The notes under the pieces are model-generated. The model had not been told where the DNA came from, did not search any database, and was given only the letters and a program-made list of their open reading frames with translations. Of a stretch of 64,000 nt of DNA, positions 1 through 64,000 are shown piece after piece. The stretch comes from an uncultured Thermoleophilia bacterium (GTDB lineage: Bacteria > Actinomycetota > Thermoleophilia > UBA2241), in NCBI GenBank assembly GCA_963715985.1, contig CAVQSP010000017.1, forward strand, positions 32,001-96,000, written 5' to 3'. Position 1 is the first letter of the stretch; each line of letters opens with the position of its first letter. Made by a program: the position numbers and the translations under genes.

Positions 1-246
1 GTGCGCCACCACTTCGATCGCTCCGCCTGGGGTCTGCTGTGCGGAACCGCGCTCTTGTCGCTCTACGTCGCCTATGTGCAGCGCAAAGGACCGGGCACAG
101 TGTCCTGGCACACGGCCACGGCGAGTGGCTCGAGCACCTACATGGACCCCCGCCCCTGGCTGGTCGCCGGCTTGCTGCTCATTGTGGTCGGCGTCGCTGC
201 CTTTCTCTGGCGCGGGCGCAGCGTTAGCGACAACGCAGCGAGGTAG
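1..246 (+). CDS. Small membrane protein, probably 5'-truncated by the window edge
   Basis: Two hydrophobic segments (WGLLCGTALLSLYVAYV; WLVAGLLLIVVGVAAFLW); stop at 244-246. Confidence 0.55.
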   Translation: MRHHFDRSAWGLLCGTALLSLYVAYVQRKGPGTVSWHTATASGSSTYMDPRPWLVAGLLLIVVGVAAFLWRGRSVSDNAAR

Positions 247-400
247 TAAGTCCAAGCGGAGTGATTCCGATGGAGGCGTGACCGAGCCTCTCAGAGAAGA
301 CCTCTAGGTGCACGCCGGTACACACCAGCATCGTGGCATGGTCGTGGCACAGGTCACGGGCGACGCTCAGAGTGAGTCCGGCTCGTCGGCAAACGCCCGG
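245..400 (-). pseudogene. Tyrosine recombinase/integrase C-terminal remnant
   Basis: RDLCHDHATMLVCTGVHLEVFSERLGHASIGIT resembles the HDLRHxHATxL..GVHxKVVSERLGHAxIxIT box II consensus. The following LDLY motif is frameshifted, the catalytic H/R positions are degenerate, and there is no N-terminus. Confidence 0.75.
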
Positions 401-524
401 CAAACGAACGCAACGCCACTCCGCAGTCCTCACCATCACTTGCTGACACTCCGGCCCTGCTCCCCACGCTCAGGATGGCATTCAGCGGCACTTCGCGGTA
501 CCTCCTAACACATTAGTGGACGCG

Positions 525-569
525 TTTGCACGGCGGAGGTCAGGGGTTCGACTCCCCTGCGGTCCACCA
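525..569 (+). repeat. tRNA-Ala 3'-half fragment (att-like), copy 1
   Basis: TTTGCAC anticodon loop, GGCGG, AGGTC, T-arm AGGGG-TTCGACT-CCCCT, acceptor strand GCGGTCC (U70), A-CCA. No 5' half is present. Confidence 0.85.
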
Positions 570-912
570 CTGATTCTCAAGGAAATCGTCGCCTGTAAGC
601 CCCCCGCGCGACCCGCGTACCCGCCGTCTGCCACCATTCTGCAACCCAGAACCGTGCGTAGGGTTGGCGTGCTTGGACGTGCGCCTGGATGGCACGCATT
701 GGGACGCCTTGGGACGAAACGGGACTACTCCCCCACCTGGCGGGTATCGCCAAGAGACACGCGACTCCTGACATGAGCGATGCTCAACACGGGAGGCTCT
801 GGTCCGCCGGCGGCACGTTGCGGCCACCGCAGTCCGGCGGGGAGCCACCGGCAGGCTGGTCCGCTGGCCGGTCTTCGTTCTTGCCGGGACCGGGCCCTAT
901 GGGGCCGAGGGG
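570..912 (+). repeat. Conserved element arm following the tRNA fragment, copy 1
   Basis: TCTGCCACC/TCTGCAACC at 627/638, GGGAC at 701/711/721, and a GGCTC..CCGCCGG..CCGGCGG..GAGCC hairpin; homologous to 3890-4108, 6074-6250 and 62770-62954. Confidence 0.85.
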
Positions 913-1260
913 CCAGAGGGACAGAAGGGGGTGCCGCTTGGGAGAGCCCATCGCGTCAACCTGATGAGCCGTGTCCCTGCGGCACACCGCTCGTGGCCCG
1001 CCTGCGGTGGCAAGCCGGCTCGTGCTGCCCGCGTCGCCCTCGACGGCCGCTGTCGACGATGCCCAGCCTCCCGGCACCGCGCCCTTGGAGAAGGCCGAAA
1101 GCTGCGGTCTGGCGCCGAGCAGAGCGAGAGAGGACAGCACGACACGCGAGCCGGCGGCGCCCTTGGCCGAGCGTTCCCGATCATCGCGCCATCGCTGCCC
1201 AGGCTTCTGAGAGCCGCTCGCGACGAATCATGTGGGAGCCATGCAGAAGGGGGAGACGAC

Positions 1261-3485
1261 ATGAAGAAGCCAAGCGAGAAGCCGAGCCTGCTGACGGTGC
1301 TGGCATTGGCGCTGGCTGCGGCGCTGCTGGTACTCGCCATCGCGGCGCCGCGGGCGGCCGCGGGTCCGGAACTCCGCGCGGCGCCGCTGAATCCGGCCTT
1401 CCTGCGGTCCCTGGTCAGTCCGCCCGTCGGTGCGCCGTGGAGCGCAGCCGGCGGCCACGGCTTCGGCGAAACGCCCGGCCCGCAGGACATGTCCTACACC
1501 CGCGGGATGCAGGTGTCCGGCGCGAGCGAGCTCGGGACGCCGCCGGCGACCTACGACCTGCGCACGCTGGGCAGGGTCACCACGGTGAAGGACCAGGACC
1601 CGCACGGCACCTGCTGGGCGTTCGCCTCATTGGGCTCGCTTGAGTCCTGCCTCCTGCCCGGCGAGACCTCGGACTTCTCCGAGGACAACATGATCCTCCA
1701 GAGCGGCTTTGACGCCGGTGGTGACCCCTATGAGCACGGCGGCCAGCTCTGGAAGGCCACCGCCTACCTGGTCCGTTGGGGCGGCCCTGTGAACGAGAGC
1801 GAGGACGCCTATGGGGACCGCACTACGCCGCCAGGCCTGACCCCGCGCAAGCATGTGCAGGAGGTCGCCTGGATCCCCCTTCGTGGCTCGGCGCTCGACA
1901 ACGACAATGTCAAGAACGCGATCATGCGGTACGGCGGCGTCCATGTCTCGATGAGCTGGCCCGGCAGCACCGCGGGCGACTCCTCCTACAACCCTGCGAC
2001 GGCGAGCTACTACTACAACGGCAGCTCGGGCATCGACCACTCAGTCCTCATCGTCGGCTGGGACGACAACTACTCGGCCGCCAACTTCGCCACCACGCCG
2101 CCGGGCAACGGTGCCTTCATCGTCAAGAACAGCTGGGGCGCAGGGTGGGGCAGCAACGGCTACTTCTACGCCTCCTACTACGATTCCAGGTTCGGCCGCG
2201 AACAGCTCATGGCCGTGTACAACAGCGCGGAGCCCACCAGCAACTACACCGGCATCTACCAGTACGACCCCCTGGGTGACTGCAGCGAGATAGGGTATTC
2301 GAGCTCCACCGGGTGGTTCGCCAACGTCTTCACCGCCCAGACGACTGCAAGCCTGAGCGCCGTCGGCTTCTACACCCTGTCTCCGGGCACGAGCTATGAG
2401 GTCTACTCCGGCGCCAGCCTCGCGACCAAGACGCTGCGCACGAGCGGCACGCTGGCCTACATGGGCTACCACACCGTGACCCTGCCCTCAGCGGTGGGCA
2501 TCACCGACGGCCAGTCCTTCGTCGTCGCCGTGAAGGTCACGTCGCCCGGAACGACCTATCCGATCGCCTTTGAAGTCCCGATCGCCGGCTACGACTCCAG
2601 TGCCGCCACGGCGCAAGCCGGGCAGAGCTACGTGAGCTCGACCGGCTCGACGCTGGACGGACCTGACGACCCGCCACAGCAATGCCAACGTCTGCCTCAA
2701 GGCGTACACGACCGGGTCGGGCCCGCCCCGACGCCCACGCCCACGCCGACACCCACGCCCACGCCGACACCCACGCCGACCCCACGCCGACGCCCACGCC
2801 CACGCCGACGCCCACGCCGACGCCGGGCAGCGACGACGACATTCCCGGAGTGGCCATCCCATCGTCGCCGTTCACCGGGACCGTCTCCCGGGACGCTGAC
2901 CTGGACGACGTCTACGAACTCACGCTCAACAGCGGACAGACGCTGGAAGCGAGTATCAAAGGGCCCGCCGGCAGTGATCTTCGTCTCTATCTGTACGCGC
3001 CCGGCTCGGCGAGCGTCAAAGACCCAGACACGCCCTACGTGGCGGTGGCCCACGGCGCTTATCCCTGCAGCTTCACGTACAAGGCCACCCAGAGCGGCGC
3101 CTACTACCTCGACGTCTACGACTACGCGGGCGCGGGAGGCTACACGGTGACCTACTCCGTCACCTCGCCCACGCCCGGCGACACTGTCGGTCCCGTGTGT
3201 GCCGCGAAGAACGTCATCGTCAAGCGCGGCAAGACCTGCAAGATCTACTTCAAGGTGCGTGACGCGCTCAGCATGCTGGTGACGACTCATGTCGCCATCA
3301 CCACCGACTCCGGGATCGTCAAGAAGAGCTGGTCGTGGGGCTACGGCGTGAACTCCGTCGACTGGCGGTGGGCCAACTACACCTGCCGACTCGCCAAAGG
3401 CACCTACCACATCGTCGTCACGGGTGAGGACCTCGCCGGCAACAGGGCCAGCGTGGTCGGACGGGCCACGCTGAGGGTGAGGTAG
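1261..3485 (+). CDS. Secreted papain-family (C1A) cysteine peptidase with lectin-like domain, Pro-Thr linker, PPC-like domain and C-terminal beta domain (three apparent frameshifts at about 2653-2790)
   Basis: Signal peptide; QDPHGTCWAF, DHSVLIVGW and KNSWG catalytic motifs. WTDLTTRHSNANVCLKAYT appears in a shifted frame; the gene continues in ORF 2682-3485. Confidence 0.85.
2725..2826 (+). repeat. Coding (Pro-Thr)n tandem repeat
   Basis: ccgacg/cccacg hexamer array. Confidence 0.9.
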
Positions 3486-3889
3486 GGGACGTGCGCCAAG
3501 GCGGGCGGGGCAGACGCAGGGGTCGCCCGCCCGGGGCGGAGGTGGGGGGTCTTCGAGAGTCGGGTCACCGGCCCTTGGGGAACGGCCCGGGTCGCCCCTG
3601 CCGAGCACATGAGCGAGATTCGTGTGACGCGAGTGCCGCGCACGAAGCCGGTGACTGACGCCCACGGATCCCCCCGAGGGACTCGGAGATGGTTCTCGCC
3701 AGCCACCAGGCCGAGCTCACCCAGGGTAGGGCGAGGGGCGCCGCCGATCACGAGGTGCGCGTCAACACGGGCAGCACGCTGCTGCTCGAGAAGACCGTCC
3801 TCACGAAGCGCTCGTGGAAGAGCAGCGCGGCGCTGCCCACGAACGTCGCTCTCCTGGAGGGTGCGGGCCGGAAACGTCGCCGGCGATGC

Positions 3890-4108
3890 CGGGGGGTCTC
3901 GTGGGGACGAAACGGGACTACTCCCCCGCCTGCCGGGTATCGCCAAGAGATACGAGATTCCTGACATGAGCGGCGCTCAGTACGGGAGGCTCTGATCCGC
4001 CGCCGGCACTTTGCGGCCACCTTCATCCGGCGGGGAGCCACTGGTGAGGCCCGCGGGCGGGCCGGTCTTCGTGCCTTCCAGGACCGACAGCCCGGGGGGC
4101 CAAGGGGC
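3890..4108 (+). repeat. Conserved element arm, copy 2 (distal part)
   Basis: GGGACGAAACGGGACTACTCCCCC...GGGTATCGCCAAGAGA...TCCTGACATGAGCG...CGGGAGGCTCTG...CCGGCGGGGAGCCAC is shared with 711-849. Confidence 0.9.
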
Positions 4109-4132
4109 AGCTGAGGAAGGGGGCTGCGCGGG

Positions 4133-4570
4133 ATGACCAGGATCGAGAGGACCATCGAGATCGAGGCTCCGGTAGAGGAGGTCTTTGATTTCGTCGCTGA
4201 CTGGCGCAACAAATCGAACTGGTACGTAGGAGTGCTCGATTGGAGACCCACGACCGAGCAAACAAGGGGAGTGGGTGCACGGTTTGTCTTCAAGACGAAG
4301 TTCATGGGCATGCACCCCGAGACAGAAATGGAGACCCGCGCCTTCGTCGACAACCAGAACATCGAATACGTGTCGATCAGGGGCACCGACTTGAAGCGCC
4401 AGGTGCTGTTCGTGTCCCTGGACAACCGCACAGAGGTCACGGACATCTCCGAGTACAGGCTCCCGATGTCTCTCCTGGGTGACTTGATAGATGCGCTGTC
4501 GTTCCGGCGCCGGCAGGAGCGGCGCGCCGAGGAGTCCCTGCAGAAACTGAAGAGGCTGACGGAACACTAG
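4133..4570 (+). CDS. SRPBCC (polyketide cyclase/dehydrase-like) family protein
   Basis: IERTIEIEAPVEEVFDFVADW N-terminus; C-terminal SLQKLKRL helix. Confidence 0.85.
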   Translation: MTRIERTIEIEAPVEEVFDFVADWRNKSNWYVGVLDWRPTTEQTRGVGARFVFKTKFMGMHPETEMETRAFVDNQNIEYVSIRGTDLKRQVLFVSLDNRTEVTDISEYRLPMSLLGDLIDALSFRRRQERRAEESLQKLKRLTEH

Positions 4571-5125
4571 ACTGCTCTTTCGCCCCGCGGTCGCGATACT
4601 CGACGGTTCCGTGTCTCATCGAAAGGGGCCGACGCATCCTTTCGGGCGGCGGCCTGCAGCGTCACCGAGGCGGGCGTCGCCGCCCCGCCCGCCGGTTCTC
4701 TCTGAGCTCCGCGTCGATCCTCGCCGCGGCGACCGAAGCGACGAAGGCGACCGATCCCGCCGACCCCTCCGTTCGTGTGAAGGGACACGGGCGGAAAACC
4801 ACGTGTCGCGGCACCCGGACCGTGTCCCGGGCCTCCCGCATTGGGTCTCGGGCACAGGCGTGACCCCCAAGACAGAATCGACAGACCCGACGATCCGATC
4901 CGATCTGTGGCCTCCCGGCGATGCTGTCACCGACTCGCCAGAGCCGCCGTCAGCTCGTGTCGACCTTCTGCGCGGCTTCCCATGTCTCCGCGCCGCGCCG
5001 CACGCAGCCAGCAGGCGCCCGTTGCGCCGGCCGCTCGTCGGCGTCCAACGGCCACGGCGAAGAAACGCCCCCCTCGCTCAGTCTGTAGTGGCGGAGAGGT
5101 ATCTCCAACGACACGGGGAGGGGAC

Positions 5126-5989
5126 ATGGATGCCACGCAGTCCACCGAGCGGCGTTCCGCCGCAGGCACCTGGACGATCGCGCTCGTCGTCCTGCTTCTG
5201 CTGTGCGCGAGCGCGCTCGTGACCGCCTGCGGCGGCTCCGGCGGACAGGCAATGGGTTCGGCGCCTCCGGCAGCTTCGCCGAGCACGGCCCAGTGGGACT
5301 ACGTCGTGCTGGGGGACTCCGCCTTCGCCGCGCCGGACGGCTCGACGACGGTGGCGCACGCCCAAGCGCGGCTGATCAAGCGCGACCTCGGCGTGGACAC
5401 GAAGGTCTACTGGGCCTACTACCCGGGCACGACCAGCGCGCGCATTGCTGACGAGCTGCGCTACGACAAGCGGCTGCGCGAGGCGATCCGCACGGCCGAG
5501 GTGGTGCTCTTCGACGTGCCCGTCGGCGAGCTGAAGCAGACCGTCCCCTTCGACATGACGGCGTACCAGCCCCTCCCCGGAAGCCCGGAGAGGTACCGCA
5601 AGGGCATGGCGCGGATGCTGGTGGACTACCGCAGGGACGCAAGGGCGATCGTCAACGCGATCGTCTCCCTGCGCAGCCCCGACGAGGCGAGCATCCGGGC
5701 GATCGACCTCTGGCAGCTGGGCTACCCGGGGTTTCGCAAGATGGGCCTTGGCGCCGTCATGCGCACGGCCTGGCTCCGCATGAACAGGGCCGTCGACGAG
5801 GCGTGCGCGGCGCAGGGCGTGACGGTGGTCGACGCCTATGCGGCGTTCATGGGGCCTGACGGCAGGACGGACCCGGTCGCCGCCGGCAACATCCTGCCCG
5901 ACCAGATGCACCTGACGGACAAGGGCATGGCCACGCTCGCGGAGCTGCTCAACGAAGCAGGCTACGCGGAGATCGCCCCGACGCCGTAG
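5126..5989 (+). CDS. SGNH/GDSL hydrolase lipoprotein
   Basis: Lipobox VTACGG; VVLGDS block I; DQMHL block V. Confidence 0.8.
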   Translation: MDATQSTERRSAAGTWTIALVVLLLLCASALVTACGGSGGQAMGSAPPAASPSTAQWDYVVLGDSAFAAPDGSTTVAHAQARLIKRDLGVDTKVYWAYYPGTTSARIADELRYDKRLREAIRTAEVVLFDVPVGELKQTVPFDMTAYQPLPGSPERYRKGMARMLVDYRRDARAIVNAIVSLRSPDEASIRAIDLWQLGYPGFRKMGLGAVMRTAWLRMNRAVDEACAAQGVTVVDAYAAFMGPDGRTDPVAAGNILPDQMHLTDKGMATLAELLNEAGYAEIAPTP

Positions 5990-6031
5990 GCCAAGGGACG
6001 CCTCCTGGAAGGCCTGCCATACCTCAAACCG

Positions 6032-6250
6032 GCACGGCGGATGTCGGCGGTTCGAACCCCATGCGGTCCACCACTGATTCTCAGGGTGATCGTCACCTGC
6101 AAGCCCCCGCGAGACCCCCGAGCCGGCCGTCTGCAGCCATTCTGCAACCCAGATCCGTGCGCCTGGGTGGGAGTAGCTGGCGCTCGCTGCGGCCAAACGG
6201 GACTACTCTGGCGCCCGCGGGGAACCCCATTCGAAGTACGCGACTCCTCA
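6032..6250 (+). repeat. tRNA-Ala 3' fragment plus element arm, copy 3
   Basis: GCACGGCGGATGTCGGCGGTTCGAACCCCATGCGGTCCACCACTGATTCTCA...TCTGCAGCCATTCTGCAACCCAGA...AAACGGGACTACTC...CGCGACTCCT. Confidence 0.85.
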
Positions 6251-6299
6251 GGTGGTCGTCCATCCCAGGGGTCACGGGCCACGGAGCTGGGGGTGGGTC

Positions 6300-6941
6300 A
6301 TGGCGAGCCTCACGAAGGCCAGCCGAGAGGTCGCAGCTGTCGTCGCCCTGGCACTGAGCCTGGTGCTCTCTGGCCGCCTGCGGTGACTCGGGCAGCCCGA
6401 CCCCGACCCGCCCCTCGACCTTGCCGACGCGGAGCACCCCCGTCCCGGCCTATTCGTTCGACCCTGGGTCCGGCACCACCGCGGGCCTTCAGTAAGAGCA
6501 CGGACGGCCTGGAGTTCGTGCCCTGGGTCGACATGGAGGTCAGTGCGCTTGGCTACTGCGACGCCGGTGGGGACGGGCTCCTGAACTCGCACACGGTCGG
6601 CATCTTCGACACCGACACCAAGGAGCTCGTCACGCCCACCGTCGTCGTCGACAGCGAGAGCGTTCTGGACGGCTCCTACCGCTACGAGCCCATCACGCCG
6701 GTGGTCTTGAAGGAGGGCAGGTCCTACATGGTGGCCGGCGACTCTGAGCCACCCTTCGACCCTGTGGCTTTCGACCCTGTGGCGGGGGGCGGGAGCCGCA
6801 ACTGGGCGCCCGAGATGCGGTTCGTCGGGCACAGCGAGAGCTATGGCGACTTCGAGTTCCCAGGGTACGCGGAACCGGTACTTGTGGATGGCCCCCAACT
6901 TCAAGTTCATGCCGGTCCCGGCCGCCTCGCCCGCGCAGTAG
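6300..6941 (+). CDS. Lipoprotein with DUF4082-like beta domain (frameshifted)
   Basis: MASLTK..VVALALSLVL then AACGDSG in a shifted frame; GLEFVP..VSALGYCDAGGDGL..HTVGIFD..GSYRYEPITPVVL; ends WMAPNFKF...* in another frame. Confidence 0.6.
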
Positions 6942-6989
6942 GCAGTCGCTGGCCGACCGGCGCATCCGCGCTCTTGTCCCGACGGTGCC

Positions 6990-7110
6990 GCACGGCGGAG
7001 GTCAGGGGTTCTACCACCTGCGGTCCACCAGCACTTGCAGGTACATCGCGTCCTGTGGGCCTGCCGGGAGGCCCCCGCAACGGCCCTTTGCGACCATCCT
7101 GCATCCCAAC
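6990..7110 (+). repeat. tRNA-Ala 3' fragment plus short arm, copy 4
   Basis: GCACGGCGGAGGTCAGGGGTTCTACCACCTGCGGTCCACCA, then TTTGCGACCATCCTGCATCCCA (degenerate paired motif). Confidence 0.8.
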
Positions 7111-7336
7111 GCCGGTCGGGAAGGCGCCTTCGTCTCGGCGATGTCCTATCCGTCGGCGTGCCCGGAGATCGGCAGAGTGATGGTAAGAACGTCATCGCGA
7201 TGGTGCGTTGCTCAGGCCACGCCGGCCTCTCCAGCCGATGCCACTTCGACGGCCGTCCCGTTGCCATTCCAACCGCGCATTCACTTCCTCCTGTAGGGTA
7301 GCTGGGTAGCGGGCTCCGAGTGAGATCGGACTGCGT

Positions 7337-8200
7337 ATGAGCACTCATGGCTTCGGCAGTGCCATCATCCACGTGGACCACCTCTCCAAGCACTACGGCG
7401 ACGTGCGTGCGGTCGACGATGTCAGCTTCGACGTGGCCGAGGGCGAGATCCTGGGACTCCTCGGCCACAACGGCGCCGGCAAGACGACGACCATCCGCAT
7501 GTTGACCGGGCGCGTCCGGCCGACAAGCGGCCACGCACGCATCGCCGGCCACGACATCATGCGCGAGCGTGAGCACGTGAAGCCGCTCATCAATCTGGTG
7601 TTCGAAGAGCAGAATCTCTACGAGCGTCAAACGGGCCGCGAGAACCTGGAGCTGTTCGCCAAGCTCTACGGCGCGCCGTCGGCTCGCGTCCCGGAGCTTC
7701 TCGAGCGCGTCGGCCTGACGGACGCCGCATCCCGCAAGGTCAGGACCTACTCCAGCGGCATGAAGCAGCGGCTGCTCATCGTCCGCGCGTTGGTGAACGA
7801 TCCTCGCGTCTTGTTTCTCGACGAACCGACCAAGGGCCTGGACCCGTCATCGGCCCGTGACGTGCGTGGCATCATCCGCGACCACGCGCGCGCCGGTGCC
7901 ACCATCTTCCTCACCACGCACTACATGGAAGAGGCGGACGAGCTGTGCGACCGCGTCGCCTTCCTGGCAGCGGGCGTGATCGTGGCGCTGGACACGCCGC
8001 GTGAGCTCAAGCTCCGTTATGGCGAGCGCACCGCCACCGTCCTTCTGCGCGACCGGTCGGAGCACGAGATCCGTCTTGACGACGGCGGGGACGCAGCCCG
8101 TCTCGAGGCGTGGATGGCCGCCGGTGAGGTGCTCACCGTGCACTCCAACGAGGGCACCCTCGAGGATGTCTTCGTGAATCTGGCCGGGAGGCCCCTGTGA
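7337..8200 (+). CDS. ABC-2 type transporter ATP-binding protein
   Basis: GHNGAGKT, YSSGMKQR, LFLDEPT, TTH motifs. Confidence 0.95.
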   Translation: MSTHGFGSAIIHVDHLSKHYGDVRAVDDVSFDVAEGEILGLLGHNGAGKTTTIRMLTGRVRPTSGHARIAGHDIMREREHVKPLINLVFEEQNLYERQTGRENLELFAKLYGAPSARVPELLERVGLTDAASRKVRTYSSGMKQRLLIVRALVNDPRVLFLDEPTKGLDPSSARDVRGIIRDHARAGATIFLTTHYMEEADELCDRVAFLAAGVIVALDTPRELKLRYGERTATVLLRDRSEHEIRLDDGGDAARLEAWMAAGEVLTVHSNEGTLEDVFVNLAGRPL

Positions 8201-9288
8201 ACGTCGCGCGCGTCAACGCCATCTACCGCAAGGATCTGCGCGATGCGCTGCGTGACTCGCGCCTCATCATGGCCATCGTCATGCCGTTGCTCATCGGCCT
8301 CCTCTACAGCTTCATGTTCAAGGACGACACGAGGCCGGCGGCCAAGCTCGGCGTCGTCGCGTCGACGTCGACGCGGTTGCCCGTCGCTCTTCAGGCGGCG
8401 ACGAAGGCGGCCCTCCAGTTGAAGGTCCAGTCCTTTGGCGATGCAGCGGCACTGACCCAGCAGGTACGAGACGAGAACGTGGACGTCGGGCTGATCATCC
8501 CGGACGGCTTCGACGCGGCGCTGACGAGCGGCGCGTCGCCGAAGCTCACCGTGATCCTGCCGGCCTCGCCGAGCTTCGGCGGTGACTACGTGGCGGCGGT
8601 CCTCGACCGGGTGACGCAGGCGCTCGCGGGGCAGGTGCCGGCGGCGACCATCGCGCGGGTAGTGCTCCCCGCCAGGGCCGGGACCTCTGCATCAGCATTC
8701 GAGACGCTCGGCGCGCGGAAGGGCTTCGTGCTCGTCGCCGTCATCCTCATGCTCGCCATGATCGCCGTCTACGCGCTGCCCGCCGTGCTCACCGAGGAGA
8801 CCGAGAAACGCACCGTGGAGGCGCTCACTCTCATCGCTTCCGACGCCGAAGTGATCATCGCCAAGTCGCTGTTCGGCCTCACGTACTGCCTGATCTCCGT
8901 GCCGCTGATGCTCGTGATCACCCGCGTGGTCCCCGAGAACGTCCTGCTCTTCGTCGTGGACGTCGTGCTGACGTCGGTGGCCCTGGTCGGCCTTGGTCTG
9001 CTGCTGGGTGGGCTCATGCGGACGCAGACGCAGCTCAACACCTGGAGCAGCGTCGCCTTGATCCCCCTGATCGTCCCGGCCATCATCGTCGGGCTGCCCG
9101 TGCCCGGCTGGGTCGAGGCCATCGTGTCCGTGCTGCCCACGGCGCAGACGATGCGGCTTGGGGTGAACGCGCTGGCGGGCCGCCAGCTGTTTGGCGCGGA
9201 GTGGCTCTCGATCGCGATCATCGTCGGCTGGGCGGTCGCCGCCTACGGCCTCGTCTGGTGGCGGCTGTCGCGCCAGGAGGCGGCCTGA
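8197..9288 (+). CDS. ABC-2 type transporter permease
   Basis: Overlaps the ATPase stop; multiple TM segments; EETEKRTVEAL motif. Confidence 0.9.
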   Translation: MNVARVNAIYRKDLRDALRDSRLIMAIVMPLLIGLLYSFMFKDDTRPAAKLGVVASTSTRLPVALQAATKAALQLKVQSFGDAAALTQQVRDENVDVGLIIPDGFDAALTSGASPKLTVILPASPSFGGDYVAAVLDRVTQALAGQVPAATIARVVLPARAGTSASAFETLGARKGFVLVAVILMLAMIAVYALPAVLTEETEKRTVEALTLIASDAEVIIAKSLFGLTYCLISVPLMLVITRVVPENVLLFVVDVVLTSVALVGLGLLLGGLMRTQTQLNTWSSVALIPLIVPAIIVGLPVPGWVEAIVSVLPTAQTMRLGVNALAGRQLFGAEWLSIAIIVGWAVAAYGLVWWRLSRQEAA

Positions 9289-9424
9289 CGGCCTTGCCTC
9301 GGCGATCGTGTGACTGGCACGCCAGGGCCGATGCGCGGCTCGCAGCAGGCGGTCCTCAGCATGAACGTTGGAATCGAGCATCAGCTTGGGAACACTCCAT
9401 GCGTCCAGCGCGAAGGAACGGACA

Positions 9425-10234
9425 GTGAGAGAGCTACGACTCGGCGGCCTGCGGATCGCCTACACGCAGGCGGGTGACGGCCCGCCACTCGTCCTGCTGC
9501 ATGGCGGCATGGAGGACAGCCGCACGTGGCGCCGGCAGGTGGACGGTCTCGCGGACGAGTTCACCGTGCTGGCCTGGGACGCGCCCGGCTGCGGCCGATC
9601 CTCGGATGTGCAGGAGAGCTGGCGTATGCCTGAGTATGCGGACGCGCTGGCCTCGTGGCTCCGCGCCACGGGGATCGAACGCCCACACGTCCTCGGCCTC
9701 TCCTGGGGAAGCTCCCTGGCGCTCGAGCTGTACCGGCGGCATCCGCACGTGCCTGCGTCGCTCATCCTGGCCTCGGCCTATGCAGGATGGGCGGGCTCCC
9801 TCTCTGCGGAAGAGACCGCGGGACGCCTCGAGGGCATCCTCGCCGTGGCCGACCTGCCACTCGAGGAGGTGCTCGAGGCAGTCCCCGGGGTGCTCAGCGC
9901 CGGTGCCCCATCGGGCCTGCTTGAAGAGCTGACGGCCATGTGGGCGGACAACACGGGCAGCAGGAAGCCCGGCGGATTCCGGGCCATGGCGCACGCGATG
10001 GCGGAGGCGGACCTCCGCGACGTCCTTCCCCGGATCGAGGTCCCGGTGCTCCTGCTGTACGGAGAGCTCGATCAGCGATCGCCGCTGAAGGTCGCCCACG
10101 AACTCAACGAGCGGATCCCCGCGTCGAAACTCGTCATCATCAGGGGCGTCGGTCACGCGGCGAACGTGGAGGCACCGGAGGAGTTCAACGCACACGTGCG
10201 GACGTTCATCCGGTCGGTCATTCGGAGCCCGTGA
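9425..10234 (+). CDS. Alpha/beta fold hydrolase
   Basis: LVLLHGG, WDAPGCGRS, GLSWG nucleophile, GH..NVE. Confidence 0.9.
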   Translation: MRELRLGGLRIAYTQAGDGPPLVLLHGGMEDSRTWRRQVDGLADEFTVLAWDAPGCGRSSDVQESWRMPEYADALASWLRATGIERPHVLGLSWGSSLALELYRRHPHVPASLILASAYAGWAGSLSAEETAGRLEGILAVADLPLEEVLEAVPGVLSAGAPSGLLEELTAMWADNTGSRKPGGFRAMAHAMAEADLRDVLPRIEVPVLLLYGELDQRSPLKVAHELNERIPASKLVIIRGVGHAANVEAPEEFNAHVRTFIRSVIRSP

Positions 10235-10518
10235 TCCCTGGGCTGCAGTCCATATGGTGTCGGCTCTGCCGCCGGCATCTGCGCCGACGCACAAGCTGGG
10301 CTACCGGATCGAGGGACGGGAAGCAGCGAGGCGAGGAGGGTCAGGAGCTCGCTGCGGCACGGGCAGCAGGCGCCACAGGCAGGCGACTGGCCTGGTCCAC
10401 GGACCACGCCGCACCGACAAACAGCCGCCGCCGTGTGTTCGAGGCGTCGGTGGGTTGGTCGCCCGAGCCGGACCGGCGATCAGGTGTGGTCCGTCAGCGG
10501 CCGCCGACGTTGCCGACG

Positions 10519-10566
10519 GCCGAGGCCGAGGGCGCTGGATGACTTCCAGACGCCCTCGGCCTCGGC
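10519..10566. terminator. Long GC-rich hairpin between convergent genes
   Basis: GCCGAGGCCGAGGGCG ... CGCCCTCGGCCTCGGC perfect 16-bp arms. Confidence 0.6.
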
Positions 10567-10638
10567 GGCTTCTCGGTGGTCGCGACTCTCAGGCCGCGGA
10601 CACGACGCATGTCCGCGCGGCCCGCGGCCCGACGCTTG

Positions 10639-11373
10639 TCACGCCGCCGGTCGCAGCTCGCTCTTGGGAGCGGTCGTGGAGGCGGGCTCGACGGACTTGA
10701 CGGGCTCGAAGCCGAGCTGCCGCAGACCAGCCGCCCGGAACCCCTTGACGACGAGGTAGACGCCCAGCGAGAACTCCCACACAGCGATCGGGAGTGCGCC
10801 GAGCCCCGACAACCCGGAGCCATACTCGTTGTAGCCGAACAACGTGGCCATGGTTGACGCGATGAGCAGCGGCGCGCCGATGAAGCCCAGCACGGGAAGG
10901 ATGCGCGGGACGAGGCGCGACTGGTAGAGCAGGGAACCGAGCAGCAGCGCGTTCACGGCCGGGATGAGACTCTGTGAGAGGGTGAACGTCCAGTCATGCA
11001 GGCCGACCAGCGTCTGGCCGGTGGCCAGCGCACTCGCCCCGGCTCCGGCCTGCCGCAGGGTCACGACCGCGAGGAGGACGAAGACGCCGGCGAAGATGGC
11101 GCCGGCCTCCAGGGTGCGGGTGGCGACGAAGCCCAGCGCGACCCCTTCGTTCTGCCGTTTGACCACCGGGAAGAGCGCGACGGCGGTGCCGATGCCGGCG
11201 AGCGCCACGATGATCTCCAGGACGCTGCCGACGTACACGCTGGTGTCCGGCCCGGAGCCGACGATGTAGTTCGCCCCACGCACGGCGTTGTAGAGAAACA
11301 GGGTCGGGATCGAGACGAAGGTGAGCAGGTAGAGCAAGCCCGCGGTCAGCGAGATCTTTCTGGTCGAAGTCAT
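10639..11373 (-). CDS. DUF4386 family membrane protein
   Basis: AGLLYLLTFVSIP..LEIIVALAGIGTAVALFPV..LYQSRLVPR..WEFSLGVYLVVKGF. Confidence 0.85.
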   Translation of the reverse strand: MTSTRKISLTAGLLYLLTFVSIPTLFLYNAVRGANYIVGSGPDTSVYVGSVLEIIVALAGIGTAVALFPVVKRQNEGVALGFVATRTLEAGAIFAGVFVLLAVVTLRQAGAGASALATGQTLVGLHDWTFTLSQSLIPAVNALLLGSLLYQSRLVPRILPVLGFIGAPLLIASTMATLFGYNEYGSGLSGLGALPIAVWEFSLGVYLVVKGFRAAGLRQLGFEPVKSVEPASTTAPKSELRPAA

Positions 11374-11679
11374 CTTGATCAACTCCCACGATCGGCTCTT
11401 GATCGAGCCGACGATTGCGATAATCGAACATACTGTGATATTAGGACATATAGTGGAGGAAAACCCCCAAAGTACTCGGGGATAGTTCAGCGTGCCCCGT
11501 GTGACACACGCCGAACCCAACGGGCGGTATGTGGGGATGGCCCGCCGCATTCCTTGACAGCCGCTGGCCTCGAGTCCCCGCAACAGGATCGCACGCGCTC
11601 GGGGACGGCAAGGAGAGGCGATACCCTGTTCCAAGTACGACTCTCGTCCGTCGGCGCCGCCCGACCCGAGCCTCACGCA

Positions 11680-11930
11680 ACCGGCCCGGTGGTGGATCTG
11701 CGCGACGAGCTCGACGGCCACACCGTGAGCTCCACATCGCCCCTCGAGGACATCGACGCGACGCCCTTCATGAAGGGGCTTCCGGACGATCGCTGCCGGT
11801 GCCCGCCTTGGGGCTGCGTCTTCATGGGCAAGATGACTGCTCGGCACGCCGACCGCGAGGAGGTCTACGAGGCCGGCGACGAGTTCTTGTGGTTCAGCCC
11901 CAGCGAAGAGCTGCGCGCGGCCGAGGGCCC
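11680..11930 (+). pseudogene. Cupin-domain protein remnant
   Basis: EDIDATPFMKGLPDDRCRCPPWG..EEVYEAGD directly joined to EFLWFSP; the FYxPPGH segment usual in this family is missing. Confidence 0.55.
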
Positions 11931-12165
11931 GAGCCTTCACGCCTCGCTCTCATGCAGCGGACCTGCGCCTGCCGCCGGTGGCCGTTGCGTCCCTGTCGTC
12001 TTCCGCGTCAGCGTGACGCGGTCCTCACCCCGGAGGTCAGTGGTTCGGATCCACGTACGCCCACCAGCACGGCCGGCCCGCCGGCCGAGCATGGCGCACG
12101 TTTCCCGGGCTCTCGTCGGTGGAACGTGACGTGTGACGGCACCAGCGCGAAGACGGAGGGCTCTG

Positions 12166-13395
12166 GTGGAGTACTACCAAGTGGCGGTCGTGGGCGCCGG
12201 GCAGGCGGGCTTGGCCGTGAGCCACGAGCTCACCCTCGCGGGCGTCCATCACGTCGTGCTCGAGCGAGGGCGCATCGGCGATACCTGGCGCCACCGCTGG
12301 GACAGCTTCTGTCTCGTGACGCCCAACTGGAGCGTTCAGCTCCCCGGCTTCCCTTACGACGGGGACGACCCCGATGGGTTCATGGTGCGCGACGACATCG
12401 TCGCGTACCTGGAACGCTACGCGCGCGACTTCGGCGCTCCGGTGCGTGAGGGCGTCGAGGTCGACTCGGTGAGGCGCCGGGCGGGGGGTGGCTTCATCCT
12501 GCACACGAGCTCCGGGTCTCTGAGCGTCGCCACGCTCGTGCTCGCGACCGGTGCCTATCAGCGGCCGCACCGTATCGCCGGGGCGGAGTCGCTGCCGCCC
12601 GGCCTGCTGCAGCTGGACGCCGCGGGCTACAGCGATCCCGGCGCCCTGCCGGCCGGCGACGTCCTGGTGGTCGGCAGCGGCCAGACGGGCGCGCAGCTCG
12701 CGGAGGAGCTGCACGCGGCGGGACGCCGCGTGTACCTCTCGTGTGGTCGTGCGCCGTGGGCCGCACGGCGACTGGCGGGTCGAGACATCGTCTGGTGGCT
12801 GGTGGAGTCCGGCTTCATGGATCAGTCGCCGGCGGCGCTGCCGTCGCCGGCCGCGCGGCTCATCTCGAACCCGCTCGCGACCGGCCATGACGGTGGCCAT
12901 GACCTCGACCTGCGCACGCTGCGCGCGATGGGCGTGACGCTGACCGGGCGCTTCCTGGGAGCGAACGGACGTGAGGCACGGTTCGCGCCCGACCTGCCCG
13001 AGAGCGTCGCCTGGGGGGACGCGCGCCATCGCGAGCTGATGGACCTCTTCCGCAGGACCGCGGCGGAGCGCGGCGTCGAGCCGCCGCCGGTCGCTGACCC
13101 CGAGCCGTTCGATCCCTCAGCGCCGGAGCGCGTCGACCTGTCCGGCTTCGGCGCCGTCATCTTCACGGGCGGCTTTCGCCCGGACTACCGCTCCTGGCTG
13201 CCCTGGCCGGACGCGTTCGACGATCTCGGCTTTCCCCTCCAGCGTGACGGCGAGAGCACGACGATCCCCGGGCTCTTCTTCCTCGGCGTCCACTTCCTGC
13301 GCAAACGCAAGTCCGCGCTGCTCCTGGGCGTCGGCGAGGATGCCTCGGTCGTCGCCGGGCGCATCGCACTGCGCGGCGAGCCAAGCTCGAGCTGA
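12166..13395 (+). CDS. Flavin-containing monooxygenase / FAD-NAD(P) oxidoreductase
   Basis: VVGAGQAG, WRHRWDSFCLVTPNW, VVGSGQTG. Confidence 0.9.
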   Translation: MEYYQVAVVGAGQAGLAVSHELTLAGVHHVVLERGRIGDTWRHRWDSFCLVTPNWSVQLPGFPYDGDDPDGFMVRDDIVAYLERYARDFGAPVREGVEVDSVRRRAGGGFILHTSSGSLSVATLVLATGAYQRPHRIAGAESLPPGLLQLDAAGYSDPGALPAGDVLVVGSGQTGAQLAEELHAAGRRVYLSCGRAPWAARRLAGRDIVWWLVESGFMDQSPAALPSPAARLISNPLATGHDGGHDLDLRTLRAMGVTLTGRFLGANGREARFAPDLPESVAWGDARHRELMDLFRRTAAERGVEPPPVADPEPFDPSAPERVDLSGFGAVIFTGGFRPDYRSWLPWPDAFDDLGFPLQRDGESTTIPGLFFLGVHFLRKRKSALLLGVGEDASVVAGRIALRGEPSSS

Positions 13396-13692
13396 CGGGC
13401 GCGCGAGGATCTCTGCGTCGCCGACGAGCGGCCTGCGCTCATCGAGGATGACGGATCCGAGCTCACCTTCGTGGAGACTGCCCCGCGGGCAGACGCCCCT
13501 CCGACGGGCTACTCCGTGCGGTGGCCGTAGCCGGTACCTGGTGCCGCGGCCCCGCCTTCTACCCTCGCCCTCCTCGCCAAGCCCCGCGCCATCGCGATAT
13601 GGTGCCCTCATGCCCGCCGACCTGATACCAGTCGAGGTCCGCGGCCTGACTGTGGTACGCCGGCTGTACGGCGACGGACGCCGGCGTCGGAG

Positions 13693-14208
13693 ATGAGTCG
13701 GCGCTTCTCACGAACCTCGTCTCGCCGCGCGCTGCGATGGCCCGCCGGGCGGGCGGCGGCCACGAGGCTGCTCGTTGCGATGCTGGCGCCGGTCTTGCTT
13801 GTCTCGCTGGCAGGTTGCGGCGGCGCGACGCCGGGCGACGAGGCCGCGAGCGGCGGTGAGGTGGCGCCGGGTGAAGGTGACGCGAAGCTGGCCACGGCCT
13901 TCAGAGACCGCCTCAACGACCTGCAGGTGCGGGGCCGCGGCACCGTGGTGAGAGTGCTCGACGACGACACCGATGGCGACCGCCACCAGCGCTTCATCCT
14001 CCGTCTGGAGTCCGGTCAGACCCTGCTCGTGGCGCACAACATCGACGTGGCGCCGCGCGTCGACGGCCTGTATCTGGGCGACAGCGTCTCCTTCTGCGGG
14101 GTCTACGAGTGGAGCGCCGAGGGAGGCACCGTCCACTGGACCCATCACGACCCCGACGGCATGCACGCGCCCGGGTGGCTCTTCCACGGCGGGGAGACCT
14201 ACCAGTAG
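13693..14208 (+). CDS. DUF3465 domain lipoprotein
   Basis: LAGCGG lipobox; DDTDGDRHQRFIL..AHNID..HWTHHDP. Confidence 0.85.
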   Translation: MSRRFSRTSSRRALRWPAGRAAATRLLVAMLAPVLLVSLAGCGGATPGDEAASGGEVAPGEGDAKLATAFRDRLNDLQVRGRGTVVRVLDDDTDGDRHQRFILRLESGQTLLVAHNIDVAPRVDGLYLGDSVSFCGVYEWSAEGGTVHWTHHDPDGMHAPGWLFHGGETYQ

Positions 14209-14412
14209 GCACGCAGCGGGCGGCCGATCGGTGTGCTCTTACCGGGTCGGCTTGATCGAGGTGCGGGCCGTCCGCCGCGGCGCCATATCCCCGGTCCTCC
14301 GAGCGCACGCACTTGCCCGAGCTCGCGGCGCGCGCTACGCTCCGATGACCCCGGCGCGCACACGTGGCCGGCAGACCCGAACCGCGCTCGGTCCGCCGGC
14401 GGCGGACGCGCG

Positions 14413-15669
14413 ATGAGCCTCCTGGGTGAAGGGAAGACGGTGCAGGCCGGAGCCCGCAGCGATCTCGACGTCGCTACCGAACGCTTTGCCTTGGCCAAGG
14501 TCCTGGTCGCCAACCCGAACATGCTTCGCGTGAAGCCCGGGGCCGGCCTCTTCCTCGCCCGCTACATGCGCCGCTTCGAGGTCAAGCGGGTGGGACGCAA
14601 CCTGATCCTGCATTCGCACCTGCCGCCGCTCACCAGTGCGGCATACTCGCGCTTTGTCGCGGAGCATCTGGTGGCACGCGTGCCCGGCCCCTCGCACGCG
14701 CAAGTCGGGCTCACCAACGCGTGCCCCCAGGACTGCGAGTACTGCTACAACAAGCAGCGTGACGGCCGGCCGATGGACACGAGCACCATCCTGGGGGTCA
14801 TCGACGACCTCAAGAGGATGGGGGTCGTTTGGCTGGGATTCACGGGCGGAGAGCCCCTTCTGAACCCCGACATCGTCAAGATCACGGCGCACGCCGCAGG
14901 CGACTGCGCGGTCAAGCTCTTCACCACGGGGTGCGGGCTCACTCCCGAGCTGGCGCGGGAGCTGGCCGAGGCCGGCATGTTCTCCGTCGCCGTCAGCCTC
15001 GACCACTGGGAAGCGGCACGACATGATGCGGCGCGCCGCTACGCCGGCGCCTTCGAGACTGCCCTGCGCGCCATCGCGATGTTCAAGCGGGTGCCCGGTC
15101 TGCACGTGAGCGTGTCGGCCGTCGTGAGTCGCGAGATGATCCACAACGGCGACGTCGCGCGACTCCTCGCCTTCCTTCAGTCGCTCGCCGTCGACGAGGC
15201 CTGGCTCAGCGAAGTGAAGCCCTCCATCGAGGCACTGTGGCGCGACGAGCTGGTGATCACCGAGGAGGAGCGGCTGCTGCTGGCCGCGATGCAGGACGCC
15301 TACAACCGTCGCGGCGGCATGACCGTGAACTACCTCGGCCACTTCGAAGGGGCCGAGACGTTCGGCTGCAACGCCGGCTGCAAGATGGTGTACGTCGACG
15401 CCTTCGGTGACGTCAGCCCCTGCGTGTTCCTGCCCATGGTGTTCGGCAACGTGCGTGAACGTCCGCTCGCCGACCTCGTGGGCGAGATGCGCGCCTCGTT
15501 CCCGGGCGAAGCCCGCTGCTTCATGAACAAGAACTTCCGCCACCTGGGCCAGGCCGGTGGCACGCTGCCACTCGATGGCGAGCGCTCTCGCGCGGTGCTC
15601 CGAGGTGTCACGTTCGGGTCGCCGTCGGCGTTCAACCAGAGGCTGTTCGGTGCTCGGAGCGGGTCATAG
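14413..15669 (+). CDS. Radical SAM protein with SPASM/twitch-like C-terminus
   Basis: CPQDCEYC, FTGGEPLL, GCNAG..YVDAFGDVSPC..FGNVRE. Confidence 0.9.
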   Translation: MSLLGEGKTVQAGARSDLDVATERFALAKVLVANPNMLRVKPGAGLFLARYMRRFEVKRVGRNLILHSHLPPLTSAAYSRFVAEHLVARVPGPSHAQVGLTNACPQDCEYCYNKQRDGRPMDTSTILGVIDDLKRMGVVWLGFTGGEPLLNPDIVKITAHAAGDCAVKLFTTGCGLTPELARELAEAGMFSVAVSLDHWEAARHDAARRYAGAFETALRAIAMFKRVPGLHVSVSAVVSREMIHNGDVARLLAFLQSLAVDEAWLSEVKPSIEALWRDELVITEEERLLLAAMQDAYNRRGGMTVNYLGHFEGAETFGCNAGCKMVYVDAFGDVSPCVFLPMVFGNVRERPLADLVGEMRASFPGEARCFMNKNFRHLGQAGGTLPLDGERSRAVLRGVTFGSPSAFNQRLFGARSGS

Positions 15670-15688
15670 ACGTGCTGGGCGAGGATCG

Positions 15689-16108
15689 TTGACCCGGCTT
15701 CGGCTCGTGCGGGTCTCCGGGGCCGGCCTCGCGGTCACGTTCGCGGTGGTGGGCGTGCTCTTCCTGCTCATCCCTACGGGCGTGCTTGCCGCCTTCAACT
15801 GGCTGGCCCGTCAGTTGGGCTGGCCGGAGACGACGACCGAGCCGTACACGCTCTATCTCGCCTTGGCGCTCGCCTACATGTACGTGGTCACGGTGCTGGC
15901 CCTGCAGATGGCGCGCCATCCTGCGGAGCGCATCTATCCGTGGGTGCTCGTGCAGGCTAAGGCCGCCAGCGCACTGATCTGCATCGGTCTCTTCGCGCTG
16001 CAGGCGCACTATGTGATCTACCTCGCCAACTTCCTCGTCGACGGCGCGATCGCGGCGTTTGTGTGGTGGCTGTGCCTCAGAGGAGAGGCCGTCGAGGAAG
16101 TGTCGTGA
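15689..16108 (+). CDS. Four-TM membrane protein
   Basis: Hydrophobic helices; lies inside the operon. Confidence 0.7.
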   Translation: MTRLRLVRVSGAGLAVTFAVVGVLFLLIPTGVLAAFNWLARQLGWPETTTEPYTLYLALALAYMYVVTVLALQMARHPAERIYPWVLVQAKAASALICIGLFALQAHYVIYLANFLVDGAIAAFVWWLCLRGEAVEEVS

Positions 16109-16112
16109 CGCG

Positions 16113-16664
16113 ATGACGCTTCGCCTGGCTCTGGTCAAGCACGTCGCGCCCGAGCGCCTCAAGATGAGCTTGCTCGATGAGCTGGCGCTCGTCACCGCCG
16201 ATGGCTTCGGCTGTGCGCGGCCGCCGTGGACGGGCGAACGGTTCCAGGCGCGTCTGAGTGAGTACGCAAGGTTCACCGCGACAACTGCGGAGGACCTGTT
16301 GGCGGAGCACGACGCGGCCGCCATGGACGCCGTCAGGCAGCGACTGCGGAGAGGCGCTGCGCGACTCGGCGGCAAGCTGCGGCGGCAGCTGGGAGTGCGT
16401 AGTCACGACGACGCCGTCGACGCGCTGGCCGTGCTCTACCACCATCTCGGCATAGAGATGAAGGCGGGCCGCCCCGGCGAGATCGTCGTCACCAGGTGCC
16501 GGTTCTCCGGCGCCTTCAGCGAGGCTGTCTGTCGCCTGGTGGCCGGGCTCGACGAGGGCATGGCTGCCGGCCTCTCCGGCGGCGGCAGGCTCGAGTTCGT
16601 CGAGCGCATCTCGGCCGGCAGCCCGTGCTGCCGAGCGCGCTTCCTGCCTGCCGGCCGGCCGTGA
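16113..16664 (+). CDS. Hypothetical protein, V4R/ATC-hydrolase-like fold
   Basis: VTRCRFS..VCRLVAGLDEG..ISAGSPCC Cys pattern. Confidence 0.6.
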   Translation: MTLRLALVKHVAPERLKMSLLDELALVTADGFGCARPPWTGERFQARLSEYARFTATTAEDLLAEHDAAAMDAVRQRLRRGAARLGGKLRRQLGVRSHDDAVDALAVLYHHLGIEMKAGRPGEIVVTRCRFSGAFSEAVCRLVAGLDEGMAAGLSGGGRLEFVERISAGSPCCRARFLPAGRP

Positions 16665-17965
16665 AGACCGCGATCGTCGTCGGCAGCGGAGCCGGCGGAG
16701 CCACGGCGGCCCGCGAACTGCAGGGTGCTTTCGACGTGACGGTCGTGGAGGAAGGCCCCGAGTTCCGCCCGTTCGAGCGCGACCTGGCTCGCCTCGAACG
16801 CCTGCGCGCCACACGGCTGTTTCTCGACGAGCGCATGATCCGCCTGCTCTTCCCCGCGATGCACGTGACTATGGCGGCGGATCACATGAGCCTCGTCACC
16901 GGCGTCGCCACCGGCGGCACGACGACGCTGGCCACCGGCAACGCGCTGCGCTGTGACGAAGCGCTTCGCGATCTCGGCATCGATCTCGACGCCGAGTTCG
17001 CGGAGTTGCAGGCGGAGTTACCGATCTCCACGGCGCACGAGGGCCGCTGGCGCCCCGCGACCAGGGATCTGTTCGCGGCCTGCGAAGCGCTCGGTCTCGG
17101 GCCTCAGGTGACGCCCAAGCTGGTCGACTACGGCCGTTGCAGGCGCTGCGGGCGATGTGTGCTCGGCTGTCCGAGCGGGGCCAAATGGGACAGCCGAGCG
17201 CTGCTGTCGCAAGCCGTAGCCGGAGGCGCGCACCTCGTCACGCGCTCGCGAGTGGAGCGTCTTGCCGTAGCGCCCGGCGCACCGGGTCGGTCGCGCGTGA
17301 CGGGCGTGTACGTGCGTCGGCGTGGCAAGAAGGAGTTGCTGCCGGCTGACCTCGTGGTCCTCGCGGCCGGGGGACTCGGCACTCCCGCGATCCTGGAGCG
17401 TTCGGGCATTCGCACCGAGAACCGCTTGTTCGTCGATCCGGTCCTCTGCGTCGCCGCGGCTCTCCCCGAGAGTGGTCTCGATCGCGAGTTCCCCATGCCG
17501 TTCTACATCGAGCGGGACGGCTACATCGTCTCGCCGTACTTCGACTACCTGAGCTTCTTCTTCGACCGCCGCTGGATGCGACCCGGCCGCGACATCGTGT
17601 CTCTCATGATCAAGCTCGCCGACACCGAGCTCGGCGTTGTCGACGGTGGTGGTGTGCACAAGGGTCTCACGGCCGGCGACCGCTTGCGTCTCCGCGAGGC
17701 CGGCGGACTCTGCACGGAGATCCTCGGGCGGCTTGGGGTGCAGCCCCGCGACGTGTTCCTCGGGTCTCTGAACGCGGGACACCCCGGCGGGACGCTACCG
17801 TTGACCGGCGAGGAGCGGGATGCTCTTCACGACGACCGCCTTCCGGCCAACCTGTACGTGGCCGACTCCTCACTGCTGCCGCGGTCGCTCGGCAGGCCGC
17901 CGATGCTCACGATCATGGCGCTCTCGCGCCGTGTAGGGCGCATGTGCCGCGAGCGCTTCGGCTGA
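16661..17965 (+). CDS. GMC-family FAD oxidoreductase with Cys cluster
   Basis: IVVGSGAGG, CRRCGRCVLGC, LAAGGLGTP, HPGGT, LYVADSS..PPMLTIMA. Confidence 0.88.
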   Translation: MKTAIVVGSGAGGATAARELQGAFDVTVVEEGPEFRPFERDLARLERLRATRLFLDERMIRLLFPAMHVTMAADHMSLVTGVATGGTTTLATGNALRCDEALRDLGIDLDAEFAELQAELPISTAHEGRWRPATRDLFAACEALGLGPQVTPKLVDYGRCRRCGRCVLGCPSGAKWDSRALLSQAVAGGAHLVTRSRVERLAVAPGAPGRSRVTGVYVRRRGKKELLPADLVVLAAGGLGTPAILERSGIRTENRLFVDPVLCVAAALPESGLDREFPMPFYIERDGYIVSPYFDYLSFFFDRRWMRPGRDIVSLMIKLADTELGVVDGGGVHKGLTAGDRLRLREAGGLCTEILGRLGVQPRDVFLGSLNAGHPGGTLPLTGEERDALHDDRLPANLYVADSSLLPRSLGRPPMLTIMALSRRVGRMCRERFG

Positions 17966-18072
17966 GCTGTGACTGTTGTCGTGCGCGACCCGAGCTACGC
18001 CCGGGCTGTGTGAAGCCGGGTCTCGCGCGCGACACCCGCTGTGCGCAGCGGTCTTACGGCCGGCCGGGCGCG

Positions 18073-18615
18073 TCAGTGCCCGTCAAGCGCGGCCTTCGCC
18101 GCGGCGCGGCGCAGGCCGTCACGGCGCCTGACGAGCGCCTCGCGATGCCATCTGATGCCGCAATCCTCGTCGTCTACGAGGCCGAGGTAGGTCGCAGACT
18201 CGATCTCCTCGAGGGCCTCGTCCATCCGGCCGTCGCTCCGCAGAACGAGGCTGAGGCGGTCGAAGGCACGCTGCAGGTCGCTCCGCACGTCCTGGCTGTC
18301 CAGCGGGATCTCGCTCGACTCCAGAAGCTCGAGGATGGTCTGGCGATAGAGCGCGATGGCGTGGGGCGCGTCGGTCTTCTCGCAACGACGTGCCTCTGAC
18401 TCATGGCGGGCGGCGGCGCCGACCCCGCGCGATGGCTCCGCACGTGGCGAACGCACCTCCTGGGGAGACACTACGACTGCCTGCTCGCTCTCGACCGACG
18501 CCGGTGGGGCCGCGGTCGTCGGCGAGGCTTCCCATGGGCGGGCGACGGTGCCGCAGACCGTGCAGAACGTCGCCGTGTCGCCCATCGAAAGGCCGCACTG
18601 TCGGCATGCTCTCAT
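18073..18615 (-). CDS. Zinc-ribbon protein with helical (TPR-like) C-terminus
   Basis: CRQC..FCTVCG N-terminus. Confidence 0.6.
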   Translation of the reverse strand: MRACRQCGLSMGDTATFCTVCGTVARPWEASPTTAAPPASVESEQAVVVSPQEVRSPRAEPSRGVGAAARHESEARRCEKTDAPHAIALYRQTILELLESSEIPLDSQDVRSDLQRAFDRLSLVLRSDGRMDEALEEIESATYLGLVDDEDCGIRWHREALVRRRDGLRRAAAKAALDGH

Positions 18616-18875
18616 GGTTGCTCCTGTGGTCACCCTGCCAGTATCGGCACGAAATCGAAAATGAAAAGCACGAACGCCTGGGCGAGGCTGAAGCCGAGCC
18701 GTCCTCCGGCCGCCGCAGCCTCCTTCCGCGTGCACGCGTGCAGACGTCGTCGCCGGGGAGAACTGAGGGTGGTTACAGCGATCGAAGCGGGTCCTTGCCT
18801 CTTCTTCCTCCACTCAGCTGCTGCGTGACGCAGGACAGCTCTCGTCAGTCGACAGGGAGGAAGAAGTGGTCTCCC

Positions 18876-19313
18876 GTGGCTGCCGCGCACCGACTTCGCC
18901 TCTCCGTACCCTCCGAGGCATCCCGGCTGCCGGCGGTGCGCCGTCAGGTGACGCTCTTCTTGCGCCTCCACGGAGTCCATGTGGAGGCGATCGATGACGT
19001 CGTGATCTGCGTGCACGAGGCCTGCGCCAACGCCGTGCACCACAGCAAGAGCCGCGCCGACGTCGTCATCGAGATGGCTCTCGACGCGAGGAGCGTCGAG
19101 GTCGTCGTCAGCGACAGCGGTTGCGGCCTCGATCTGGAGCAGTGCGACCCGCTGCGCGTGCCGGAGCTCCTCCGCCTGCGTGGTCGGGGCCTGTACCTGA
19201 TGGCCAAGCTCATGGACGAGTTCGAGATCAGCATCGACGGTGGCACCGAGATCCGCATGCGCAAGCGCCTGCCGCGCAGTGACGCGCGCGAGGGCTCGCC
19301 GGCAGACGCCTGA
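18876..19313 (+). CDS. Anti-sigma factor-like ATP-binding protein (HATPase_c_2)
   Basis: EACANAVHH, VSDSGCG, GRGLYLM..DGGTEI. Confidence 0.85.
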   Translation: MAAAHRLRLSVPSEASRLPAVRRQVTLFLRLHGVHVEAIDDVVICVHEACANAVHHSKSRADVVIEMALDARSVEVVVSDSGCGLDLEQCDPLRVPELLRLRGRGLYLMAKLMDEFEISIDGGTEIRMRKRLPRSDAREGSPADA

Positions 19314-19365
19314 ACGAGCGAGCGGACATCGCAGGCTCGTGGTGTCCGGCGCGCCAGAACACCCC

Positions 19366-20628
19366 TCAGGCCGCGTGCACCTCATCGTGCGGCTGCGCGG
19401 CGGGCTCCGTCGGCTTCGCCTTCTCCGCCCGCCTCGCCACCGCGAGGAGCGGGACCCCCACTGCTTGCGTGAGGCCGCCGACCAGCCATGCGGCCGGGAT
19501 CGAGACGGCCTGGGAGAGCCAGCCCAATCCGACCTGGCCCACGGTCGAACCTGCGTCGCCGAACAGCGCGTCCAGGGAGATGATCGTGGCGCGCTCCTCC
19601 GACGGGATGTGCGCGTTGAGCCATCCCTGCTTCACCGGCATCGCGATCCCGAACGCCGCGGTCGAGAGCAGGTAGAGCGGCACCGCGATCCAGAACTGCT
19701 GCACGAGCGCGGCGCCGATGATCGCCGCCGTCGAGACACCGGTACAGACCATGAGGATCAGCCCGCGATCGGAGACCCGTCTGGTGAGGGGTCCGACCAG
19801 GGCGTTGCCGAGGATCTGCGTCAGCCCGACCAGCGCGGCGATGACCCCGGTCACCCACACGAGGTCCTGCCCGAGCAGGTCGAGGAAGTACTTCTGCCAC
19901 GAGTAGAAGCCGTACATGAAGAAGACGCTCTGCACCAGCGTCGCCAGCATGATGAAGCGCACCACGCGGTCGCGCAGGCCATACGTGACGCCCGCCGTGG
20001 CGATGCGGCGCGTCTCGTGAGCGAAGCTCCCGAGCGTGAGCTCTCGGCCTGCGAACCCCAGATCGCGCATCACCAGCAGACCGAGAAGGAAGGCGGGGAC
20101 GAGGACGGCGGCCCGCGCCGCGTACAGGATCCAGAGGTCGATCTGCCCCAGGAAGCCGCCCACGGTGGTGCCGACGAGCATGAAGGCGCCGAAGACCATG
20201 CCGTAGCGGGCGAAGATGGGCTCGAGCTTGCCCGGATAGTCGACCGACTGCAGGGCGTCGACCATCCACGCGTCCACGGCGCCGGTGTAGAAGGTGTAGC
20301 CGATGCCGAGCAGGGCCGAGGCGACGGCGAACGGCCCGACTCCCAGGCCGGCCAGTCCGAACCACATGTACAGGAGCGTCGAGAGGAAGATGATGCCGAC
20401 GGCGAGCAGGTACGACACGCGACGCCCCAGCGTGTCCGCGACCACCCCGGTCGGCACCTCGAAGAACGCCTGCGTGACGGTGTAGGCGGCGTTCACGAGC
20501 ATGACCTGGAAGATGTCGAGGCCGACGGACAGCAGGAAGAGGGTGTTGATGCCCCAGATCAGCGACTGCGCCAGCGTCGTGCTGGCGGCGATGCCGAGGT
20601 AGGTACGGATGATGCGGCGTGCGGTCAT
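19366..20628 (-). CDS. MFS transporter
   Basis: FEVPTGVVADTLGRR motif; about 12 TM segments. Confidence 0.9.
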   Translation of the reverse strand: MTARRIIRTYLGIAASTTLAQSLIWGINTLFLLSVGLDIFQVMLVNAAYTVTQAFFEVPTGVVADTLGRRVSYLLAVGIIFLSTLLYMWFGLAGLGVGPFAVASALLGIGYTFYTGAVDAWMVDALQSVDYPGKLEPIFARYGMVFGAFMLVGTTVGGFLGQIDLWILYAARAAVLVPAFLLGLLVMRDLGFAGRELTLGSFAHETRRIATAGVTYGLRDRVVRFIMLATLVQSVFFMYGFYSWQKYFLDLLGQDLVWVTGVIAALVGLTQILGNALVGPLTRRVSDRGLILMVCTGVSTAAIIGAALVQQFWIAVPLYLLSTAAFGIAMPVKQGWLNAHIPSEERATIISLDALFGDAGSTVGQVGLGWLSQAVSIPAAWLVGGLTQAVGVPLLAVARRAEKAKPTEPAAQPHDEVHAA

Positions 20629-20753
20629 GGTCTGGTGTTCCCGCACGCCCCCGAACCCTACCGGCGCGCACACAGGCATCACCAACGCGCAGTAAGGGAA
20701 CAAAGGCCTACCGGTACCGGGCAGGGCCTCGCCGGCCGCCGGGGAGCGTAGCC

Positions 20754-24403
<3,650 letters not shown>

Positions 24404-24407
<4 letters not shown>

Positions 24408-25414
24408 GCCGGCTGGCCACGACCTACCTCGGCCTCGAGTTGCGCAGCCCGCTCGTGGCCTCCGCGAGTCCGTTCACCCGGCAACCGGAGAGCGCCCTGC
24501 GGCTGCAGGAGGCAGGCGCCGCCGCCGTCGTCCTGCCGTCGCTCTTCGAGGAAGAGGTCGTGAGCGAGGAGCTCGAGCTCAGCCGGGCGCTCGAGCAGGG
24601 CGCCGAGAACTTCGCCGAGGCGCTCGACTACTTCCCGGCGGTGGACGCCTTCGAGAGCACCGCCGACCGCTACCTCGCGAACATCGGCAAGACGAAGGAG
24701 CGGCTGGACGTGCCCGTCATCGCCAGCCTCAACGCGACCTCGAGCGGCGGCTGGGTGCGCTACGCGAGGCTGATCGAAGAAGCCGGAGCCGACGCGCTGG
24801 AGCTGAATCTCTACAGGCTCGCGGCCGACCCCGCGCGTTCCGGGACGGCGATGGAGGCCGGCGACCTCGAGGTGATCCGGCGTGTGAGGGAGTCGACCGG
24901 ACTGCCGCTCGCGGTGAAGATCTCGCCCTACTACTCGGCCCTGGCCAACTTCGCCCTCGGCGTGGCGGACGCGGGGGCGGACGGACTCGTGCTCTTCAAC
25001 CGCTTCTACCAGCCGGACCTCGACGCCGATGCTCGCGAAGTCGTGCCGCGGCTCGAGCTCAGCCAGCCGTGGGAGCTGCGGCTGCCGCTGCGCTGGATCG
25101 CCATCCTGCGCTCGCACCTCGCCGGACGCGCCTCCCTCGCCGCGTCGAGCGGTGTCGGCACCGGCATCGACGCGGCCAAGGCGCTGCTGGTGGGCGCCGA
25201 CGTGGCGATGATGACGTCGGCCGTCCTCCGCCACGGGCGCGAGCATTTCTCGACGGTGGAGAATGAGCTCGTGCAGTGGATGGACGCCAACGAGTACGCC
25301 TCGGTCGAGGAGCTCCGCGGCAGCGTGAGCTATGCCGCCAGCGACGACCCGTCGGCCTTCGAGCGCGCCAACTACCTCAAGACGCTGCACTCCTGGAACC
25401 CGACGCAAGCATGA
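24404..25414 (+). CDS. Dihydroorotate dehydrogenase-like protein
   Basis: TTYLGLELRSPLVASASP, LFNRFYQPD, FERANY; translationally coupled to nifJ. Confidence 0.9.
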
Positions 25415-25712
25415 CGGCTCGTTCAGCTGCCGACCCCTGGGCTCGCCCGCCTCGCCGGCACCACGCACGGCGTCACGTGGCAGCAGCCGCTGCTCTGAGT
25501 TCGGCCCGCTTGGCGGCGTCATCCGCGCAGCCGGCCGACCGGGCGTCCTCGGTCGGGCGGCCGCCCCAACGCTCGGGACCCCCCCGGTCCAAGCCTGGAC
25601 CGTTGTCACACGGGACTCCTGAGACGCGCAGGCGGGCACACCGGCGGCGAGGCGATGACGAACGTCGGCAACCGCTCACGCTGAGGGTCGTGGATGGGAT
25701 CAGTCCCGGCGT

Positions 25713-25880
25713 CTACGCCCGCCCGCATGGCACGTGATGCAGTCCGTGAGCCGGGAGAGCGACAGACTTGCCGTCGTGCTCGGACTGCACGCCGGCTGGT
25801 GTGTGGGCGTGACAGCCGAGGCAGGCGGAGGTGCTGGTGCCGTCGGGGTGACACGTCTGGCAGGTGGCCTTACGCTGATC
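25713..25880 (-). pseudogene. Multiheme cytochrome c C-terminal remnant
   Basis: CQTCH, CLGCH and (shifted frame) CITCH; no signal peptide or clear start. Confidence 0.7.
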
Positions 25881-25996
25881 GTTGTCGTGACGACCCCCCA
25901 CCGACGGCGTCACCAAGGTGCGGGGCGCGTGGGGATGCTGTCCTATAGATCTCGCACCCGGCTCGCGTGAGGCGGTCGGGCGATCAAGGAGAGGAC

Positions 25997-26335
25997 ATGG
26001 CGCTTCTCAAGGCAGCCGTTGAGGCGGACGTCCCGATCCGGTTCGCCGACGAGGTGTGGAGCGAGTTCATCCGGCGCTCCACGTACGGAAGCTACGCCAA
26101 GGGTTTTGCCGATGTGGCCGCGGCGCTGTCCGAGATCGACGCCGAGGACGGGACAGTGACGTTCGAGACCGCGACTGACCGGCTGGTCAGGGTCTCGGTC
26201 GAGCTCGAGTACGTACCCCGCGCCGGCGGTGGCGCCGCCGCGGAGATCGCCCGGGCACAGACGGTCCTGGAGCACGACCTCGAGAACTACCGCGTCTTCC
26301 TCATGCGGCGATGGGACCAGGAGACCTCTCGGTAG
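25997..26335 (+). CDS. Hypothetical protein (degenerate SRPBCC-like)
   Basis: RBS AGGAGAGG; VEADVPIRFADEVW..LEHDLENYR. Confidence 0.65.
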   Translation: MALLKAAVEADVPIRFADEVWSEFIRRSTYGSYAKGFADVAAALSEIDAEDGTVTFETATDRLVRVSVELEYVPRAGGGAAAEIARAQTVLEHDLENYRVFLMRRWDQETSR

Positions 26336-26947
26336 ACCCGGACGATCACCGACCTGCCACGCTGGGCGTCACGGTTCGGCGACCGTCTGAGTGGGTGCGG
26401 GTCGCTGTCTGGTCTGGAGCCGCAGTCGGCGCTGAATGGTGGACCCGAGCGCAGGCGCGTCTACACTCGCGCCCGGCGATGCGCGCGCGGGGCCTTGGCG
26501 GTGACCTGCGGCAGGGCCATCGGGCGCCGCGCGCCAGACTCGCAGTGATGAGCCAGAGCGGCGCGACGACCGCCAGGCCGGCGATGCCGCCACCGATGAT
26601 GGCGGCCGACTTGCCCATCCGGCCCGTTTCGTTCGCGCTCATGAGTCCCCCTCGATGATCCCGTCTCCGCGTGGCGGCGCCGCGCGATGGAGTCATCACG
26701 GACGACCCTCCGAGGGCATCATTGCGCTCGGGCCGGCGTCGTCTCGCGGCCGACTCTGCCCAAGCCGTGTGAGCATCCGGTCACCTCCGTCGGCCCCAAT
26801 CCGTCCGGGCGACTGCGGTCACATCGGCACATCGCCCGCAACGAGGCTGGCGGCTGCCTCCGAAGAGGGGTGGGCAGGCTGGTCAGGCATGCCGTCTCCT
26901 CAGACCCGTGGCGAGATGTCTGCCTGCACCGCGTCAGACCCGCGCGG

Positions 26948-27685
26948 TCACTCTGCCGTGCCGGCCGCCATGGCGCGGAAGATCGGCCAGACTTCCGCAA
27001 ACGCCTCGTCGGCGCGTTGCTCGATCTCGGCGACGCGCCGACGCATCTCCGTGACTCCGGAGTCCTCGTTCAGGTACTTGAGATTGACCGCGACATCGAC
27101 GTCTCCGCCGCGCACGCCGGTCATGGCCGTCTGCACGGCGACGGCAAGCTCGCTCGCGGCGGCGGCGTTGAAGCCGGCGCTGAGCGCGCGCGCCAGCTCG
27201 AGGACTTCGAGACAGGCCTGCGCGGCGGCAAGCGGCACGTGCGCCGCCCTCAGTCTGGCCGCGGCGATGGCGGCATCGCGCGCCGCGATCTGCTCCGCGG
27301 TATCCTTGGGCAGATGGTGGGCCTCGGCGACGGCGAGATAGGCGTCGGTGTCGGCGTCGACGGCCCTGAGTAGCCTCGCCCTCAGCATCTCGGCGGCAAC
27401 ACAGGTGGACTCCAGCTCCTGCCCGGCGCCCACGACGCCGACCTTGGCGACCGTCAGCCGGCACACCATGCCGACGAGCGCGGCGGCCATCGCGCCCGAG
27501 TAGGCGGCGACGCTTCCGCCTCCGGCTCGCGGCAGTGGTTCCCCGACCTGGTCCGCGAAATCGCTCAGCGTGAGGTCGACCAGTCTCGCCTCGGCAAGGT
27601 CCGCCGCCGGCTCGGCCGTAGGATCCAGCCGGTCCGCAGCGATCTCGTCTCTGTCCGCTCTGACTCCGCGCATCATGGGCTCCAT
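26948..27685 (-). CDS. Formiminotetrahydrofolate cyclodeaminase/cyclohydrolase family protein
   Basis: GGGSVAAYSGAMAAALVGMVCRLT, DADTDAY, VAVNL. Confidence 0.85.
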   Translation of the reverse strand: MEPMMRGVRADRDEIAADRLDPTAEPAADLAEARLVDLTLSDFADQVGEPLPRAGGGSVAAYSGAMAAALVGMVCRLTVAKVGVVGAGQELESTCVAAEMLRARLLRAVDADTDAYLAVAEAHHLPKDTAEQIAARDAAIAAARLRAAHVPLAAAQACLEVLELARALSAGFNAAAASELAVAVQTAMTGVRGGDVDVAVNLKYLNEDSGVTEMRRRVAEIEQRADEAFAEVWPIFRAMAAGTAE

Positions 27686-28033
27686 GCTCAGCGCACATCG
27701 CGCGTGGTGCCGTCAACCGAGTATGTACCCGCGCGGGAGATGATCGCCTCACACCTGGTCGGCGGCCACAAACGTGTGCAGCTGCCGGCCTCGGCAGCGG
27801 GTGCGGGGTCGGAGCGAAGGATCGCGTGGCTCGCGGGCCCTGGAAGGGCCGCGGGCGCGTCCACGTCGTGCGAGGCCGAGGAGTGGAGCATCGTGGCGCC
27901 GATCGTCGGATGCGCGAGCTCCAGCACCTCAGGCGGAAGCGGCAGCAACGGCGGCGGCATGGGTGGGGGGCAGCTCCGGACGGGACGCCTCTGGGTCGAT
28001 CGGCGAACGCGTCTCCTCGAGCGCGCGGCTCCG

Positions 28034-28483
28034 TCAGGTCGCTTGTCCAGTGTCGATCGCGCTGCGCTCGCCCTTCGCCTTGAGCTCGATCCGCTGCGGT
28101 TCGACCTCTGCGGCCTTGGGCACGCGCACTTCGACCACGCCGTCTTCGTAGGTCGCCTCGATGTCGTCGCGCTTCACGCTGCGGGGCAATGAGATGCTGC
28201 GCTGGAACGCGCCGTAGTGCCACTCCGTGCTCTGGTACTGCTCCGTGTCGAGCGTCTCGTCCTGGTGCCGCTCGCCCTTGATCGTGAGCACATCGTCTTC
28301 GAGCTCGACGTGCACGTCCTCAAGCTTCATGCCGGCCAGCTCCACCTTCAGCACGTAGGCTGCGGGCGTGTCGATGATGTCGACCGCCGGCATCCAGCTG
28401 CGCTCGATGGCCGAGCCGAACATGCGGTAGAGACGCTGAAGGCTCGCAGCATCCTGGTACGGTTCCCACCTGACGACTGGCAT
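28034..28483 (-). CDS. Hsp20/alpha-crystallin small heat shock protein
   Basis: WMPAVDI, LTIKGER, YGAFQRSISLP, ATYEDGVVEVRVPK. Confidence 0.92.
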   Translation of the reverse strand: MPVVRWEPYQDAASLQRLYRMFGSAIERSWMPAVDIIDTPAAYVLKVELAGMKLEDVHVELEDDVLTIKGERHQDETLDTEQYQSTEWHYGAFQRSISLPRSVKRDDIEATYEDGVVEVRVPKAAEVEPQRIELKAKGERSAIDTGQAT

Positions 28484-28579
28484 GTCAGATCCTCCTTCTC
28501 GTTTCACTTTCGCGTGTGCGTTGTCGCGACGGTCCTTGCCTCATGCAAGGGCGCGCCGAGTCCGGACTGAGACCGATCC

Positions 28580-28921
28580 TCAGCTCCGCGGCGTGCGCGT
28601 GCGCCAGTGGAACAGCGCCCCGAGGGCCATGCCGAGGAGCATGCCGAGGACGGCGGAGAAGATCACCAGCCAGACCAGCGAGACCGACGAGGAACCGACG
28701 ACCCAGCTGACGTCGACGCGGCCCGTGTTGGCGATCACGAGCGCGATCAGGACCACAAGCAGGCCGACCGCCAGACCTGCGTAGAGGTAGAGGCGAGTCC
28801 GATGCGCCTTGCGGGCGAAGCGCGCGCCACGCGACTCGCCCGTGGGCTCTGCAGCGACGACGGCTACTGCTGGACGATCGGCCGCGTACGGCTGGGCGGT
28901 GAGTGGTTCAGTGATCTCCAT
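28580..28921 (-). CDS. LapA/DUF1049 family membrane protein
   Basis: LIALVIANTGRVDVSW..VIFSAVLG. Confidence 0.75.
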   Translation of the reverse strand: MEITEPLTAQPYAADRPAVAVVAAEPTGESRGARFARKAHRTRLYLYAGLAVGLLVVLIALVIANTGRVDVSWVVGSSSVSLVWLVIFSAVLGMLLGMALGALFHWRTRTPRS

Positions 28922-29149
28922 CTTCCCCTCCATCTGGGGTGACTGCGACGGTGCCCACAGCGAAGAAGGGAGAAGCATCAGGTGGTATGCGGTGATGCCG
29001 TCCGGTGCCGCGAGACCGTCTCATGGGGGTAGGGCCGGGACAGCGTCACGAGAGGCAGCCGACGTCATCGGGGGCGGGCGAGAACCCGTATACAGGACCT
29101 TCCCCTGCACGCAGAAGCTCAACCGCGTTGGCACGCACCCGCCGGCGCG

Positions 29150-30019
29150 TCATTCTCTCGATGCGGCCTTCCGAAGACGCTCGCGGAAGCGCAGGACCTG
29201 GGCTGGCCCCCAGTCGCCGTGGTCGTTGGTCCAGCCCTCCAGATCCATGAAGTAGCGTGATGCGTCGGCGGTCCCGTGTCCGGCGACGTCACCGATGGGG
29301 ATGTCGAAGCGATACTGAAGCCAGCGGACGAGATCTACGCCGGCGTCGATCTGTCGCCGGCGGCCGAAGATGTGGTCCACCGCAGCCGCGTCGCCGCCGG
29401 TTCCCTCCTCGACGAACTCGATGCCGATGGCGACGTGGTTGAGGCCGATGGTGTGTCGGCCGCGCACGTCCAGAGGTAGCAGCTGGTAGATGGTCCCGTC
29501 CTTGTCGATGATGAAGTGCGTCACCGTGCCGGGAAGCTCGCCGACGTTGGGCTGGTTCGACGCGAACGTGTCCCAGGCCGCCTGCATGGTGCCGCCCGCG
29601 GTGTAGTGCAGAACGATGGCCCTGGGCGCCAGGACGGTGCTGTAGTCGCCGTAGTGGCGCTGCGAGTAGGCGGCCATCTGCTGCAGGCGCTCGGCGCCGA
29701 GGTGGATAGGCTTCTGAACGATGGCCGGGCGCGGCGGGGCGCCGGGCGACGTATCGTCGGTCGGCGCAGCGACGGGCGAAGCTGCCGCGACGGTCGGAGA
29801 CGGCAGCCAAGCGGGACTCGAGGGCGCGGGCGTGGCCGATGGCGAGACCCTGACGGCCGAGGCGGTCGGCTTCTCACCACCCCGCAGCGCCGGGATCACG
29901 GCGAAGTAGAAGAGCAGGAAGCTGAGGCAGCCGGCGCCGATCACCAGGGCGATGAGCCGTTGTTGCCGTACGTGCGCGCGCACAGCCTCCCTGCGCTCGT
30001 CCCGGTCGTCGTCGCGCAC
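29150..30019 (-). CDS. Membrane-anchored N-acetylmuramoyl-L-alanine amidase (Amidase_2)
   Basis: IVLHYT, HFIIDKDGTIYQL, HTIGLN..IGIE. Confidence 0.85.
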   Translation of the reverse strand: MRDDDRDERREAVRAHVRQQRLIALVIGAGCLSFLLFYFAVIPALRGGEKPTASAVRVSPSATPAPSSPAWLPSPTVAAASPVAAPTDDTSPGAPPRPAIVQKPIHLGAERLQQMAAYSQRHYGDYSTVLAPRAIVLHYTAGGTMQAAWDTFASNQPNVGELPGTVTHFIIDKDGTIYQLLPLDVRGRHTIGLNHVAIGIEFVEEGTGGDAAAVDHIFGRRRQIDAGVDLVRWLQYRFDIPIGDVAGHGTADASRYFMDLEGWTNDHGDWGPAQVLRFRERLRKAASRE

Positions 30020-30045
30020 GTCTGCTCCTCAGCCGTCCACGTGGT

Positions 30046-31056
30046 TCAGATGTCGCCGACCGTCCAGTCGTGACGCAGGCCAAAGCGGGCCGCCAGCGGG
30101 TTGAAGCTGTTCACGAAGCGGCCCTTCCAGGCGCCCGCGCGGTCGTTGTCCGGTCCGGCAGCGCTCTGGCTGCCCGACCCGTTGACCCAGTCGAGGTAGT
30201 GCTCGTCGGCGGCGATCGAGTACTGCATCGCCTTGATGAACGCGGCGCGGCTGCGCCGCGCCGCGCCGTCGCTCGTCTGGGGAAGTGCCTGAAGCCGTTC
30301 CAGCACGCTCTGCCGGTTGTCGATCACGTCCTGGATCGTGGCAGCGGCCTCGCTGCGGGACATGGTGTGGTCACCGTAGCCGGTGGTAGCCCGGGCGATA
30401 CCGTGCCTGCCCTTCCCGGCCTGCCGCGCCAGGTCTTCCAGGTTCTGCACCAAAGCCGGTAGTCCGGAGTCGCTCGAGGGGGTGGGTGAGGGGGTCGGCG
30501 AGGGAGTGGGCGACGCCGAGGAAGGCGTCGGGGACGGCGTTGTGCTGGGTGTCGGCGTGGGTGTGAGAGAGAGATCGCCGGTCGTCCCGGGAGGCACGCC
30601 GCCGTCGTGGAGCAGCAGGAAGGCCAGGCCGCCGCCCACCGCCAGGGCGGCGAGGAGGGCGAGAACCAGGAGCAGTGGACGCCCACGGGAGCGACCCGCC
30701 GGGGGGTCGCCGGCGCTCGGCGATGGGGGCACCGAGGCGGACGGCGGAGGGGACGCGGACGCGTGGGTGCCGGGCGGCGCCGGGCCATGAACGGCGGGAC
30801 CGGACGGCGACGGGCCGACAGCGGAGCGACCCCGCGGGACGACAACGGTCGCGGCCGGCTCAGGCCTGAGCGATCCGCAGCCGTGACAGAATCGGATGGC
30901 ACCACTGTTCTGAACGCCGCAGGCGGCGCACGTCCAGGGCTCGGGGGGCGGCGCCGGAGGCTCAACGGCGGTCGCGTCACGGACGGCGGCGCCGCAATGG
31001 ATGCAGTGCGCCGCGTCGACGGGCACTGCGCTCCCACAGGCGTGACAGACCGCCAT
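30046..31056 (-). CDS. Double zinc-ribbon membrane protein with Pro/Ser/Thr linker
   Basis: Four CxxC pairs, one TM, extracytoplasmic helical domain. Confidence 0.75.
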   Translation of the reverse strand: MAVCHACGSAVPVDAAHCIHCGAAVRDATAVEPPAPPPEPWTCAACGVQNSGAIRFCHGCGSLRPEPAATVVVPRGRSAVGPSPSGPAVHGPAPPGTHASASPPPSASVPPSPSAGDPPAGRSRGRPLLLVLALLAALAVGGGLAFLLLHDGGVPPGTTGDLSLTPTPTPSTTPSPTPSSASPTPSPTPSPTPSSDSGLPALVQNLEDLARQAGKGRHGIARATTGYGDHTMSRSEAAATIQDVIDNRQSVLERLQALPQTSDGAARRSRAAFIKAMQYSIAADEHYLDWVNGSGSQSAAGPDNDRAGAWKGRFVNSFNPLAARFGLRHDWTVGDI

Positions 31057-31352
31057 GGCGCCTCCAGAGAGGAAGGTGGACCTCCTCTTCTACGGTACTC
31101 TCGCGCGGGGCCGGACACTAGTGGCGGGACTGCCTACTACTACGCATCGTGGCACTGGGAGTTCCTGCCGAGGGTCTCGGCCTTGCCGTCATCCGTCGAC
31201 GGGATCGCCAGATCCGACGAGTCCACCCCTGATCTGTCGGCTCTGGCGATCCTGACAGTGGTCTGCCGTTCGCGTCGCATCCACCACGGCCCGGAGTCAC
31301 TGAGTCGAACCTGGGCGGAATCGCGATCGCCGGGAAAGGGGTATGTGTGCGC

Positions 31353-31742
31353 ATGGATCTCGATAGCCGTACAGCTCAGCTCTGCCTTGAAGGCACCCAG
31401 GCCGAGTTCGAGCGTCGCATCGACGATGCCCGCGGGCTGTTCCTGGCCGCGTGGGAGGCCCGCGCCGATGACTACGACGCGGCGATGGCCGCGCACTACG
31501 TCGCCCATCTCGAGTCAGATCCCGACGAAGCTCTGCGCTGGCACCTCCTCGCGCTCGGACATGCGCAGATGGACGAGCGCTCGGCGGAGTTCATGGGTTC
31601 GCTCCTCGTGAGCCTCGGCGGCGCGTATGAGGCGATCGGCGACGCCGCCGAGGCCAAGCGCTTCTTCGAGCTCGCGTCGCACCACGGCGTGCAGCACGTC
31701 GCGGGAGAGCAGCCGGCCGTGGCGCATCCGCCCAACAGGTGA
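31353..31742 (+). CDS. Hypothetical helical (TPR-like) protein
   Basis: ARGLFLAAWE..AAHYVAH..SLLVSLG. Confidence 0.65.
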   Translation: MDLDSRTAQLCLEGTQAEFERRIDDARGLFLAAWEARADDYDAAMAAHYVAHLESDPDEALRWHLLALGHAQMDERSAEFMGSLLVSLGGAYEAIGDAAEAKRFFELASHHGVQHVAGEQPAVAHPPNR

Positions 31743-31786
31743 TCGTGTCCCAGAGGCTGCTGCGTTGTGTATCGACTGGAAGGGAC

Positions 31787-32755
31787 TCAGGAGGTCCGCG
31801 CGGGGCAATCAGGAGCCGCGGAGTCGCTCAGGGCGCGCTCCCACAGGTCCCAGCGCTTGACCACCCTCATCCCCACGCGCCGGTAGAGTGCGGTGGCCCC
31901 CGTCGCGTTCTCCGCGTCGACGGCCAGGACCACGTGCCGGACCCCGCGAGCGGCGAACGCGGCGAACGCGTGGCGAAGGAGGGCCGCTCCGATCCCGCGG
32001 CTCCGGGCGGGGGCCAGCACGCCGAGGAGGTCCACCCAGCCACGGTCCCCCAGGACGCTCGCGGTGAGCGCCCCGACCGGCTCTCCATCCTCTCTCGCCA
32101 GCAGCCACAGCGTCGGGTCGTAGCTCAGACGCTGGGTCTGTTCCTCGGCCCAGCTGTCGAACGGTTCCGGATGATGGCCCCAGTGGTCCGCGAACGCCTC
32201 GTTCTCGACGGCGTGGATGACCGCCAGATCGTCCGGCGGCCGCATCGGGGCGATGTCGATCCCCTCCGGCGTGGGGCCCGGGTCGACCTGTCCCGTGAGC
32301 TCGATCTGCATGTGCCAGAAGTGACGGACGGGTCGCAGGCCGCGGGCCCGCAGCATGGCGGCCGCGGCACCGTCGCCGGCGTTGATCGCGTGGCGGAACC
32401 GGATCGTCGGATGTCCGGGCAGCAGCCGGGCCGCGCGCTCCTCGATGCGGCTCAGGAGTGAGGAGCCGAGCCCGCGACCGCGATACCCGGGATGGACGAC
32501 TCCCCAGGAGGCGGCGACGTCGGGCTCCTCGCGCATGACCTGCCCGTATCCCAGGATCGTCCCGGCGTCGTCGACCACGACCCAGGCGTCGGTGGCGAGA
32601 TCGAAGCCGACCCGGTCCCACTGGGCGCGGAGGAAGCCCTCGTCGAGGACGACCTGCCCGGCATCGTCGAGGTCGTCGGCCACGAGCACCTCGGTCACCT
32701 GTGCGAAGTCATCCGGGGTCGGTGCGCGCAGCTGGTATCCGGCGGGGAGGCCCAT
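31787..32755 (-). CDS. Tandem GNAT acetyltransferase (MshD-like)
   Basis: VHPGYRGRGLG and RSRGIG motifs; VDAENATGATALY. Confidence 0.88.
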   Translation of the reverse strand: MGLPAGYQLRAPTPDDFAQVTEVLVADDLDDAGQVVLDEGFLRAQWDRVGFDLATDAWVVVDDAGTILGYGQVMREEPDVAASWGVVHPGYRGRGLGSSLLSRIEERAARLLPGHPTIRFRHAINAGDGAAAAMLRARGLRPVRHFWHMQIELTGQVDPGPTPEGIDIAPMRPPDDLAVIHAVENEAFADHWGHHPEPFDSWAEEQTQRLSYDPTLWLLAREDGEPVGALTASVLGDRGWVDLLGVLAPARSRGIGAALLRHAFAAFAARGVRHVVLAVDAENATGATALYRRVGMRVVKRWDLWERALSDSAAPDCPARTS

Positions 32756-32909
32756 GCCGGCAGGGTACCCCGAAGTCCTCACCTCGTCATCAGCGCTTCG
32801 GCCGGCGGCAGACGGTCAAAGCTCTGGCCGCCGCCTCAGAGGTCTTCGCCGCTCCGCGTGGCCGGACCGGAGGCCTTGGGGCCTGCGCGCCCGGCCGGTC
32901 GGCGCTGCG

Positions 32910-33446
32910 TCAGACCACGGATGCCGGCGCTGCGGTGTCGTCGGCGAGCGCCGCCGCCTCCGCGTGGACGTCGCCGAGCACGTCCTCCAGCAGCTCCATG
33001 GCCTCGTCCTCGCCGATGTCGCGTGCGTACATGAGCTCGCTCGCGAGGATCCTCTTGGCCTTGGTGAACATCTGCTTCTCGCCGGTGGGAAGGTCCTTGT
33101 CGGCGTGGCGGATGGACAGGTTGCGGACCACTTCGGCGACCTCGAAGACGTCGCCGGTCTTGAGCTTCCCGAGGTTGTGCTTGTAGCGATGGCTCCAGCC
33201 CGCGGGCATCTCCGAGAGGTCGCCGCGCAGGACCTCGAGCACCTCGTCGACGACGTCGGCCCCGATGACTCTGCGCAGACCGGCGCGGTCGGCGTTCTCG
33301 ACCGGGACCATGACGGTCATGTGGTTGTGAAGGATCTGGATGGTGAGGTAGTCCCGCTGCCGGCCGCGGACCTCCCGCTGCTCGATCCTCGTGACCGTGC
33401 CGGCGCCATGCTGCGGATACACGACTTCGTCTCCGACTGAGTACAT
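32910..33446 (-). CDS. carD: CarD family transcription factor
   Basis: VGDEVVYPQHGAG, WSHRYK, ILASEL. Confidence 0.92.
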   Translation of the reverse strand: MYSVGDEVVYPQHGAGTVTRIEQREVRGRQRDYLTIQILHNHMTVMVPVENADRAGLRRVIGADVVDEVLEVLRGDLSEMPAGWSHRYKHNLGKLKTGDVFEVAEVVRNLSIRHADKDLPTGEKQMFTKAKRILASELMYARDIGEDEAMELLEDVLGDVHAEAAALADDTAAPASVV

Positions 33447-33628
33447 CTCTCAGCCCTCCCTGCCATTCGTACTGGGCGCCCTTGCGGCCGGCTACCATGG
33501 CACGCCCTCGGCACGAGGGAGGCGACGACTCCGCACACGCGGCGGTCTCACTTCTGCCTGCTATTGTACAGGAAACGCTCGCACGATGCATGCGGACGCA
33601 AGAGTCCGACGGCACGCGATCACGTGAT

Positions 33629-34897
33629 TCAGCAGACGGTCATGTCGGCGCACGTCCCGGGCCGGAGCTCGCAGGTCGCCGAGCGCCCGCGGTCGCGCCA
33701 GGCGACGACAGCGAACACCACCAGGGCCAGGGTGCCGGCCCCGGCGATGACGAGGCCCATGGACACGCCGTCCATCCCTCCCGCCAGACCGACCAGAGGC
33801 GTCGCAAGGGCGCCGAGGCCGAGGCGCAGGGTGCCGAAGTAGGCGGAGGCCGTACCGGCGACGTCAGGGTGCAGCGCGAGGGCCAGCGCCGTGGAGTTCG
33901 GGATGATGAGACCCATGCTGGCGACGAGTACGAACAGGGGCGCGGCCAGTGCCCACACGCCGAGCCCGCCGACCAGGAGCACGGCCAGCACGAGCGCTCC
34001 GGCCACGGCGTTGACGGCCAGGGCGGCGGCGAGCAGCTGCGCCGGCGAGAAGCGGGCGAGCAGCCGGTGGTTCAGTTCGCTCGCCCCCAGCATGCCGATG
34101 GCGTTCGTCGCGAAGAGCACGCTGAACGCGACCGGCGAGACGCCGTACACGTCCTCGTAGACGAACGACGAGCCGGCGAGGTAGGCGAAGAAGCCGGCGA
34201 AGCTCAGGGCGCTGGTGAACGCGAAGCCCATGAAGCGTGGATCCCGCGAGAGCGCCAGCAGGCTGCGGAGGAGGGTCCCCAGGCCGGCGGCGGAGCGTCG
34301 CTCGCGGGGCAGGCTCTCGGGGAGCCCTATCAGGGCGGCGAGGAAGAGGGTGAGTGCGATCGCCGTGAGCACGACGAACAGTCCCCTCCACGACATGACG
34401 CGGAGCAGCTGGCCGCCGGCCAGCGGGGCGACGATGGGAGCCAGGCCGCCGATGATGGCGAGGCGCGAGAGGAGTCGCGCCGCCTCGCGCCCGCGCACGT
34501 AGTCGGTCACGGCGGCGTTGGAGATGGCGGTGCCGGCGGCGCCGCCCAGCCCCTGCAGGAACCGGGCGACGATGAGCACCTGGATCGTCGGCGCCAACGC
34601 GCAGGCCAGGGTCGCGAGCGTGAAGAGGAGCAGGCCGCCCACGAGCGGCCGCCGCCGGCCGTAGGTGTCGCTGAGCGCACCCGCCTGGACCTGGCCGAAC
34701 GCCAGTCCGACGAGGAACGCCGTGACCGTGACGGCGACCTGCTGCTGGGAGGCGCCCAGGTCGCCGCCCAGGGTCGGCAGCGCCGGCAGGTAGAGGTCGA
34801 TGGAGAACGGACCGATGGTCCAGAGGCCGCCGAGGATGGCGACGATCGCCGCCCGGCGGCCGCGGCTGAAGTCCTGGAGGGTCTGGGGGGCATCCAC
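33629..34897 (-). CDS. Bcr/CflA multidrug efflux MFS transporter
   Basis: SIDLYLPALP, LSDTYGRR, ARFLQG. Confidence 0.92.
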   Translation of the reverse strand: MDAPQTLQDFSRGRRAAIVAILGGLWTIGPFSIDLYLPALPTLGGDLGASQQQVAVTVTAFLVGLAFGQVQAGALSDTYGRRRPLVGGLLLFTLATLACALAPTIQVLIVARFLQGLGGAAGTAISNAAVTDYVRGREAARLLSRLAIIGGLAPIVAPLAGGQLLRVMSWRGLFVVLTAIALTLFLAALIGLPESLPRERRSAAGLGTLLRSLLALSRDPRFMGFAFTSALSFAGFFAYLAGSSFVYEDVYGVSPVAFSVLFATNAIGMLGASELNHRLLARFSPAQLLAAALAVNAVAGALVLAVLLVGGLGVWALAAPLFVLVASMGLIIPNSTALALALHPDVAGTASAYFGTLRLGLGALATPLVGLAGGMDGVSMGLVIAGAGTLALVVFAVVAWRDRGRSATCELRPGTCADMTVC

Positions 34898-35064
34898 TCT
34901 CAGTGCACCCTACCGTGCGGTGCGGGCGCGGGCCAGAGAAGGGCGGCCTGACGGCGGCGTGCTCTCGGGCTGACACTGCGCCGGCGCGCCGTCCCCGGCG
35001 GTGGTTCTGGTCCCAGGCGGCTCGGGGATACTCGGGGCACAGCAATGCGAGAGAGGCGGCGGAC

Positions 35065-35370
35065 GTGCCGTACGCACCCCCCGAGAGGCTTCGCAGGATC
35101 AAGCACCGACATCGTGATCTCGGCTTCACGAGCGCGTTGCTCGTGCACGACGGGAGCAGCCCTGAGGAATGGTGCGTGCGCGTGGAGTCGCCGGCCGAGA
35201 TCGACCTGTTCCGCGAGCACCTCGCCCAGGGCCGGTCCATGTCGTTCACGTTCGTCACCCGGGCGGGAGACCTCTATCTGGGAGAAGCGGCGGTAGCCCG
35301 CGTCAGCCCGTCGTCAGACGAGGCCGCTGTGGTCACGATCTCCGGGATCGGGCCCTTGCAGGCGTCCTGA
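35065..35370 (+). CDS. Hypothetical protein
   Basis: Plausible RBS and codon usage. Confidence 0.5.
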   Translation: MPYAPPERLRRIKHRHRDLGFTSALLVHDGSSPEEWCVRVESPAEIDLFREHLAQGRSMSFTFVTRAGDLYLGEAAVARVSPSSDEAAVVTISGIGPLQAS

Positions 35371-35427
35371 ACGCATCCACCGCGGTCGAATGGAGAAGGC
35401 GAACGCGGCTCAACAAGGAGACGCATC

Positions 35428-36003
35428 ATGAACATCGTCGACCAAGCCACACAGACACAGCTCGCCAACATCCAGTCGCGCACGGGGAAGTCCCTCGACG
35501 AGCTCTTCGCTCTCATCCGCGCGAGCGGACTGGTCAAGCACGGCGAGATCCGGGAGATGCTCAAGCGCGACCTCGGCATGGGCTACGGCGACGCCAACGC
35601 GCTCGCCGGCGCGTTCCTGAAGTCCGCCGGCGAGGGCGCCGCTCCAGTCGCAGAAGCGGCGCCGGAGGACGTCGTCGCTGAGATCTACAGCGCCGCCAAA
35701 GGCGGGCTGCGGCCGATCCACGACAAGCTGATGGCGGCCATCGCCGAGCTCGGGCCCTTCGAGATCGCGCCGAAGAAGGCGTACGTCAGCCTGCGCCGCA
35801 AGAAGCAGTTCGCCACCGTCGGTCCGGCGACGAAGACGCGAGTCGACGTGGGGCTCAACATGAAGGGCGTCGCGGCCACCGGGCGCCTGATCGAACTGCC
35901 GCCCGGCGGCATGTGCCAGTACCGGGTCAGCCTGACCGAGCCGAACGAGGTCGACGAGGAACTGATGGCCTGGGTCGGCCGGGCCTACGAGGGCGCCGGT
36001 TGA
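35428..36003 (+). CDS. DUF4287/DUF5655 domain protein
   Basis: NIQSRTGKSLDE..LGMGYGDAN; PKKAYVSLRRKKQFA. Confidence 0.85.
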   Translation: MNIVDQATQTQLANIQSRTGKSLDELFALIRASGLVKHGEIREMLKRDLGMGYGDANALAGAFLKSAGEGAAPVAEAAPEDVVAEIYSAAKGGLRPIHDKLMAAIAELGPFEIAPKKAYVSLRRKKQFATVGPATKTRVDVGLNMKGVAATGRLIELPPGGMCQYRVSLTEPNEVDEELMAWVGRAYEGAG

Positions 36004-36055
36004 GGCGAGCAACGGGCCGCCCGTCCATCCGTCGAGCGCGGCGTCGGCCGCCCTC

Positions 36056-36545
36056 TCAGACGGCCGCCTCGCGGTGCCGCGAGCCGGCCGCGTCCGCGCG
36101 CGCCTCGATGAGCTCCTTGAAGCGCGCGAGGTCGGCCGCCACCACCTGGTTCACCGCCCCGAGCACATAGGCTTCATTCGCCGCGAGCGCGGCCTCTGGT
36201 TCCCACTCCATGCGAAAGGTGACGCGGCACGACGACTCGCCGAGAGGCTCGAACGTGACTGCCCCCGCATTCGGCTTCTCGTCGGGCGTTGCCGCGAATG
36301 CTCTCCCAGGAGAGACGCCTGTCGCGAGTCTGTTCGACGATCCGGGCATCCCACTCACGGGTCTCGTTCTCGACCTCAGCGACCTCGCTCTTGACCTTGG
36401 CGACCCAGTGGAGATGGGTGTCGCCGTTGCGCTCGACCGACGCGACCCCCTCCATCCACTCGGGGTAGCTCTCGAACCGGGCCCACTGGTCGTACGCGGT
36501 ACTCACGGCGACGTTCACGTCGACGGACTGTTCTACTGCAGGCAT
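36056..36545 (-). CDS. SRPBCC/cyclase family protein (frameshift at about 36295)
   Basis: EQSVDVNVAVSTAYDQW..REWDARI, then NAGAVTFEP..DLARFKELIE in another frame. Confidence 0.8.
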
Positions 36546-36736
36546 CGAGGCAACCTCCTGCCGGCTTCGGGGATACCTGAGCGTTCCCGGTGCGGCGCAC
36601 GGCGAACCAAGGGAATCGATGGTGAGAGCCCATCGCCCTGTCGGGGCTGCAGGCGCCGGTCAACGGTCCGTGACGTCCGAGGAAGGGGTACACGGGCACC
36701 ACGAACCCCAGCCCGTCACCAGACAGGAGAGCGATC

Positions 36737-37375
36737 ATGGCAGGTCCGATCGACGCGGTCATGGCCATCCACAACGGGTTCCGCAAGGACATGGAGCGGA
36801 TCGACGCGGCGGCGCTCGGCGCCGCGCGCGGCACGCCGGGGCTCGAGGGGGAGCTGGAGCGATTCCGCTTCTTCAACGAAGTGCTGGTGGTGCACGCACA
36901 CGGGGAGGAGATCGCCGTGTTCCCCGCCCTCGAAGCAGTCGCGCCGCTGGTCGCCGAGGCGTATGTGAAGGACCACCACGGCCTCGATGCCGCGTACGAC
37001 GCCTTGAACGAGGCGGTGTCCGCGGGCGACGCCCTGGCGACCGCCCGCGCCTCCGCCGCCTTCAAGTTCCACCTCGACATCCATCTGTACAAGGAGGACA
37101 CGCACCTGTACCGCATCTTCCAGGAGCGCGTCTCGGTGCCCGACCAGGGCAAGGCGGTCGGCATCATGGCCGCGGAGATGCCGCCGGAGCGCCAGCCGGA
37201 GTTCGTCTCCTGGCTGTTCCCGCTGATCGGCGACGACGACCGCGAGAACATGCTGCGCATCCAGCAGATGGTGCTGCCGCCGGAAGCGTTCGCGGGAGTC
37301 GCGCAGCTCGTGCGGCAGGCGGTGGGCGACGGCTGGGTCGAGCTCGCCCGGCGCATGCCGGAGCTGCCGGCGTAA
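36737..37375 (+). CDS. Hemerythrin HHE domain protein
   Basis: H..; HAHGEE; DH; HLYKED. Confidence 0.85.
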   Translation: MAGPIDAVMAIHNGFRKDMERIDAAALGAARGTPGLEGELERFRFFNEVLVVHAHGEEIAVFPALEAVAPLVAEAYVKDHHGLDAAYDALNEAVSAGDALATARASAAFKFHLDIHLYKEDTHLYRIFQERVSVPDQGKAVGIMAAEMPPERQPEFVSWLFPLIGDDDRENMLRIQQMVLPPEAFAGVAQLVRQAVGDGWVELARRMPELPA

Positions 37376-37453
37376 GTCAGGGGCGGGGCTCTCTCCGCGA
37401 GGGTCACCGCCTGTCCAGCTATGCCCCGCCCCCGTGCGGGGTACAGTCGCGGC

Positions 37454-38227
37454 ATGATGCTCCCGCCCGACATCGGCCTGCCCACGGACGCCTGGTACCG
37501 GCTGCCGCTGGCCGCGGCGCTCGAGCGCGTCGCCGCGCGCGCAGAGCTGGCGGAGATCCTCTCGAGCGACGAGCACTCGCTGCTGTCGGCGGAGAACCGG
37601 CGAGCCGCCGCGTCCTCTGGTCTGCGGCTCACCGTGCACGGCCCCTACGACGCCCTGGAGCCGGGCAGCACCCGCGAGCGCGACCGGCGGTACGCCGTGG
37701 CGGTGCATCGGCGGCATCTCGAGGCGGCCGCGGAGGTCGGGGCGCTCACCTACGTGGTGCACCCCGACTACAGCGGCTGCGCGGCGCCGCGCGACGCACG
37801 CGTCGTGGACGCGCTGCAGCGTACGTTCGCCGAGCTCGAGGAGCTGCAGCGCGAGCTCGGCGTGCGCATCGTCGTCGAGAACCTGCCGGGTGTCGGCTTC
37901 TCGCACTTCTGGGCGCCGGGCGATCTCGACCTCGGCGAGCTCGGCCTGATCCTCGACACCGGCCACGCCGCCATCTGCGGCACGCTTGAGGGCTTCCTGA
38001 ACGAGCCGCGCGCCGAGCTGGCGCACGTGCACCTCCACGACAGCCGCGGGCCCGCCGACGCCGGCGACCCGCACCTGCCGCTCGGCAGGGGCATCGTCGA
38101 CGCCGGCGCGGTCGTGCGCGCGGCGCGGGCGGCCGGGGCGACCGTCATCCTCGAGCTGCTGGACGAAGCGGCGATCGCGGAGAGCGTCGCATACCTCGAG
38201 CGGATGGGGATCATCACCCCGCGCTGA
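37454..38227 (+). CDS. Sugar phosphate isomerase/epimerase (AP endonuclease 2 family TIM barrel)
   Basis: VVENL, LDTGHA, HVHLHD, DPHLPLGRG. Confidence 0.85.
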   Translation: MMLPPDIGLPTDAWYRLPLAAALERVAARAELAEILSSDEHSLLSAENRRAAASSGLRLTVHGPYDALEPGSTRERDRRYAVAVHRRHLEAAAEVGALTYVVHPDYSGCAAPRDARVVDALQRTFAELEELQRELGVRIVVENLPGVGFSHFWAPGDLDLGELGLILDTGHAAICGTLEGFLNEPRAELAHVHLHDSRGPADAGDPHLPLGRGIVDAGAVVRAARAAGATVILELLDEAAIAESVAYLERMGIITPR

Positions 38228-38298
38228 CGCTGCGGCCTGGGCTCGCCGTAGCATCGCTACACCGCGAGCGTCGGAGGTCCGTCCGCGGACGGCCGGGC

Positions 38299-38326
38299 GC
38301 ACGTTCGAGTCCTGCCGGCCCCACCA
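38299..38326 (+). repeat. Second-type tRNA 3'-end fragment (att-like scar)
   Basis: GCACG-TTCGAGT-CCTGC-CGGCCCC-A-CCA: T arm with one mismatch, acceptor strand and CCA. Confidence 0.7.
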
Positions 38327-38375
38327 GCGCTGTCACACTGACAACGGTTCTCCCTGCAAACAACCATCTTCCGCG

Positions 38376-38411
38376 TACCCGGTCGCCTACCCGGTCGCCT
38401 GCCCAGTCGCT
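38376..38411 (+). repeat. 12-bp tandem repeat x3 (possible integrase arm sites)
   Basis: TACCCGGTCGCC TACCCGGTCGCC TGCCCAGTCGCT. Confidence 0.7.
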
Positions 38412-38936
38412 CCCCCCGAACCGACACGCCGGGGTGACTCGGCGGATGCAGGTGAATCTCGTCACGTCGGCGGCGTTGTCGGAGTGACTGGTGGTATCGT
38501 CGGCGCGTCCGCTGCGACGCCGGACTCTTGTGAAGGTCGTGGCGCGTGCTCTCCTTGACTTGGTCGAGCAGCGCGGCGCCACGTCGTGGACACATGTACG
38601 GCCAGCGGCGAGTGCGTGCTCAGCTCGCCGGCTGACGCCGGGTCTGGAGCCGATCGATGAGCTGGCCGTGCTTGAGGGTTTCGAGTGCACCGACGCGATG
38701 GTGGAGGTCCCGCCGGCCAGCCTGGAGCAGTTCCGCGCAGTGCTGAGCGCGACCATGACGGGCTGAAGCGCTACGCATCGCGAGTGCGGCGCGGGGCGTC
38801 AGCCGGGGGCTCAGCACGCAGGTCGCCCGAGCCAGCCGTGGCCCTTCTGCGCCATCGGAATCCGAGCTTGCCGATCCGAGCGCGCTGACTCGTTCTCGCT
38901 CCTTCGTGCGCGAGGACGAGCTGCCGGCCGCGCGAA

Positions 38937-39953
38937 TCAGCGAGGATCAGCGGTCCGTGGCAGGGCCGCGTCCCCGTAGAGCTCCGCGATTGCGCGTCGC
39001 GTCTCGCTGACCACCAGGTCTGACGCTTCGACAGACCCAGATTCCGATGACAAGACGAACCGCGCCAAGGTAAGCAGGGTCGCGACTGCCTCGCGTGCTT
39101 CGCCCCTGGCCGCCCGGCGAGATGCGCGCTCGACCATGCGCTCAAGTTCCCCCTGCGCGGCGGCATCCTCAGTTGAGGGTAGCAGCGCCGCCAGTCGTGA
39201 CAGGCCCGCAAGCGACGACGATCCCGGCACGAGACGCTCGAGCCGGGCCACCCGATCGGCCTCGGCGGCCCGCACCGCCTCACCCACCTGCCGACCGAGC
39301 TGGTCCGCCTGCAGGAGCACCTCCGCCTGCTCCTCAACCGGTGGAGGGATGATGTCGGGCGAGATGGCGAACTGCGCCGGCGAGGGCAGCCGGTCGGCGT
39401 AGGGATAGGCGAAGAGCTCGTACTCGCCGCGCGCCAGTGGGAGCGGCGAGCCCTGCGTGCAGACGTCGCCGAAGCCACACGACCAGCAGGGATCGATTCC
39501 CGCCGGCGTGACCGTGCCGATCGCACGTAGTCCCTCGGTGGCGAAGTAGGCGAGGATACTGGTCGCCACCGGCAGCGGATCGACAGTGCCTGTGACCACC
39601 ACAGCGCCAGCCTTGCCGGCCAGCAGCATGATCGAGTGGCGCAACGAGAAGGCGCGCTCGATCAGCGCCTTGGTGCGCGCATCGATGATGTTGAACGGCG
39701 CCCAGCCGCCGAGCACGACGGCGCGCGCCCGCACGAGCTTGGCCGCCAGCGGCAGCCAGTCGTCAGCAAGACCGGTACAAATGTTCGTGCGTGCGCAGGC
39801 CAGGCAGGCTTTGCAGGGCCCTACGTCGACTTCCCAGAGACGGACCAGCTCCGCGTCGAGCTGCGAGGCGGCGAGGATGCGCTGGAGGGTGCGCTCGGTG
39901 GTGCCGTCACGGATCGGGCTGCCGCTGACGCCGAGTATGGCTGGCTGATCCAC
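38937..39953 (-). CDS. Iron-sulfur flavoprotein / multimeric flavodoxin family protein
   Basis: GVSGSPIRDG, CKACLAC....C, CWSCGFGDVC. Confidence 0.82.
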   Translation of the reverse strand: MDQPAILGVSGSPIRDGTTERTLQRILAASQLDAELVRLWEVDVGPCKACLACARTNICTGLADDWLPLAAKLVRARAVVLGGWAPFNIIDARTKALIERAFSLRHSIMLLAGKAGAVVVTGTVDPLPVATSILAYFATEGLRAIGTVTPAGIDPCWSCGFGDVCTQGSPLPLARGEYELFAYPYADRLPSPAQFAISPDIIPPPVEEQAEVLLQADQLGRQVGEAVRAAEADRVARLERLVPGSSSLAGLSRLAALLPSTEDAAAQGELERMVERASRRAARGEAREAVATLLTLARFVLSSESGSVEASDLVVSETRRAIAELYGDAALPRTADPR

Positions 39954-39976
39954 AATCGCTCCTTCGCGCCGCGGTG

Positions 39977-40321
39977 TCAGACGGTGAGCAGGGCGGCGCG
40001 CTCGCGCAGCAGCCTGGTGAGCGGTTCACCCCAGTAGATCACCTCGATCCCCAATCCTTCGAGCGTCGCGGTCACGCCGAGCTCGTCGGCGCAGGCCTTG
40101 CAGGCGGAGAACTCGACGCCGCTGCCCTGCAGCTGCCTGATGTGTGCCTGCAGGGCCACGTTCTCGGCCGCGAGCGTCGCCGTGGCGCCCCAGATGATGA
40201 TCGTGACCCGCTGCCACCAGGCGAGCTTCAGGGCGTTGCCGGCATACATGAAGACCATCTTCTCGGCCGTGACGGGGTCGGCGTTGGTCCACAGGATGTA
40301 GAGGTGGTCCTGATCGCTCAC
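39977..40321 (-). CDS. DsrE family protein
   Basis: LYILWTNAD..MVFMYA..IIWGA..ACKACAD. Confidence 0.85.
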   Translation of the reverse strand: MSDQDHLYILWTNADPVTAEKMVFMYAGNALKLAWWQRVTIIIWGATATLAAENVALQAHIRQLQGSGVEFSACKACADELGVTATLEGLGIEVIYWGEPLTRLLRERAALLTV

Positions 40322-40385
40322 TGACTCTCCCTATGCCTCAAGGCTGTGCCCAGGACGCGCGGGTCTCGAGCACGAGCCCGATTCT

Positions 40386-40823
40386 TCAGCGTGGCGCCGC
40401 CACGGCGACGCCCAAGGCGCGCGCCTGCTCGCGGCCGGCCTCGATCTCACCGGCAGAGACGACCAGCGGCGGCTGCAAGGTGGCGAAGCCGAAGTAGCCG
40501 GGCAGTGCCGTGAAGAGCTCCTCGGTGGCAGCCGGCTCCTGTGCGTGACAGATGATGCTGGCGAAGCCGATGCCGCTGCCGAGGCTCTCCTTGCCCAGCC
40601 AGAGACGCTCGAGCAGCTTCTTGGTCTCGCCGGCCAGGGTGCCGAAGGTCTGCGGCGTGGCGAGGAGCAGCACATCGCTCGCGGCCACAGCCTCCACGGA
40701 AGCGGCACTTGCCTCCACCAGGGTCACCTCGGCGCCGGCACCGCGGGCGCCGTCGGCCGCCGCCTCGGCGAGGCTCTTGGTCTTGCCCGTGAACGAGTGG
40801 TAGACGATAAGGACTTTCGACAT
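40386..40823 (-). CDS. Flavodoxin domain protein
   Basis: IVYHSFTGKT, ATPQTFG. Confidence 0.85.
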   Translation of the reverse strand: MSKVLIVYHSFTGKTKSLAEAAADGARGAGAEVTLVEASAASVEAVAASDVLLLATPQTFGTLAGETKKLLERLWLGKESLGSGIGFASIICHAQEPAATEELFTALPGYFGFATLQPPLVVSAGEIEAGREQARALGVAVAAPR

Positions 40824-40853
40824 GACTGCTCCTCCTTGGACGATGTGGCAGAC

Positions 40854-41553
40854 TCAGATTGCCGGCAGGATCAGGCGCCCCTCCTCACGCACCACCCTGC
40901 CGGACTCGCGTAGCGCCTTCAGTGCCTTGGTCACGCTCACGCGGTGAGCCCCGACGAGGAAGCTCAGCTCTTCGTGGGTCAGCGGGAATCCGATGACGAG
41001 GCCGCCTCACGGTCCTCGTGCCGTGTTCTCGCGCGACCGTCGAGAGCACTGCGTAGAGACGCTCCTCGAGGTGCGTCGAGGCCATGCTCCCCACGCGGCT
41101 TGTGAGCCAGGAGATGCGCTCGCTCATGTTGCGCATGATCTGCAGGCCGATGTTGGGGTGCTCGGTGACGAGCCGCTCGAAGCGCTCCTTGCTGAGGCCG
41201 CAGAGGAGGCTGTCCTCCATGCACTCGGCGGTGAGGGGGTAGTCGCTCTCGGCGCTGAGGAAGGTCTCGCCGAGGAAGTCGCCGGCCTTGCGGATGTCGA
41301 CGAGGATCTCGGTGCCGTCTTCGTCGGTCTTCACGAGCTTGACGCGGCCCGCCTTGATCACGAAGAGGAGGGTGGCGGGCTGGCCCTGGATGAAGACGTA
41401 CTGGCCCTTCTCGAGGGGCTTGCGCCAGGCCGCGGCGGTGAGCGCCGCAGTCTCCGCCTCGGAGAGGTCGCCGAAGAGCCAGAGCTGGGCGAGGCAGACC
41501 GGCGAGACGCCGGGCTGTGCGCCCACGAGTTCATCACAGGTGCACTTCGTCAC
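40854..41553 (-). CDS. Crp/Fnr family regulator with N-terminal cysteines (frameshift at about 41010)
   Basis: cNMP-binding fold (GDFLGE); HTH FPLTHEELSFLVGAHRVSVTKAL in a shifted frame. Confidence 0.88.
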
Positions 41554-42102
41554 GGAGGCCCCGCATGTACGCTCAGGACCTCGGCGACGCGCGCCCGGAA
41601 GTGGTCGAGGTCGGCCGGGACGATCTCGATCTCCGTCTGCGTGTAGTCGAAGAACTCGAGCACGGCGAGGTCGTCGATGGGTTCGAGCCCGAAGTCGAGG
41701 ACGACGATGCGGTCGTACATGCCGAAGTTGATGCGCCCGTCGATCTCGTCCCAGCCCATGCCGTCGACGAAGATGCTGCGCCACTCCTTGAGCCAGCCCG
41801 GCGAGACGAGGGAGCGTGCGCTCGCCGAAGCTCGCCTTCTGCTCAGGCGAGAGGAAGGCCTCGATGCAGCTCCTGGCGTCGAGCCGCCGGCCGCCCCGCT
41901 CGGCGAGCTTGGCGTCGAGGTCGGGGTGGCAGGCGCCGTAGAAGCAGGCGACGTCGTCGTCCCCGCCGAGCGCCTGGTCGATGGCGGCGCCGAGGCGCTC
42001 CTCGCTCACGTGCAGGCCCGCCGGCAGCCACTCTGCCTCGAGGCCGGGGCCGAGTACGTGCGCGAGTTCCGAGCGGAAGATGCTGCAGCTGACGATCCTC
42101 AG
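41550..42102 (-). CDS. DUF1638 family protein (frameshift at about 41815; start codon uncertain)
   Basis: CSIFRSEL, LPAGLH, FYGACHP, SCIEAFL, SPGWL, YDRIVVLD. Confidence 0.75.
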
Positions 42103-42112
42103 CTTCGCCTCC

Positions 42113-42352
42113 TCAGGCGAGGGCGCGCGACAGGATGGTGTCGGCGACCTGCTCGGCGCTGGTGAACGGGAAATCGGCGGCCGTGAGCACGCCGCCGGCG
42201 TCACCGGCGCGCAGCTTGACGTCGCCGGCCTCGCAGGTCGTGTCGGCGCCGTCCGGGAAGGCCGCCAGGAAGGCCCCCGCGCTGGCGATGGGGAAGGAGG
42301 CGCCGGCCAGCGCCGCGACGATCTGGCTCTTGAGTTCGCTCTTGACGTCCAT
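42113..42352 (-). CDS. MTH865-like protein
   Basis: GASFPI..FPDGADTTC..ADFPF..VADTI. Confidence 0.8.
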   Translation of the reverse strand: MDVKSELKSQIVAALAGASFPIASAGAFLAAFPDGADTTCEAGDVKLRAGDAGGVLTAADFPFTSAEQVADTILSRALA

Positions 42353-42449
42353 GTCGTGCCTCCTGAGCTGGCGGGTTCCAGATGCGCACACCTGCCGCGC
42401 GACGCGATCTGATGGCGAGACGATGGTAGTGGAACACGCCTCTAGGCAT

Positions 42450-42465
42450 TGTAGCCTTGGCTACA
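42450..42465. promoter_or_regulatory. Crp/Fnr-type palindromic operator
   Basis: TGTAGCC-TT-GGCTACA about 100 bp upstream of the operon. Confidence 0.65.
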
Positions 42466-42876
42466 CGGTCGGCACTCGTAAGGACTTGCTCGAGACCCTC
42501 CTCCGGAGACGCCGGCCACGTCAACCGCCCGAGGCGGCCTCGCCGCCGTCGCCCAACGGACCATGCTCCCGGACCGCGGCCCCGAGATCGGGGACCATCT
42601 CGACAACGCGCGCGGTCCCCGCGTCGCTGACGGCGTGATCGATGAAGCACGTCATGTCGGCCCTTGGTCCGGGCTCTCGATCGAGGTTGTATCCCAGGCC
42701 CGCGCGTGGCCATCGTCCTGCAGGCCGACCGTGCCAAACAGCCCGCGCAGACTCCCGTCCAGCTGGTGTCGGCCTACGCAGTCTTTGACTCGAACTGCTC
42801 TCGAGCAGTCGACGGAACTCGTCTCGCAAGTTCGAGAGCTGTCTGGTTGGGTCCTCCCACGGCGGGGCCGGCCGAC

Positions 42877-43504
42877 TCACTCCTCGCGCAGCAGAGCGGC
42901 GGTCAGCGTCGTCTCCGCCCAGGCTGCCCAGCGCTCCGGCTGCCAGCCCTGGTCCAGCACCAGGAAGCTGTAGAGATCGGGATGGCCCACGGCGAAGATC
43001 GTGGTGGCTGCGTCATCGAGGGAGAGGCCTCGCACGCAGGGCGTCCAGCTCTGCGAGGCGGCCCGCGGCCTGCCCGTAGTTCTTCAGGCGCTGCTCGGCG
43101 CGCCGTCTCTGCAGCTCCGCCACCTCGGGGTCGAGCGCTGCGGCCTGGCGTATCACCGCGAACACCGGCGCCGTGCGTGCAAGACCGCCGCGCCAGAAGT
43201 CGACGAGCTGCCGCAGGATCTCGCGGGCGTCCGTCTTCCGCTGCGCCCTCTCGTGCATGAAGACGGGGACGGGCGTGGGCGCTTCGTCGCCGGCCGCCGC
43301 GAAGTCGAGAGCGCGCGAGAGCAACTCGCGCTTCGATCCGACGGCGTTGTAGATGGTCTGCACGGCGACGCCCGCCTCTCGGGCGACGTCGCCCACAGAC
43401 GTGGCCGTGTAGCCGCGCTCGAGGAACAGGCCGGTGGCGGCGGTCACGATGACACGCTGCGTCTCTGCGGCGGCGATCTCACGGCGGTTTCTCATCTCAC
43501 CCAT
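42877..43504 (-). CDS. TetR/AcrR family regulator (frameshift at about 43025)
   Basis: LFLERGY..VAREAGVAVQTIYNAVGSK; C-terminus continues in another frame. Confidence 0.88.
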
Positions 43505-43509
43505 GAGGG

Positions 43510-43544
43510 TAGAATATAATTCTAATGAGTAGAACGCAACTCTA
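43510..43544. promoter_or_regulatory. Tandem TetR-type operators in divergent promoter
   Basis: TAGAAT-ATA-ATTCTA and TAGAAC-GCA-ACTCTA, 20 bp apart. Confidence 0.7.
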
Positions 43545-43572
43545 ACCAGTTGCCGTCAGGGAGGTAGCTGTC

Positions 43573-44058
43573 ATGTCGGGCGAAGACTTGAAGGCTAGGA
43601 CGCTCGAAGGCTTCGAGCGCATGTTCAACCAGGGCGATCTGACGTACGTCGAACAAGCTCATGCGCCTGCCGGAGTCGATCATCAGGAGCCTCTGGGGAC
43701 GGACTTCAACGACCACCTCAAGGACGTCATCACGAAGATGCGGGAGGCCTTCCCCGACCTCCACTTCGAGGTGCACACCATCGTGCAGGAAGGCGATATC
43801 GTCGCGACTCGCTCGACCATGACCGGCACTCATCTTGGACGCTTCGCCATGGGCCCCCTGGCGGCGATCGAGCCGCAGGGCACGAAGGTCTCCGTCCGCC
43901 ACATGCACTTCTTCCAGTACAAGGACGGCAAGGTCACGGACCTCTGGCACGTGTGGGACACACTGGGCCTGATGCGCCAGCTCGGCGCCCCGGCGCCCGA
44001 CATGCGCTTCCCGGTGCCGCAGCCGGCCGGTGCGGCAGCGGAGCGACCCCCGCGATAG
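43573..44058 (+). CDS. SnoaL-like ester cyclase
   Basis: AFPDLHF..EGDIV..TGTHLG..DTLGLMRQLG. Confidence 0.88.
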   Translation: MSGEDLKARTLEGFERMFNQGDLTYVEQAHAPAGVDHQEPLGTDFNDHLKDVITKMREAFPDLHFEVHTIVQEGDIVATRSTMTGTHLGRFAMGPLAAIEPQGTKVSVRHMHFFQYKDGKVTDLWHVWDTLGLMRQLGAPAPDMRFPVPQPAGAAAERPPR

Positions 44059-44064
44059 CGCGGG

Positions 44065-44107
44065 CGCGTGCTCGCTCACGCCCCGGCGGGGCGTGAGCGA
44101 GCACGCG
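44065..44107. terminator. Perfect 20-bp hairpin just after the cyclase gene
   Basis: CGCGTGCTCGCTCACGCCCC-GGC-GGGGCGTGAGCGAGCACGCG. Confidence 0.7.
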
Positions 44108-44232
44108 GCGCACGCCGGAGGTCGGGGCACTGCCGCCGCGCCGAGCACGGGCACCTCGTGGCCGGTCATCAGGAGCCGCACATCGGTCGGCAGCACGGTC
44201 GCTTCTTGCACGAGAATACGGGAGGGACACTG

Positions 44233-44435
44233 CTGATCCGACCCAACTACGAGTCCGACGCCGGAAAGCGCACGGAGATCCCCGCCGAGCGAACTGGGGA
44301 CGATGCCCTTCGTGCCCTTCGAAGAGTACAGCGAGATGCTCAAGCGCTGCCTTCTGACGAAGCGCGAGAACGGCATCCTCGAGGCCAGGCTGCACACGGA
44401 CGGCGACAGCATGCAGTGGGCGCCCCGGCGTTCTG
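44233..44435 (+). pseudogene. N-terminal remnant of an enoyl-CoA hydratase-like protein
   Basis: PFEEYSE..KRENGILEARLHTDG..QW, truncated. Confidence 0.45.
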
Positions 44436-44611
44436 CTGATATGGCCCGCACTCCCGTCAAGCGGCAAAGCCCTGCCACCCGGTCCGAAGAGACCGGAGAG
44501 AAGGCCCGCCGGAGGGACGCCGCACGCAGCCTGCGACCGTCAGTCAGTCTGATATGCGGGGATCTTCGCGCCCCAAGACATCTCTCCGTCGCCGGCGGAG
44601 CGCGGCTCTAG

Positions 44612-46541
44612 GCGGAAGTTTTCGCCCCTGCCGCCCTCGTTTCTCGCCCTGAGCAGGGGTGAAGCTCTCCCTGAGGCTGGATGGTGTAGACACTAAAGAT
44701 GCTTGACAACGCCGTGGCATGGTGCCATGAATAGGCCATGTCGAAGCGAACCGGCAGCGTTCATGTGACCACCACCCGTCGCCACTACAAGGGCAAGGTC
44801 TACGAGACCACGCTGCTGCGGCGAAGCTATCGCGAGGGCGGCAAGGTGCGTAACGAGACGGTCGGCAACCTCTCGCATCTGCCTCCCGAGGTGATCGCCG
44901 CGATTCGCGCCATGCTGGCTGGCCGGCGGCTCTTCGACGCCGACTCAGAGCTGGCCGTGACGAGCTCGCTGCCTCATGGCCATGTGGCCGCGGTGCTTGC
45001 GGTGGCGCGCTCGCTCGGCCTGGAGCGCCTGCTCTCCCGGGAGCGCTCGCGAGAGCGCGACCTTGCCCTGGCCATGACTTGCCAGCTCATCATCTCCCCG
45101 GGCTCAAAGCTCTCACTCACGAGGCGCTTCTCGCAGACCACCTCGCGGCCGAGCTTGCGCTTGGCGAGGTCTCCGAGGCTGAGCTGCTTGACGCCATGGA
45201 CTGGCTCCTCGCTTGCCAGGGGCGCATCGAGACCACCCTCGCTTCTCGCCATCTCGCGGAGGCGGGTTCGTGCTCTACGACCTCTCGTCTTCGTATGTCG
45301 AGGGCCGGCACTGCCCGCTGGCCGCGCTCGGCCACTCGCGCGACGGCAAGAGAGGCAAGCTGCAGGTCAACTGGGGCATGATCTGCTCTGCCGAGGGCCG
45401 TCCCGTGGCGATCGACGTGCACCCCGGCAACACGGCCGACCCCGAGACCCTGCAGCGCGATCGAGCGCGTGAGCAAGCGCTTCGGGATTGCCCGTGTGAT
45501 CTTCGTCGGCGACCGGGCGATGATCACCGAGGCCCACGCCGAGACGCTCAAGGAACTCGGTGCCGGCTTCGTCAGCGCCTTGAAGAGCGCCCAGATCCGC
45601 ACCTGGTCGGCTCGGGCGACTACAGCTCTCGCTCTTCGACCAAGCCAACCTGGCCGAGATCGCCTCGCATGAGTTCCCCGGCGAGCGCCTCATCGTCTGC
45701 CGCAACCCGGCGCTGGCCGCCGAGCGCGCCCGCAAGCGCGAGGAGCTCCTGGCCGCCACCGAGGCCGAGCTTGAGAAGGTCGTGCTCATGGTGGAGGGCC
45801 CACGGGGGCGGCTGCGCGGCGCTCCGCCGGGGTGATCGGCGAGCGCGTAGGGCGCGTCTCCAACCGCTACAAGGTGGCCAAGCACTTCGAGCTCACGATC
45901 GAAGACGGCGCCTTCCGCTTCGAGCGTAAGACGGAGCGCATCGCCGCCGAGGCCGCGCTCGACGGCATCTACGTGCTGCGTACCACCTGCTCCGGCTCGG
46001 AGCTCTCCCCGCAGGCCGTGGTGCGCCTCTACAAGCAGCTCAAGATGGCCGAGCGCGCGCACCGAACCATGAAGAGCGCACTCTGCGTGCGCCCCATCCG
46101 CCACCACCTCGAGGAGCGCGTGCGTGCCCACTTCTTCCTCTTCATGCTCGCCTACTACCTGCTCTTCGAGTTGCAGATGCGCCTTCAGCCGATGCTCTTT
46201 GCCGACGATGCCCCGCAAGCCCCCGCCGACCCGGTCGCTCCCGCCGTGCGCTCGCCAGAGGCGCTCGCCAAGGCGGGCAGCGCCCGCACGGCCGATGGTC
46301 TGCCGGCCTACAGCCTGGCCGACCTGCTCGCCGAGCTTGGCAGCATCTGTCGCAGCGAGCTGCGCATCGCTGACGGCGAGCACACCTTCAGCCGCCTCAC
46401 CGAGGCCAACGAGATCCAGGCCAAGGCGCTCGAGCTGCTCGGTGTCAAACTCGTCGCGTAGACAGAACCCGCCACCTCCCAGACGGAAAGAACCCCTGCT
46501 ACCTCAGGGAAACGGCTCATCCGAAGGCCGAAAACTTCCGT
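44612..46541 (+). mobile_element. IS1634-like insertion sequence
   Basis: Terminal IRs GCGGAAGTTTTCG / CGAAAACTTCCGT; flanked by CTAG at 44608-11 and 46542-45. Confidence 0.88.
44738..46461 (+). pseudogene. IS1634-family DDE transposase with multiple frameshifts
   Basis: LLRRSYREGGKVRNET, LYDLSSSYVEG, GHSRDGK, FVGDRAMI, DGIYVLRT, ERAHRTMK, RVRAHFFLFMLAYYL spread over several frames. Confidence 0.85.
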
Positions 46542-46656
46542 CTAGGAGCGGGCGTGACCGCCCCGCAAGGGCGGCTGCCCATAGCAGAAACGCGCATGCC
46601 GGCTGGCGTCGTGCGGTGCGGCGTCCCTCGAGCGGGCGCGTATGCGCCCGGCTCCT

Positions 46657-47733
46657 TCAGTCGGCGGTGGCCACCGACCAGAGGAAGCAGGCGAGCTCAC
46701 GCGCCGCCGCCACGGTGGCGACGTTGGGCGGCTTGCCGCGCCCGCGCAGGCGCGTCTGCAGGCGGAAGAGCCGGTGCTGGGCGCGCCAGGCGGTCTGCAG
46801 GACGTGGTCGCTCTGGCCTGCTTGGCGCCGCGCGAGCGCGGCTCCCCGGCGCGGCGGGCGCGCGTAGTGGTGCGCCGCCTCGACGAGCAGCCGGCGGGCA
46901 TGCGCGGAGCCGGTCTTGGTGATCGCCCCCTGCGACGGACTCTCGCCCGACTGGTGCAGCGAGGGCGTGAGCCCGAGCCAGGCGGCCAGCTGCGGGGCGC
47001 GCTCGAAGCGCCGCCAGTCGTGCACCTCGAGGTGCAGGGCGAGGGCCGTGAGCGTGTCGATGCCGCGGAAGCAGCGCAGGCGCGCGACGGTCGGCCAGAA
47101 GGCATCCTCGAGCGCCAGCTGCGAGAGCCGCTGGTCGAGGACCTCGCGGCGGGCGAGCAGGCCATCGACGGCGGCCAGACCGTCGAGGTAGGCGAGCTCG
47201 GTCGCCGCGTGGGTGAAGCGCTGGCCGGCGAGCCAGCGGCGATGCGCCTGCGTCCAGGTGCTGCCCTCGTAGACGCGCCCGTGGCGCAGGAGCAGCTTGG
47301 AGACGCGGTGGCGGGCCCGCATGAGGTCGCCCCGCAGCTGCTCACGGGCACGGCTGAGGTCACGGGCCGCCTCGGCTTCGGGCGGCGGCACGGCGACGGG
47401 GGTGAGCGCGTCCGCCATCAAGAGGCGCACCAGCAGCTCCGCGTCCTTGCGGTCGCTCTTGACGCGGTCGCCCGCGGCCCGGGGCGTCTTGCCCGGGGCG
47501 ATCACCTGCAGCGCGATGCCCGCCTCACGGGCGGCGCGGTAGAGCCCGTACCCGGTCGGCCCCGCCTCGTAGCAGGCCCGAACCGGCTGCGGCAGCCCGG
47601 CGAGCCAGGCGACCACCGCCTCGGTGCCGCCGCCGAAGCGCCGCCGCGTGAGCTCGCCGCTGGCGGCGTCGAGCGCCGCCGCTTCGGTCGAGCGGGCGTG
47701 GACATCGAGACCTGCCCATGACAAGGTTGCCAT
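46657..47733 (-). CDS. IS110 family recombinase (DEDD plus catalytic Ser)
   Basis: GLDVH, CYEAG, KSDRKDA, GLTPSLHQSG, VAAARELA. Confidence 0.95.
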   Translation of the reverse strand: MATLSWAGLDVHARSTEAAALDAASGELTRRRFGGGTEAVVAWLAGLPQPVRACYEAGPTGYGLYRAAREAGIALQVIAPGKTPRAAGDRVKSDRKDAELLVRLLMADALTPVAVPPPEAEAARDLSRAREQLRGDLMRARHRVSKLLLRHGRVYEGSTWTQAHRRWLAGQRFTHAATELAYLDGLAAVDGLLARREVLDQRLSQLALEDAFWPTVARLRCFRGIDTLTALALHLEVHDWRRFERAPQLAAWLGLTPSLHQSGESPSQGAITKTGSAHARRLLVEAAHHYARPPRRGAALARRQAGQSDHVLQTAWRAQHRLFRLQTRLRGRGKPPNVATVAAARELACFLWSVATAD

Positions 47734-47856
47734 CGCCGGACCCTCCTTCGTATGGGGTCAGCCGAAGCTCGTCTTCGGCCAGACAAACCCCCGTCATATG
47801 CGAACGGGGTCCGGTCTTGCGTCAACGTTCTCGGCGGACAGAGACAGCCATATCGT

Positions 47857-48879
47857 CTAGCTGCCTTCTCTCAGCAGCCTCGCCAGCGCGCGGCCTTGCT
47901 CGGCCTCAGCGTCGCTCGCCTGCTCGCCGGCGAGCTGATGCACCGTCGCCCCGACGGATTCGAGCCCGCCGATGGCCTCGATGTGCCCGGCTGAGAGGAA
48001 GGAGTAGACGTCTGCGACTGCGTTCTCGGAGACGTAGGCGCGCAGCACCTCTCCCAGGGCGTGCTCTCGCCACCACTGCCTGACCGGCTGCCCGTCCGGC
48101 AGCTCGGTGTCCATGGTCACGTCGTGATCGCGGATCGGCTCGACTGGGGCCAGCAGCCCGTAGAGCCCCGAGACGATGAGTCCGCAGCGGCGCATCGTCT
48201 CGCGATCCTCGGTGCTCAGTGAGCTCAGCCCCGCGGCCTCGTAGAGCGGGCCGTCGTAGCGCTCGAGGGCCGGCAGGTAGGCGCGACGGTGCCCATCTCC
48301 GCCGAGATCGGGGCCGGCGGCCTCACCGACGAGCTCCGCAAGCGCCCTGCGCGCCTCCCCAAGCCCGGCCCCCGCCTCGCCGAGCAGCGCGAGCGCCGTC
48401 ACCTGACGCCGCCACGCCGGATCGCCGCCGGGCCGCTTGCTGGCGCTGTCCGGAAGGAGGATGAGGCTGGACGCCAGGCTCTTCCGGGCGGCGCGGGCGG
48501 CGTCGCTCGGCGACGCCTTCGCGGGCGTGCGCCTCTTCGCGGCCGGTGCGCTGGTCTTCGCTCGTGCCGCGGGACCTGCGCCGCGACCGCGCGCGGCCGG
48601 TGCGTCCTTGCGGAACGTCACCGACTGGTCTCTGCGGTCGGTCCTGACGAACGACCAGCCCGCATCTCGCCAGCCCCGGGCCTGCGGCTGGGTGCCGCTC
48701 GCCTGCCACCACTGCGCGTGGTTGGCGGCCGCGGCCGGCAGCTTGAAGCCGAGGATGTCCTGTAGCTGATCGAAGGTCAGGGTCACGGAACTCGCGTCCA
48801 GGCCCTTGAGGTACCGCGTCAGCGGGTCGTATCTGCTCGGACCCTCCGGCACCTTGGCCGGTTTTCCGCTGGGCGTCAC
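47857..48879 (-). CDS. Fusion of a small N-terminal DUF7662-like domain with a YaaA/DUF328 domain
   Basis: RYDPLTRYL..LTFDQLQDILGFKLP..WW..WRDAGW; PDSASK, PALERYDGPLY, SGLYGLL. Confidence 0.75.
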   Translation of the reverse strand: MTPSGKPAKVPEGPSRYDPLTRYLKGLDASSVTLTFDQLQDILGFKLPAAAANHAQWWQASGTQPQARGWRDAGWSFVRTDRRDQSVTFRKDAPAARGRGAGPAARAKTSAPAAKRRTPAKASPSDAARAARKSLASSLILLPDSASKRPGGDPAWRRQVTALALLGEAGAGLGEARRALAELVGEAAGPDLGGDGHRRAYLPALERYDGPLYEAAGLSSLSTEDRETMRRCGLIVSGLYGLLAPVEPIRDHDVTMDTELPDGQPVRQWWREHALGEVLRAYVSENAVADVYSFLSAGHIEAIGGLESVGATVHQLAGEQASDAEAEQGRALARLLREGS

Positions 48880-49053
48880 CGCGACCTCCTCGTTCGGCGG
48901 GCGCGTGACGGGTCACGCTCCGCGCAAGCTCATTCTGGTCCGATGGTAGGCGACCATCCTGACAGAGCACAACGCCGGCCGCATAGCGCTTGGACGCTTC
49001 GCGCCCACGCGAGGAGTCCGGGTGGCTGGGTGCGGCGTCCACACCCCGTGCCG

Positions 49054-50025
49054 TCAGCCGCCCGCCAGCTGCCAGATCAGCACCCCGGCGATGACCAGGG
49101 GCGTGGAGACCGCGACGAGCAGCCGCGCCAGCTCGCGGTCCAGGTCGAAGACGGCCGAGACGACCAGGGTGTTGAACGCGACCGGCATCACCGCGAGCAG
49201 CAGGAACACGCCGGGGATCGTGATGCCGAAGAGCCAGCCCAGGGCGAGCAGGATGCTGAGCATCAGGCCGCAGCGCAGGACGATGGTGACCGCCGCCCGC
49301 CACAGGTCGCCGCGGTCGTGGGCGAGGGGCTCGAGCGAGATCGCGAGGCCGATCTGCAGAAAGCCGACGAGCCCGAACGTCAGGCCGATGGCGGGCCCGA
49401 TGGGCGTCACGAGGGCCGTGATGTCGACGCCGAGCAGCCGCAGCGCGACGGCGGCCGCACCCGCGATCACCGGCGGATTGAGGGTCCAGCTGCGCAGGAG
49501 CTTGCGCAGGCCCGGCGCGCGGAGCCCGTGGGAGTCTGGTCCCGCGTAGTGCCGGCCCAGCCCCAGCATCACCCCGTCCGTGGGTATCAGGTACTGGAAC
49601 TCCGCGTAGATGACGGCCAGGGCCAGGCCGGGGCCGCCGAAGGCGAGCGTGGTGAGGGGGAACCCGAGCGTGCCGCAGTTGCCCATGGCGGTGGCGAACG
49701 CCATGACGCCGGACTCGCGCTGTCCGCGCCCGCCGAAACGCCCCCAGAGCATGCCGGCCAGGAGGGTCGTCCACGTGGCCACGACCACGCAGGCGAACGC
49801 CGCCACGAGCTCCGGGTGGATCACGACCGTGGTGTAGGCGTAGATCACGACGAGCGGCGACAGCACCCAGAGCGCGATCATGAAGATGAGGTGCGAGAGA
49901 CGATGAGGGTCGCGCAGACGGCGCTGCAGCGCGACCCCGACGGCGAAGCACACCAGCCAGCCGGCGACGGAGATCAGCACGAGCGGGTCTGACGCGGGCG
50001 GTGGGCGATCAAGTGGAATCGGCAC
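49054..50025 (-). CDS. AEC family transporter
   Basis: GNCGTLGFPL, NPPVIA, MPVAFN. Confidence 0.85.
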   Translation of the reverse strand: MPIPLDRPPPASDPLVLISVAGWLVCFAVGVALQRRLRDPHRLSHLIFMIALWVLSPLVVIYAYTTVVIHPELVAAFACVVVATWTTLLAGMLWGRFGGRGQRESGVMAFATAMGNCGTLGFPLTTLAFGGPGLALAVIYAEFQYLIPTDGVMLGLGRHYAGPDSHGLRAPGLRKLLRSWTLNPPVIAGAAAVALRLLGVDITALVTPIGPAIGLTFGLVGFLQIGLAISLEPLAHDRGDLWRAAVTIVLRCGLMLSILLALGWLFGITIPGVFLLLAVMPVAFNTLVVSAVFDLDRELARLLVAVSTPLVIAGVLIWQLAGG

Positions 50026-50297
50026 ATGGGGCGTCTAGTCTTTCACACCGGGATGCGACGCCGCCGGTACGCACGCCGGACCATTCCCTCGCGTTGCGGA
50101 GCATCATCGCCGTCCCGATCCTCGTCCCCGCCGTGTGGCTGGTGCCGATGGGCGCGGCCGGCGACTCCCTCGCCTTCTCTGGGGCTTCGCGGTGGCGATC
50201 GTCGCCGTCGGCGTGATGTCCGGTGTCGTGGCCGTGGCGCCGGACCGGGCGTGCCACGACCCCCGGTGCTGTTTACGGTTCTGCCGGTCGGGAGAAT

Positions 50298-50317
50298 ACT
50301 GAACCATATGGTTCAGT
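50298..50317. promoter_or_regulatory. Perfect palindrome over the ArsR start codon (autoregulatory operator)
   Basis: ACTGAACCAT-ATGGTTCAGT. Confidence 0.75.
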
Positions 50318-50640
50318 CTTTCACCCACCTCGACTCAGCTTTTGCGGCACTGTCCGATCCGACGCGACGGGGCGTCCTCGAACGCGTGGGCCGTGGGGCC
50401 TGCTCGATCAGCGAGCTCGCCGCCACCTTCGGGATGACCCTGACGGGCATCAGGAAGCACGTGCGGATCCTCGAGCAGGCTGGGCTGGTGTCGACAGAGA
50501 AGGTCGGCCGGGTGCGCGTCTGCAAGCCGGGCCCGCGCCGGCTCGACGACGAGACCGAGTGGATCGCCACATACCGGCGGATGCTGGAGTCGCAGTTCGA
50601 CCGGCTCGGCGACTTCCTTGCGCAGCAGAAAGGAACGTGA
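50308..50640 (+). CDS. ArsR/SmtB family regulator
   Basis: FAALSDPTRR..KHVRILEQAGLV..GRVR. Confidence 0.9.
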   Translation: MVQSFTHLDSAFAALSDPTRRGVLERVGRGACSISELAATFGMTLTGIRKHVRILEQAGLVSTEKVGRVRVCKPGPRRLDDETEWIATYRRMLESQFDRLGDFLAQQKGT

Positions 50641-50642
50641 TC

Positions 50643-51137
50643 ATGAGCACATCAGCAGAAGCGGAGCAGCGGACCGGGGTGGACGTGACCACGCCGGCCG
50701 ACCGCGAGATCCGCATGGAACGCATCTTCGACGCCCCCCGCGAGCGCGTCTGGCGCGCACACACCGACCCCGAGCTCGTCGCCCAGTGGTGGGGTCGAGG
50801 CAACAAGCTCGACATCGAGCGCATGGAGGTCGAGCGCGGCGGCCACTGGCGTTTCGTCGAGCACGGCCCCGAGGGCGTGACCGGCTTCGAGGGCCGCTTC
50901 CGTGAGGTGAGCCCGCAGGAGCGCATCGTGCAGACCTTTGAATGGGACGGCATGCCGGGGTACGTCGTGGTCAACACGACCACGTTCGAGGACCTCGGGG
51001 ACGGGCGGACCAGGATCGTCACGATATCGCTCTTCCACACCACCGAGGAGCGCGACGGCATGCTCAGCTCGGGCATGGAGCAGGGTCTGGGCGAGAGCTA
51101 CCGGGCCCTGGATCGGCTACTCGCCGAGCGAGGCTGA
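50643..51137 (+). CDS. SRPBCC/AHSA1 family protein
   Basis: RIFDAPRERVWRAHTDPELVAQWWG, GMEQG. Confidence 0.9.
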   Translation: MSTSAEAEQRTGVDVTTPADREIRMERIFDAPRERVWRAHTDPELVAQWWGRGNKLDIERMEVERGGHWRFVEHGPEGVTGFEGRFREVSPQERIVQTFEWDGMPGYVVVNTTTFEDLGDGRTRIVTISLFHTTEERDGMLSSGMEQGLGESYRALDRLLAERG

Positions 51138-51192
51138 AGCGACAGACCTGGTGAGACCGGAGGGCCCCGACGGGGCCGCGGGGCCCGCGCGC

Positions 51193-51663
51193 TCAGTTCT
51201 TGCGCCCGCCGCGTCGCTGCCGGCTCTTAAGGCTCGGTTGCGCCCGTGGGGCCGAAGCAGGCGCCTGCCCTGCAGGTGCGGTGGCGTGTGCCCGCTCGAT
51301 CCGTGAGCGCTGCACGCTGATGAAGATGTACGCGAGCGAGCCCACCATCATTCGCATCACGATCGAGCTGACTGCGCCCCCGAGCGTGAGGAGACCCGTG
51401 ACGAGGCCGGTCGCCCCCATCGTCCACATCACCAGGCTGATGTTCGCCCGTTGCTGCCGGGTGAACACGGGGAAGAACGTGGCGTTGACGGCCAGGAAGG
51501 CCATGAGCACGGCGGCGACCGTGGTGAGCGCCAGGGTCACGTACATCGGTCCTGCCTTGACCGCCGGATCGGGCCTGAGGATGAAGATGGCGAGCGACCC
51601 CAACATCAGCAGCGCCACGATGACGTCCGCACCTACGAGCATCGCCTGCGTGAGCGTGCGCAT
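51193..51663 (-). CDS. Membrane protein
   Basis: Four hydrophobic helices and a basic tail. Confidence 0.7.
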   Translation of the reverse strand: MRTLTQAMLVGADVIVALLMLGSLAIFILRPDPAVKAGPMYVTLALTTVAAVLMAFLAVNATFFPVFTRQQRANISLVMWTMGATGLVTGLLTLGGAVSSIVMRMMVGSLAYIFISVQRSRIERAHATAPAGQAPASAPRAQPSLKSRQRRGGRKN

Positions 51664-52448
51664 CGAGCGGTCGTTCGTGCGGGGGCGCGACGCCGTCCCC
51701 CGACCTTGCCGTGAGGCCTGCTTCTTTGACGAACCGGGGCTCATCCTCGCTCCGTTCGGACCCATACTGCACGATGCCGTGCCCGGTACTGTACACGAAG
51801 CGTGAGCGCTGAGGGCGCGAGGGTGTGGATGACGACCGCAGTGCTCGGCGGCGCGGGGGCGGCCGGGCGGCACGGCTCTTCCGCCTTGGACGGGCCGAGA
51901 CCGACACGCCGCTCGCGTGCCGCCTTCCGCTTCCGCTACTTCACCCACACGGACCGGTGCCCGGCGCCGAAATCCTTGACCGTGCTCAGGCCGGAGTCGA
52001 TCAGCAGGGCGCGCGTGCTGTACGGGTCGCCCTCGTTGCCGGTGTCGCCGAGGGCGTCGACTACCAGCGTGCCGCCGTCCGACCAGGCCATGTCCATGAC
52101 CCAGAAGACCGAGGCGCTGGAGATGAGGCCGGCCCGCGACCTCGCCCGCGCGGCCGTGGCGTGCCGGACCGCCGCCGCCGGCCCGCTCCCGGCCACGAGC
52201 GCCATCGCGAGGATCTTCAGTGCCAGCGCGACTGTCGCGGTCTAGATGCGTGCGACATCGCCGCGCCGTGCGAGGTGGAAACCGTTCCTTCGCCTCTCCC
52301 TCAGTAGAATGCACCTCTGCCGTCGAAAGACGGTCTCAGGACCTCTTGATGCCCGCGCCGCTGCCGGTGGGCCTGCCCGTCCTCACTGGTACGATTGACC
52401 GGCGCTTGGAGCGCGCGGCCCCGAGCGGCGCGGCTGATGAGGAGCGGC

Positions 52449-53933
52449 ATGACTGAGGAACAGGGCGATGTGCCCATCGAGGAGAGCCTCGACCCGCAGG
52501 ACTGGGAGGCGATGCGCGCGCTGGGGCACCGCATGCTCGACGACGCCCTGGACTACGTGGAGACCCTGCGAGAGCGCCCGGCCTGGGAGCACGCCCCGGA
52601 TCACGTGAAGGCGCACTTCGCGGGCTCCCCTCCCGTCGAGCCGCAGCGGCCGGAGGACGTGTACGGGGAGTACGTCGAGTACGTGCTGCCGCACCAGCTC
52701 GGCAACAGCCACCCACGCTTCTGGGGCTGGGTCATCGGGAGCGGCACTGCCACGGGGGTCTTCGCCGAGATGCTGGCCGCGGCGACGGACTCGATGAGCG
52801 GCATCTACTCCTACGTCAGCAACAACTACGTGGAGCTCCAGGTCCTGGACTGGTGCAAGGCGATGCTCGGCTACCCCACGACCGCCAGCGGTCTGCTCAC
52901 CAGCGGGTGCTCGGCCTCCAACCTCATCGCCCTCGCCGTGGCGCGGAACGCGAAGGCGGGCTTCGATCTGCGTGGGGAGGGGATGCACGCTGCTCCCCGC
53001 CCGATGACGGTCTACTGTTCGGAGGAGGCCCACTCCTCGTTCACAAAGGCCGTCGAACTGCTGGGCATGGGCAGAGAAGCGTTGCGTCGTGTGCCCGCGG
53101 ACGACGGGATGCGCGTGGACGTCGCCGCCTTGAGAGATGCGGTGGCGCGCGACCGCGCCGGCGGCCTCCAGCCCATCTGCGTCGTGGGAGTGGCCGGGAC
53201 GACCAACACGGGAGCCATCGACGACCTCCGCGGTCTCGCCGATCTCTGCGAGCAGGAGGGGCTGTGGTTCCACGTCGACGGCGCGTTCGGGGCCTGGACC
53301 GCCATCGCTCCACAGTCCGCGCACCTCGTCGCGGGGATGGAACGAGCGGATTCGCTGGCCTTCGATCTGCACAAGTGGATGTACCTCACCTACCCGGTCG
53401 GCTGCGTCCTCGTCAGGAACGAGGACGACCATCGCCGCGCCTTCTCGCTGACGCCCTCGTACCTCGCCCACGGCGACGGGGAGCGCGGGCTCACCGGCGT
53501 CGACGTGCCGTGGCTTTCCGACTACGGGTTCGAGCTGTCCCGCGGCTTCCACGCGCTCAAGGCGTGGATGACGCTCAAGGAGCACGGCGTCGCCAAGTAC
53601 GGGCGCCTGATCCAGCAGAACATCGATCAGGCGCACTACCTCGCCGGGCTGGTCGAGGCCTCTCCCGAGCTCGAGCTGGCGTTGCCCGTCTCGCTGAACA
53701 TCGTCTGTTTCCGCTACGTACGCGACGAGCTCGACGACACCGGGCTCGACGACGTGAACAAGCAGATCGAGATCGAGCTCCAGGAGCGAGGCATCGCGGT
53801 GCCGTCCATCTCGACGATCAGAGGCAGGAAGTACCTGCACGTCGCGGTCGCCAACCACCGCAGCCGGCGGGAGGACTTCGACCTGCTCGTGCGAGAAGTC
53901 ACACGGATCGGCGCCGAGCTGAGCCGAGAGTAG
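52449..53933 (+). CDS. Group II PLP-dependent amino acid decarboxylase
   Basis: HPRFWG, AHSS, HVDGAFG, DLHKW. Confidence 0.92.
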   Translation: MTEEQGDVPIEESLDPQDWEAMRALGHRMLDDALDYVETLRERPAWEHAPDHVKAHFAGSPPVEPQRPEDVYGEYVEYVLPHQLGNSHPRFWGWVIGSGTATGVFAEMLAAATDSMSGIYSYVSNNYVELQVLDWCKAMLGYPTTASGLLTSGCSASNLIALAVARNAKAGFDLRGEGMHAAPRPMTVYCSEEAHSSFTKAVELLGMGREALRRVPADDGMRVDVAALRDAVARDRAGGLQPICVVGVAGTTNTGAIDDLRGLADLCEQEGLWFHVDGAFGAWTAIAPQSAHLVAGMERADSLAFDLHKWMYLTYPVGCVLVRNEDDHRRAFSLTPSYLAHGDGERGLTGVDVPWLSDYGFELSRGFHALKAWMTLKEHGVAKYGRLIQQNIDQAHYLAGLVEASPELELALPVSLNIVCFRYVRDELDDTGLDDVNKQIEIELQERGIAVPSISTIRGRKYLHVAVANHRSRREDFDLLVREVTRIGAELSRE

Positions 53934-54043
53934 CGGCAGCCGCCCGCGCGGCGGACTCCGACCTCGTACGAGAAAGAGCGTAGAATGGAGAGGTCTACGG
54001 AAGGGTCTCCCTTGGACTGTCTCCTCCGCGTTTGCACCACGTC

Positions 54044-54301
54044 GTGAAGTCCCGAGCTGCGGGCAGCGCTCTGTCCCGGGGTGTCGGCAAGAGCGGCAGC
54101 AGGGTCTCGGCCTACGGGAGCGGCCGGATCTGTGCGGCGCCCGGCTGCGACACGCTCCTCTCCACCTACAACCCCGGCCTCTGCTGCGCGCTGCACGACG
54201 GTACGTGTGCGGTCACGGCCCCGGCCTCGGCCTCCGGCCGCGTCCCCCAGGCCAATGCCTACCGCGACCCTCAGGGAGCCACGCCGGTCAGAGACGGCTG
54301 A
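54044..54301 (+). CDS. Small Cys/His protein, paralog A
   Basis: RVSAYGSGRICAAPGCDTLLSTYNPGLCCALHD; start uncertain. Confidence 0.7.
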   Translation: MKSRAAGSALSRGVGKSGSRVSAYGSGRICAAPGCDTLLSTYNPGLCCALHDGTCAVTAPASASGRVPQANAYRDPQGATPVRDG

Positions 54302-54631
54302 CACACATGCGGCGTCGCCGGGCGGCGGCGTCGCTCGTCCTCTTCTCCCATGCTGTCCGGCCCATGCGGCCGCCCGTCTCCATCGGGCGACGCCCGTCCT
54401 CCCGCCCGGAACCCTGCCCCGTGTTCGCGTCCCCGTTCTGCTCGCTGCGACCGGGCAGTCAGCAGAGTCCGGTCAGGCGTGTCCGCGGGGCGACGGCTCG
54501 GCCGTCACTCCGCGACGGTTGCCGATCTCGGGCTCCCGAGGGCCGGCAAGATCACCTGCGCCAACGAGAGAGACCGGGCGGCTCTCAGAGCCGCCCGGTC
54601 TCGGGATCACGCTACGACGCTGTTACGGCTG

Positions 54632-54838
54632 TTACGCCATCACTCGCACGTTGGTCGCCTGCGGCTTGTTGTTCTTGCCGGTGCCCTGGTCGAACGACAC
54701 GGCCTGACCCTCGTCGAGGGACTTGAAGCCCTCGCTCTGGATCTCCGAGAAGTGAACGAAGAGATCGTCGCCGCCCTCATGCTCGATGAATCCGTACCCC
54801 TTGTCGGCGCTGAACCACTTGACCTTGCCTTGTGCCAT
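54632..54838 (-). CDS. cspA: Cold-shock protein
   Basis: GKVKWF, KGYGFI, LFVHFS. Confidence 0.93.
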
Positions 54839-55060
54839 GTTGATCAAATCCCTTCGCCCACGTGGGGCAAAAAAAGGACGTGACCACCGCGAAGAAGTGC
54901 GGTGCGTCACGTCGCAATCCTGCGGGCCCAATCGACCCGCTGGCAGCTAGTGTAGCAGGTTCCGGGGGGCGCTGCCGGAAACGCCGGCGTGGACCCCGGT
55001 GCCGACTCGGGCGTCCCGTCCACCGTGCTTGGTTTCGTACGATAAAAAGCGTAGAATAGG

Positions 55061-55402
55061 ATGGTCAACGGAAAGGTCCACCTTGGACTTTCGTCTCCCC
55101 GCTCCACCCACCTCATGAAGTCCCGCGTGGCGGGCCGTTTCTCGACCTCGAGCAGCGGTAAGGTCAGCGACAGGGTCTCTGCCTACGGGAGCGGACGCAT
55201 CTGTCTGGCGCCCGGTTGCGGCACCCGGCTGTCGACCTACAACCCCGGGCTGTGGTGCTCCCTTCACGACACCTTGGCCCCGATCCTGCCCCGCCGGCGC
55301 CCTCCGGAGGCTCGCGTGATAGCGGATCCCGTGGCGGCCACACCGATGAGGACCGGCTGGCGCGTGCCGCCCCTGCCGTATGGCGGCACCGGCACGAAGT
55401 GA
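55061..55402 (+). CDS. Small Cys/His protein, paralog B
   Basis: RVSAYGSGRICLAPGCGTRLSTYNPGLWCSLHD; start at 55061 or 55115. Confidence 0.7.
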   Translation: MVNGKVHLGLSSPRSTHLMKSRVAGRFSTSSSGKVSDRVSAYGSGRICLAPGCGTRLSTYNPGLWCSLHDTLAPILPRRRPPEARVIADPVAATPMRTGWRVPPLPYGGTGTK

Positions 55403-55691
55403 CCCCCGGCGCTGCGGCCCTGCGGCGCCGGGCGCCGCTTCGCAGCGAAGGGCGACGGCGCTCCTGGTCTGTGGCCGCCGGCGCCCAATCCGTGGTACAA
55501 GCAACGCATGGACGGTAGTGAAGCCAGCCTTCTGGTGACCCCGCCAAGCGTGGGACGTGCATGAGTCCGTTCGGGCAGACGCGGGAAGGCGTACCTGACG
55601 ATGGCCGCCATCGTCGGCGGCTCGGTCCTCGCGGAGATCTGCCTCTTCTTCGTCACCGCCGAGCGCTCGTGCCGCCCGTGAGCGAGATGCG

Positions 55692-56774
55692 ATGAACGGC
55701 GGACCGGTGTCTCTGCCCCTGATCGAGGTCCGCGGCGGGCATCGTGAGATCGGGCGGCAGATAGGCGAGGCGGCGAGCGAGCGCATCAGGCGCTCGGTCG
55801 CCTACTACGAGGACAACATCGGCTGGCTGGCCGGCATGACCTTTCCGGCCGCGGAGGAGCGGGCACTGGCCCTGTTGCCCTTCGCCCGGCGCGACCTGCC
55901 GCAGTACGTCGAGGAGCTGGCCGGTATGGCGGAGGGCGCCGGCGTACCGTTCGGAAGTTGCTCGTGCTCAACTGCGGCGAGGAGATCCTGTGCGCGGCGC
56001 GGCCGGACGCGGACGAGCGCCCGTCCCGTGCCGGCCGATCACTGCACATGCCTGGCGCTCGCCGCGCCCGGCCGCACGATCGTCGGCCACAACGAAGACT
56101 GGGTCGAGGACGATGTGGAGAACATGGTCGTGCTCTCGATCACGGCGCCCGGCGGCACGCAGATCCTGGCGCTCACCGGGGCCGCGTACCTGCCGATGTG
56201 CGGCCTCAACTCCCAGGGCATGGCGTTCTACGGCAACACGCTGTACTCGCGCGACGAGCGGGCCGGCGTCCCCAACGCGTTCAAGCACCGCTGGCTGCTC
56301 GAGGCCGCGACGCGGGAGGAGGCGGACGCGCGCGCCTGCATGGAGGCGCGCGCCCGCGGTTCCAACCACCTCAACGCGCAGGCCGGTGGCCGCATCTGGG
56401 ACGTCGAGGTCTCGGCCACCCGGGATCTGACCATCGAGGCCGGCGCCTGGCTGGTGCACACCAACCACTTCACGGCGCCGGAGATGCAGGACGTGGAGCG
56501 CTCCGAGTCGGCGGGCTCGCGGCTGCGACTGGAGCGCGGGCGCGAGCTGGTGGCCGCCGGGCTGGCACGCGGCGACGACCCGTTCGACCTCGTCGCCGCG
56601 GTGCTGAGCGACCACGCCAACGCGCCCACGTCCATCTGCGCTCACCCAGTCCCCGACGACCCCGACCACGGCCCGACCACCGGGAGTGTGATCATCGAGC
56701 TGGAAGAGCGGCGCATGCACGTGTGCGCGGGCCGGCCCTGCGAGAACCCCTACCGGGTCGTGTCGCTGGGCTGA
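55692..56774 (+). CDS. C45 family autoproteolytic acyltransferase/peptidase (compensating frameshifts at about 55955-56030)
   Basis: HCT nucleophile, GHNEDW, HTNHF; LLVLNCGEEI appears in another frame. Confidence 0.85.
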   Translation: MNGGPVSLPLIEVRGGHREIGRQIGEAASERIRRSVAYYEDNIGWLAGMTFPAAEERALALLPFARRDLPQYVEELAGMAEGAGVPFGSCSCSTAARRSCARRGRTRTSARPVPADHCTCLALAAPGRTIVGHNEDWVEDDVENMVVLSITAPGGTQILALTGAAYLPMCGLNSQGMAFYGNTLYSRDERAGVPNAFKHRWLLEAATREEADARACMEARARGSNHLNAQAGGRIWDVEVSATRDLTIEAGAWLVHTNHFTAPEMQDVERSESAGSRLRLERGRELVAAGLARGDDPFDLVAAVLSDHANAPTSICAHPVPDDPDHGPTTGSVIIELEERRMHVCAGRPCENPYRVVSLG

Positions 56775-56850
56775 GCCGCCGGCGCGCCGCGGCTCCTCCT
56801 CCTCTCGCGCCGCGCCTGCCGCCGTGCTCGCCCGGGACCCCGCACCCGGG

Positions 56851-57126
56851 TCAACCCGCCATGAACCTCCGGGCGATCTCCATACCCTGCTCCGCGCTCA
56901 CCGCCGGGACGATGGTGAACTCGAAGACGTCGTCCCAAGGGCTGGTGGACGCCATGATCGGGGGCATGCTGTCTGCCTCGAACACGGTGATGACGTTGGG
57001 ATCCTGCGTCTGCAGCCAGTATTCTGCCAGGACGTGCGCGCCCTCCGGGTACTCCCACTGGAGCCGGCGCGCGGTCCTCTCCTGGACTGTGCCCGCACGT
57101 ACCTTGCCTAGCGCCACGAACAACAT
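56851..57126 (-). CDS. DUF3303-like small protein
   Basis: WEYPEG..AEYW..FEFTIVPAV. Confidence 0.7.
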   Translation of the reverse strand: MLFVALGKVRAGTVQERTARRLQWEYPEGAHVLAEYWLQTQDPNVITVFEADSMPPIMASTSPWDDVFEFTIVPAVSAEQGMEIARRFMAG

Positions 57127-57325
57127 GGTCCGCTCCTTTCTCGGTCCGGTCCCGGGCAGTGGCAATGGCTCGGCAAAGAGGAGGAGGAGCAACGCTCCGC
57201 TTCTGAGAGAGTTCCCGAAGGTCTCGCCCGCGAGAAACGCGTTGCGAAGGGGTGGCCGGGCCCGTGCGCGCTCACCTCGGGCGCGGCGACCGGCGGGTGC
57301 GCGCCATCCGGGCTATGATGCCGGC

Positions 57326-57986
57326 ATGTCCCCTGGATCCCAGAGCGGCGCCGGCGCGAGCGCGAGCGATGCGCGTGAGGCGTGGCGCCGCGCCGAGGCC
57401 GAGTTCGGCGAGGGCGCCCGGCTGCTGTCCACGGGCGAAGCGTCCGCTGCGGCTCGGCTTCTCCGCAGCGTCGTCGACGCCGGCCTCCTGCCGCCGCCGC
57501 CGCGAGGCGGAGGCGCGCTACCTGCTGGCTCGCGCCCTCGGCGCCTGCGGAGATCGCGACGGAATGATCGGGGAGTGGGGCCAGGTGCTGCGCCTGGACG
57601 CGGCCACCACGTCGGAGCGGCCGTTGATGACCGCTGAGGAGTTCGAGTCCGTCGCCAAGGACGCCCTGGACGAGCTCCCGCAGGCGCTGCTCGACGAGCT
57701 GCAGAGCGTGGCCATCCTCGTCGCCGACCGCCCCTCTCCGGAGATGGTGGCCGGCGGCATCGACCCGCGCGTGCTGGGCATCTATCACGGCGTGCCGATG
57801 ACCAGGCGCTCGGTCAGCTTCGGCGCGCCGTACGCCGACACGATCTACCTCTTCCGCGCCAACCTGGAGCGTGTCTGCCCGACGCGCGAAGCGCTGGCCG
57901 AGCGCATCCGTGTGACGGTGCTGCACGAGACGGCGCACTACTTCGGCTACAGCGAGCGGCAGCTCCGGGAGATGGGACTGGCCTGA
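57326..57986 (+). CDS. TPR-like plus Zincin_1 metallopeptidase (frameshift at about 57500)
   Basis: LGIYHGVP, IYLFR, TVLHETAHYFG. Confidence 0.8.
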
Positions 57987-58201
57987 GGCGGCAGTCGCCG
58001 CTCTCCGCCAGACGCCTCGTTTGCCGCCGCCCCGTGGTCGCGCTACTCTGGGGCAAGAGTTCGGCCGGCGCATCCCCAGCGGGAGCGTCGATCAGACGCA
58101 AAGCGCCGCCGCCATCACGAGCACACCGCCGTCCCGCGTGTTCACCAGAGAGTCCTTCCCGACGAACGACCTGCCCAGGCCCGACGACCCGCGAGGACCA
58201 G

Positions 58202-59182
58202 ATGCAGACCGGCAGTAGCAGCCCCGCGTTCCAGGACGGCGAGATCGAAGAGGTCGCGCGCCGCGCCAACCGCATCGCGGCCAACGTCTCGTCGGTCGTC
58301 GTGGGCAAGGACGAGGTCGTGCGGGCCTGCGTCGTCGCCCTGCTCGCCGGCGGTCACATCATCATCGAGGACTACCCGGGGGTCGGCAAGACGCTGCTCG
58401 CCAAGGCGCTCGCGCGGTCCGTCAGCTGCCGCTTCGCGCGCATCCAGTTCACGCCTGACCTCCTCCCCAGCGACGTGACCGGGGTGAGCGTCTTCGACCA
58501 GCAGACGGCCCGCTTCGAGTTCCGTCCCGGGCCGGTGTTCGCCAACATCGTCCTGGCCGACGAGATCAACCGCTCGTCGCCGAAGACCCAGGCGAGTCTG
58601 CTCGAGTGCATGGAGGAGCGGCAGGCGACGATCGACAACGTCACGCACACGATCGTCGCCCCCTTCATGGTGGTCGCCACGCAGAACCCCATCGAGTACG
58701 AGGGCACGTACCCTCTCCCCGAGGCTCAGCTGGACCGCTTCATGATGCGTCTCAGCCTGGGGTACCCCGAGCCGGCTGCGGAAGAGGCGATGCTGGACGC
58801 GCAGACATCCGGCGACCCGTTCCATGAGCTCGACGCGGTCGTCGATGGGGACGAGGTCCTCGCCATGCAGGCGACGGTCGGCCGCGTCTCCGTCACGGCG
58901 CCGCTGCGCCGCTACGTCGTGGACCTGCTCTCCGCCACCCGTGCGAGCAGGGACATCTACCTGGGCGCCAGCCCACGCGCCGGCATCGCCCTGCTGCGTG
59001 CCGCCAAGGCGCTGGCGATCCTTCGCGAGCGGGACTATGTCGTGCCCCAGGACGTCAAAGACCTCGCCGCGCGGGTGCTGAGCCACCGGCTCATCCTCTC
59101 GCCGGACGCGCCCGTGGCCGAACACTCCGAAGAGGCGGCGGTCGCGCGGGTCCTGGCTGCCGTCCCGGTCCCGACGCTGTGA
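58202..59182 (+). CDS. moxR: MoxR family AAA+ ATPase
   Basis: PGVGKT, RIQFTPDLLPSD, ADEINR, ATQNPIE, LDRF. Confidence 0.95.
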   Translation: MQTGSSSPAFQDGEIEEVARRANRIAANVSSVVVGKDEVVRACVVALLAGGHIIIEDYPGVGKTLLAKALARSVSCRFARIQFTPDLLPSDVTGVSVFDQQTARFEFRPGPVFANIVLADEINRSSPKTQASLLECMEERQATIDNVTHTIVAPFMVVATQNPIEYEGTYPLPEAQLDRFMMRLSLGYPEPAAEEAMLDAQTSGDPFHELDAVVDGDEVLAMQATVGRVSVTAPLRRYVVDLLSATRASRDIYLGASPRAGIALLRAAKALAILRERDYVVPQDVKDLAARVLSHRLILSPDAPVAEHSEEAAVARVLAAVPVPTL

Positions 59183-60423
59183 GAAGGGCGCGCCCGACAG
59201 CCCGGGGACTGGCGCTGATCGCCGTCGCGTTCGCCTGCTACCTGGCGGCGCGCGTGGTGGGCACGTGGGAGCTCTACTTCCTCGCCTTCGCCTTTCTCGC
59301 CGCCGTGGGTGTCTGCTGGGTGCTCGTCGCGGCGACGGTCCGGCGCCTCGAGGTGAGCCGCACGGTCTCGCCGCAACAGCCTGTCGCCGGCGACCCGCTC
59401 GTGCTCTCGTTCCGCGTGAGGAACGGCTCACGCCTGCCCGGCCTCCAGGTCACCCTGGTCGACGTGGGCAGCGGTCTCGGCGGCACCGGTCGCTCCATCG
59501 ACGTCGAGAGCCTCGGCTCGCGCGCGCAGCGCGTGGCTGAGTCGGCACCGCGGCCGGCACGGCGCGGCATCCACCGTCTCGCCGCCCAGGCCGTGCTGGC
59601 CGAGGATCCGCTGGGCCTCGTCCGCGCGCGCCGGAGCTTCGCCGACGAGGTCGTGCTCACCGTCCCGCCGCGGCTCGTGCATCTCGCCTCGTGTGACCTC
59701 TACGCCGGCGTGGGCGCCCGCAGCGCCGGTCGCCGGCGTCGGCTGCCGACGATCGACGCCTCCGAGTTCCGCGGCATCCGGCCGCACAACCCCGGTGAGC
59801 CGCTGAACCGCGTCGACTGGAAGGCTACGGCCAAGACGGGCACCCTGATGCTGCGGGAGCTGGAGGACGCGGCCGACGGCGGCGTCGCCGTCCTGTTCAA
59901 CGCCGCTCCCTCCCACGTGGCCGCCGAGACCGACTTCGAGGTGGGCGTGCAGGTCGCCGGGTCGATCGCCGACTGCGCCCTCCGGCTGGGCCACCGCGTC
60001 ACCATGCTCCTGCCCGACGACGACTGGCGGCCGATCCGGCTCTCGCCCGACGCCGAGAGCCGGCGACGGCTGCTGGCGGTGCTGGCGCGGATGAGCCCCG
60101 GCGGGCTGTCTCAGCTCGGTCCCTCGCTGCGGACGCTCGTCGCCCGCACCCGCAAGAGCGCGCGCACGCGGATGCTGACCCTCGTCGTGCTGTCTGTGGA
60201 TCGCGCCCTCGTGCGCGCGGCGACGACGCTGCAGGAGGAGGGTCTCTCCGTCTCGATCGTCCACGTCGTCGGCGGCCGGCCCGCCGCCGGCGCCATCGGC
60301 GACGACGATCTGCCGCGCTCCCTGGCCGCCGCCGGCGTCCCGTACATCGCCGTGCGCCGGGCCGACGACCTGGGCGCGGCGCTGACCGTGCGCGCAGAAG
60401 GCCGTCGCGCCCTCGCCCGATGA
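59179..60423 (+). CDS. DUF58 domain protein
   Basis: EFRGIRP..GEPLNRVDWKATA. Confidence 0.9.
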   Translation: MRRARPTARGLALIAVAFACYLAARVVGTWELYFLAFAFLAAVGVCWVLVAATVRRLEVSRTVSPQQPVAGDPLVLSFRVRNGSRLPGLQVTLVDVGSGLGGTGRSIDVESLGSRAQRVAESAPRPARRGIHRLAAQAVLAEDPLGLVRARRSFADEVVLTVPPRLVHLASCDLYAGVGARSAGRRRRLPTIDASEFRGIRPHNPGEPLNRVDWKATAKTGTLMLRELEDAADGGVAVLFNAAPSHVAAETDFEVGVQVAGSIADCALRLGHRVTMLLPDDDWRPIRLSPDAESRRRLLAVLARMSPGGLSQLGPSLRTLVARTRKSARTRMLTLVVLSVDRALVRAATTLQEEGLSVSIVHVVGGRPAAGAIGDDDLPRSLAAAGVPYIAVRRADDLGAALTVRAEGRRALAR

Positions 60424-62696
60424 AGATCCCTCGCAAGCTGCTCTACTTCGCCAGCTTCCTCGCGCTGGCCGCGACCGCGGTCCTCGTCATCGACCGCATC
60501 TGCACGCCGAGCATCGCTCCGCTGCTGCTCGCCGCCGCCGCCGCGGCGGCGGCGGCCGGCGCGCCGGGGCTGATCCACCGGCGCCTGTGGCCCGTGGCCC
60601 TCGTCCTGCTCGTGCTCGGCGCCTACGTGGTGCTGCGCGTGCAGGTGCCGGTCCCCTCCGGGGTCCACGGGTTCGGCGCGCAGGCCGGCTTCATGCTCGA
60701 GCAGCTGCAGTCGGGCGCGCGCGCCTACACGCACGACCAGTTCCCCCTGGACCTCGTCCCGGGGTCCGGCGTCCAGGCCGTCGTCTCGTTGACCGTGTAC
60801 GGGATCATCGGGCTGGCCGCCTTCCTGGCCCTGAGCCTGCGCCTGGCGCTGCCCGCCATCGCCATCGTCCTCGGGGTGCTCGGCTTCGGCTTCACGACCG
60901 ACTACATCGACAAGCTCGTCTGGGCGCCGCTCGCCTTTCTGCTTCTCGCCGGCTGCATGTTGGTGCTCTCCCGCTCGCTGCGGCGCGAGCGCTGGCGCGC
61001 GACGGACGCGCTGGCGGGCGCCGCGACGGCCACCATCGCGGCGCTGCTCGCGCTCTCCCTGCTCGGCGCCACGTCGGTAGCGGCGAGCACGCCGCTGGGA
61101 GACTGGCGCACGTGGGGGCTCGCCGGCCCCGGCGAGGCGCGCCTCGGCTTCGACTGGATGCAGAGCTACCTGCGCGTCCTCAACGAGCCCTCCAACGCCC
61201 GGGTCATGCGCGTCAAGTCGCCCGTGGCCTCGTACTGGCGCGCCAACACCCTCGCGGCGTTCGACGGGACGAGCTGGTATGGGGGCTCCTCGACCGACGA
61301 CCAGCTCGTGGTCGGACCAGACGCCGGCTCAGCCATCTACACGGTGCCGCGCCGCGATCCCGAGCCTCCCGGCGGGTTCGTCACGGAGTCGTTCGAGATC
61401 GTGTCCACGTTCACGGACCACCTCTTCACGGGAGGGACTCCGCGGTCGCTGCTCCTCGATCGGGACTTGTTGCTGTGGGTGTCGGACGCGCGGGCGTTGC
61501 GTCTCAACCGGCCCGTGGGCCCGACCCTGCGCTACACGATCACCGCCGTCGTCCCGCGGGTGAAGCCCGAGGACCTGCTGGATCGCGGTCGGGAGTATCC
61601 CGCCGACGTCCTCGGCTCGTACACGTCACTGCCGTTCCCGGCACTGTCTGACCTGGGCACACTCGCGCCGGAGTCCGCCTGGCGCGCCGCGATGGGCGAC
61701 AGCCCCGGCGATCGGGAGTGGCTCGAGCTGTACCGGCTGAACCAGGACATCGTCGGCGCGGCGACCGACCCGTACAGGATCACCCTGCAGGTCGAGGAGT
61801 ACCTGCGTTCGCGCTTCGTGTACTCCCTCGAGCCGCCGGCGACCGACTACATCTCGCCCTACGCGGCCTTTCTCTTCAGCACGCGGACCGGATACTGCCA
61901 GCACTTCGCCGGCGCCATGGCCTTGCTGCTGCGGTTCAACGGTGTCCCGGCGCGCGTGGCGGTCGGGTTCGCCGCCGGTGAGAAGGCTGTGGACGGGTCG
62001 TTCATCGTCACGAGGAAGGACGCCCACGCCTGGGTGGAGGTGTTCTTCCCCGATGTCGGCTGGCTGCCGTTTGACCCCACTCCCGGGCGCACGATCCCCG
62101 GCCCCGGCGCTTCTTCCGCGAGCGTCGGCTTCGTCGACCCTGCCGCCGCCGGAGGGGCAGGGGCCGCGGGCGACGAGGCGGCCGCCGGCGCCGGCGCCGG
62201 CGCCGGCCCTCGCGGACCGCGGATGGAGGTAGGGGCCGGCGCGGCCGGCTCGGGCGGGCAGACGCCGGCGCCATCCGGACCCTTCCCCTGGCCGCTCGCG
62301 GTCGCCGCGGTCGCGATCTTCCTGGTCGCGTGGCCGGCGGGCCGCGCCGCACTGCTCCGCCGCGGCCTGCGGCGCGGAAGCTACGCCGGCCGCCTCCAGG
62401 CGTCTCTCGCGCTCGTCTTCACCGATCTCAGAGGCTACGGCGTCAACGTGCCGCCGTCGCAGACACTGGACGAGACGGCGCGCTTGCTGACGCGCGACCT
62501 GGACCTCGACGCCGGCCCGTTGGTCGAGCGCGTCCAGGCGGTGTTCTTTGGGGGCCGGGCGGCGACGCAGGAGGACCTGGCCCACGTCGCCGCCTTCCGC
62601 CGCGAGCTCAGGCGCCGGATGCGGGCGCGCAGGGGGCGCGTGCGATCCCTGCTCGCGCTGTACGGCGTCCCGGCCGCCGCGTCCGCGGGGGCTTGA
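60420..62696 (+). CDS. TgpA-like membrane transglutaminase domain protein
   Basis: N-terminal TM segments; GYCQHFA, ARVAVGF, HAWVEV..FDPTP. Confidence 0.92.
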   Translation: MKIPRKLLYFASFLALAATAVLVIDRICTPSIAPLLLAAAAAAAAAGAPGLIHRRLWPVALVLLVLGAYVVLRVQVPVPSGVHGFGAQAGFMLEQLQSGARAYTHDQFPLDLVPGSGVQAVVSLTVYGIIGLAAFLALSLRLALPAIAIVLGVLGFGFTTDYIDKLVWAPLAFLLLAGCMLVLSRSLRRERWRATDALAGAATATIAALLALSLLGATSVAASTPLGDWRTWGLAGPGEARLGFDWMQSYLRVLNEPSNARVMRVKSPVASYWRANTLAAFDGTSWYGGSSTDDQLVVGPDAGSAIYTVPRRDPEPPGGFVTESFEIVSTFTDHLFTGGTPRSLLLDRDLLLWVSDARALRLNRPVGPTLRYTITAVVPRVKPEDLLDRGREYPADVLGSYTSLPFPALSDLGTLAPESAWRAAMGDSPGDREWLELYRLNQDIVGAATDPYRITLQVEEYLRSRFVYSLEPPATDYISPYAAFLFSTRTGYCQHFAGAMALLLRFNGVPARVAVGFAAGEKAVDGSFIVTRKDAHAWVEVFFPDVGWLPFDPTPGRTIPGPGASSASVGFVDPAAAGGAGAAGDEAAAGAGAGAGPRGPRMEVGAGAAGSGGQTPAPSGPFPWPLAVAAVAIFLVAWPAGRAALLRRGLRRGSYAGRLQASLALVFTDLRGYGVNVPPSQTLDETARLLTRDLDLDAGPLVERVQAVFFGGRAATQEDLAHVAAFRRELRRRMRARRGRVRSLLALYGVPAAASAGA

Positions 62697-62729
62697 GGCG
62701 GCTCCGGCAGTCCGGCGATGCGCATCGTG

Positions 62730-62954
62730 TGCAGTGCGGGGGTCGGGGGGTTCGACCCCCCTGCGGTCCCGATCCGTACGAGTGTCCGCGCGACTTGACG
62801 CCGCCAGCTGGGATGCGCTGGGACTCAACGGGACTAGTCCGTCACCCCCAGGGTACCCGAATCAGAGAGACCACTCCCGAGAAGAACAGCGCACGCACGG
62901 GACGCTGAGGCCCGTCGGAGGCACCTGACGGCCACCCTCATCAGGCGGGGAGCC
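62730..62954 (+). repeat. tRNA-Ala 3' fragment plus element arm, copy 5 (diverged, internal deletion)
   Basis: TGCAGTGCGGGGGTCGGGGGGTTCGACCCCCCTGCGGTCC...TGGGATGCGCTGGGACTCAACGGGACTAGTCC...GGGTA...CACGGGA...GGCAC..CGGCCACC..GGCGGGGAGCC. Confidence 0.8.
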
Positions 62955-63187
62955 GGCACCGACGATCATGGCTGCACCGAATCCACTGCACATCCCCACC
63001 CGCGCGTGGAGAGAGTCCACGATCCCGACATCGACCTGCGGCGACGCCACGTTCGCTGGGCGCACGGTGGCCAAGGGGGTGGTGTGGCGACGAGACGATC
63101 CCTGAGATCAGACACGACGATAGACAGAGGCCGTCGCTGCGGTGCCGATGCCGGCCTGTGGCGGTCCATGTGAAAGGAGTGGGTGAC

Positions 63188-63481
63188 ATGCCGATGTACG
63201 TCGGGCTGTACAAGCTGACCGAGAAGGGGGCCAGCGACATCAAGGGCTCCCCCGAGCGTCTCCAGCAGGCGATGAAGGCCTGGGAGGCGATGGGCGGCAA
63301 GATCATCGCGGTCGTGGCCACGATGGGAGAGTACGACTTCGTGAGCGTCGGCGAAGCGCCGAGCGACGAGGTGGCCGTCATGCACGCTGCTGCCGTCGCC
63401 TCGACGGGGACCGTGACCACCCAGTCGCTCCGGGCGTTCAGCCCGGAGGAGTTCGCGGCGCTCGTGGCCAAGCTCCCGTGA
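63188..63481 (+). CDS. GYD domain protein
   Basis: TMGEYDFV..EAPSDE..TQSLRAF. Confidence 0.85.
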   Translation: MPMYVGLYKLTEKGASDIKGSPERLQQAMKAWEAMGGKIIAVVATMGEYDFVSVGEAPSDEVAVMHAAAVASTGTVTTQSLRAFSPEEFAALVAKLP

Positions 63482-63804
63482 CGTGGTGGGCCTGCCCCGG
63501 ACGTTGTCGGAGGCAGCGCCCGGGGCAGGCGACCACGACGACCCACGGCTCACCCGATCGCGCCCCGGGCCGACTCCGGCTTCCCCCTCTTGTCTCGTCG
63601 TGGGCACGTGCTGACCGGGCGAGCGCATCATCAGAGAGAGCATCCGGGCGCGGGAGTGGCCCGGATCGCGGGTGTGGGAGTCACACTCGCCCGGGGGGTT
63701 CGTGCCCGCCGGACCGCACGGTGACGCAGGGCGCCTCGCAGAGGCCGACTCTTCAGCCGTCGCCTGGCGTAGAGTAAGCGGGTCGTCGTCGACAAGGGGG
63801 GCGC

Positions 63805-64000
63805 GTGGCGACCGAACCGCAGTGGAGGCGCAGGACTGCTCCGGACTCGCGACGTCCCGTGTTCGCGGCGGCTCTCGTGATCATCGGCGGCCAGGCCTGG
63901 GTCGCGTACAGCCTGCGTCTCGACCCGTTCTGGCTCTTCCCCCTGATCTCGTCGGTGCTGCTGGTGGCCTCGATCGCCGTGTACGAGGGTCGGGACGAGC
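63805..64000 (+). CDS. Membrane protein, 3'-truncated by the window edge
   Basis: Open frame with hydrophobic helices. Confidence 0.55.
   Translation, partial: MATEPQWRRRTAPDSRRPVFAAALVIIGGQAWVAYSLRLDPFWLFPLISSVLLVASIAVYEGRDE

Follow-up and report, generated by a model that had tools for sequence, protein, structure and literature searches.

A probable tandem accretion array of tRNA-Ala fragments and small gene units in an uncultured Thermoleophilia actinobacterium

The left end of the window (the whole stretch of 64,000 nucleotides analysed here) is probably a tandem accretion array of small integrase-less islets, derived from tyrosine-integrase elements which recombined in the anticodon loop of tRNA-Ala(TGC). 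The first-pass annotation had described four copies of a single module. Direct repeats do occur at all four places, but the "module" combines two repeat families that are independent of each other. One consists of three tRNA-Ala(TGC) 3' halves (528-572, 6032-6076, and 6990-7031), each followed by a stretch of ~130 bp, element B; the other is a predicted c-di-GMP-II-GAG-type riboswitch leader (701-930 and 3894-4110) found 5' of cargo genes. The two families happen to stand side by side in copy 1; the second of the four copies (3890-4108) matches 701-916 only and comprises the leader without a tRNA piece. Rows of tRNA halves between small gene packages are a known signature of repeated insertion of mobile DNA into a tRNA gene, followed by decay. 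The features concerned are:

C17:29619-30335, upstream of the window: response regulator (Pfam Response_reg/Trans_reg_C)
1-246, plus strand: histidine-kinase gene, 3' end, flanking the array on the left (Pfam HATPase_c/HisKA/HAMP on C17:30339-31997)
260-527, minus strand: C-terminal part of a tyrosine integrase, decayed and 5'-truncated exactly at the tRNA fragment (tblastn, weak PF00589)
528-572, plus strand: tRNA-Ala(TGC) 3' half copy 1, att core (direct repeats; profile 56.7 bits, E 8.8e-15)
573-700, plus strand: element B copy 1, conserved DNA directly adjoining the tRNA end (alignments; tandem 11-bp direct repeat at 628-648)
701-930, plus strand: predicted riboswitch leader copy 1, aptamer 783-868 (RF03169 23.2 bits, below gathering score)
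931-3485, plus strand: C1A (papain-family) peptidase with lectin-like and PPC domains (Pfam Peptidase_C1, Lectin_like, PPC)
3894-4110, plus strand: predicted riboswitch leader copy 2, aptamer 3976-4060, without tRNA fragment or B (RF03169 exactly at the gathering score, 40.0 bits, E 3.9e-5)
4133-4570, plus strand: SRPBCC (Polyketide_cyc2) protein gene (Pfam E 1.9e-11)
4841-5989, plus strand: SGNH/GDSL hydrolase lipoprotein gene (Pfam Lipase_GDSL_2, Lipase_GDSL)
6032-6076, plus strand: tRNA-Ala 3' half copy 3 (direct repeats; profile 42.1 bits, E 3e-10)
6077-6250, plus strand: element B copy 3 and start of a leader, aptamer missing (repeats, alignments; tandem repeat at 6131-6151)
6301-6941, plus strand: lipoprotein gene, lipobox SLAAC, DUF4082-like by homology (ORF pieces)
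6990-7031, plus strand: tRNA-Ala 3' half copy 4, T-arm damaged (direct repeats; profile 40.4 bits, E 1.1e-9)
to about 7127, plus strand: weak B-like stretch 3' of tRNA half copy 4 (alignment)
7337-9288, plus strand: ABC transporter (ATPase and ABC-2 permease), flanking the last fragment on the right (Pfam)
62736-62954, plus strand: degenerate tRNA-Ala half (62736-62769) and riboswitch-like stretch (62896-62954) (profile 24.6 bits, E 9.5e-5)

Aligned to the tRNA-Ala(TGC) of the genus, the fragments are homologous from (T)TTGCAC in the anticodon loop to the CCACCA end, in agreement with the initial description of three copies beginning with a 3' half that runs from the anticodon loop to ACCA. 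The copies resemble one another closely (86% identity between 528-604 and 6032-6108; 84-96% among 528-552, 6032-6056, and 6990-7014), and the E-values of all three, obtained with a tRNA-half profile against the 4.35-Mb genome, are far beyond chance. The same profile gave no match over leader copy 2 (3894-4110). Copies 3 and 4 start 42 bp after the stop at 5989 and 48 bp after the stop at 6941, respectively, within the 40-50 bp first reported. The reading of the tRNA halves as att-type scars of anticodon-loop recombination is supported. Eight such halves were detected in this genome by the profile, six on contig C17 and two on contig C10; its sole near-intact tRNA-Ala(TGC), at C17:4453-4528, precedes the window by 28 kb.

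The decayed tyrosine integrase proposed beside copy 1 was recovered by tblastn. Its BLAST-visible remnant (260-394, minus strand) resembles integrases encoded in this genome (58% over 45 aa, E 3.6e-11; 66% over 32 aa, E 2e-10), with a weak PF00589 match at 260-385. The neighbouring 396-527 (the "L-arm", left of the att core) is coding sequence decayed further, with shared stop codons, and not an obvious arm; full integrases align contiguously through this part. Ten of the 53 other genus genomes carry the composite of remnant and fragment found in copy 1, at 81-87% identity and in several places each, and remnants are present inside several arrays of the genus. None of the 47 PF00589 matches in five genomes fell inside the array stretches examined, and the claim that the units between tRNA halves lack integrases also stands. 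Other arrays of the genus include larger units, some of them with intact integrases of the remnant's family; a full-length member of 458 aa is encoded in this genome at C11:128783, adjoining tRNA-Ser, and the family is also full-length elsewhere in the genus. Simple decay of tandem islands, which the first-pass annotation had set against its own proposal, is to this extent partly borne out.

A search of 54 genus genomes found the 21-nt core of element B 123 times, distributed over 38 of them (reversed control, 0). Seventeen of 20 sampled perfect cores are preceded at ~48 bp by a tRNA-Ile(GAT) or tRNA-Glu(CTC) gene or a 3' fragment of one, and four of eight sampled Ile/Glu fragments start in the anticodon loop; placement behind these tRNAs is what the element-side arm would show if related elements used other tRNA targets. 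Pairs of 11-bp repeats around the core are the predicted arm-type sites in attP of actinobacteriophages (PMC3203893). B probably holds arm-type integrase sites, the promoter region of the first cargo gene, or both. Seven of ten genomes inspected have a similar pair of repeats upstream of the tRNA-Ala promoter, which a transcription-factor site would fit equally well. Alignment revealed no conserved RNA fold in B.

The leader half of the original module is unrelated to recombination. It is predicted to be a c-di-GMP-II-GAG-type riboswitch with a terminator-type expression platform, serving a lineage-specific regulon for secreted proteins and lipoproteins. Leader copy 1 comprises a weak aptamer of this type, a terminator-like hairpin (853-874) with a T-rich tail, and then a ribosome-binding region; 701-851 and 3894-4044 are 86% identical. 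Matches to RF03169 number six in this genome, three of them at or above the gathering score, and 14 at or above it in the loci of ten relatives; the family was found in 21 of 36 genus genomes. As in RF03169, the copies lie in 5' leaders, and they match the covariance model from end to end, with 40 bits at 3976-4060 and as many as 72.9 bits in relatives; unlike it, window copy 1 reaches just 23 bits and the aptamer is here set inside a repeated leader of ~220 bp. To our knowledge, the ligand of this variant (RF03169) has not been established. In one family of units, the leader and its gene form the first cargo after B. Most genes 3' of the leaders begin with a signal peptide or lipobox, genus-wide and both in and out of arrays; exported-protein cargo tracks the riboswitch and not the att sites. 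The enrichment for exported proteins first proposed is accounted for by the leader, and relatives' units hold cytoplasmic enzymes.

Pfam agrees with the first identification of three cargo genes (Peptidase_C1 and Lectin_like; Polyketide_cyc2; GDSL/SGNH). The C1A peptidase spans two frames in this assembly (931-3150 and 2682-3485), and the SGNH/GDSL gene probably has its true start downstream of 4841 and encodes a lipobox-like LVTAC near 5198-5230 (repeat D10). The gene at 6301-6941, announced as a DUF4082-like lipoprotein in a unit of <1 kb, has no Pfam match itself, but its DNA-level homologue in a relative, G009, carries DUF4082 (E 9e-12). Its three frameshifts, near 6368, 6486, and 6866, are probably assembly errors, since metagenome contigs are one base shorter at each.

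The source organism is an uncultured soil and wetland actinobacterium of an uncultured Thermoleophilia genus. Arrays of tRNA-Ala fragments occur in most genomes of this genus, with a spacing of 0.5-26 kb and many gaps of 1-3 kb. Among stretches from about 20 genus genomes, most show either an intact tRNA-Ala with one to four fragments behind it or fragments without the tRNA. Matches to the 392-nt module were obtained in 33 of 36 genomes of the genus and in two of 24 outside it; in two genomes with completeness of at least 98%, the single copy is the tRNA itself. Cargo between tRNA and fragment differs by genome: Metallophos (1.25 kb), YCII and radical SAM (2.7 kb), DUF6092/nitroreductase/SBP/TetR (4.7 kb), or Fer4 and Pyr_redox (4.8 kb). 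In four genomes the same block of 2 kb lies behind the last fragment, at distances of 63 bp, 203 bp, 1.4 kb, and 2.4 kb, and a Fer4 gene stands directly after a fragment in one genome and directly before one in another. Comparison of relatives places several homology breakpoints 1-200 bp from a fragment. The expectation that cargo differs among relatives between the same repeats was thus realized.

Under tandem accretion, each integration would rebuild the tRNA from the element's own 3' half and move the earlier half downstream, and repeated integration would give a row of 3' halves, such as the one seen in the window. Each half is followed by B as the left end of an element, whose integrase gene would once have stood at the right end, antisense, and later have been deleted or decayed (one remnant is seen beside copy 1). 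Left over would be CIME-like att-flanked units of 5.5 kb and 0.96 kb, incapable of self-movement, which could at most move in cis or in trans if a related integrase were supplied from another locus. Direct signs of present-day mobility were not found: four metagenome runs, a weak test limited to contigs, yielded no excised circle, no empty site, and no variation within the population in whether a unit is present, and thus no date for the last movement of the units.

Several findings count against accretion. Integrase remnants lose their 5' part precisely at the fragment, and do so in two independent forms, for which no mechanism is evident; the array has no attachment to a canonical tRNA-Ala in this metagenome-assembled genome (MAG), where the sequence that flanks tRNA-Ala upstream in relatives maps elsewhere, to other contigs. 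Given a bin contamination of 7.3%, rearrangement or mis-binning is inseparable from biology at the detached array. Fragments of tRNA-Ala also lie downstream of tRNA-Ile (on the genome's own contig C10 and in genome G075), which simple serial integration does not predict and which would require homologous recombination between B copies or composite elements.

We consider it unlikely that the array is a working cassette system, with non-autonomous att-flanked units still moved in trans by an integrase whose gene lies at another genomic site or on an incoming element, which is the first proposal without its integron label. Many units, of 0.5-3 kb in G002, G004, G014, G020, G027, G064, and the window, are too small ever to have been autonomous, full-length same-family integrases exist in the genus and in this genome, and the 21-nt core of B is perfectly conserved in many species. 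The non-coding junction of remnant, fragment, and B is 81-87% identical between species with rpoB at 84-89% and multi-copy within genomes, suggesting constraint or spread after integrase loss. However, the metagenome contigs yielded neither circular junction nor empty site, weak as that test is, and no near-identical unit was found at two places, the best inter-genome matches (89-94%) being at about rpoB level. The junction is shared among closest relatives only, as vertical descent would also give, and left of the core lies decayed integrase coding sequence, not an obvious arm. The integron-like platform first proposed is not supported: no integrase heads the array, the repeats do not resemble attC, and the cassettes, carrying their own riboswitch leaders, are not promoterless.

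Less probable still is homologous recombination alone, whereby one old scar (fragment and B) would have been copied along with riboswitch-regulated genes, as repeats of B and of the leader underwent unequal crossing-over and gene conversion, with no repeated integration. These dispersed repeats are long enough for such recombination (130-220 bp, 80-86%), and the tRNA-Ala fragments inside tRNA-Ile arrays are in its favour. Moreover, the intact tRNA-Ala of relatives has riboswitch-regulated exported-protein genes upstream, DUF4082 paralogues among them, together with the same two-component system, so that the window genes could be native neighbours, rearranged. Yet one architecture is common to fragments of three different tRNAs, with anticodon-loop starts among the Ile/Glu fragments sampled, integrase remnants adjoin fragments, and inter-repeat cargo is unrelated between genomes, all of which site-specific integration predicts and duplication does not.

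Tandem accretion would place the array among systems already described as att-flanked, integrase-less tandem units at tRNA or tmRNA genes (CIMEs and tandem accretion; PMC5704250, PMC3146451). Integrons share one- or two-gene units in the same orientation with recombination-site-like repeats between them, but this array is not headed by intI, has tRNA halves and not attC hairpins as its repeats, and consists of units that have their own leaders and promoters with no common Pc. Prochlorococcus tycheposon islands, as outlined in bioRxiv 10.1101/2020.12.28.424599, likewise involve several tRNA targets with full and partial tRNAs as flanks, successive integrations displacing older elements inward, plug-in cassettes as cargo, and broken integrases and extra partial tRNAs scattered through islands; they are defined by an integrase and a replication module, of which the window and arrays examined have none. 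The Dehalococcoides ssrA islands (PMC3146451) also stand several in tandem behind one small-RNA gene, bordered by 3'-end direct repeats with extra conserved bases adjoining and with the att repeat touching the recombinase gene; fifteen lack an integration module and are read by their authors as possible CIMEs. The repeat there is 20 bp of tmRNA (here about 45 bp of tRNA-Ala), the recombinase a large serine enzyme at the left edge (here tyrosine integrase remnants at the right), and the cargo rdhA (here riboswitch-controlled exported proteins and assorted enzymes). CIMEs of the ICESt1/ICESt3 model in Streptococcus thermophilus (PMC5704250) differ in host and in core, which here runs from the anticodon loop to the 3' end of a tRNA; many units here are of 0.5-3 kb with no conjugation or mobilisation genes seen. 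The likeness extends to attL/attR flanks that copy the 3' end of the target gene, to loss of integration and transfer genes with integrase remnants present, and to later integrations into the regenerated site that stack units in tandem.

The first-pass annotation had described four copies of one att-like module, the first at 525-912. Repeats do exist at the places reported; what was taken for a single module, however, is a composite of two repeat families. One consists of the 3' half of a tRNA-Ala(TGC) gene (hereafter, a fragment) and element B, a conserved stretch of DNA lying directly after the tRNA 3' end, while the other is a riboswitch leader. The supposed second copy (3890-4108) is the leader alone, a counterpart of 701-916 without any tRNA piece. 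Telling an att scar from a riboswitch leader in this manner prevents a false call of a new integron.

Repeats and cargo genes in the window
528-572, tRNA-Ala(TGC) 3' half, copy 1 (from direct repeats and sequence)
573-700, element B
628-648, pair of 11-bp direct repeats within B (21-nt core)
701-930, riboswitch leader
931-3150, Peptidase_C1 and Lectin_like gene, extending as far as 3485 in another frame, which adds a PPC domain (Pfam)
3894-4110, riboswitch leader
4133-4570, Polyketide_cyc2/SRPBCC gene (Pfam)
4841-5989, GDSL gene (Pfam)
6032-6076, tRNA-Ala(TGC) 3' half, copy 3 (from direct repeats and sequence)
6077-6208, element B
6131-6151, pair of 11-bp direct repeats within B (21-nt core)
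6301-6941, lipoprotein gene of the 0.96-kb unit, with signal peptide, lipobox and three frameshifts
6990-7031, tRNA-Ala(TGC) 3' half, copy 4 (from direct repeats and sequence)
7032-7127, element B, weak

The leader corresponds to Rfam family RF03169 (c-di-GMP-II-GAG). At 3976-4060 the match over the whole model reaches 40.0 bits (E 3.9e-5), the gathering score being 40; the aptamer of copy 1 (783-868) scores only 23.2 bits. The family is genuine in this lineage. Six matches occur in the genome as a whole; three of these reach or exceed the gathering score, the strongest with 62.4 bits. A further 14 that do so (44.8-72.9 bits) were found in ten loci from relatives totalling 148.5 kb. Copies outside the window lie at C11:8727-8816, C11:136856-136945, C10:295399-295486 and C10:298257-298346 (contigs of the same genome), and among other genomes searched, 21 of 36 within the genus and 4 of 24 outside it have matches. 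Single genomes hold up to 9 copies, and one relative (G034) has seven within a 30-kb stretch. At 853-874, overlapping aptamer copy 1 at its 3' end, is a terminator-like hairpin whose tail is T-rich, and the copies of this putative riboswitch sit in 5' leaders. A search of 200-7400 for sigma-70-type promoters returned 0 against 0.6 expected in shuffles, a result which is uninformative for a high-GC lineage.

Genes immediately following riboswitch copies mostly begin with a signal peptide or lipobox, and SnoaL, esterase, cytochrome c, PD40, DUF4082 and TIG are among their domains. The same association with exported proteins is seen both within and beyond the arrays, and also ahead of the intact tRNA-Ala in two relatives (G006 and G009). 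The bias thus follows the riboswitch and not the att sites, which explains the enrichment for exported cargo that had been proposed as a trait of a cassette system. A multi-copy regulon of this kind could help to find the ligand of the c-di-GMP-II-GAG variant.

The fragments themselves can be traced to a tRNA gene. Their homology to the tRNA-Ala(TGC) genes called by ARAGORN in relatives starts at (T)TTGCAC in the anticodon loop and ends in CCACCA, taking in the variable loop, T arm and acceptor strand; the three window copies are thus direct repeats of a tRNA 3' end from the crossover point, as at the boundary of a genomic island that a tyrosine integrase has inserted at a tRNA anticodon loop. 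A fragment profile searched against the whole 4.35-Mb genome recovered them at E 8.8e-15, 3e-10 and 1.1e-9, along with five additional copies (C17:4487, C17:6135, C17:94736, C10:295170 and C10:301760, C17 being the contig that holds the window) and a ninth match (E 0.0042) which is a different tRNA-Ala gene. With default settings ARAGORN found 54 tRNAs in the bin, none on C17 and none of them tRNA-Ala(TGC). The bin's only candidate for that gene, C17:4453-4528, lies 28 kb upstream of the window, is called at a relaxed threshold only, and is atypical in having G33 in the anticodon loop and a T-stem mismatch. Starting 1.6 kb beyond it is a fragment that begins at the variable loop (C17:6135-6168); the DNA after this fragment is low in GC and contains a hairpin. 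The C17:94736 copy is a degenerate tRNA-Ala half at window 62736-62769, with a riboswitch-like stretch 130 bp later (62896-62954) and a small gene at 63158-63481. Immediately left of the array, C17:29619-32246 (to window position 246) encodes an OmpR-type response regulator and a histidine kinase. In G021 and G009, homologues of the kinase are found some 5 kb ahead of the intact tRNA-Ala, which would make copy 1 a possible marker of the native tRNA-Ala locus.

Matches to the 392-nt module are concentrated in the genus (33 of 36 genomes versus 2 of 24 others). The stretches fetched from relatives show an intact tRNA-Ala(TGC), which heads the arrays of G002, G006, G010, G011, G021, G064 and others, and after it between one and four 3' halves pointing the same way, spaced 0.5-26 kb apart with many gaps of 1-3 kb; the nearly complete genomes G007 and G031 have the tRNA only. 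The cargo between tRNA and fragment is unrelated from one relative to another, being a metallophosphoesterase (1.25 kb), YCII with radical SAM (2.7 kb), DUF6092/nitroreductase/SBP/TetR (4.7 kb), or ferredoxin with Pyr_redox (4.8 kb), and these four units contain no integrase. Blocks of homology between genomes often end near a fragment, and one 2-kb block begins 63 bp (G064), 203 bp (G020), 1.4 kb (G006) or 2.4 kb (G002) after the last fragment. A ferredoxin gene begins 41 bp past a fragment in G002, and in G006 its end lies about 105 bp ahead of one; no degenerate fragments were detected by the profile around the Fer4 gene in G002, G006 or G021. Cargo order is not fixed among relatives and breakpoints often fall near the tRNA fragments, so that neither of these two grounds for refutation named in the first-pass annotation applies. 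Comparisons of synteny by tblastx were swamped by high-GC noise, and only matches to the GDSL N-terminus were used. An alpha/beta-hydrolase gene at 9345-10274 shares 89% identity with one in G027; in both genomes the gene is found 2.3 kb beyond a tRNA-Ala fragment, with unrelated intervening DNA, and it looks like a shuffled single gene.

Some caveats attach to the assembly. The bin is 88.8% complete with 7.3% contamination and probable indel errors, and its tRNA-Ala locus is rearranged. The lipoprotein gene at 6301-6941 has no Pfam match of its own; its DNA-level homologue in G009 bears DUF4082. Public metagenome contigs (four runs, contig-level data only) have one base fewer at 6368, 6486 and 6866, the places of its frameshifts, and split genes are numerous upstream of the window as well, so that the frameshifts are probably assembly errors of a long-read MAG. 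Further one-base differences from the metagenome contigs fall at 4853, 6237 and 7016; conclusions from these contigs are confined to the parts that they cover. A Pro/Thr-rich tandem repeat (2705-2824, periods 18 and 12) lies in the peptidase gene where the frame of the assembly changes.

Element B extends the picture beyond tRNA-Ala. Its pair of 11-bp direct repeats lies about 48 bp from the tRNA 3' end, and the 21-nt core, allowing up to 2 mismatches, has 123 copies in 38 of 54 genus genomes, against 0 for a reversed control; in this genome, cores outside the window are at C10:289975, C10:305589 and C8:178894. Nearly all copies in the genus stand about 48 bp beyond a tRNA-Ala, tRNA-Ile or tRNA-Glu gene or a 3' fragment of one. 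When 20 perfect copies were picked blind to context, 17 lay just after tRNA-Ile(GAT) (5 intact genes, 4 fragments) or tRNA-Glu(CTC) (4 intact, 4 fragments) and 3 had no tRNA. Four of the eight Ile and Glu fragments start in the anticodon loop, the other four in the variable loop or T stem. Core pairs exactly 254 bp apart were seen in four genomes. B as a structured RNA was rejected (consensus fold only -2.3 kcal/mol, almost no covariation), and neither the B-core nor the tRNA-half patterns had any match in viral contigs. In the actinobacteriophage attP sites described in PMC3203893, predicted arm-type sites are 11-bp repeat pairs flanking the core, and the simplest reading of B would be an arm on the element side, shared by integrative elements of one family with three tRNA targets. 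A role as operator or promoter would fit equally well: B lies about 150 bp ahead of the riboswitch in several genomes and directly ahead of lipoprotein genes, 7 of 10 genomes inspected have a similar repeat pair ahead of the tRNA-Ala promoter, and the 11-bp repeats could be a binding site of the adjacent OmpR-type regulator. Fragments of tRNA-Ala occur in tRNA-Ile arrays too, which argues for exchange between arrays, plausibly via B.

On the minus strand, 260-394 can be aligned with two integrases encoded in this genome (E 3.6e-11 and 2e-10), with the region around the catalytic boxes kept, and we regard this as a real integrase remnant, spanning some 45-90 codons within 260-527. It is the sole C17 match (260-385, E 0.875) among 15 to PF00589 in the genome, and ORFs picked within 1-12000 contain no Pfam integrase. 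Full integrases align without a break through 396-527, which accordingly reads as decayed integrase coding sequence, its 5' side cut exactly at the fragment; another candidate for this arm, the integrase promoter with a start codon that an in-frame internal deletion had spared, was discarded on the same alignment. Also rejected was an integrase split by the module, with its N-terminus to the right on the minus strand, as the supporting tblastn hits, made without composition correction, were low-complexity noise and no long minus-strand ORF crosses 528-930. Two further short remnants lie on C17, at window 26398-26526 (-) and, just upstream of the window, at C17:29431-29541 (+), with 56% and 78% identity to integrases of this genome. 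In a relative, a second, independent remnant (G025:C1, locus L060, 13969-14571) is likewise cut off on the 5' side, precisely where a tRNA-Ala fragment has its left edge but in a different codon. Intact integrases of the remnant's family are present in other arrays (G075:C17, G073:C5, G025:C8), with a 392-aa gene in the G075 array; they are 48-57% identical to a 458-aa integrase encoded beside tRNA-Ser on C11, with which the window remnant shares 66% identity across 32 aa.

An origin by deletion from an autonomous element would fit the copy-1 remnant and a shared deletion junction: remnant, 396-527, fragment and B recur together in 10 of the 53 other genomes of the genus, with identities of 74-88%. 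The genomes sharing the junction are the closest relatives (rpoB 89% identical, 84% in G004; the non-coding junction 81-87%), and matches to 396-527 number up to four in one genome. In five genomes with arrays, none of 47 PF00589 matches fell inside the array stretches fetched, where tblastn shows remnants only, and no autonomous parent sharing both ends was present in the stretches fetched from relatives. Two joints in the metagenome contigs were rejected as signs of excision: 574 to 6142 (a single contig, with 34 letters on its shorter side) and 806 to 4012 both join paralogous repeat copies and look the same as mis-alignment. Contigs with loose ends at 526 and 521 have the complete 5' half of a tRNA in front of a 3' half like those of the window, and may come from other organisms.

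We consider it unlikely that the units are currently mobile in trans, and likewise unlikely that there is a genus-wide exchange of single genes, in which integrase-less mini-cassettes of 0.5-3 kb, with a common B arm and invariant 11-bp repeat pair and many with their own riboswitch-gated secreted-protein promoter, would be shuttled among the anticodon loops of tRNA-Ala, tRNA-Ile and tRNA-Glu by integrases encoded elsewhere. If true, such exchange would be a functional analogue of the integron built from tRNA att sites; if the small units prove mobile in trans, single-gene exchange at tRNA genes would seem to be under-described. What is documented is a flexible genome layout in an abundant, uncultured soil and wetland lineage of Thermoleophilia, in which three tRNA genes serve as docking sites and most of the docked DNA is now without its own recombinase.

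Of the first-pass interpretation, att-flanked units without integrases stand, while the integron-like platform and the cause it gave for the cargo bias do not. Integrons have intI, attI and Pc at the array head, attC inverted repeats and promoterless cassettes; here, the only PF00589 match on C17 is the remnant, the repeats are tRNA 3' halves and a B without a conserved fold, and two cargo units have their own riboswitch leaders, so that every integron hallmark that could be tested is lacking. Tycheposons possess an integrase and replication module, along with cargo, between full and partial tRNAs, whereas the window units have no integrase, primase, helicase or polymerase domains. The closer likeness is to cis-mobilizable elements (CIMEs), att-flanked elements that have lost their integration genes: units 528-6031 and 6032-6989 are bounded by fragments, lack integration and transfer genes, and hold only the peptidase, SRPBCC, GDSL and lipoprotein genes. 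As described for ICE/IME families in PMC5704250, integration is followed by decay to a CIME keeping attL and attR and by reintegration at the regenerated site. Tandem islands bounded by ssrA repeats are reported for Dehalococcoides, fifteen of them without an integration module and read as possible CIMEs (PMC3146451), and the islands of Prochlorococcus contain tycheposons along with partial tRNAs and broken integrases that earlier integrations left behind (bioRxiv 10.1101/2020.12.28.424599). The window fits among arrays of these kinds.

Follow-up and report, generated by a model that had tools for sequence, protein, structure and literature searches.

The analysed window, a stretch of 64,000 nucleotides from an uncultured Thermoleophilia bacterium, carries what is very probably an IS110-family insertion sequence of IS1111-type architecture, which encodes a DEDD/serine recombinase and a 3' bridge (seek) RNA, and whose RNA gene has been split in this copy by a nested insertion sequence (IS). 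The mechanism is known, and a guide RNA that spells out both the insertion site and the joined ends of the element is expected for the IS110/IS1111 family; what is new is another bridge/seek RNA element, with a layout like that of the published IS1111-type RNAs. The relevant features, with coordinates counted from the first nucleotide of the window, are as follows.

44436..47858, minus strand: composite of the IS110-family element, the nested IS and the 6-bp duplication of the latter; ends set against the uninterrupted C14 copy in the same genome
44436..44437, minus strand: core dinucleotide AG at the right end, from junction comparison of both copies
44438..44445, minus strand: right subterminal inverted repeat GCCATATC, 8 bp, partner of GATATGGC
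44454..44461, minus strand: invariant CTTGAC box near the right end, candidate -35 of a predicted promoter completed only at the circle junction
44512..44525, minus strand: 3' strand of closing helix P1 (GUGCGGCGUCCCUC), pairing with 46616-46629
44547..44556, minus strand: donor-loop 3' guide CAUAUCAGAC, equal to right-end CATATC, core AG and left-end AC (the circle junction)
44557..44575, minus strand: donor-loop hairpin UGGGG..CCCCG (helix 6), unchanged among 31 relatives, with pairing in 100% of cells
44576..44582, minus strand: donor-loop 5' guide GAUGUCU (GACGUCU in the C14 copy), complementary to left-end AG-ACG
44591..44607, minus strand: 3' strands of helices P3 and P2 (AGCCGCGCUCCGCCGGC), with 5' partners now 1.9 kb away
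44607-44612 and 46541-46546: 6-bp duplication TCTAGG of the nested IS, from sequence reading
44613..46540, plus strand: nested, probable IS1634-family element, 1928 bp, inverted repeat CGGAAGTTTTCG, matched by NCBIfam NF033559 and missing from the C14 copy
46542..46548, minus strand: target-loop 3' guide CUCCUAG, equal to left flank plus core; family-wide only CUAG is read
46549..46581, minus strand: target-loop inner hairpin, P4 (UGGGC/GCCCG) with an apical stem, UGGGC..GCCGCCC/GGGCGGU..GCCCG
46582..46590, minus strand: target-loop 5' guide UUUCUGCUA, complementary to recombinase-sense T-AG-CAGAA (core plus right flank)
46616..46629, minus strand: 5' strand of P1, the long closing helix (GAGGGACGCCGCAC), pairing with 44512-44525
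46657..47733, minus strand: intact DEDD recombinase, 358 aa, from Pfam PF01548 and PF02371, NCBIfam NF033542 and alignment to ISCro4/IS621
47847..47854, minus strand: left subterminal inverted repeat GATATGGC, 8 bp, pairing with GCCATATC at 44438-44445
47857..47858, minus strand: core dinucleotide AG at the left end (CT on the plus strand), overlapping the TAG stop of the upstream gene
47857-48879, minus strand: upstream ORF, a DUF7662/YaaA-like gene (Pfam domains), its TAG stop overlapped by the left core

The element, its ends and a sibling copy

The IS110-family element itself measures 1489 bp, with both copies of the shared AG counted. An uninterrupted sibling in the same genome (C14:181457-182944) is 98.6-99.4% identical to the window copy and runs without a break across the insertion point, in agreement with the first-pass annotation, which had described a nested IS interrupting the element and had proposed other copies as a check. 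The sibling has the same ends, and its flanks fit the TCTG-CT-AG motif (plus strand) that it has in common with the window copy; the same left-end (LE) and right-end (RE) motifs are present in 63 related elements. All sequence strings quoted in that annotation were found in place on re-reading. The element, its ends and its second copy are observed directly in the assembly, a metagenome-assembled genome (MAG) with 7.3% estimated contamination, in which the two copies may come from different cells.

AG is the sole dinucleotide common to both junctions in both copies. The core had earlier been given as CT, which is correct for the plus strand and becomes AG when read in the sense of the recombinase gene. 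Both copies lie inside CT-AG-CAGA in the same orientation with only AG shared, and the same rule is followed by the 63 relatives. The terminal extensions are AGAC (4 nt) on the left and AG (2 nt) on the right, the shared AG being counted on each side, or AGACG and CAG if the clade-wide repeat is used; distant relatives have an 11-bp subterminal repeat, ATATGGAATGA. Non-coding sequence amounts to 286-287 nt downstream of the recombinase gene versus 125 nt upstream. TTGAC lies at 15-17 nt from the core in all 47 distinct RE/LE pairs, and a promoter scan returned 0 sigma-70-type promoters in the linear element.

Targeting of stop codons was also considered and rejected: of 52 sites, 16 are preceded in the TAG frame by an open frame of 100 codons or more, versus 18 in a control frame, which is no enrichment.

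Recombinase

The recombinase ORF had been called intact, and its 358 residues indeed align end to end with those of the relatives. The protein matches the N-terminal RuvC-like DEDD domain (PF01548, E 3.5e-15), the C-terminal Tnp domain (PF02371, E 4.8e-19) and the NCBIfam model NF033542, 'IS110 family RNA-guided transposase', at 219 bits against a cut-off of 140. Residues D10, E56, D94, D97 and S262 align with the catalytic residues of ISCro4/IS621 in phmmer, both domain alignments being weak (i-Evalues 0.011 to 23); S262 is the serine of a G-L-x-P-x4-S-G motif. Assignment to the IS110-family RNA-guided recombinase elements is supported. The label 'IS1111-type' is suggested by architecture. 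The RefSeq names of the relatives are only 'IS110 family' or ISEc45, with no IS110-versus-IS1111 label, and a relative on an E. coli plasmid is named only 'IS110 family transposase'.

A conserved, predicted RNA downstream of the gene

The sequence downstream of the gene encodes a predicted structured RNA of ~185 nt, in which the target loop precedes the donor loop. Across 31 sequences, the five helices were paired in 95.2% of cells, versus 31-44% with the partners slid, and 11 pairs had changed on both sides (0/500 shuffles). Compensatory changes affect 8 of the 12 P1 pairs (31 relatives), and at P4 pair 57:87, 22 sequences have G-C and 8 have A-U. An extra basal helix of the donor loop (helix 5, columns 116-119 with 185-188) was 71% paired and unsupported in half of the sequences. 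The observed covariation backs the earlier proposal of a two-loop RNA encoded downstream of the recombinase. Invariant U-G pairs close both P4 and the donor hairpin and would be A-C mismatches on the opposite strand, a pattern that favours the recombinase-sense strand as the RNA.

In distant relatives, ISEc45 among them, a covariance model placed the RNA directly 3' of the recombinase gene and in every case on the sense strand. Its matches in the source genome were a single complete copy, at 109 bits, and two partial ones within the window, at 34 and 27.5 bits; neither this model nor BLAST found orphan RNA copies there. An Rfam scan of 44000-48300 gave no relevant family, its sole match being a chance hit to Prion_pknot (E 0.26). 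As to the IS621-like layout proposed initially, the succession of target and donor loops holds, but the IS621 order is found only on the opposite strand. The guide that complements the top strand precedes its partner, which is the published order of IS1111-type seekRNAs.

The nested IS splits the RNA gene of the window copy

The nested IS is delimited by 12-bp inverted repeats and a 6-bp duplication. NF033559 matches three separate ORF pieces, each in a different frame, at 23.7, 61.3 and 110.3 bits, and the 100-bit cut-off is exceeded by the third alone; the transposase frame is broken in the assembly, and the breaks may be real or assembly errors. The insertion cuts the RNA gene exactly at the 3' target guide, leaving the target loop on one side and the donor loop, together with the 3' strands of P1-P3, on the other. 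Intact RNA can therefore not be made in cis, and the window copy is most likely unable to produce a working RNA by itself. It keeps intact ends and an intact recombinase and, if it moves at all, probably does so only with RNA supplied by the C14 sibling.

It is quite improbable that the window copy is still autonomous, whether by read-through across the 1.9-kb nested IS or by use of its two halves as separate RNAs. The halves do retain every guide, and CCUAGA is still present once on either side of the nested IS; the recombinase is encoded by an intact ORF, and bridge and seek RNAs function when provided in trans, according to Durrant et al. and Siddiquee et al. However, 1.9 kb of the nested IS, in antisense, now separates the strands of helices P1-P3, which are conserved with compensatory changes; the halves score far below the intact copy with the covariance model (34 and 27.5 versus 109 bits), and the parts of the literature covered contain no passage on a working bridge RNA split between its loops. 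We thus favor loss of RNA function in cis. The two copies could then form a natural autonomous/non-autonomous pair, in which the RNA of the sibling would move the window copy in trans, as a 3.4-kb composite with the probable IS1634-family element as cargo, to CT-AG-CAG(A) sites; we offer this only tentatively and consider it rather unlikely.

Guides covary with the ends and with the flanking DNA

The chance of guide matches was assessed with dinucleotide shuffles of the uninterrupted 3' end. The 10-nt donor match to the circle junction, pointed out in the first-pass annotation, was equalled by only 4 of 2000 shuffles. Furthermore, the donor 5' guide agreed with the variable left-end positions 5-6 in 39/42 cases versus 29.3 +/- 1.9, a score equalled by 0 of 20000 shuffles. 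The 8-nt target match reported alongside is present, but taken alone it is within chance (214 of 2000 shuffles with the flanks of the window copy, 227 of 2000 with those of the C14 copy). Reading of the target is established instead because guide and flank covary across the relatives. In 32 distinct lineages, the 5' target guide fitted the right flank at position +1 in 29, +2 in 32, +3 in 31, +4 in 20 and +5 in 5, and the summed score of 117/160, compared with 48.4 +/- 6.0 in shuffles, was equalled by 0 of 20000. The 3' target guide fitted the left flank at -1 in 45/45, -2 in 44/45, -3 in 22/45 and -4 in 3/45, with C, G and T changing together in guide and flank. The fit was poor in four lineages, with a contiguous match of 0 in L007, L030 and L040 and of 2 in L019. 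By these counts, only about 2 bases to the left and 3-4 to the right of the core are read across the family, and the effective target is CT-AG-CAG(A) rather than anything longer.

Could the internal copies of ends and flanks be DNA sites for the recombinase, with the 3' end serving only as a structured UTR or terminator? On its own, the match on the donor side (CATATCAGAC), a repeat of the right end, could be a third protein-binding repeat. However, the target-side guide varies with the flanking host DNA in 32 lineages, which is unexpected for an internal protein site, the helices around the guides stay paired through compensatory changes, and homologues of the recombinase family are experimentally RNA-guided, according to published work. 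We consequently regard DNA sites as extremely improbable and retain the guide RNA.

Empty sites and activity

In the genome of a sister lineage, 8 uninterrupted repeat copies were observed to read GGT-AG-CGCC, exactly as the guides of that lineage specify; these are 8 occurrences among 53 empty repeat sites identified with a one-arm pattern, the exact two-arm pattern having 0 matches in that genome. The idea that the boundaries are mis-set, so that the guide-matching 'flank' bases belong to the element and the match is an inherited internal inverted repeat, is highly implausible, for although copies within one lineage usually agree at the first 3-4 flank bases, as mis-set ends would give, 99%-identical elements differ at flank positions (ATGTAG versus GTGTAG, GGC versus GGG, GGA versus TGA), the 10-nt donor guide covers right end, AG and left end without extra bases, and the cognate word of the sister lineage is found uninterrupted at these empty sites.

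For the element itself, a search for the empty orthologous site with the left flank in 30 relatives gave only short chance matches, a joined-flank search within the loci retrieved gave one match, which was non-orthologous, and no circle junction was seen. A look-up of public runs carrying this sequence gave DNA runs with small shares (at most 0.17), as contigs only, and no RNA run. The genome contains only 2 copies of the element versus 12 unoccupied CTAGCAGA sites, and current activity is therefore unproven.

Proposed mechanism

In the model that we propose, P1 would close the RNA around two internal loops. The target 5' guide (UUCUG-CU-A) would pair with the recombinase-sense strand of T-AG-CAGA and the target 3' guide, (C)CUAG, with the opposite strand of CT-AG. 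The donor 5' guide (GACGUCU or GAUGUCU) would pair discontinuously with the left end (AG-ACGA), and the donor 3' guide (CAUAUC-AG-AC) with the junction of the excised circle, where the right and left ends abut. The RNA-loaded recombinase would then join the circle junction and a CT-AG-CAG(A) site by strand exchange at the shared AG, and insertion would occur in one orientation with no duplication beyond AG. RNA binding, circle formation, serine-mediated strand exchange and the junction promoter are inferred here by analogy with published work on IS621 and IS1111.

Significance

The element cleanly illustrates, in nature, the bridge/seek RNA rule for little-studied, high-G+C soil and sediment Actinomycetota (Thermoleophilia-like MAGs). 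About 30 close relatives differ mainly in a 3-4-nt guide window, with insertion sites that differ accordingly, and thus form a natural reprogramming series. Bridge RNAs encoded at the 3' end are not yet recognised by Rfam, and their mining and annotation could benefit from this series, from the covariance model and from the compactness of the target, which spans about 7-8 bp around a central CTAG, a rare word. Moreover, the interrupted RNA gene is a reminder that an IS110-family copy need not be autonomous even if its recombinase ORF is intact.

Comparison with known systems

IS621, of the IS110 subgroup (Durrant et al. 2024; Hiraizumi et al. 2024; PDB 8wt6), likewise has two internal loops, target then donor, each with two guides that address opposite strands and overlap by the 2 nt of the core, which is CT on the strand copied by the 5' guides; one donor guide pairs discontinuously, and the catalytic D, E, D, D and S align. 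However, the RNA is encoded downstream of the gene here and at the left end in IS621, the guides read opposite strands relative to the recombinase gene, and protein similarity is remote (phmmer E 1.1e-4).

The closest named relative is ISEc45 of Escherichia coli (RefSeq name), with 39% amino-acid identity over the full length. It differs in host phylum and base composition, and shares a ~270-nt 3' non-coding region, a 10-bp subterminal repeat, a TTGACA box adjoining the right repeat, and a UGGGG/CCCCG hairpin after which the right-end sequence is repeated; just past its stop codon there is a weak covariance-model match (28.7 bits, E 0.0036).

For IS1111-type elements, published descriptions place the RNA downstream and, within it, the complement of the top strand 5' of the match to the bottom strand (Siddiquee et al. 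preprint; Durrant et al.); they give the subterminal inverted repeats as 7-17 bp (Durrant et al.), usually 11-13 bp (Siddiquee et al.). Compared with ISEc11, ISPa11 and ISKpn4 (Siddiquee et al. 2024 preprint; Durrant et al. 2024, Fig. 6), the inverted repeat is shorter here (8 bp, or 11 bp in distant relatives, versus the usual 11-13 bp), as are the extensions (4 + 2 nt versus the canonical 7 on the left and 3 on the right), whereas the recombinase is longer (358 aa versus the stated 330-350 aa) and only about 7-8 bp of target are read. The likenesses extend to the DEDD recombinase with a long 3' RNA-encoding region, the subterminal inverted repeats and the guide order with the top-strand complement 5', orientation-specific insertion without real duplication, and the natural reprogramming of close relatives to other targets.

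A second, uninterrupted copy fixes the ends of the element

Genome G000, a MAG of 22 contigs and 4.35 Mb (estimated completeness 88.8%, contamination 7.3%), was queried by BLAST with three pieces of the interrupted IS110-family element at 44436-47858 (minus strand). One further copy was found, of 1488 bp, on another contig (C14:181457-182944); the window copy is 98.6% identical to it over the 1315 nt of the right piece and 99.4% identical over the 177 nt of the left piece. In the C14 copy the two pieces are contiguous, with zero nucleotides between them, which proves that the window copy was interrupted by a nested insertion and fixes the ends of the element. No other IS110-family recombinases were found in the genome by tblastn. 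Both strands of 44436-47858 were read, and every sequence string quoted in the first-pass annotation was present where it had been placed. The parts of the window copy, including the guides in the two internal loops (target and donor) of the predicted bridge/seek RNA, are as follows.

Features of the window copy and of the element nested in it
46657-47733, minus: recombinase ORF, 358 aa, PF01548 and PF02371
46590-46582, minus: target-loop 5' guide, UUUCUGCUA
46581-46549, minus: target-loop hairpin, UGGGC, apical GCCGCCC/GGGCGGU, GCCCG
46548-46542, minus: target-loop 3' guide, CUCCUAG
44613-46540: nested IS1634-family element, 1928 bp, with 12-bp terminal inverted repeats CGGAAGTTTTCG
44607-44612 and 46541-46546: 6-bp duplication TCTAGG bordering the nested element
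44582-44576, minus: donor-loop 5' guide, GAUGUCU, past the nested element
44575-44557, minus: donor-loop hairpin, UGGGG..CCCCG
44556-44547, minus: donor-loop 3' guide, CAUAUCAGAC
44436-44437 and 47857-47858: core dinucleotide CT on the plus strand (AG in recombinase sense), shared by both junctions

In recombinase sense, and with a slash at the border of the flank, the junctions read ggcagct/AG-ACGATATGG ... GCCATATC-AG/cagaacg for the window copy and ttgctcct/AG-ACGATATGG ... GCCATATC-AG/cagactg for the C14 copy. Both copies are inserted in CT-AG-CAGA, that is, TCTG-CT-AG on the plus strand, a comparison with the flanks of other copies that had been put forward in the first-pass annotation. 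The two recombinase ORFs (46657-47733 versus C14:181582-182655) have 13 differences and only two residue changes, M75L and S266P; residue 266 varies across relatives. Such mostly synonymous divergence is unusual for sibling IS copies within one genome and suggests either separate arrivals or a mixed-strain MAG (contamination estimate, 7.3%); because the genome is a MAG, the two copies may stem from different cells.

The window element is placed exactly on the TAG stop of a gene for a DUF7662 and YaaA-like protein (47857-48879, minus, 340 aa), with 44303-44439 (plus) on the opposite side; the shared AG keeps the stop codon of this upstream gene, and the C14 copy likewise sits after an in-frame TAG. 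A preference of the family for stop codons was rejected (16 of 52 sites versus 18 of 52 in the control frame). Contigs from other samples that match the element ends break off at 44432 and 47860, after TCTG-CT and CT-AG (3 records), which is no more than a weak hint. Twelve unoccupied CTAGCAGA sites are left in the genome, and activity of the element today is thus unproven. The palindrome CTAG, central to the targets of these elements, has only 824 occurrences in the 4.35-Mb genome (70% G+C), by rough arithmetic from site counts about 15-fold fewer than base composition predicts.

Terminal sequences are conserved among relatives

One genome per species was scanned, and the best 80 of 215 stretches encoding a relative of the recombinase were retained; these 80 relatives share 36-80% amino-acid identity with it and come mostly from Thermoleophilia, Solirubrobacterales and other soil or sediment MAGs. 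Copies within each of 14 genomes were compared in pairs to locate the limits of identity, and a motif search gave both ends for 63 of 81 elements (the 80 loci and the C14 copy), the remaining 18 being cut off at the end of a contig or having diverged too far from the end motif. All 63 left ends start with AG(A/G)C-N-N-TATG and all 63 right ends finish with CATATCAG or CATAGCAG. The left flank terminates in CT for most of these elements and in GT, TT or CA for a few.

A structured RNA is predicted behind the recombinase gene

The alignment comprised 31 of 42 distinct 3' ends, ten near-duplicates and the distant locus L062 being left out, and helices were called with RNAalifold and by counting pairs.

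Helices of the predicted RNA (alignment columns)
P1, long closing helix: 6-19 with 198-211; 8 of 12 pairs with changes on both sides
P2: 32-38 with 109-115
P3: 41-44 with 102-105
P4, within the target loop: 55-59 with 85-89; 8 sequences have A-U in place of a G-C pair seen in 22
Donor hairpin: 135-139 with 154-158; invariant

Across the 31 sequences, pairing was seen in 95.2% of cells, compared with 31-44% when the partners were slid, and double changes occurred in 11 pairs (0 of 500 shuffles). If the opposite strand were the RNA, two invariant U-G pairs, along with other G-U cells, would become A-C mismatches, which points to an RNA in the sense of the recombinase gene. A fold of the 3' end had been proposed in the first-pass annotation; as a single sequence, the intact 286-nt end gave -156.4 kcal/mol versus -140.2 +/- 5.1 for shuffled sequences (z = -3.2).

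A covariance model built on this structure (R1) found a single whole RNA in the genome, in the C14 copy (C14:182685-182868, 109 bits); the window yielded no more than two fragments, 44512-44652 (34 bits) and 46538-46592 (27.5 bits). In relatives outside its training set, the model placed the RNA right behind the stop codon on the sense strand, and it reached relatives with as little as 36% protein identity (60.9 bits).

The nested element entered exactly at the 3' target guide, with CCUAGA now on either side, and so keeps the target loop, along with the P1-P3 5' strands, 1.9 kb apart from the donor loop and the matching 3' strands. It is most likely that the window copy depends on RNA supplied in trans, an arrangement reported to work experimentally for IS621 (Durrant et al. 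2024) and for seekRNAs (Siddiquee et al. 2024 preprint). The nested element is present in one copy only in the genome (BLAST), and three ORF pieces in three frames match positions 5-89, 132-196 and 318-482 of the IS1634 transposase profile. In low-depth contigs from a freshwater-sediment run, positions 45140 and 45821 each have an additional C; the apparent frameshifts of the transposase may be partly homopolymer errors of the assembly, or real.

Target guides vary together with the flanks

When the uninterrupted 3' end was shuffled with dinucleotides preserved, an 8-nt match to the target arose in 214 of 2000 shuffles with the window flanks and in 227 of 2000 with the C14 flanks, and a 10-nt match to the donor in 4 of 2000. 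Thus, of the two guide matches in the first-pass annotation, the donor match stands alone; the target match is attainable by chance, so that its reading requires comparative support, which the relatives provide.

The 5' target guide was defined as the 7 bases preceding the conserved CUA-UG(G/A)GC. Of the 63 elements, 50 had this anchor together with a right flank of 6 nt or more, the 13 left out being a distant group (L042, L061-L080) and an element whose flank was too short; the 50 represent 32 distinct lineages, each a unique combination of guide and left end. Reverse-complemented, the guide matched the right flank at +1 in 29 of the 32 lineages, at +2 in all 32, at +3 in 31, at +4 in 20 and at +5 in 5. 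The summed score of 117 of 160 compares with 48.4 +/- 6.0 for flanks shuffled among lineages and was equalled in none of 20000 shuffles. The fit was poor for L007, L030 and L040 (contiguous run of 0) and for L019 (run of 2); in L041, a sister copy of L040, the guide fits the flank. L030 is a 93-94% identical copy of L036 in the same MAG and its site has the left flank of L036; its guide (reverse complement AGCA) mismatches its own flank (GGCT), an apparent case of guide drift following insertion, or of locus duplication.

For the 3' target guide and the left flank, 45 distinct cases out of 47 elements were examined; the two matched at -1 in all 45, at -2 in 44, at -3 in 22, at -4 in 3 and at -5 in 10; at -2, guide and flank vary in concert among C, G and T. 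From these profiles, the family reads about 2 bases to the left of the core and 3-4 to the right. The first-pass annotation was therefore right to restrict the 3' target guide to CTAG, only -1 and -2 tracking the left flank family-wide, and the 7/7 match of the C14 copy to CUCCUAG is partly coincidence. In nearly all relatives CUAG is followed by A(C/G) (CUAG-AC; columns 94-99 of alignment A1, window 46541-46546). These are the left-end bases next to the core and thus match the left junction made by insertion; they may be an analogue of the 'handshake' guides of IS621.

Guide-matched bases are present in empty sites of a sister lineage

No orthologous empty site of the window locus was found among 30 relatives, nor was a circle junction of this element seen. 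The elements of a sister lineage (L020-L029, 64% identity) insert into a palindromic repeat, one arm of which occurs 76 times in that lineage's genome with at most 2 mismatches. The 30 fetched loci contained 56 distinct arm sites, 3 with an IS right end in front and 53 without, and 8 of the 53 empty sites read GGT-AG-CGCC, the word exactly specified by the L020-L029 guides (GGUAG and the complement of CGCC). The bases matched by the guides are thus already there before insertion, around a single AG, and the covarying flank bases are not part of the element. Differences at +1 and +3 between copies of 99%-identical elements likewise argue that these bases are external. Sister lineages in two Dormibacteraeota MAGs (L020-L029 and G032 with loci L096-L125) insert into a REP-like palindromic repeat; one lineage has the four guide bases GGCG and the flank CGCC, the other GACC and GGTC, and both flank words are present in empty repeat copies.

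Donor guides match the element ends

The reverse complement of the 9 bases preceding UGGGG was set against the left end for 21 distinct guide/left-end combinations. It matched at position 1 in 5, position 2 in 18, position 3 in 6, position 4 in 20, position 5 in 19, position 6 in 20 and position 7 in 14. At the variable positions 5 and 6 the total was 39 of 42 versus 29.3 +/- 1.9 after shuffling, equalled in none of 20000 shuffles. The pairing is discontinuous, as is that of one donor guide of IS621 in the account of Durrant et al. The 3' donor guide invariably ends in (A)UC-AG-AC, which is the right end, the core and the two left-end bases that come next. The window donor guide differs from that of C14 by one base (C to U), turning G-C into G-U at left-end position 5.

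Proposed mechanism and relation to known elements

The recombinase matches the NF033542 profile ('IS110 family RNA-guided transposase') with 219 bits and is remotely similar to the solved structures of ISCro4 (9t56, E 3.7e-6) and IS621 (8wt6, E 1.1e-4); its residues D10, E56, D94, D97 and S262 (in GLTPSLHQSG) align with the catalytic residues of both. The parts, pairing rules and RNA structure come from the present analysis, and the steps that would connect them follow those described in Durrant et al. 2024, Hiraizumi et al. 2024 and the Siddiquee et al. 2024 preprint. By analogy, the element would leave as a circle with its ends abutted; the donor loop of the RNA would bind the circle junction and the target loop CT-AG-CAG(A), and the recombinase would exchange strands at the common AG.

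All 47 of 47 distinct end pairs have an invariant TTGAC box (window 44454-44461) at 15-17 nt from the right-end core, and circularization would bring GACNNT (A at position 2, T at position 6) to a place 17-18 nt downstream of it. No sigma-70-like site was found in the linear element. TTGAC and GACNNT across the joined ends are a candidate circle-junction promoter, such as is described for both families in section 3 of the Siddiquee et al. 2024 preprint.

Among named relatives, the nearest is ISEc45 (full-length identity 39%; name from RefSeq annotation), which has the same architecture and, in E. coli, a weak match to the covariance model (28.7 bits, E 0.0036). Bridge RNAs are predicted in 93% of IS1111 elements according to Durrant et al., so that this kind of element is already known. 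As the window element does not have the canonical 7+3 terminal extensions of the IS1111 type, it is assigned to an ISEc45-like clade of the IS110 family, and the term IS1111-type is used for its architecture and not for its phylogeny. Its predicted mode of action is that of the published IS1111-type bridge/seek RNA elements, most of whose defining features it has.
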